DNA from: Candidatus Baldrarchaeum yapensis | GTDB taxonomy: Archaea; Asgardarchaeota; Baldrarchaeia; Baldrarchaeales; Baldrarchaeaceae | Length of the DNA stretch: 32,000 bases | Reading direction: 5' to 3' | NCBI GenBank assembly: GCA_016840465.1 | Contig: JAEOSH010000010.1 | Span: forward strand, 19,544-51,543 | Program-made: the position numbers and the translations under genes | Shown: one piece after another, positions 1 through 32,000 of the stretch | Position numbering within the stretch: the first letter of the stretch is position 1 | Layout of the letters: each line of letters begins with the position of its first letter | Notes under the pieces: generated by a model | The model's database searches: none | The model's input: only the letters and a program-made list of their open reading frames with translations | Told to the model about the DNA's origin: nothing

Positions 1-1499
1 TCATAAGCGTAGATCTTTTGCGCCTTTATGTAGTAGTCAGTCCGTTTAGACATGTCAGTCGTAAGCCTCGCCATTAGTAGGTAGTCGTAGAGGGTCTTTC
101 CATCGATCTTCATCGTGGACTCGTTGCTCTTGTAGAATGTTCCTAAGCTACATGCTGCCTCCCAAGTTCCAACAAATGGCCATAGGTAGTCGTCAGGATC
201 GAGGTAATCGGGATACCATCCCAAGAGGAATATCTCCATCACTCCTTTTTCCATGTTATCAACATATGTCGACCATTCAGCAAATTCCAACTTCACATTA
301 ATCATACCTGTTCTTTCGAGCTGCTCCTTTATTAGCGCTGCTAACTCCGCCTCCGTAGGACCATAGTGCTCGGGAGTGTACCATAACGTTATATTTAATT
401 TGTTCGTTTCGCTATAACCCGCCTTTCTTAAGAGTTCTTGTGCATACGTTATGTTTCCTTCCTCTCCATAAAGTTCCTTGAATGCATCTATATGGCTCCA
501 CATACCCTTCGGGACCATGCTGAACAGAGGCTCCGCTTGACCCAAGAAGATCTTCTCGCATATCTCCGTTCTGTTAATTGCTGCTGCAATTGCCTGCCTT
601 ACATAGACATTGTCAAATGGGGACATGTTGCATCTAAGCACGAGGTATCTGATGAATGGGCTCGGAGATGTCAGGACCCTGAAGTTGGGATCTTTCATGA
701 ATGCTTCAACATCCTCGGGATGGAGGGTTCTGTAAGCAATATCGATCTCACCAGCTCTCAACGCAGCAGCTAGGTCCTCAGAGGTCTTATAGAACTTGAT
801 GATTACTCTCTTCATCTTCGGGAAGTGTGACTGATCCCAGTAGTCGTCAAATCTCTCCAGTATTATATGTACGTCTTTCACCCATTCCACTACCTTGAAG
901 GGCCCGCAACCAATCGCAACATCACTGAATTTATCGGCAGGGAAGGACTCCATTGAAACAGGATACGAAACTGTAAACGCGAGGATCGAGAGGAGGATCG
1001 ATGTGTTGACCTTGAGTCTTATCATGAGCGTCGTTTCGTTTATTGCTCTCGTGTAGTTAATTATATCGGTCAATAGGAATGCAGGATCTCCCCCAAGTTC
1101 CATGCTTCTGTTAAGGGACCAAGACACCACTGTGGCGTTAAGTTCAGATCCATCGTGGAACTTTACGCCCTCCCTTATTTTGATGTACCATGTATACCCG
1201 TTATCGGTAATAATGGGGAAATCTTCAGCAAGCGCGGGCTCTAGCTCTGTCGTTCCGGGTTTATACCTATATAGTCCCTCGAAGACGTTTTCTATGACGT
1301 TGCACGATAGATAATCATAGGCGTTCGCAGGGTCGAGCGTCACAAGCCTATCGGTAGTTCCAATGACTATTGTCTCCTTGGCAACTGCGGTCACCATCTG
1401 TTGCTGCATGTACCAGTACCATATTCCGATGTTAACGCCTATTACGACAATTATGAATACCAATATTCCGATGAGGGTCCTTCTCTCCACTCTCCACAC
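1..1499 (-). CDS. ABC transporter substrate-binding protein, family 5 (Dpp/Opp/Nik peptide-nickel type); C-terminus lies beyond the left edge
   Basis: Absent from the ORF track because it runs off the window. My reverse-strand translation from a GTG at 1499 stays open to position 1. It reads VWRVERRTLIGILVFIIVVIGVNIGIWYWY (N-terminal membrane anchor), then AKETIVIGTTDRLVTLDPANAYDY, GPFKVVEWVKDVHIILERFDDYWD and LLGWYPDYLDPDDYL, which are typical family-5 SBP strings. The + strand ORFs at 438..773 and 1102..1314 are antisense shadows. Confidence 0.8.
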   Translation of the reverse strand, partial: MWRVERRTLIGILVFIIVVIGVNIGIWYWYMQQQMVTAVAKETIVIGTTDRLVTLDPANAYDYLSCNVIENVFEGLYRYKPGTTELEPALAEDFPIITDNGYTWYIKIREGVKFHDGSELNATVVSWSLNRSMELGGDPAFLLTDIINYTRAINETTLMIRLKVNTSILLSILAFTVSYPVSMESFPADKFSDVAIGCGPFKVVEWVKDVHIILERFDDYWDQSHFPKMKRVIIKFYKTSEDLAAALRAGEIDIAYRTLHPEDVEAFMKDPNFRVLTSPSPFIRYLVLRCNMSPFDNVYVRQAIAAAINRTEICEKIFLGQAEPLFSMVPKGMWSHIDAFKELYGEEGNITYAQELLRKAGYSETNKLNITLWYTPEHYGPTEAELAALIKEQLERTGMINVKLEFAEWSTYVDNMEKGVMEIFLLGWYPDYLDPDDYLWPFVGTWEAACSLGTFYKSNESTMKIDGKTLYDYLLMARLTTDMSKRTDYYIKAQKIYAY

Positions 1500-2186
1500 C
1501 TTAGGCAATTTTTAGTAGCCATATCATTTTTGGAATTCCAGTACCTCTTTTAAAGTTATTGGGCAAAAACTAGGTTGTCTTTCAGCAAATTTTTGAAATC
1601 ATTTTGACAATTACTTAATAGATGTACTAACATTTCACTTTTCGGAGCAAAAGAAGCTGAAGTAACATTCTTTATCGAAAGATGTCAAAAAATTTGAGAA
1701 ATATCGTGCAAAAATTGCAAGTGATCTCAAAAATCTTCCAAGCAAGTTAGTCAAGTATAATCACTATTCGAAAACTGTTATTATTGACGAGTGATTGTGT
1801 CAATAGTAATTATGTGTCATGCTGAGTATCGAACACTGTTGCATGGGGGGACTCCTCATACTCAAAACACTTTACAGCATTTGTCGTGATATTCCCTTAA
1901 GGGAGGGAGTTAAGAGAATTGGCAAAGTTTACACTTGGTATTTCATATTCCTTTGAGGACGTTCTTTGACGAGATTGTATATGAGGAGGAAAAGAGTCAA
2001 GGACATACACATAGGGTGAGCGCTCTTACTGGCATATTGGCATAGAGGGTCATAATATCCGAGAAATATCATGTAATTGCCACAGTTATCTCTTCATTAT
2101 CCGACGATTTTGTCGAGAACGTCCCTTTTGGAAAAGTAAATATAATACATTAGCGAACATTTTGCAACAAGTCTTAATTTGGTGAG

Positions 2187-4124
2187 ATGGGATTGCCTCT
2201 TTTTAGAAGGAAGAAAGAAAAGGAAATTGCCGAGCCTCCAACGATAGAAGAACTGCTTGAGGAAAAGAGAGAAACCTTTGCCAAAAGGCCGCGGGAAGCC
2301 GAGGGGGCGCTTGCGGTCAGGGTCATAGAAAGAGAGGAAATCGAAATTCGCGATGGAACCCCGAATATCATAAGCGAGGAGAGAAGGATAGTCATCGAGA
2401 ACCTCTCGAAATCCCCCATACTATCCGTGGAGGTCGCATTGAAGGGAGTTGACGCGGTGAAGCTTGAAAAGGATCGGATAATGATCCCAAGGCTAACCCC
2501 CCTCGGCGAGGAGCACAGTTCACACGAAGTCAGGTACAATATTAACATATCGAAGTACAGGATCCCAGTAGAGATAAAGTGTGAGACATCTCTCGGGGAG
2601 GGGGTGAAAACTCCGGTCCTCCTGTATAATAACGATAACGCTTTGAAATTTAAGTTATACATCAAAAACACGACCGACCAGATGCTCGAGGACGTAGTGG
2701 TGTTTAAGGAGCTACCATCGGCCGATTGTGAGATCGTAGGCATGAACAAAGAGATCGGGGATCTAAGGCATGAAGATGACAAGATAGCATGGCAGATTCC
2801 GTTAATTGAGGGCAACTCGGAAAGTTCCTGCGAGATAGATCTAAACGTTAGGCCCAGAACTACGGATCCCGTGGACCTCGGAAACATGATCGTAAATCTG
2901 ATGTTGGAACGCGCACTCAGCGGTCTGTCGATAGATAGGGTTACCGGAACGGCAAGAATATCCCATAGGGTAATTAAAAAGGAGAGAAGGGATGAAGCAG
3001 GGATATGGGACATAGAACTTCACGTGATGAACCCGAACGACTTTCCAGTGACGATAGAGGGAGAAATACTTCCGATGGGAGGAGAAATTTTCATCTCTGA
3101 GCACATGGGCGCGCACTACATAAAGGTCGAGGACAACAAGGTGAGGATTTCGGATATAACCGTGGATCCCGGTGCCGACGAAACAATCGGTCCTATATCA
3201 ATAAAATCCATAGCGTTTCCCCCCATGCAGACGAAACTCAGGGCCATAGTTCCAAAAACCGTAACGTTCAGGTCAGAGGCAAAGTATATGATTCCCGGTG
3301 GGAGAATACCGGTACTGTGGGGAGAAGTTGTAAAGGATATAAGCGTCACGCCTGAGGAAGCCTACAAGGACTACGTGAGGCAGAACGAAATACCACCACT
3401 GGGCAAGTCGACTGTGAGCGTGACGACTAGGTTCACGAATAAAGGAAGTGCACCCGTCGGCTACCTGAAGATAATCGAGGACCTGCCCCCAGGATTCGAT
3501 AATGTCAAGGGAGTTAAAGTTAAGGTGAGAGGAAAAGAGGTAAGTGAAGGGATAGAGTATAAAGTGGCCCCTGAGGGCGTGGGCGTTCAGGAGCGGAGAC
3601 AACTCATCGTGGAGATAAAGGATTTCGACGGTTATGGAGGCCCCCTGAAGAATGGGGACAGCCTCCTCTTGGAATATGATCTGGAGGCAGAAAATCCATT
3701 CCCCGGAACTTATGAATTCGGATGCTTCATGCTTGCATCCACAGATCCCGACAATGTGAAACTCGAAGTATCGTTGCCCAGCGAAAAGATCCCCAGAGTG
3801 GAGGTAATAATGCTCGCGCGGGAGATAGAAATCCAACAGGATGTTGTCCCGCTTGAGGCAATGGACGAGTACGAGGTTGTATTAACCGTGATAAATTCAA
3901 GCGAATTCCCAGTACGAAACTATAAGGTCAGAGACCTAGTACCGTCGAGCTTCGATGTCATAGAGGCCATGCCGAAGGCGGAGGTTAAACGCATCAAGGA
4001 AGGCACTATCTTACAATGGGTCATACCCGATATTCCACCCAAGGAGCAAGTTATACTAAAGTATAGGGTCAAAGGCAAGGGAGGGTACAAAATAGAGGAT
4101 CTTATCGGAGTAAACGAAGTATAA
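2187..4124 (+). CDS. Hypothetical 645-aa protein made of 4-5 repeated beta-sandwich (DUF11/CARDB-like) modules; no signal peptide; charged N-terminus
   Basis: Long ORF with GGTGA just upstream of the ATG and a TATA-like gtaaatataata about 40 nt upstream. A recurring module pattern appears in FKLYIKNTTDQMLEDVVVFKELPSADCEIVG, WDIELHVMNPNDFPVTIEGEILP, TVSVTTRFTNKGSAPVGYLKIIEDLPPGFDNV and YEVVLTVINSSEFPVRNYKVRDLVPSSFDVIEA. Module ends look like KIAWQIPLIEGNSESSCEIDLNVRP and GTILQWVIPDIPPKEQVILKYRVKGKG. The N-terminus MGLPLFRRKKEKEIAEPP has no hydrophobic segment. Confidence 0.6.
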   Translation: MGLPLFRRKKEKEIAEPPTIEELLEEKRETFAKRPREAEGALAVRVIEREEIEIRDGTPNIISEERRIVIENLSKSPILSVEVALKGVDAVKLEKDRIMIPRLTPLGEEHSSHEVRYNINISKYRIPVEIKCETSLGEGVKTPVLLYNNDNALKFKLYIKNTTDQMLEDVVVFKELPSADCEIVGMNKEIGDLRHEDDKIAWQIPLIEGNSESSCEIDLNVRPRTTDPVDLGNMIVNLMLERALSGLSIDRVTGTARISHRVIKKERRDEAGIWDIELHVMNPNDFPVTIEGEILPMGGEIFISEHMGAHYIKVEDNKVRISDITVDPGADETIGPISIKSIAFPPMQTKLRAIVPKTVTFRSEAKYMIPGGRIPVLWGEVVKDISVTPEEAYKDYVRQNEIPPLGKSTVSVTTRFTNKGSAPVGYLKIIEDLPPGFDNVKGVKVKVRGKEVSEGIEYKVAPEGVGVQERRQLIVEIKDFDGYGGPLKNGDSLLLEYDLEAENPFPGTYEFGCFMLASTDPDNVKLEVSLPSEKIPRVEVIMLAREIEIQQDVVPLEAMDEYEVVLTVINSSEFPVRNYKVRDLVPSSFDVIEAMPKAEVKRIKEGTILQWVIPDIPPKEQVILKYRVKGKGGYKIEDLIGVNEV

Positions 4125-4140
4125 TTTAACTCCTAAACTC

Positions 4141-4150
4141 TCTTTTTTAT
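4141..4150 (+). terminator. Oligo-T tract (archaeal-type terminator) downstream of 2187..4124
   Basis: tcTTTTTTat lies 17 nt after the TAA stop. Archaeal RNA polymerase terminates at oligo-T runs. Confidence 0.35.
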
Positions 4151-4413
4151 CGGACTTCTTAAGGTATATCGATAACCGATGCCACTTTCTCTTTTTGCCA
4201 TTTTGCGAATATCAGCACGACAAGGGGAATAATGTCTACGTCTTTATTCTTCTGTAATTGCCGAAGTATGAACATATTTTTCTTATTTTTGCGTAAAATT
4301 ATGTTTTTTACAGGAGAGTGGTATCCCCTACAAACAGAATGTTTGGATACAAATATTATAGAAAAATAGAAATACTGGGTACACATTTCTTAAGGATCAC
4401 AAGGGTGAGATGT

Positions 4414-5916
4414 ATGGGACTTAAACCCCAAGAAATTTTGGAGAAGATCAGGAGCTGGTGGAGGCCCGATGTTATATCGCCGGAGAAGGTAAAGCAGTTC
4501 ATAGAGATGATTCCCTTATTTAAAAAGGACAAGGATGATCCTGCATTCAAGTCGCAAAAGGAGATAAGGGAAATTCAGAACAAGAATCTCAGGAGACAGA
4601 TAGAACTCTGCGCAAAGTATAGTCCCTATTACAAAGAACTCTTCAAGAAGCATAACATAGACCCCTCCGATATTAAGACGATTGACGATCTCGAGAAAAT
4701 ACCCCTTACGTTCAAAAGCGATTATATGAAGGATCCTGAGGCTTTTAGGCTTCGCCTCGGGCTTGACAGACCTTTTTGGGAATTGATACTCTGGGACGTC
4801 ACCTTCACCACAGGAACCGTCACCGGAAGACCCTCGATATTCTATAACACAACTCATGACATATACGCAACTGCCCAATTCCTCATGCGATCCGGAAAGA
4901 TCTGCTGGGCCACACCCTACGATGTTGTGTTTAACGCCTTCCCCTTTGGACCGATACCCCACATCGGATATAACAGATGCGTAACGGCAGGGTTGGCCGA
5001 AGGTTGCGCGGTGGTTGCAGGACATACGGGTATCCGGCATCCGGAGTTCCCCATTGTTCACAGAAGTCTGGATGAGACAATAGAACTATGCGCCATCCAC
5101 AGGTGCACGATAATCATGGGCATCGCAAGCTACCTCAGGAGGTTCGTAATGAGGGCTGAGGAACTTGGAGTGGATCTGTCATCGGTGAGAATAATACATG
5201 CTCTGGGAGAACCGTGCCCTAAAGGGATGCGTGAAGACCTGAGAAAGAGGCTTGAAAGCTTAGGCGCGGAAGACGTGTTCATACACAATGGATACGGATT
5301 CACCGAATGTCAGGGGAGTTTCTCCGAATGCACGGAACTCGGTGGCAATCACAACCCCGATCCGACTCTTTACTTCATTGAGATAGTCGATCCTGAGACT
5401 GGAGAGAGAAAGGAGGAGGGAGAAGAGGGAGCGATCGCGATAACGCACCTGAACAGACGCGGAACTGTATTGCTTAGATACGTGCTCGGAGATATTGGCA
5501 AGATAACATACGAAACATGCCCATATTGTGGTAGAAATACAGAAAGACTCATGCCAATTCATGGAAGCGTATATGCGACCAGAACGAAGGATCTAATAAA
5601 GGTGAAGGGGACTCTCATCAATCCGGGACTTTTAAATGACACGATCGAGAACATAAAGGGAATTGCGGAGTATCAGGTCGTGATAACGAAGGAGGATCCG
5701 AAAGATCCATATTCCATGGATAAGGTAATAATAAGAGTCGCACCGACGGGAGAAAGGGATGTAGAGGATTTAAAGGCGGAGATACTTGACAAAGTATTCA
5801 AGGCAATAGAAATGCGGCCTGAGATCGTGATAGAACCCTCGCCCTACGCGATATACGACCCACGGGTATCGCTGAAAGCGACGAGAATAGTGGACAAGAG
5901 ACCAAAGGTCGAGTGA
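4414..5916 (+). CDS. Adenylate-forming acyl-CoA ligase, phenylacetate-CoA ligase / coenzyme F390 synthetase-like
   Basis: The ORF track opens at 4318, but ATG 4414 is preceded by GGTGA at 5-nt spacing and a TATA-like aaatattatag at about 4361. The N-terminal layout (KSQKEIREIQNKNLRRQIELCAKYSPYYKELFKKHNIDP..IKTIDDLEKIPLTFKSD) is classic for PaaK-type ligases. It has a variant P-loop FTTGTVTGRPS, plus GYGFTE and a C-terminal LKATRIVDKR. Confidence 0.7.
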   Translation: MGLKPQEILEKIRSWWRPDVISPEKVKQFIEMIPLFKKDKDDPAFKSQKEIREIQNKNLRRQIELCAKYSPYYKELFKKHNIDPSDIKTIDDLEKIPLTFKSDYMKDPEAFRLRLGLDRPFWELILWDVTFTTGTVTGRPSIFYNTTHDIYATAQFLMRSGKICWATPYDVVFNAFPFGPIPHIGYNRCVTAGLAEGCAVVAGHTGIRHPEFPIVHRSLDETIELCAIHRCTIIMGIASYLRRFVMRAEELGVDLSSVRIIHALGEPCPKGMREDLRKRLESLGAEDVFIHNGYGFTECQGSFSECTELGGNHNPDPTLYFIEIVDPETGERKEEGEEGAIAITHLNRRGTVLLRYVLGDIGKITYETCPYCGRNTERLMPIHGSVYATRTKDLIKVKGTLINPGLLNDTIENIKGIAEYQVVITKEDPKDPYSMDKVIIRVAPTGERDVEDLKAEILDKVFKAIEMRPEIVIEPSPYAIYDPRVSLKATRIVDKRPKVE

Positions 5917-5983
5917 CGGGAGCCTTAGAGTACCGTTTTATTCCACAAATTTACGATTTTTACGAATTTATCCGTCCACATCT

Positions 5984-6886
5984 ATGATTTTTCTCGAAAC
6001 AATCACTACATCGGAAAAGAGATTATGCGTCGAAGTTGGGACTAGATATTTTTATTATGGCGACACACCCGGTAATTATGATTATGAGAACCCGGGCACA
6101 CAGAGGTGGGTGGAATTGAGTGAGGCAGAATTGAGAGCACGAATAAGGGAAGCCGCGGAACTCATAGTCGAGAGTAAGAAAAACGTCGCACTAACTGGAG
6201 CCGGAATCTCTGTGGAAAGCGGAATACCCGATTTTAGGGGACCAAATGGTCTTTGGAAGAGATATGGTGAGCATGTTGGACATATTTCGTTCTTCTTCAC
6301 AAATCCAGGCGAATTTTGGAAGTTTGCACTGGAAGTAGCGAAGGTTATATTCGCGGCACGCCCCAATCCGGCGCATTACGCGCTCGCCGAACTTGAGAAG
6401 ATGGGGAAGCTTCATTGCATCATAACTCAGAATATTGATGGCTTACATCAAAAGGCAGGAAGTAAGAACGTAATAGAAATTCATGGAACCGCATGGAGAT
6501 TGGTATGTCTCCAGTGTGGAACTAAATTCCCCGTAGAGGAAATTGCCAGCAAACTCATGAGTAAAGGCTTCACAATTCCTCGATGTCTCAAATGCGAGGG
6601 GATTCTAAAACCTGACACGGTCTTCTTCGGTGAGCGCTTACCTGAGGAAGAGTTAAAGATAGCAATTTCTGAGTCTATGAGTTGCGATCTTTTCATGGTG
6701 GTGGGAAGTTCATTAGTCGTATACCCGGCAGCGAGCCTTCCGGGTATTGCGAAAAGTCATGGTGCAAAGACCATACTTGTTAACTTGGAGAGAACTGCAA
6801 TGGATGAGATGTTTGACGTCGTGATTTATGGAAAAGCGGGAGAAATACTTCCTAAAATAGTCGAAGAAGTAAAAAAGATGATGTGA
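5984..6886 (+). CDS. cobB: NAD-dependent protein deacylase, Sir2/CobB family
   Basis: Contains GAGISVESGIPDFRGPNGLW, QNIDGLH, the catalytic His in IEIHG, a Zn ribbon CLQCG..PRCLKCEG, and GSSLVVYPA. About 45 aa precede the usual Sir2 core. An alternative GTG start at 6109, preceded by agaGGTGG, would remove that extension. Confidence 0.9.
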   Translation: MIFLETITTSEKRLCVEVGTRYFYYGDTPGNYDYENPGTQRWVELSEAELRARIREAAELIVESKKNVALTGAGISVESGIPDFRGPNGLWKRYGEHVGHISFFFTNPGEFWKFALEVAKVIFAARPNPAHYALAELEKMGKLHCIITQNIDGLHQKAGSKNVIEIHGTAWRLVCLQCGTKFPVEEIASKLMSKGFTIPRCLKCEGILKPDTVFFGERLPEEELKIAISESMSCDLFMVVGSSLVVYPAASLPGIAKSHGAKTILVNLERTAMDEMFDVVIYGKAGEILPKIVEEVKKMM

Positions 6887-6907
6887 ATTAAAATAAAGGG
6901 AGATATG

Positions 6908-7420
6908 CTAAGGAGTGAGTTCTAGTACGAACTCGCAGGCATCTCCTCCAGCAGCACGACATTTGACCTCATCACACTTTGCCCTCGACATACCCAAGTT
7001 TTTGGCTATTTTTTCACAAATTCTTTCCACAGCCCCGGCAAACATCGTGCACATTGGAATATCCGGAGATGGGGACTCTAGATCTAGGCATAACTTGCAT
7101 TCTCTTAGTCTGCATCTCACCACAATTCTCTGATCGGATCTTTCAGATGAAATATCATCAAATATCTGTCCAACTATGAAATTGAGGAAGTCATTTAGCA
7201 TTCTCTCGAGATCAGTAACCGTGTGTGGTGCTACCTTTACATGCGACATGAATTCGTCATATAAAGCATCGGCAATTTTTCTTCCAAATTCCTTAAGTGT
7301 GCTCACTACCTCCTCCGCCGCAAGTCCGCTCCCCATGAGATAAGTGACGAACGCCTGAAGCGCGGCGGTATAACCATACACATTGATTTTATCGACTTTT
7401 CTCCAAGACATGAGCGCCAC
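6908..7420 (-). CDS. V4R (4-vinyl reductase) domain protein
   Basis: Carries the C-terminal V4R signature: CRLRECKLCLD...MCTMFAGAVERICEKI...AKCDEVKCRAAGGDACEFVLEL. Its start lies 1 nt after the stop of the upstream V4R gene. Confidence 0.7.
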   Translation of the reverse strand: MALMSWRKVDKINVYGYTAALQAFVTYLMGSGLAAEEVVSTLKEFGRKIADALYDEFMSHVKVAPHTVTDLERMLNDFLNFIVGQIFDDISSERSDQRIVVRCRLRECKLCLDLESPSPDIPMCTMFAGAVERICEKIAKNLGMSRAKCDEVKCRAAGGDACEFVLELTP

Positions 7421-7421
7421 C

Positions 7422-7946
7422 TCACTTCAATTTGATGTGTGCTCTGTATTCGCAAACATCATCCCCGAGCATTTTGCATTTTACCTCGTCACAGGTAATA
7501 CTTTCGGCGTTCCAGTCCTCAAGCCTTTGTTCCTCTATCCATTCAAGGACTCCCGCAAAGAAGAGACAGAATGGAACCTTTATCGGAACCTCCATTCCTC
7601 TACAGAAAGGGCAGTCCCGTATCCTGTAAGTTATGTAAACGTCCTTACCCTCCTCCTTATACTCTATCTTGTCAAAGGGTTTCCCGGTGAAGAACTTGAA
7701 CCCTAAGTTATAGGTCGGTACAAGGTCCCTGAGGGACTCAGCAGGCCTTTTTGTCGCTTGTAGATAACGAATATATATAAGTTCACCAGTGTACTTGTAT
7801 ATTTTCTTCAATTCCCTGTAGATGTCATTCGGGTCGGAATATTTCTGCCCTAGGTATTCAATGATGCATCGTAAGAAGTGCCTAACGAAGTCCGCGTTTA
7901 TCTTCTTCGCGACAAATCTCCAGGCAAGCACCCCTTTTATTCCCAA
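7422..7946 (-). CDS. V4R (4-vinyl reductase) domain protein, paralog of the downstream gene
   Basis: Contains RIRDCPFCRG...FCLFFAGVLEWIEE...ITCDEVKCKMLGDDVCEYRAHI, the same Cys / G-x-x-E / E-x-K-C-x-x-x-G-D-x-x-C-E pattern as 6908..7420. Confidence 0.7.
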   Translation of the reverse strand: MGIKGVLAWRFVAKKINADFVRHFLRCIIEYLGQKYSDPNDIYRELKKIYKYTGELIYIRYLQATKRPAESLRDLVPTYNLGFKFFTGKPFDKIEYKEEGKDVYITYRIRDCPFCRGMEVPIKVPFCLFFAGVLEWIEEQRLEDWNAESITCDEVKCKMLGDDVCEYRAHIKLK

Positions 7947-8161
7947 TCTTCTTCACCTCTAGCCCTTCATTATCTAATAGTAACGTAAAGGGTTTTTATC
8001 TGTATGTTCACGTTTATAACTCTTCCATTTCTTTTTTGCAACTTCGTTAATGGACAAAATTTATTGTAATAATAGAACTTGAATAGAAATACCGTTAAGA
8101 ATAAAAATCGCAGAATATAAGGTGATGAAAGTAAAAGCAAATTGATTGATACCGAAAAAAC

Positions 8162-8962
8162 TCACGCCAAGAAAAATTTTCGGAAAAATAACATAAGTAT
8201 CAGTAAAAAATCTCCCCATACTACTGATAGTAAAAGTCCCATCTCCATGAGTGGAATCATTGGAAGCCCCACCATCACCCAGATCACCCGGTAGCCATGA
8301 TCAATTAAGGACCGTACCCTTTCTCTTCTCTCATTCTCTTCGGAGAACATGAGATTGTGAAGCCTCCTACATACCGAAATTTCCCCGTTCTTTATTTCAA
8401 TCATTGGAATTTCCGCTTTTTCGAGGGCTTTCTTCGCATCCACGGGAGTTCCACCAATTAACAGAAGCAAGCGCGCCGTCATACTCAAATTTGCAAGAGA
8501 CCTCCTTACTTCATCATCACGCAATGTTAAGACGAGATTACGGACGAACAGAAGAAGTGCGACCAAGGACAGCAGTAGAATTGTGTTTGTGAGGACGGGT
8601 ATTGCAAGCGTTAGTATTGGGATGATCCTAGGGAACTTCGCCAGCGAGATGGACGGCACTCTCGGAAAGTAAAGGGCAATAGCTATAAAGGCCAAGGCAT
8701 CCGCACTTCCTATTGTTTTCAACAATACCAAAATTACCATCAACAACCCTATCAGCGCGACTGCGAGCGCCTCCATCATTAGAAACTGGAAGATTGTCAT
8801 TTCGGACGAGTACCTGAGATATGCAAGAATAACCCCAGGTGGGGTCATAAGGATCCATGTCAGGTCGTGGACCTCCCTCTTCTTAATATCCTGAATCGAT
8901 GCCCAAGTGAGAAATAGAAAGCATAGTCCCAACGAGATTGTCTCGAGAGCTTGTGGGTCCAT
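8162..8962 (-). CDS. Archaeal type IV prepilin/prearchaellin peptidase-like membrane protein (A24 family, FlaK-like architecture)
   Basis: First catalytic-Asp motif is LTWASIQDIKKREVHDLTWIL (compare FlaK ASVQDFRSREIEDYIW). The second motif is TIGSADALAFIAIALYFP (GxGD-like, compare GIGGGDGKML). Several TM helices are present, with a soluble insert before the last helices, as in FlaK. The start ATG lies 1 nt after the stop of 8964..9668. Confidence 0.7.
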   Translation of the reverse strand: MDPQALETISLGLCFLFLTWASIQDIKKREVHDLTWILMTPPGVILAYLRYSSEMTIFQFLMMEALAVALIGLLMVILVLLKTIGSADALAFIAIALYFPRVPSISLAKFPRIIPILTLAIPVLTNTILLLSLVALLLFVRNLVLTLRDDEVRRSLANLSMTARLLLLIGGTPVDAKKALEKAEIPMIEIKNGEISVCRRLHNLMFSEENERRERVRSLIDHGYRVIWVMVGLPMIPLMEMGLLLSVVWGDFLLILMLFFRKFFLA

Positions 8963-8963
8963 A

Positions 8964-15833: not shown

Positions 15834-17513
15834 TTACATACTTCGTTTCCTTATTGCATACGCGGAAAGCCCCAGTGCCAGCAGTATCAGTAGCACCACG
15901 GTTATGTGTGGTATGAAGTCGCTAATCGTTGGCGCTGGTGCGACGCCTTCGGTCTTCGCCTCCTCCTCAACTGGTGTTACAAGGGCCCAGAGCGATGTAT
16001 GGTTTACCTCTGCAACAGCATAGTATTCTCCATTCTCCTGCACAATTTTCGTGGGAACCGTCACCCACTCTCCGGTGCTATTATCATAGTAGGCAATGCT
16101 GATGTTGGCCTTCTCGGGGTCAACTTCTTCTGGAATCTTGAACTTTAGCGTTATCGTGCCCTCGATAACGTCTTCACTGCTTACCTCGAGCAGATACTCG
16201 CCTGTAACGTTGTACTTCTTGCTTTCAATCGTTACATTGCCCGCAGTGATAGACTCTATGTAGAGCGTCGCATTACCATTAACGTGAATGACGATCGCCG
16301 CCTTCCCCGCTCTCTGTATCACTATCGATCCGTTACTCACGTCCGCTAAGCACTTCTCGCCAATGGTGATATTAAACTTCTTCCGCATTACGACGATGAA
16401 CCTCTTAACCTGAGGCGCGTCCTGGATTGTGCTGTTGAGCGCCGAAAGAAGTGCCTGTGGATCTTCTGCCTCGACCTCCCTTGCCTCATCCAGCGGCGTG
16501 AGGATCGTCCTGAGAATCAGCACAACTTTGTATCCTTCTCCGTTAAGGCTCTCTATGTATCCCCGTAACCTATCGGGCGTCACAGTACCCGCCACCATGA
16601 CACAATGCTCGGTCTCGACTCCCGGCGTATTAAACCTTATCGCATAAACGCCAAAGTGGGTCTTCAGGGGCTCGCCAGAAATGGTGTCCAAGGTTAATGC
16701 AAATGGACCAGTATCCTTACCCCAAAGGCTTCTCGTCAAATCCACTAACTTCATGAAGTCTATTTTTTCGTTAGTTAGCCTCCACACATATGACGTATCA
16801 TTTGAATGTACTAGTTCGATCCCTTCTGGTGCTACAAGGTTGCTTAACCACTCGTTCAATATCCCCTTTACGAAACCATCAGTATGGTCTTGAAGCCTGA
16901 TTATTATCGTACCATTGTAAAACTCCCATATACCAATCCTGGCCGTGTTTCCAAAGCCCTCGAAGAGTGACGCATTTATTAATGCTCTTAACATCTCTCT
17001 CCTGTGCATTATCCTCTCCTTAAACATATTCCTAAAGCTCTCTGTGGATGTACCATTACGCACCATCTCCGTAATCTCATAATGCCACTCATAGCCCTCT
17101 TCCTTGAGTTTGCCCATCACATCGGTGATGTTAAATAGTTCATCCGCAGACAAGTTAACGTAGTTTATAACGTAGTGGCTTATTGTCCCGTTTTCGACGG
17201 GAACTCGTCTGTAGCTGAACCCCACAAACACCATTCCATACTGCATAGCAAGAGTAGCAGTATCTTTGGACGTAACGGACGTAACGTTCAGCACCATGCT
17301 ATCAGCGATTAACAGTGACGAGTTGAGTGCTGTTGCTCTTATCACCGCGATGCTAGGGCTTTTGGTCATATTCATATTACCGCTTATACTGTTCTCATCA
17401 CCACTCATGTTCCCAGAGGCACACGCAATATTTGTTGTAACTGTTGCGAGAGCCACTGGAAGCACTAAGAGCGTTATGAAGAGAACTACTGCAGGTGCTT
17501 TCACTTCTCTCAT
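15834..17513 (-). CDS. Secreted, C-terminally membrane-anchored surface glycoprotein candidate
   Basis: N-terminal signal-like segment is MREVKAPAVVLFITLLVLPVALA. I counted about 20 N-x-S/T sequons by eye. The C-terminus ANISIAYYDNSTGEWVTVPTKIVQENGEYYAVAEVNHTSLWALV is followed by a linker, a TM helix HITVVLLILLALGLSAYAI and a basic tail RKRSM. Confidence 0.7.
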   Translation of the reverse strand: MREVKAPAVVLFITLLVLPVALATVTTNIACASGNMSGDENSISGNMNMTKSPSIAVIRATALNSSLLIADSMVLNVTSVTSKDTATLAMQYGMVFVGFSYRRVPVENGTISHYVINYVNLSADELFNITDVMGKLKEEGYEWHYEITEMVRNGTSTESFRNMFKERIMHRREMLRALINASLFEGFGNTARIGIWEFYNGTIIIRLQDHTDGFVKGILNEWLSNLVAPEGIELVHSNDTSYVWRLTNEKIDFMKLVDLTRSLWGKDTGPFALTLDTISGEPLKTHFGVYAIRFNTPGVETEHCVMVAGTVTPDRLRGYIESLNGEGYKVVLILRTILTPLDEAREVEAEDPQALLSALNSTIQDAPQVKRFIVVMRKKFNITIGEKCLADVSNGSIVIQRAGKAAIVIHVNGNATLYIESITAGNVTIESKKYNVTGEYLLEVSSEDVIEGTITLKFKIPEEVDPEKANISIAYYDNSTGEWVTVPTKIVQENGEYYAVAEVNHTSLWALVTPVEEEAKTEGVAPAPTISDFIPHITVVLLILLALGLSAYAIRKRSM

Positions 17514-17601
17514 ACAACCACCTCAATTTTCTCACTTACTACGTGAAGATGGCCTGTATTAAGCGTTGAGTTCAAGGGGGATGGAGTGTACCTCTAGGAG
17601 T

Positions 17602-17613
17602 TTCGAATTCGAA
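17602..17613. promoter_or_regulatory. Perfect 12-bp palindrome TTCGAATTCGAA upstream of the surface-protein gene
   Basis: Seen at 17602-17613, about 90 nt upstream of the start at 17513. Related half-sites occur at ATTTCGAATT (18676-18685) and aaatttcgataat (about 17641-17653). Confidence 0.3.
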
Positions 17614-17702
17614 CAATTATTTGTGTAAATCGTACGATTAAATTTCGATAATAGAACATTATAGGTAGCGAATCGGTGGATCTAGACAAAAAGTCAAAGT
17701 AA

Positions 17703-18575
17703 TCATTTGGAGATTAATGTGCTCGGATATATCACCATTATGTGTATTAAATTCATGTAGAGTATGATGAGGGCTATTATCAACGCTTTATCCCGGGGTA
17801 CGTGCTTGGATATCGATATTGCCTCTATGAGTATCATTAGAGCGATTATCTGGAATGCAAACAGCAAAATACCAATTATGTTCCAATTTACCGCTATTGA
17901 GGATAACCCTTGAAGCTTCACGATATATACCAGTGATGAAAAAATTATAAGTGGCAATTGAGAGTATACAACTCCTATTAATAGCGATAGGTTCCCACCA
18001 CGAGCTTTAAATACAAGCTTGCATAAGGCGTTACAGATCACGAAAATAAACAACACATTAAGTAGAAAGAGGGCCACGGTTTCGAGTATTGACGAGTACT
18101 TGTACTCGAACACTATGGACAGGATGAGGGGGCACATTCCTCCCCAGTGGTACACAAGGCATCCTAGTACAATTATAAGGATAGCATCTATTACGTGCAC
18201 CGTCGGCGCGGAAAGTATGTAATACAAGAACCTATTTAATGGCACAAAGAACCTTTTCTCTATCACCTGCACAAACGGACTTCGATCACGTGGCGGAGGT
18301 AGCCCCTTTAGCACTTGAACGTCGCCACTTTTCAGAAACTCATAAACCTTTTCGCCCAATTGTGTCAACGTGTACTTTCCATCAGTATCCTTCGTTATCA
18401 GAGGCCCGAGTGCACGTATGTGATGATATAAGGTTCCAGGAGGAACCTGCAAGGCCTCCGACAATTCCTTATATCCAAGCCTCCCCTTCTCTCCAGCCAG
18501 GGTTATTATTTTCCTACGAATGGGGTGATCCAGCGCCCGTAGAACCCTCAGCAGATCCTTTTCGTTTTTTGGCAT
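17703..18575 (-). CDS. Membrane-anchored ArsR-family winged-helix regulator (N-terminal wHTH plus multi-TM C-terminal domain)
   Basis: LLRVLRALDHPIRRKIITLAGEKGRLGYKELSEALQVPPGTLYHHIRAL is a canonical ArsR/SmtB-type wHTH. Residues from about 115 to 290 form 5-6 hydrophobic helices. Confidence 0.75.
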   Translation of the reverse strand: MPKNEKDLLRVLRALDHPIRRKIITLAGEKGRLGYKELSEALQVPPGTLYHHIRALGPLITKDTDGKYTLTQLGEKVYEFLKSGDVQVLKGLPPPRDRSPFVQVIEKRFFVPLNRFLYYILSAPTVHVIDAILIIVLGCLVYHWGGMCPLILSIVFEYKYSSILETVALFLLNVLFIFVICNALCKLVFKARGGNLSLLIGVVYSQLPLIIFSSLVYIVKLQGLSSIAVNWNIIGILLFAFQIIALMILIEAISISKHVPRDKALIIALIILYMNLIHIMVIYPSTLISK

Positions 18576-18763
18576 AATATCATCCTTTTACGACATTGTT
18601 GGTTAATCACAGGGTCCCGTGCTTTTTCTATCTTTTTAGAAGTAATTTAATAAAAAAGGTTTCCTAAACCATTGGATTTCGAATTAAAGACAAATTTTTC
18701 GATCAGAAGAGGCAGTCAGAAGGGCACATGAGCCTCCGCAGGTAACTCATAATTGCGAAATAG

Positions 18764-19501
18764 TCATCGAATCTTAACACCTAAGTCTTCGAGGGCACGC
18801 CTCAGCTCGGCAAAGTTACTCACCACGGCATCTGGCTGGGCTGGCGCATCTCTTTGCGAGAACTCAGACCCCTTTATTAAAATCGCCCTCATGCCGAAGT
18901 TCTTGGCGCCAGCAATGTCCCTCCTAGTATCATCTCCTATGAGTACAGAGTTCTCCGGTCGCGCCCCACATCTAGAAAGCGCCTCCCGGAAGTACTCGGG
19001 ATGCGGTTTTATTGCGTGCATGTTCTCTCCTGTAGTTATAATGCAATACGGGAAACCTGAAACCCCTACCCATTTCATCCTCATGAGCACCGCGGACTCC
19101 GAGGTTATCGGATCCGTGAGAATCCCAACCTTATACCCACATTCGAACAACTTTTCGATCAACTCCCGCGCGCCCTCTACCTTCCTGTAGTAAATTTTCA
19201 ACTCGGGAAACTTATCCCGGTAAAACTCGAGAATCGCCTCTTTGATTTCCTCTGGGTGCTTTCCGAATCTTCGCCCCATTCTTATGCAGAACTCCTCCAT
19301 TATCGTCCTATTGAGCGGCGGATTCTCCCTCATATCCTCAATTATCTCAAACGGAATCCTAGCAAGGACGCTTAGCGGCTCATCTATCCGCTTGGCTAGG
19401 ACTTCAGCAAGCCCTTTGATGAACGCTCTCGTGAACCCTCTCCTATCGGTAACCCTCCCGAGCGTTCCGTCAAGATCGAAAAATACGTACTCTATCTCCA
19501 T
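18764..19501 (-). CDS. HAD-superfamily hydrolase (phosphatase-like)
   Basis: Motif I is VFFDLDGTL. The late motif is ENSVLIGDDTRRDIAGAKNFGMRAILI. ATG 19501 is preferred over the track's GTG 19510 because GGTGA lies 5 nt upstream of the ATG. Confidence 0.85.
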   Translation of the reverse strand: MEIEYVFFDLDGTLGRVTDRRGFTRAFIKGLAEVLAKRIDEPLSVLARIPFEIIEDMRENPPLNRTIMEEFCIRMGRRFGKHPEEIKEAILEFYRDKFPELKIYYRKVEGARELIEKLFECGYKVGILTDPITSESAVLMRMKWVGVSGFPYCIITTGENMHAIKPHPEYFREALSRCGARPENSVLIGDDTRRDIAGAKNFGMRAILIKGSEFSQRDAPAQPDAVVSNFAELRRALEDLGVKIR

Positions 19502-19608
19502 TGTCCTCACCGCGCAGACACCTCTTTATTGGAACTCAATGTAATAAATGTTAACCGTGAGGGAAGAGTTATGTTCACGGGTATTAGAATCCAAATTGGG
19601 GTGACTGT

Positions 19609-20169
19609 ATGCCCGTGCTGACTGGTAAAAGTGTTGAAGAGGAAGCAGTGTTACAAGTAGCAAAATTGATGGCAATAAGCGCTAGAACGGCACCTAAGAG
19701 CAAAGGTATTGACGATATAGAGGTCGCAATAGTCCATGGAGAAGAACTGGAGAAAATCGCCAAGAAGATGGAGGAACTCGCGAATAAGACGGGAGATAGA
19801 AACTATACTAGGGATGCAAACAGCGTCAGGCAATCTTACGCAATAGTGCTGATAGGAGTCCATGGGAGAAGACCTTTGGGGATGAACTGTGGGCTGTGCG
19901 GGTTTGAATCTTGCGAGGAATTCCTAAACGCCAAAGTCATCGATAGAGGAATGCTAAGAGGCCCACTATGCGTCTTTAAACTGCTCGACCTAGGAATAGC
20001 GTTGGGGTCCGCCGTGAAAACCGCCAGCCTGCATAACGTCGACAATCGCATGATGTTCAGGATAGGAACTGCCGCCCGGCTACTCGGCCTCCTTGAATGC
20101 GACCTCATCATAGGCATACCACTGGCGGCAACTGGAAAAAGCCCATTCTTCGATCGAAAAGAAACCTGA
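19609..20169 (+). CDS. DUF2148-like protein (uncharacterised protein with ferredoxin-like Cys motif)
   Basis: ISARTAPKSKGIDD, MNCGLCGFESCEEF, GPLCVFKLLDLGIALGSAVKTAS, NVDNRMMFRIGTAA and IGIPLAATGKSPFFDR match my memory of the DUF2148/COG4739 family pattern. Confidence 0.55.
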   Translation: MPVLTGKSVEEEAVLQVAKLMAISARTAPKSKGIDDIEVAIVHGEELEKIAKKMEELANKTGDRNYTRDANSVRQSYAIVLIGVHGRRPLGMNCGLCGFESCEEFLNAKVIDRGMLRGPLCVFKLLDLGIALGSAVKTASLHNVDNRMMFRIGTAARLLGLLECDLIIGIPLAATGKSPFFDRKET

Positions 20170-20333
20170 ATGTTACCAACGCAATCCCAATCAGCAAAAT
20201 CTATTTATTTGTTAAAATAAAACTCCAAGTATCGGTCATTTCATACTCCCGTTTGCAAAAGTACTACTTTTTGTAGTCAGATGCTTCGAAAAACTCGTAA
20301 AACTTTCCAGAAAAACGCCAGTATTGGCGAAAG

Positions 20334-20342
20334 TTTAAAATA
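20334..20342 (+). promoter_or_regulatory. TATA-box candidate (TTTAAAATA, with purine-rich BRE-like cgaaag upstream) for the VTT-domain gene
   Basis: Lies about 50 nt upstream of ATG 20394, followed by GGAGGT at 20375-20380. Confidence 0.4.
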
Positions 20343-20393
20343 CTGCACTTTGCAATGCTCTGAACCAAGTGCGTGGAGGTTATAGATGTGAAG

Positions 20394-21095
20394 ATGGAGA
20401 TAAGAAAGTCCGATATTATTTTTTTAGTCCTACTAGTCGTTACGACGGTTCTTCTTTTCATCTTTGGGGATCAAATTCTCGCTCTCAGCAGATCTCTCAA
20501 TGAGTGGACAAAGAATGTGGGTGTGGAATACGGATATATCGGTATCTTCATAGCGTGTGTCATTGGAAATGGTACAATAATAATTCCCATACCCTACGCG
20601 CTAATAATAGTCTTCTTTGCTACAAATCCAAACTTTGATCCTCTTCTCTTAGGGCTGGTGGCGGGTTTCGGCTCTGCAATCGGAGAAATAACGTCATATG
20701 CATTAGGTCGCGGCGTTGGAAAAATAGGCATCGAAAGTAAGTACTCATGGGAGTTAGAAAGGTTAAAAACGGTAATCGAGAACAAGACTTTTTTCGTAAT
20801 ATTCCTCTTCGGGCTCACACCACTTCCCGACGACATTATAATGATCCCCGTCGGAATAATCGGTTATAATTTTAAGAAGGCAATCCTTGCATGCGCATTG
20901 GGAAAGATAATCCTCAGCCTGTTCTTGGCATATGGAGGACATTACGGGGCGCAAGTGGCTGAAAGTATGTTTGGAGAATCTAATCCACTAAGCATAACAG
21001 TAACAACGCTCGCTATCATCGTCATTGCGTATTTGACGATCCGTACAGACTGGAGCTCTCTGCTTAAGAGAATCAAACCCAAAGAACAAAAGTGA
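20394..21095 (+). CDS. VTT-domain (DedA / YqaA / Tvp38-like) membrane protein
   Basis: YGYIGIFIACVIGNGTIIIPIPYALIIVFFA...LLGLVAGFGSAIGEITSYALGRGVGK fits the VTT-domain core. The ORF opens at GTG 20373. GTG 20388 or ATG 20394 better fit the GGAGGT at 20375-20380. Confidence 0.6.
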   Translation: MEIRKSDIIFLVLLVVTTVLLFIFGDQILALSRSLNEWTKNVGVEYGYIGIFIACVIGNGTIIIPIPYALIIVFFATNPNFDPLLLGLVAGFGSAIGEITSYALGRGVGKIGIESKYSWELERLKTVIENKTFFVIFLFGLTPLPDDIIMIPVGIIGYNFKKAILACALGKIILSLFLAYGGHYGAQVAESMFGESNPLSITVTTLAIIVIAYLTIRTDWSSLLKRIKPKEQK

Positions 21096-21184
21096 CCCGC
21101 TTCAAATTTCCTCGGATAGTAACTGTAGCAAATTTCCTAATGCCGAGCAGAGCACTAATATAGTAGGTTAACAAATGTGATCAC

Positions 21185-22081
21185 ATGAGCACCTTCTCGA
21201 CGGTAATAAGGCCAGGTATTCTATTCATCGAGGGAGAGTTTAAAGGAAAATTCCCCTTCTCGAATTCGCTATTGATAAAAGGCAAAAAACGCACAGCACT
21301 TATCGATGCAGGGACTGGCATAAGAGTCATTCAGCACTATAAAGACAAGATCGACGTAGTCGTGCTGACTCACCTCCATCCTGATCACTTCTCATTGAGC
21401 TATCTATTCGAGGGCAAAAGAGTGTACATCCCGGCGGTAGAGTCGCGTTATCGAAGGCTCGAAGATCTGGCACTGCGTTATGTTGGCGAGAAGCTTGCTC
21501 CCATCTGGTTGAGGTACGTTAAGGAAACCATGATGGCGCGGGATCCATATTTCACCGATACCTACGAAGAGGGAGACGTGATAGATCTCGGCAACGTGGA
21601 ATTGCAACCCATTTACACGCCGGGCCACTCGCTTGGTCATCATGTCATCCTCATTGGAGACAAGATACTACACGGAGCCGACATAGACCTTACATCCTTC
21701 GGTCCGTGGTACGGTCACGTTGAGAGCAACATAGACAAATTCCTCGACAGCATAAAGAGGGTTATGCAACTCGATGTCGAGATCTATGTGAGTGGGCATA
21801 AGCGGCCAGTCACCGGTAGGGAGGAGATACTATCGGAGCTTGAAAGGTTCGCGGGGAAGTTTAAGGAAACTGAAGAGAGGATCCTTGAGGCGTTAAGAGA
21901 GCCGAAAAGTGTGGAGGAACTTGTACACATGGGGATAATATATCAGAAAAAACCATATGCGCGGGAACTTCTCGAATACTGGGAAGCAAACATGATAATG
22001 AAGCACTTGGATAGACTTGTAAAGCGCGGACTCGTTAGAACCACCACAAATGGAAAATACATCGCAATAAAGGATCTGTAG
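21185..22081 (+). CDS. Metallo-beta-lactamase-fold hydrolase with a C-terminal winged-helix-like tail
   Basis: Contains VVLTHLHPDHF (HxHxDH), TPGHSLGH and SGHK. The C-terminus is MKHLDRLVKRGLVRTTTNGKYIAIK. Confidence 0.85.
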   Translation: MSTFSTVIRPGILFIEGEFKGKFPFSNSLLIKGKKRTALIDAGTGIRVIQHYKDKIDVVVLTHLHPDHFSLSYLFEGKRVYIPAVESRYRRLEDLALRYVGEKLAPIWLRYVKETMMARDPYFTDTYEEGDVIDLGNVELQPIYTPGHSLGHHVILIGDKILHGADIDLTSFGPWYGHVESNIDKFLDSIKRVMQLDVEIYVSGHKRPVTGREEILSELERFAGKFKETEERILEALREPKSVEELVHMGIIYQKKPYARELLEYWEANMIMKHLDRLVKRGLVRTTTNGKYIAIKDL

Positions 22082-22108
22082 GAAGGAGGGAGTAGTATTT
22101 TGCAATAT

Positions 22109-22135
22109 GATCTGTGGGATCTTTTTTTAGTTTTT
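22109..22135 (+). terminator. Short hairpin plus T7/T5 tracts after the MBL gene
   Basis: GATCtgtggGATC is followed by TTTTTTTagTTTTT, beginning 28 nt after the stop. Confidence 0.5.
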
Positions 22136-22225
22136 ACCAAAGATCATTCTTCTCCTTGCCACCGATGTTCAGGCAATATGTAGGTAACAACCTAAATATA
22201 TTGGAAAGCCCGCTAGCCTTTTGGG

Positions 22226-23734
22226 GTGGAAAATATTTTCGTGAAAAATCTTAGGTGCGTGTCATGCGGGTATGAATTTCCGCTATCGGATACGATACTA
22301 AAATGCCCGCTCTGTGGGTCGAATGTAGAAGTCATGTACGATTATGAGCGGTTGAAAGAAGTATCGAATGAAGGACTCTTCGAAGCCAGTAGGAGTAATA
22401 TATGGAGGTATCGAGCACTTCTGCCAGTGTTCTCTGAAAAGTGTATAGTGTCTTTAGATGAGGGATGGACCCCCCTCTTCGAAGCCAAGAACCTACCCGA
22501 GAGATTAAACGTAAGCTCGAAGCTTATCCTCAAGAACGAAACTATAAACCCTACGGGATCCTTCTTGGATAGGGGGTCGTCCGTACTCGTGAGTAGGTGC
22601 TTGGAACTCGGAGTCAGTGCTATTGCGTGTGTGACCACCGGAAATATGGGCGCATCTCTTTCCGCATATTGCGCCAAGGCATGCATATCCTGCACGAACT
22701 TTATACCCAAACTTGTGGAACTCGGAAAATTGTATCAAACTGTAATATACGGTGGAAAAATAATATGGTGCGAAGATGTGGACGACGCGACCGCGAAGGC
22801 CCTGAAGGCATGCAATAAAGGTGTGTACCCGGCCCTGCCTAACAATCCTATTTTCCTCGACGGCCTAAAAACGACGGCTATCGAAATATGTGAGCAGATG
22901 AACTGGAACGTGCCTAACTTTGTAGTCGTCCCGATAGGTAATGGCGGCCACATAGGGATGATCTGGAAGGGATTCTGGGAAATGATGCAACTAGGGTTCA
23001 CGGATGAGATTCCCAAACTGGTAGGCGTTCAAACTGCCAGATGCGCGCCAGTCATGGAGATCACTGGGGGAATTATGAGAAGGGGGCGTGAAATCAGAAG
23101 TGTGGCGGTTGATATAGCGATCAAGAAACCACTGAATCTCTATCTTGCAGTCAGGGCAATAAGGGAATCAAAGGGGACCGTAATTGCAGTATCGGATGAT
23201 GAGATGATAGAGTCCGTCTCTATACTTGCAAAGAGCGAGGGGATATTCGCAGAACCGGCCGCCGCCTCAACAGTCGCCGCAATAAAGGCCTTGAGTGATG
23301 AGGGGATTATAGAAAGGGGAGATGAAGTTGTTTGCGTTCTGACGGGTGCGGGACTCAAGGACCCGTTCACTGCACGGGAACTGGTTAGGCGGGCAAGAGA
23401 GGTGTGTGGCGTTCTCGGGGATGTGGAGGAGTTTATGGGCTTCAGGAGAATTGGCAGGACGAAAATGCTGATTCTGGAGATATTAAAGGAAAAGGAGAGT
23501 TACGGATATGCTATCTGGAAAGAACTGAGGAGAAAAGGCAGAAGAATAAGCATGCCCACAGTTTATCAGCATCTGCTCGAACTGGAAGCCATGGGGTTGA
23601 TAGAAAGGATTCCCCGCGTAGTCGAGGATAGCAGGGCTGGGAGGAGAAATAAGGTACTTTACAAAGTGACAAAGATAGGGCTTGAAATCTTAGAATCCCT
23701 CCTACGGGGGAGAGCGGGCAATACTAAGGCATAA
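22226..23734 (+). CDS. Threonine-synthase-like (fold-type II PLP) protein lacking the Schiff-base lysine, fused to a C-terminal PadR-type wHTH; probable regulator, not an enzyme
   Basis: It has the archaeal ThrC layout: Zn ribbon [14 protein letters not shown], then [59 protein letters not shown] and LTGAGLKDP. The invariant NPTGSFKDRG instead reads [10 protein letters not shown] (Leu114, codon TTG at 22565-22567). The C-terminal 90 aa, [49 protein letters not shown]...[17 protein letters not shown], are PadR-like. GTG start; a TATA-like ctaaatatatt lies about 30 nt upstream. Confidence 0.8.
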
Positions 23735-23777
23735 TATTGGCAGAAATGCAAATCGCCACCTACTGACGCATAATCTC

Positions 23778-24692
23778 ATGGTGACAGTAATGATTGAGGT
23801 GGGTACTGTACGCGTTAAGAGAGGCTTTGCGCAAATGTGCAAAGGCGGCGTCATAATGGATGTGACAAATGTTGAGCAGGCGCAGATAGCGGAAGATGCA
23901 GGCGCCGTTGCAGTAATGGTCCTAGATAAGCTACCAGCTGATGTTAGAAAGGCGGGTGGGGTTGCGCGTACGGCGAGCCTTAAAATAATAGAGGAGGTCA
24001 TGGATCATGTCACGATTCCAGTAATGGCGAAGTGCAGGATCGGACACGTAGAGGAGGCAAGAGTGCTCGAAGAGTTGGGCGTGGACATGATTGATGAAAG
24101 CGAGGTACTTACTCCAGCAGATGAGAGGCGACACATATGGAAGTGGGACTTCAGGACCCCCTTTGTTAATGGGGCGAGAAATCTGGGAGAGGCGCTTAGG
24201 AGAATAGAAGAGGGCGCCGCAATGATCAGGACAAAGGGGGAAGCGGGGACTGGGAATGTTGCAGAAGCGGTTAGGCACATGAGACTCATGGTTAATCAGA
24301 TAAGGTGGTTAACGGCAATAAGAGATGACCCTTATGAACTACTTAGGGCCGCGCGTAGGATGCGTGTGAGTTTCGCATTGGTCAGAGAAGTTGCGGAGCT
24401 GGGTAGGCTTCCCGTCGTTAATTTTGCAGCAGGCGGAATAGCGACTCCCGCAGATGCGGCATTGATGATGAGGCTCGGAGCAGATGGCGTTTTTGTTGGC
24501 AGTGGTATCTTTAAGAGCGAAGATCCCGAAGAGCGGGCATATGCGATGGTTCTCGCGGTGGCTCACTGGGATGATCCCGAAATAGTCATGGAGGCCCAAA
24601 AGATGGTAAGTGAACAGAAGAGCATGCGTGGCATCGACATAAGGACATTGAGAAAGGAAGAACTTATGCAGATCAGAGGTGCAACCGCGTGA
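23778..24692 (+). CDS. pdxS: Pyridoxal 5'-phosphate synthase, lyase subunit PdxS
   Basis: Contains [96 protein letters not shown] and [11 protein letters not shown]. Confidence 0.95.
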
Positions 24693-25303
24693 TCCGAATA
24701 GGTGTACTCGCGTTACAGGGTGCGGTCCAGGAACACGTCATTGCAACCAGAAGGGCGTTTGACTCGCTGGGAATAAAGGGAGAGGTGACTAGGGTGAAAC
24801 TGCCAAGGAATCTCGAGCACGTGGATGCATTGATAATTCCAGGTGGAGAGTCTACGGTGATCGGCAGGCTCGCTGAGAGGTCAGGACTCCTAGAAAGGAT
24901 ACGTGAGCGGGCCACCGATCAAAACCTTGCAATTATGGGAACATGCGCGGGGATGGTCTTACTGGCAAAGGAAGTAGATGAGAGACATGTGGGTGAGGTC
25001 TCTCAGCCACTTTTGCGCCTCATGGACATCTCCGTAACTAGAAACGCATTTGGCAGACAGAAGGAATCATTTGAGACATTCCTTGAAATACCCGTGATAG
25101 GTCCGGAGCCCTTCAGGGCGGTGTTCATCAGGGCACCCGCCGTTAAAAGAATACTCAGCAATAAAGTTGAAGTTTTAGCAAAACTCGGTGAGGTCCCAGT
25201 AGCGGTGAGACAGGAAAACATGTTAGCCCTCTCCTTCCATCCGGAGCTGACGGATGATCTGCGGTTGCACAAGTACTTTATAGAAATGACTACTGGTGTG
25301 TGA
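24689..25303 (+). CDS. pdxT: Pyridoxal 5'-phosphate synthase, glutaminase subunit PdxT
   Basis: Contains [30 protein letters not shown] (nucleophile Cys), RNAFGRQ and SFHPELT. The GTG start overlaps the pdxS stop (GTGA, 4-nt overlap). Confidence 0.93.
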
Positions 25304-25381
25304 CAAAGGATCATAATCGCGATTGCTCGGTACCACTGGTTCAAGTCTTCTCACGGTGCGGTGGTCTCAAAGCTCCTCTTG

Positions 25382-25732
25382 CTATTTTTTCCTCTTAGCG
25401 GCCTTCTCATACTCCAATTCTGCAATTTTTATCGACAGTACCTTGAGCACGACCGAGTTGTGTATCATTTTTACGAGACCGATTACCACGACTCTCTGAT
25501 TGTTGTACTCCTCGAAGCATAACTGTTCCAGCCCGTAGCACGTTATCCTCATTCCCCTTGATGTGAGCACACCGACGCAGTAGTCCTGCTCTGGTAGATT
25601 CACAGTATAAAGGGGGCCCCGAGGGGTCTTCCCGGTGTAGATCATCGTCCCCTCCACTTCGACCTCCTTACCCAGATATTCATCGGGACGCTCCAATATG
25701 TCGACGAGAGTCGTCTTTATAATTTTTGTCAT
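25382..25732 (-). CDS. Small hypothetical protein, OB-fold-like, overlapping the 3' end of the antiporter gene
   Basis: TLVDILERPDEYLGKEVEVEGTMIY...QRVVVIGLVKMIHNSVVLKVLSIKI has an OB-barrel-like pattern with a basic helical tail. ATG 25732 is preferred over TTG 25753 and is preceded by GGGAGG. It overlaps 25680..26900 by 53 nt in another frame. Confidence 0.45.
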   Translation of the reverse strand: MTKIIKTTLVDILERPDEYLGKEVEVEGTMIYTGKTPRGPLYTVNLPEQDYCVGVLTSRGMRITCYGLEQLCFEEYNNQRVVVIGLVKMIHNSVVLKVLSIKIAELEYEKAAKRKK

Positions 25733-26900
25733 GGGAGGTATCGCCTCCCACAAGCAAATACTTCAGCACCAAAGGAGTTAAAAAAGTCGTTATCAGCACA
25801 ACCACCACGAGCACCGCGTACCACATGGCGTCTATGATGTTCATCAACAGCCCAATCTCGGCAAATATCAACACCACCTCGCTCCGAGGAACCATGCCCA
25901 TGCCCAGCACGTAGGGGGATTTTCCCTTCGCGCCACGAATCTTACCCGCGATGATTCCACCTATAAGCTTACCCAAAACTGCAAGTGCACATACCGCCAA
26001 ACCCACGAGTATTGCTTCCCCCAATACCCCAACGTCGATCTTCATGCCTATGTTTATCATAAAAATGGGCACCGTGAGGAAGGCAACCTGCGAAACTCCC
26101 GTCAAAATTTCATCTCTCATCTCCGTCTCCGCAAGTATAAGGCCCGCAAAATATGCCCCAACTATTGGTGACAGACCCACATACGCCGCCAAAAACCCAA
26201 TAAAGAGGGCAAAGCCGAAACTAAAGATTATTATTGCACCACGACTCTCGAGAAGCCAGAGCCTCGGAGCCACGTAAAGAACAAATAGCACCCCAAATAT
26301 GAGGAGCCCGAGCATGAAAAACCCCACTGGCACAAGAACTTCGAAGAAGTCATGTGGAGAGAAGGCGCCCGCGGCTACCGCGTCCACTACCGGAACCAAG
26401 AACAGTATTACGAGAAGGTCATCGAGAACTGCCGCTACAACTATCGTTTGTGCCTCCCATTCTCTCAATTTTCCGAAGTCGGAAAAAACCCTCACAGTTA
26501 TACCAATGCTCGTAGCGCTCAGCGCAAACCCCATAAATACGGCCAAGATGATGTTGCTGGATACGAAAAACACCAAGGGGAGAATGAGCAGGATTGTGAA
26601 TGCAAACCCACCTATTGCAAGCACCGTCGCCGAGGGGCCACTTTTCAAAATCATCCTTATGTCCGTCTCTAAACCCGCAATAAACAACAATGTTATGGCT
26701 CCTAACATCGAAATGAACTCTATCACCGTACTTGGCCTGAGTATTCCCAGAACATATGGCCCTAAAATTATGCCCACCAGCACTTGACCTATGACCTCAG
26801 ATTGACGCCCCCTCTTCGAAATTTCAGCAGCAAGCAAGCCCACGAGTAGCGCAATGCTGTACACAAAGAGATCATTGACGATCTCATGTTGCGTAAACAT
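25680..26900 (-). CDS. Cation/proton antiporter, CPA2 (Kef/NapA-type) membrane domain
   Basis: Contains QSEVIGQVLVGIILGPYVLG, LLFIAGLETD, SATSIGITVRV and VVAAVLDDLLVILFL (DD motif), with about 11-12 TM helices. Confidence 0.85.
   Translation of the reverse strand: MFTQHEIVNDLFVYSIALLVGLLAAEISKRGRQSEVIGQVLVGIILGPYVLGILRPSTVIEFISMLGAITLLFIAGLETDIRMILKSGPSATVLAIGGFAFTILLILPLVFFVSSNIILAVFMGFALSATSIGITVRVFSDFGKLREWEAQTIVVAAVLDDLLVILFLVPVVDAVAAGAFSPHDFFEVLVPVGFFMLGLLIFGVLFVLYVAPRLWLLESRGAIIIFSFGFALFIGFLAAYVGLSPIVGAYFAGLILAETEMRDEILTGVSQVAFLTVPIFMINIGMKIDVGVLGEAILVGLAVCALAVLGKLIGGIIAGKIRGAKGKSPYVLGMGMVPRSEVVLIFAEIGLLMNIIDAMWYAVLVVVVLITTFLTPLVLKYLLVGGDTSHDKNYKDDSRRHIGASR
25733..25749 (-). promoter_or_regulatory. 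Hairpin pairing the SD-like GGGAGG with CCTCCC immediately upstream of ATG 25732
   Basis: The minus-strand mRNA reads GGGAGG-cgata-CCUCCC-AUG, a perfect 6-bp stem with a 5-nt loop. It lies inside the last codons of the antiporter ORF. Confidence 0.4.
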
Positions 26901-26920
26901 CTCCGATCACCCCCCAAGTT

Positions 26921-26942
26921 CATTGCAAATATAATTGCAATG
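26921..26942 (-). promoter_or_regulatory. TATA box embedded in an 8-bp inverted repeat (CATTGCAA-ATATAA-TTGCAATG) upstream of the antiporter gene
   Basis: The arms are perfectly complementary. The AT hexamer is centred about 31 nt upstream of ATG 26900. Confidence 0.4.
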
Positions 26943-27602
26943 AAAGGAGAAATGCGTTAAGCATCTCTTTCAACTCTTTCCGCTTTATTAAACATTATGA
27001 ATCCTACCATTTGGAGAACTTTCTGGCTCAAATGGCCATAAAATGCCCAATTTCTACACTATTCGCAGTTAAAGTCTCAAAGACCGCGCATAAAAATAGT
27101 GGGGCTTTAATAAGAAATCGTGATCTCCTCACATCATTGGTACTATCCGGACTCTTTATGGTTACTCAAGTGAATAATACCAATACATGTCCGCTGAGAG
27201 ATCGGCCTCCGTTGCATGATGATGACGATGACATTGACACCTTACAAAGAATACTCTTCAGTATCATCAACGAAGGTGGTCTTAACGACATAAAATGCTA
27301 TGACGTCCTATTAAAACTGATAATGTCCGTACGCTCGCTCATTATCGAAAGTTACTTTGGCAACGTCATAAAGATACTCAGATTTGGAGGAAAGACTTAT
27401 TGAAAAATGCATAATAATTAGTGCTAGGGAGAAACTCGAGAAGGAAAGATAATAACCTCGAGGAAGTATCGCCTCCTCAAACATACCTCCTCACACATTT
27501 TATTTTCATAGCTTACTACTATCGAAGCACGTTCAAGCAAGACACTATTTTTAAACGCATTAAAAACGTAAGAGATATCGCCCACCACGAGACGGTGGTC
27601 TC

Positions 27603-28442
27603 ATGTGCACGCTGATCGTGTTCTTGAAGAAACTTGCCGATTACCCCATAATTGCGCTCCACAACAGATATGAAAGAAGGGGAACAAGAGAGCTTCCCCC
27701 TAGAGTCATGGATGGAAAGTATAGGGTGTTCTGCCCCATAGACGTAAGATCCGGAGGAACGTGGGTTGGCTTCAACGAAAGGGGGCTGTTTGCGGCGGTA
27801 ACGGATCAGCACACGGCACCTCCCGTCGATACCGAGAAAAGTCGCGGAATGCTACTACTAGAGGTTCTAAGGGAGTTTTCAAGCGCCATGGATGCCATCG
27901 AACACATAAAAGAAAACGTGCGCGAATATAAGCGCGGAAACTTCGTAGTTGCAGACTTTGAGGCGGCTTTCCACCTTATACATGACGAGAACATCATTCT
28001 CATGGAGCTGAAGCCCGGAATTCACGTAATCACAAACCTGATGATAGTGCCCGGCGTTAGGATGACAGATCTTGCCAGGGCAATATTTGAGGATGTGGAG
28101 GCACGCCGCCGCAGAGCGGTGGAACTGGCAAGCAGGGTGAGAGCACGCAATATAGAGGAATTCATCGGAAAAGTGAAAGAGATCGCGGCGGATCACGGAG
28201 AGGGAAGATCCAGAAGATCAATATGTTATCATAATGAGAAGGGAGACTGGATGATGACCTCCTCCACGATAATTGCGATCTCGAGAGATATAAGCAGATC
28301 GAAACTTCTCTACTGCAGCGGGAACCCGTGTGAAAATCCCTTCAGGGACTTTTCGGAAATCGTTCAACGCGCCGGAAAACAAATTAGTACCAAAGAGTTT
28401 CAATCAACTGATGGAACTCTCCGACAACGTATTGTATTTTAA
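27603..28442 (+). CDS. TANGO2 / NRDE-family protein (Ntn-hydrolase-like; Cys2 after the initiator Met)
   Basis: MCTLIVF...ALHNRYERR..(NRDE-like)..PIDVRSGGTWVGFNERGLFAAVTDQ fits the family pattern MC...NRDE...GGTW.G.N..G..A.LTN. Confidence 0.7.
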   Translation: MCTLIVFLKKLADYPIIALHNRYERRGTRELPPRVMDGKYRVFCPIDVRSGGTWVGFNERGLFAAVTDQHTAPPVDTEKSRGMLLLEVLREFSSAMDAIEHIKENVREYKRGNFVVADFEAAFHLIHDENIILMELKPGIHVITNLMIVPGVRMTDLARAIFEDVEARRRRAVELASRVRARNIEEFIGKVKEIAADHGEGRSRRSICYHNEKGDWMMTSSTIIAISRDISRSKLLYCSGNPCENPFRDFSEIVQRAGKQISTKEFQSTDGTLRQRIVF

Positions 28443-28511
28443 AATGCAAAGTCCTCTTAAAGTCAACACTCCATATTTGCTGGTTCAATGCCCTACTCGG
28501 AGGATGCAGGT

Positions 28512-30248
28512 ATGGAATCTCACTATAATCTGGCGATAATCGCCATACTCGTTTTAATTGGGTACTTAATTGTTGGAATCTTCCTGTACAACTATGTCGA
28601 CTTCGCGATAAAGATGGAATCCGATGTTGAAGGCAATGCGGTCTATAACGAATATCACGTCCAAATCAGGGTGTTGAGGGATGGCTCCCTCAACATCACT
28701 GAGGTTATGGATGTGGAGCTAAACGCGTGGAAAGGCGAATTCCGCTTCGGCTACAGGATAATTCCGATCTCCGGATTCGATCACATAAGGGATTTCCGGG
28801 CGTTCCAAGTAGTTAACGGCAGTCTAAAAGAACTTAATGCCGAACTCATCGACGCGTTCGGCAAGGTGGGAATGAAGTTCTACTTCGTAAAACCAATAAT
28901 AAGCGGAAACGTGACCTTCATCATCAATTACATCGTGGTAAATGCAATTTGGGCAGATGGAAACAAAAACTACCTGAAATGGAAAATTTTCCCCGAACAG
29001 CACCCCTACATAAGGAGGGGATCGCTTAAGATAATAGTCCCGAGACCGCTGGACGTGTATGTTGAGGTCCACCCCGACCACTACTCATCCCGGATAAGTA
29101 TAGAGCACTATCCCAATGAAACGGTAATAATAGGCGATGTGGGGGCACTTGGCGAGACGGACACCATCAGCATGATTGTGTCTTTCGAAAAATTCATAGA
29201 ACCCGAATTCTCCCTGCGGAAATCCCTCAGTTCAAGTAACTTACTGTATGTAATTCCGCTGGTGCTATTTGCGGGAGCGCTCATAGTAAGCGTGCACGTA
29301 TATCGCAAAAACAAGAGGAAGGAGGAAGTTTTCCCCGAGAGAGTAATAAGTGAACTGGATCCCATGGAGTTCTCGTACCTTAAGAACGAAGACATCGACC
29401 AACTCGCTGTGCTTGCTGGAATTCTGGATCTAGGGTCAAAAAGGGTTCTGAGAATATCATTTGACAATGGAAGGATGCGAGTGTATGAATGGGAGCCTGA
29501 TAAGGTGGCGTCACTCTCGCCATGGACTCAGGCGCTGTATGAGGAGATGAAAAATATGAGACTCATCGATGGGAAGGGCTCGATAGGGACGGAGGAACTA
29601 TTGATGCTGAGCCTAGCCTTACTTCCGTATGAGGATAGAATAGAAAGTGAACTTATTAGCAAAGGCTACTTAAGAGAGGTGCATCCCTGCGCTGGAAAAA
29701 TACGCGCGCTATCGCAAATTCTCATACCTTTAGAGATTATGGGAATCGCGCTGCACGCTTACGGGATATCCGCCGCCTACATTGCGTTCTTCGTGATCGG
29801 GCTCCTCCTCCTGATACCCTTGATAATACTCTTCCTAGTACCCATGAAGACGGCGCTGGGCCTCGGTGCAGTCGATGCGGTCAAGGAAAAGGTGAAGTCT
29901 TTACTTTACGAGATCCGCGACACCCTAAAAACCGAGAAGCCCGATTACAGACTGTTAAACACGTTCTTCGGGAAATTCCTCCCGTACGCAATGGCATTCG
30001 CTCCCACAATCATACCTATGATGAGAGAGGAGTTCGAGCACATTCCTCCGGTCATCTGGTACCCTTACTACTATTACGTGAGAGAAGAAACCCTCCAAGT
30101 ACCAACACTTGACATAGGCTCGTTTATAAACAGTCTGACTTCATTCGTTGAGGCCACATTATCAGCAATTTCGCATGGCGGCGCGGTAGGTGAAGGGGCG
30201 GTGGGCGGGGGAGGCTTTGGAGGAGGTGGAACCTCAGGCTTCGGATAA
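28512..30248 (+). CDS. DUF2207-like membrane protein with a Gly-rich C-terminal tail
   Basis: It has an N-terminal TM helix, a ~230-aa extracytoplasmic domain, a TM helix, a cytoplasmic segment, two more TM helices and the family-typical tail GEGAVGGGGFGGGGTSGFG. ATG 28512 is preceded by GGAGGAT at 6-nt spacing. The track ORF opens at 28488. Confidence 0.65.
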   Translation: MESHYNLAIIAILVLIGYLIVGIFLYNYVDFAIKMESDVEGNAVYNEYHVQIRVLRDGSLNITEVMDVELNAWKGEFRFGYRIIPISGFDHIRDFRAFQVVNGSLKELNAELIDAFGKVGMKFYFVKPIISGNVTFIINYIVVNAIWADGNKNYLKWKIFPEQHPYIRRGSLKIIVPRPLDVYVEVHPDHYSSRISIEHYPNETVIIGDVGALGETDTISMIVSFEKFIEPEFSLRKSLSSSNLLYVIPLVLFAGALIVSVHVYRKNKRKEEVFPERVISELDPMEFSYLKNEDIDQLAVLAGILDLGSKRVLRISFDNGRMRVYEWEPDKVASLSPWTQALYEEMKNMRLIDGKGSIGTEELLMLSLALLPYEDRIESELISKGYLREVHPCAGKIRALSQILIPLEIMGIALHAYGISAAYIAFFVIGLLLLIPLIILFLVPMKTALGLGAVDAVKEKVKSLLYEIRDTLKTEKPDYRLLNTFFGKFLPYAMAFAPTIIPMMREEFEHIPPVIWYPYYYYVREETLQVPTLDIGSFINSLTSFVEATLSAISHGGAVGEGAVGGGGFGGGGTSGFG

Positions 30249-30480
30249 CCAGTAGTGGTATGCTGATGAACATCAGGGTAGTATGCATGGAGAAACCGTT
30301 CAACGAGGCGGTGGATTATGGGGTATGAGTGTTTTCTTATACGTCGGGCGCCGAGAAGAGGGTACTCACTGTGTTCTCAAGACTCGTGGTGAGTAAACCC
30401 GAAAAGATAAAGGAAGAGTTTAGCCTAAAATTAGAATGTGCATCATAAGGATAGATGTAATAATTATGTGTACGAAAATA

Positions 30481-30906
30481 TCATTCAGTCACCGTCTTGG
30501 AATCTGATACCGCCTCTATTCCCAGCTTCTCCTTTACATCGCTCAACTTCGCAACTATGTCTTCATCAAATGTAACGAACCTTTTAGCCCCAATTAGCTT
30601 GCATGCGGTCACGTGGAGGAGGTCTAGGGTTCTCAATTTGGTCACAGAGGACAATTCGAGAGCAACCGTAAGCATGTTATTAAAGTCCACATCAACTATC
30701 TCGACTCCCGCTTTCTCAACCGAGTATATCGCCACTGCCACCGGATCCTCGATTCCCGCCCTCGAGTACACAGACGCCATCTCTACAAGTGCAAGCTTAC
30801 TCGTAACTTTTCTCTTCAATCTTCCCAGCAGTTTCTTGGCTTTTTTATGGTTCGGATCCTTCACATCAATATACGCAATAATGACATTTGTGTCCACATA
30901 ATTCAT
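30481..30906 (-). CDS. vapC: PIN-domain toxin VapC
   Basis: Contains MNYVDTNVIIAY (first acidic residue), LALVEMASV, TLDLLHV and FVTFDEDI. It overlaps the upstream antitoxin gene by ATGA. Confidence 0.85.
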   Translation of the reverse strand: MNYVDTNVIIAYIDVKDPNHKKAKKLLGRLKRKVTSKLALVEMASVYSRAGIEDPVAVAIYSVEKAGVEIVDVDFNNMLTVALELSSVTKLRTLDLLHVTACKLIGAKRFVTFDEDIVAKLSDVKEKLGIEAVSDSKTVTE

Positions 30907-31154
30907 CGCTCCCGGCTCTCCCTCAAGATCTCGTTAAGGCCCCCATGTTCTATCACGAAATTCCTCCTCCTTAACTCCTCGACCTTCTTATATACTTCGT
31001 CCCAAAACTTTATTTCCTCCCGCACCTCTCCAAGCCCCTTTTCCATAATTATGTTAAAAGCATGAGAACGGCTCCTCGCTAGCCCATACCTCACCATTTT
31101 GTCTGCTATTTCGACGACTTCTCGTCTAACCTTGATGGAGACCGTCACGGACAT
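30903..31154 (-). CDS. vapB: VapB antitoxin, ribbon-helix-helix (CopG-like)
   Basis: MSVTVSIKVRREVVEIADKMVRYGLARSRSHAFNIIMEKGL is an RHH-like beta-alpha-alpha. ATG 31154 (Met29 of the track ORF) is preferred because the upstream 28 codons are hydrophobic and run into the promoter region. Confidence 0.7.
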   Translation of the reverse strand: MSVTVSIKVRREVVEIADKMVRYGLARSRSHAFNIIMEKGLGEVREEIKFWDEVYKKVEELRRRNFVIEHGGLNEILRESRER

Positions 31155-31568
31155 TCTTACCCCTTTAAAACACCCTATTTTCAGCGCACTAAATATACCT
31201 AGTATACCATGGTATACTATTAATACCCAGTAAATCAACGTTTCTATCCAGCATCAAAAGTGTATGTAAAAATCCACGTGCAAAATAACGACCCAAAGGC
31301 TCTGATTTCAAGAAATAAAATCTGTGGCAAGATAAGAATGTGCGAAAATTCATAATAACGTGAAAGAAAGTTGATACTGAGGAAGGTTAGCCATAATATG
31401 TGAAATAACCACGAAGGGTCATTTCACCCGAATTGTGACCTAAGAAGTAACTACCACATTTTTACCCTTCCGCGTAAATATTTTGATGGTGCTGTAACAC
31501 TTCAGATGGTGCCACCGATGGGTAATGAGAGTACGTCTATCAGAAAAAATCAAAGCGTTGATAAGATT

Positions 31569-32000
31569 ATGAGCGAAATAACCCCGAAATTCAAATTATG
31601 GCTCGAATATAAGGGAAAGCCGGTATTGGGAAATGGAGGGGCAAGTATCCTCGAAAAAATAAGAGAGCTGGGAAGCTTGTTAGAGGCGGCTCACTCATTA
31701 TCCGTATCGTATCGCTACGCGTGGGGATATCTTAAAAAGATGGAAGAGAGACTCGGGCTCCCGGTAATAGAAACGTACAAGGGCGGCGCAAAAGGGGGAG
31801 GTAGCACTTACCTGACGGAGTTGGGGGAGTTCCTGCTCAGGAAGCACAGGAGATTGAAGGAGTTCATAGAATACGCGCTGAAGAGCCCGGAACTCTGGGA
31901 AGCTTACGGCCTACGTGTTAGCGAGAAAAACAGGATAAGAGGCAGGATCGTTAAGGTCGAGAGGGACGATAAGGTTGCAAAAATAAAGATAGCCGTAGAA
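31569..32000 (+). CDS. ModE-like regulator (N-terminal ModE/LysR-type HTH followed by TOBE/Mop-like domain); C-terminus beyond right edge
   Basis: Absent from the track because it is open at the edge. Contains GNGGASILEKIRELGSLLEAAHSLSVSYRYAWGYLKKMEERLGLPVIETYKGGAKGGGSTYLTELG, then RNRIRGRIVKVERDDKVAKIKIAVE (TOBE-like). In-frame alternative ATGs lie at 31506 and 31518. Confidence 0.7.
   Translation, partial: MSEITPKFKLWLEYKGKPVLGNGGASILEKIRELGSLLEAAHSLSVSYRYAWGYLKKMEERLGLPVIETYKGGAKGGGSTYLTELGEFLLRKHRRLKEFIEYALKSPELWEAYGLRVSEKNRIRGRIVKVERDDKVAKIKIAVE

Follow-up and report, generated by a model that had tools for sequence, protein, structure and literature searches.

The closest described counterparts of the proposed regulator reported here are the bacterial MocR proteins, among them PdxR, in which a PLP-binding domain derived from a fold type I enzyme and a GntR-type winged helix share a single polypeptide. 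MocR proteins retain the PLP lysine. In archaea, the vitamin regulators ThiR (thiamine) and RbkR (riboflavin) contain enzyme-like domains, a vitamin-metabolism domain being joined to a DNA-binding domain in a protein that controls both synthesis and uptake genes. Bacterial PdxR regulons comprise pdxST, pdxK, and pdxU, and MocR regulators are reported to be absent from Archaea (PMC5320631). Our search of the literature found no description of a B6 counterpart of ThiR or RbkR in archaea, and no publication on a regulator that joins a threonine synthase (ThrC) fold to a PadR domain, in keeping with the original prediction, which knew of no described regulator of this kind.

Here we describe such a fusion, encoded directly upstream of pdxST in a stretch of Baldrarchaeia DNA of 32,000 nucleotides (the window). 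We propose, with a probability of roughly 0.7, that it is not a threonine synthase but a one-component transcription factor for vitamin B6 homeostasis, which senses B6 and represses B6 genes. The features of the locus are listed in Table 1.

Table 1. Features of the regulator-pdxST locus; coordinates are those of the window.
Feature	Position	Strand	Remark
Inverted repeat with T7 and T5 runs (22122-22135), probable terminator	22107..22147	+	
Candidate promoter/operator of the regulator-pdxST operon	22173..22204	+	degenerate CCTATATATAGG layout
Regulator gene (zinc ribbon, Lys-less ThrC-fold sensor, PadR winged helix-turn-helix)	22226..23734	+	502 aa
N-terminal CxxC...CxxC zinc ribbon (C11, C14, C27, C30)	22256..22315	+	
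Fold type II PLP-enzyme (threonine synthase-like) domain, residues 75-374, proposed ligand sensor	22448..23347	+	
Leu114 codon TTG at the catalytic Schiff-base lysine position	22565..22567	+	
Retained PLP-phosphate-binding glycine loop PIGNGGH, residues 236-242	22931..22951	+	
Flexible linker between sensor and DNA-binding domain, residues 376-407	23351..23446	+	pLDDT <50
PadR-type winged helix-turn-helix, residues 416-489	23471..23692	+	PF03551
Gap between regulator and pdxS, no oligo-T run, no operator	23735..23777	+	43 nt
pdxS, PLP synthase lyase subunit	23778..24692	+	SOR_SNZ, E 8e-101
pdxT, PLP synthase glutaminase subunit	24689..25303	+	SNO, E 1e-58

Domain architecture of the proposed regulator

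Pfam places PALP (E 4e-61) and PF03551 (PadR; E 4e-11, 43.2 bits against a cutoff of 27) in the regulator and finds no match to an N-terminal GntR-type winged helix, bearing out the ThrC-like protein fused to PadR that had been read from the sequence. An alternative GTG start at 22241, used in the NCBI gene model, gives a protein of 497 residues and matches the N-termini of homologues better than 22226. The cysteines of the zinc ribbon, which gives a weak Zn_ribbon_LysW match in Pfam, are at least 90% conserved across the fusion family, and the same N-terminal ribbon is found in unfused relatives. A Foldseek search with the model of the regulator (whole-model mean pLDDT 85, the PLP-enzyme domain being modelled at high confidence) retrieved the ThrC structures 2zsj, 1uim, and 6cgq at a target TM-score of 0.84, while the PadR domain matches the PadR structures 5zhc and 5dym in the PDB. 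The PadR domain of the family bears the signature Y-Q-H-L-x-E-L-E-x-x-G-L-I, with Y447, H449, and L450 invariant, and the C-terminal PadR tail is kept in every fusion.

The enzyme-derived part has the fold of threonine synthase (EC 4.2.3.1; TIGR00260, PRK08197-type), to which its catalytic domain is about 37-40% identical; the two also have in common a zinc ribbon at the N-terminus, a PLP phosphate loop, and a TGxGLKDP motif. Unlike ThrC, the fusion lacks the Schiff-base lysine, has replacements at the substrate-phosphate-binder positions, carries an additional linker and winged helix of about 120 residues, and lies among B6 genes rather than threonine genes. The C-terminal part resembles PadR, LmrR, and Rv3488 in that a C-terminal helix comes after its PF03551 winged helix, and in its association with a candidate palindromic operator. 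Classical PadR proteins are about 110-180 residues long and bind their effectors either between the subunits of the dimer or in a small domain at the C-terminus, whereas the ligand site of the fusion would come from an enzyme-derived domain of 380 residues.

Fusions are found elsewhere in archaea, and fusion and lysine loss co-occur across a large archaeal family. Among the best 120 matches of a query from a Thermoprotei member no host is cultured, all being uncultured archaea. The fusions form a clade apart from threonine synthases in a neighbour-joining tree, an indication of monophyly only, as the tree is a rough one built from BLOSUM distances with midpoint rooting and no support values.

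Loss of the Schiff-base lysine

Alignment to threonine synthases of known structure (2zsj, 2d1f, and 6cgq) sets Leu114 opposite the lysine of NPTGSFKDRG, the invariant residue whose replacement by leucine had been noted. The leucine codon is two substitutions away from AAA or AAG. Across 120 homologues aligned with three genuine ThrC sequences, the column contains Leu (54), Ile (43), Val (13), Met (5), Thr (2), and Asn (2) and no Lys; across 194 distinct fusion proteins it contains Ile (91), Leu (69), Val (21), Met (7), Asn (3), Thr (2), and Ser (1), with Lys in 0/194. By contrast, the lysine is kept in all 60 of the unfused relatives in the genome scan. The change from lysine to a hydrophobic residue far exceeds what chance or sequencing error would produce, and the original prediction was right to discount an error at Leu114. 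One fusion (L023), found separately from the 194 distinct proteins in a genome locus, does have the Schiff-base lysine.

Both PIGNGGH, which falls opposite the ThrC loop GNAGN in the alignment, and TGAGLKDP (residues 373-380) were located in the regulator as originally described, and N140, P236, G238, G240, and T373-G-x-G-L-K are invariant in the family. N87 and T317 are presumably the PLP contacts of ThrC in the T. thermophilus structures, while T88, N154, S155, and R160, in the same numbering, we take to be the residues that bind the phosphate of the substrate, O-phosphohomoserine. The positions aligned to the latter four are replaced across the whole fusion family, by M141, L204, P205, and F210 in the window and by L/F, T/S, P, and F, respectively, in the family at large. 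Asp/Glu296 is a new residue specific to the fusions. Some lysine-containing relatives also deviate from canonical ThrC at the substrate-binder positions, and part of the remodelling of the pocket may therefore predate the fusion.

NCBI and JGI label the regulator and its homologues as threonine synthase, and profile searches lend this name some support: the score of the protein, 200.8, exceeds the TIGR00260 (thrC) cutoff of 167.1, and NF004170 ('threonine synthase') aligns with it end to end. That it is a functional threonine synthase with an additional C-terminal domain is nevertheless scarcely credible. The NF004170 score of 343.2 bits falls below the cutoff of 421, the lysine essential in PLP enzymes is missing from every one of the distinct fusions, four more positions aligned to substrate binders are replaced, no threonine-pathway genes were found nearby, and one MAG encodes both a fusion (L003) and a lysine-containing paralogue (L070).

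Alternatively, the ThrC-like domain could be a ligand-free scaffold for dimerisation, with the activity of the PadR repressor governed by some other means, such as the amount of the protein or an interacting partner. The loss of catalytic residues would suit such a role, as would the fact that ThrC enzymes are dimeric and PadR proteins must dimerise. We consider it very unlikely, since no variation is seen across phyla in the phosphate loop, in the Asn opposite the O3' contact, or in the Thr opposite the N1 contact, all of which would be superfluous in a scaffold, and since a regulon of B6 synthesis and uptake fits the cofactor of the ancestral fold.

Genomic context of the fusion family

Among 56 evaluable fusion loci, dereplicated at 90%, nine directly adjoin pdxST, the linkage in other genomes that the original prediction called for, and 32 adjoin a gene for an ECF S-component, giving 41/56 together. 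Neither pdxST nor an ECF S-component gene lies within 10 kb in any of 49 control loci containing lysine-bearing unfused relatives (Fisher p ~1e-16, the controls being mostly bacterial and the loci not phylogenetically independent). Linkage to pdxST recurs in several phyla (13/81 lineages) and takes three forms, with pdxST divergent, upstream on the same strand, or downstream on the same strand; no other biosynthetic operon is linked to the regulator. No B6 partner is nearby in 15/56 loci, several of which are without a recognisable operator; in the unlinked loci no neighbour family recurs in more than 2/39 proteins, and no threonine-pathway genes are present. A search of the surroundings of the fusion loci found no recurring threonine, thiamine, or riboflavin genes.

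The ECF S-component, which neighbours the fusion in related loci and is absent from the window, matches PF07155 (E ~1e-30) and scores below every NCBIfam cutoff. PF07155 also includes riboflavin carriers. A riboflavin reading, with the S-component as a RibU-like protein, was rejected because a search of the PDB with its profile matched PdxU2/HmpT only (4hzu_S, E 3e-31). The HmpT pocket residues E41, H84, Q87, Y120, N140, and Q143 align with D, K, E, Y, N, and Q of the S-component, respectively. PdxU and PdxU2 both belong to PF07155 (PMC9997740), and HmpT carries pyridoxamine (PMC4860826). Based on its similarity to PdxU2, the S-component is predicted to transport a B6 vitamer.

The same target genes could instead answer to a different ligand, either an amino acid or threonine-pathway intermediate bound via resident PLP, much as GabR senses GABA through its resident PLP, or a pyrimidine or thiamine precursor. 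The scaffold does descend from an amino-acid-metabolising enzyme, and the novelty of Asp/Glu296 would fit a new ligand. HmpT-type S-components were first predicted to carry hydroxymethylpyrimidine, a thiamine precursor (PMC4860826), and a gene of the AIR-synthase superfamily (ThiL/HypE-like) is paired with the ECF S-component gene in 8/81 loci. However, the product of this gene falls below the ThiL, HypE, and SelD cutoffs, and its reading as ThiL was rejected. A non-B6 ligand is unlikely given, further, that HmpT itself carries pyridoxamine, that the ThrC substrate-phosphate positions are now hydrophobic, that pdxST is the sole biosynthetic operon linked to the fusions, in all three arrangements, and that genes of the competing pathways do not recur near them. 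A B6 vitamer is the ligand that we favour.

Operon structure and candidate operator

The probable terminator upstream of the regulator has 11-nt arms that are 91% complementary and follows shortly after the stop of an upstream MBL-fold gene (22081); it probably insulates the regulator operon from upstream transcription. The gap between the regulator and pdxS is, as first described, short and free of oligo-T, and a search of it for an operator or a hairpin found neither. Read-through from the regulator into pdxS is likely, and in this genome control of pdxST is probably exerted through its co-transcription with the regulator rather than from a promoter of its own. Both synthase genes score above equivalog-level HMM cutoffs (pdxS: NF003215, 480 bits against 395; pdxT: TIGR03800, 218 bits against 105.6), and the reported GTGA overlap between them is confirmed.

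Upstream of fusion genes, a 12-bp palindrome, CCTATATATAGG, is flanked by a TATA-like box on one side and the start codon on the other, in a layout of TATA-like box, about 8 nt, and palindrome that is conserved in the family. It was recovered in 33/55 loci outside the training set, at weight-matrix scores above the 99th percentile of 1360 control windows, and its end lies a fixed 28-44 nt ahead of the first zinc-ribbon Cys codon. The palindrome was also found, independently, about 70 nt upstream of pdxS in three loci (L116, L132, and L140), homologues with a gap of about 100 nt before pdxS having their own copy inside the gap, and 28-30 nt upstream of the ECF S-component gene in L143 and L023, at a promoter not common to the fusion. 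Radical-SAM and MFS genes bear it too. The GC clamps and dyad symmetry of the palindrome argue for a dimeric factor, although some of the conservation of its TATA-like core could stem from promoter function rather than regulator binding. The original prediction that the regulator controls pdxST and possibly itself agrees with the presence of the palindrome in the regulator's own, the pdxS, and the ECF S-component promoters, to which binding is predicted.

In the window, element A (GCAATATGTAGG, 22173-22184) and element B (CCTAAATATATTGG, 22191-22204) each have three mismatches to CCTATATATAGG, and the best weight-matrix score of 10.8 bits is slightly below the control 99th percentile of 11.3. 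A search of the window for CCTATATATAGG with at most three mismatches gave 16 matches against 12 expected, so the case for the operator rests on its conservation across genomes. With a degenerate operator and no site in the gap, regulation at this locus rests on homology and operon structure. These same observations, and an identity of only about 46% to the closest relatives outside Baldrarchaeia, would be compatible with a gene that belongs to a family of B6 regulators but is decaying or rewired in the window, with pdxST constitutive or under another factor. We judge this quite unlikely: the open reading frame is intact, the family-invariant residues are all present, elements A and B have the same order, position, and spacing as in homologues, and near-identical copies of the regulator occur in several Baldrarchaeia assemblies.

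Proposed mechanism

Because its catalytic lysine is lost, the ThrC-fold domain would form no internal aldimine and perform no catalysis. Its pocket would nevertheless retain the non-covalent contacts to PLP, namely the phosphate loop, Asn to O3', and Thr to N1, and could bind PLP or a related B6 vitamer reversibly, the sensor thus reporting on the free pool. The PadR domain, presumably as a dimer, is proposed to bind CCTATATATAGG, whose TATA-like core lies in or beside the core promoters of pdxS and the PdxU2-like uptake gene. Occupancy of the operator would block TBP, TFB, or RNA polymerase and so result in repression. With the vitamer acting as co-repressor, the vitamer-bound form on DNA would shut off the genes for B6 synthesis and uptake as well as its own. 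In the Baldrarchaeia window, the regulator, pdxS, and pdxT would form a single autoregulated operon driven from about 22173-22225.

The scheme parallels that of PdxR. Both proteins unite an enzyme-derived PLP-binding domain and a winged helix in one polypeptide, both adjoin their targets, often divergently, both appear to be autoregulated, and the predicted regulon of the fusion matches that of PdxR in comprising pdxST and a PdxU-type ECF uptake component. The parts, however, are non-homologous, being fold type II (ThrC-like) and PadR in the fusion against fold type I and GntR in PdxR. The domain order is reversed, with the sensor N-terminal and the winged helix C-terminal in the fusion, and the PLP lysine retained by MocR proteins is lost in the archaeal family. 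ThiR and RbkR, although comparable in design, serve other vitamins with unrelated domains. We propose that the fusion family is an archaeal counterpart of bacterial PdxR, analogous but not homologous to it. The original prediction of PdxR-like logic built from a fold type II scaffold and PadR in an archaeon gains support from the linkage to pdxST and ECF S-component genes (41/56), from which regulation is inferred.

Implications

It seems rather probable that the fusions define an unrecognised B6 regulon across Asgard, TACK, and Euryarchaeota, in which a lysine-less fold type II PLP sensor joined to PadR arose independently of PdxR. This would be a convergence on the design of a dead PLP enzyme with a winged helix, reached with another fold, another DNA-binding domain, and loss of the lysine. 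That loss would be an adaptation by which a covalent cofactor site came to sense the free PLP pool reversibly.

The uniform annotation of the family as threonine synthase, including in the Baldrarchaeia MAG, would then be an error, and metabolic reconstructions may as a result credit uncultured archaea with a threonine synthase that they do not have. The same mislabelling would hide the control of B6 metabolism as well as a likely importer of the vitamin. The literature describes genes for B6 transport and salvage as poorly studied, and a 2023 survey of PLP pathways left out regulators. If the proposal is right, the conserved operator would offer a direct route to the discovery of such genes: CCTATATATAGG could serve as a probe for missing archaeal B6 genes such as the PdxU2-like importer, may also reveal a new AIR-synthase-like vitamer kinase, and would make the radical-SAM and MFS genes that carry it further candidates. 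The fusion family would thereby fill the archaeal gap in B6 regulation across many phyla, Asgard lineages among them.

Domain organisation of the window protein

The regulator gene of this Candidatus Baldrarchaeia (Asgard) metagenome-assembled genome (MAG) encodes a threonine synthase (ThrC)-like PALP domain joined to a PadR-type winged helix-turn-helix (wHTH). AlphaFold models the protein with confidence (mean pLDDT 85), and the model can be superposed on ThrC structures at a target TM-score of 0.84. In an alignment with the solved threonine synthases 2zsj, 2d1f and 6cgq, Leu114 faces their Schiff-base lysine, bearing out the lysine-to-leucine replacement claimed in the original prediction. 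Everything else read there from the DNA was also fully confirmed: the TTG codon, the PadR domain, pdxS-pdxT downstream with a GTGA overlap, and a 43-nt gap upstream of pdxS, in which neither a T-run nor a hairpin was found.

The preceding gene encodes an MBL-fold hydrolase, whose C-terminal ~90 aa have no Pfam match and for which no tie to vitamin B6 genes was seen in other loci. The inverted repeat that follows it, enclosing T7 and T5 runs, is probably an archaeal terminator insulating the regulator-pdxS-pdxT unit.

Features of the regulator-pdxS-pdxT region in the window
Feature	Position	Strand	Detail
MBL-fold hydrolase gene, upstream	21185-22081		Lactamase_B at residues 25-205
Inverted repeat ATGATCTGTGG / CCAAAGATCAT	22107-22147		26 nt past MBL-fold gene stop
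Candidate promoter element GCAATATGTAGG	22173-22184		3 differences from consensus
Candidate promoter element CCTAAATATATTGG	22191-22204		3 differences from consensus
Regulator ORF	22226..23734	+	502 aa
Zinc ribbon, CxxC...CxxC	N-terminus of protein
PALP domain	residues 75-374		E 4e-61 (Pfam)
Leu114 codon TTG	22565-22567
Linker	residues 376-407		low-confidence modelling
PadR winged helix	residues 416-489		E 4e-11, exceeds Pfam threshold
pdxS	23778..24692		equivalog model match above cutoff
pdxT	24689..25303		equivalog model match above cutoff

Loss of the catalytic lysine and remodelling of the pocket

The best 120 database homologs share 39-47% identity with the window protein and come from Bathyarchaeia, Nitrososphaerota, Thermoprotei, Thorarchaeota, Hodarchaeota and Euryarchaeota MAGs. 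According to the precomputed Pfam column, all but one combine PALP and PadR, the exception (the homolog P0074) having PALP only. Alignment of these homologs to three real ThrC proteins gives Leu (54), Ile (43), Val (13), Met (5), Thr (2) or Asn (2) at the lysine column, and never Lys. With a second search added, the column in 194 distinct fusion proteins contains Ile (91), Leu (69), Val (21), Met (7), Asn (3), Thr (2) and Ser (1). Among the proteins of a one-genome-per-species scan, Lys is absent from every one with a wHTH tail of ~105-127 aa and kept in 60/60 unfused relatives, the ThrC-like proteins that lack this tail.

Absence of the lysine holds for 194/194 proteins but not for a Hermodarchaeota fusion (L023:10076-11416), which keeps it within NPTNSFKDRA. 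This is one of three fusion loci that differ from the rest in their shorter tails (97-99 aa); a Bathyarchaeota fusion (L019:9989-11395) has Arg at the lysine column, and the third sequence, L027, is truncated so that it lacks this column. In a rough neighbour-joining tree L023 and L019 form the sister group of the main fusion clade, a topology that fits a single fusion event with the lysine lost soon afterwards, and L023 may represent the ancestral, covalently PLP-bound state. A further locus on a long branch outside the main clade, L012, has Ala at the lysine column and a full-length 127-aa tail. The Bathyarchaeia MAG CAZHMI01 has a Lys-less fusion (L003) alongside an unfused ThrC-like gene (L070) that contains Lys and is itself non-canonical at the substrate positions; the fusion therefore need not be the organism's sole ThrC-like gene.

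Across the family, other residues, mostly hydrophobic, stand at the positions matching ThrC T88, N154, S155 and R160, which we take to be the O-phosphohomoserine phosphate binders. No variation is seen in N140, the P236-x-G238-x-G240 loop or T373-G-x-G-L-K. Judged by these residues, the fusion family has had its chemistry removed and its cofactor pocket kept. Some Lys-containing relatives likewise depart from canonical ThrC at the substrate positions, so part of this remodelling may predate the fusion. The closest bacterial relatives (L025-L080, mostly Acidimicrobiales) make up a large group of ThrC-like enzymes with a zinc ribbon, in which the lysine is kept and the same four positions read L, V, N and Y; these enzymes may be something other than canonical threonine synthases using O-phosphohomoserine.

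Linkage to genes for vitamin B6 synthesis and probable uptake

Fusion loci were collected from a genome scan, six contig look-ups and a metagenome scan queried with the linker and wHTH tail only; there were 112, of which 81 remained once dereplicated at 90% identity. Among the complete MAGs with the fusion are CP070732 and the 1.1-Mb contig Ga0315298_1000001. The linkage to pdxST anticipated in the original prediction recurs: among the 56 evaluable loci (at least 1 kb on both sides), pdxS-pdxT directly adjoins the fusion in nine, and it is adjacent in 13 of the 81 dereplicated lineages. Three arrangements occur: pdxST is divergent, or it shares the strand of the fusion and lies either upstream or, as in the window, downstream. 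A PF07155 ECF-transporter S-component gene directly adjoins the fusion in 32/56 evaluable loci, almost always divergently, leaving 15/56 with neither partner; around the unlinked fusions, neither a recurrent family nor threonine-pathway genes were found. No pdxS, pdxT or S-component gene lies within 10 kb in any of 49 evaluable control loci of Lys-containing unfused relatives (Fisher p about 1e-16, for controls that are mostly bacterial and loci that are not phylogenetically independent).

A profile of 17 archaeal S-components matched only one solved structure, 4hzu chain S (E 3e-31), and did not match RibU, FolT or ThiT at E ≤ 1. 4hzu_S is the pyridoxamine carrier HmpT/PdxU2 of L. brevis (PMC4860826). 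Its six pocket residues are either retained or conservatively replaced in the archaeal family, which by these sequence comparisons is specifically PdxU2-like. The only ECF-type B6 transporters listed in PMC9997740 are PdxU and PdxU2, both PF07155, and bacterial PdxR regulons are reported to comprise pdxST, pdxK and pdxU (PMC5320631). By adjoining pdxST or a PdxU2-like gene, the fusion is associated with the same two kinds of gene that PdxR controls in bacteria.

An AIR-synthase-superfamily protein of ~337 aa is encoded beside the PdxU2-like gene in 8/81 dereplicated fusion loci, usually convergently (for example L082:4365-5387, L027:2009-3019, L134:3183-4196 and L143:509-1558). The pairing holds even where the two genes lie 2.3 kb from the fusion. 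The protein scores below the curated ThiL, HypE and SelD cutoffs, and could be an unrecognised ATP-dependent B6-vitamer salvage enzyme.

A conserved predicted operator

Fusion genes from different phyla share an upstream layout of a TATA-like box (ATATATAAG), about 8 nt and a GC-clamped palindrome, CCTATATATAGG (variants CCTATGCATAGG and CCTATATATCGG), which abuts the start codon. From the end of the palindrome to the first Cys codon of the zinc ribbon the distance is a fixed 28-44 nt. A weight matrix built from 13 sites was applied to 55 dereplicated loci outside the training set; it scored above the 99th percentile of 1360 size-matched control windows in 33 of them and reached at least 15 bits in 29. 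Perfect copies of the operator occur, for example, in L008, L160 and L112.

Strong sites outside the autoregulatory position number only 10 in 842 kb. Three lie about 70 nt 5' of pdxS in loci with the window's gene order (L116, L132 and L140), within a gap of ~100 nt before pdxS. Another lies 28 nt 5' of the S-component gene of locus L143, 2.3 kb from the fusion. A comparable site precedes by 30 nt the S-component gene neighbouring the Lys-containing fusion L023; the two genes are tail-to-tail, so this S-component has its own promoter. The palindrome thus occurs at the regulator's own promoter as well as at target promoters separate from it. It lies downstream of the TATA-like box and ahead of the start codon, or overlaps the TATA position of target genes, a geometry usual for archaeal repressors.

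Further strong sites (17-19.5 bits) occur at L123:6870-6885, L127:847-862 and L123:4372-4387. Two share the promoter layout TTTAAAC-TGT-yGCyTATATATAGG, and lie between two genes on opposite strands, one for a radical-SAM protein and the other for an MFS transporter (L123) or PhzF-like protein (L127); the third precedes a PK_C-like protein of 251 aa. The genes at these sites are possible additional regulon members.

In the window the two candidate promoter elements keep the order seen in homologs; the weight matrix gives 10.8 bits at most, below the 99th percentile of 11.3, and no operator site is present in the short gap before pdxS. Homology and gene layout, rather than a strong window site, make a single regulator-pdxS-pdxT transcript, autoregulated from about 22173-22225, the most economical reading. 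The DNA targets proposed for the regulator are AGCCTATATATAGGCT and, in the window, 22160-22230.

Proposed mechanism and relation to known systems

NCBI labels the window protein "threonine synthase", with a start at 22241. It passes the TIGR00260 thrC cutoff, and its whole length, wHTH tail included, is covered by the 'threonine synthase' equivalog NF004170 of NCBIfam (PRK05638, 442 positions). Unlike threonine synthase, the fusion lacks the lysine, has its substrate-binding positions replaced and scores below the full-length NCBIfam model cutoff, and on these three counts it falls outside the definition of the enzyme. Curated models have probably spread the name onto a non-enzyme family; the architecture is present in databases only as "threonine synthase".

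Nor does the fusion belong to MocR/PdxR, since fold, wHTH type and domain order all differ; MocR regulators are reported to be absent from Archaea (PMC5320631). By its wHTH domain the fusion is of PadR type. It would therefore work like PdxR without being a member of that family. The original prediction knew of no regulator with this architecture, and our search of the openly accessible literature found no account of it or of any archaeal B6 regulator.

The ThrC-fold sensor would bind PLP or another phosphorylated vitamer non-covalently; loss of the lysine would allow reversible cofactor binding, as befits a sensor of the free pool. A regulator dimer would bind the palindrome and repress transcription, and the vitamer, as co-repressor, would turn down synthesis and uptake as well as the regulator itself in a negative feedback. 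That PLP is the exact ligand is about an even call, and the odds for the co-repressor logic are similarly balanced.

Several independent computational lines (family-wide lysine loss, B6-gene linkage and a conserved dyad operator) support the B6-regulator interpretation first proposed from the DNA, and these are established by computation together with the architecture and the retained PLP-pocket motifs. We put the probability that the fusion regulates pdxST and PdxU2-like genes in response to B6 at roughly 0.7. It would be an enzyme-derived vitamin-sensing regulator assembled from non-homologous parts.
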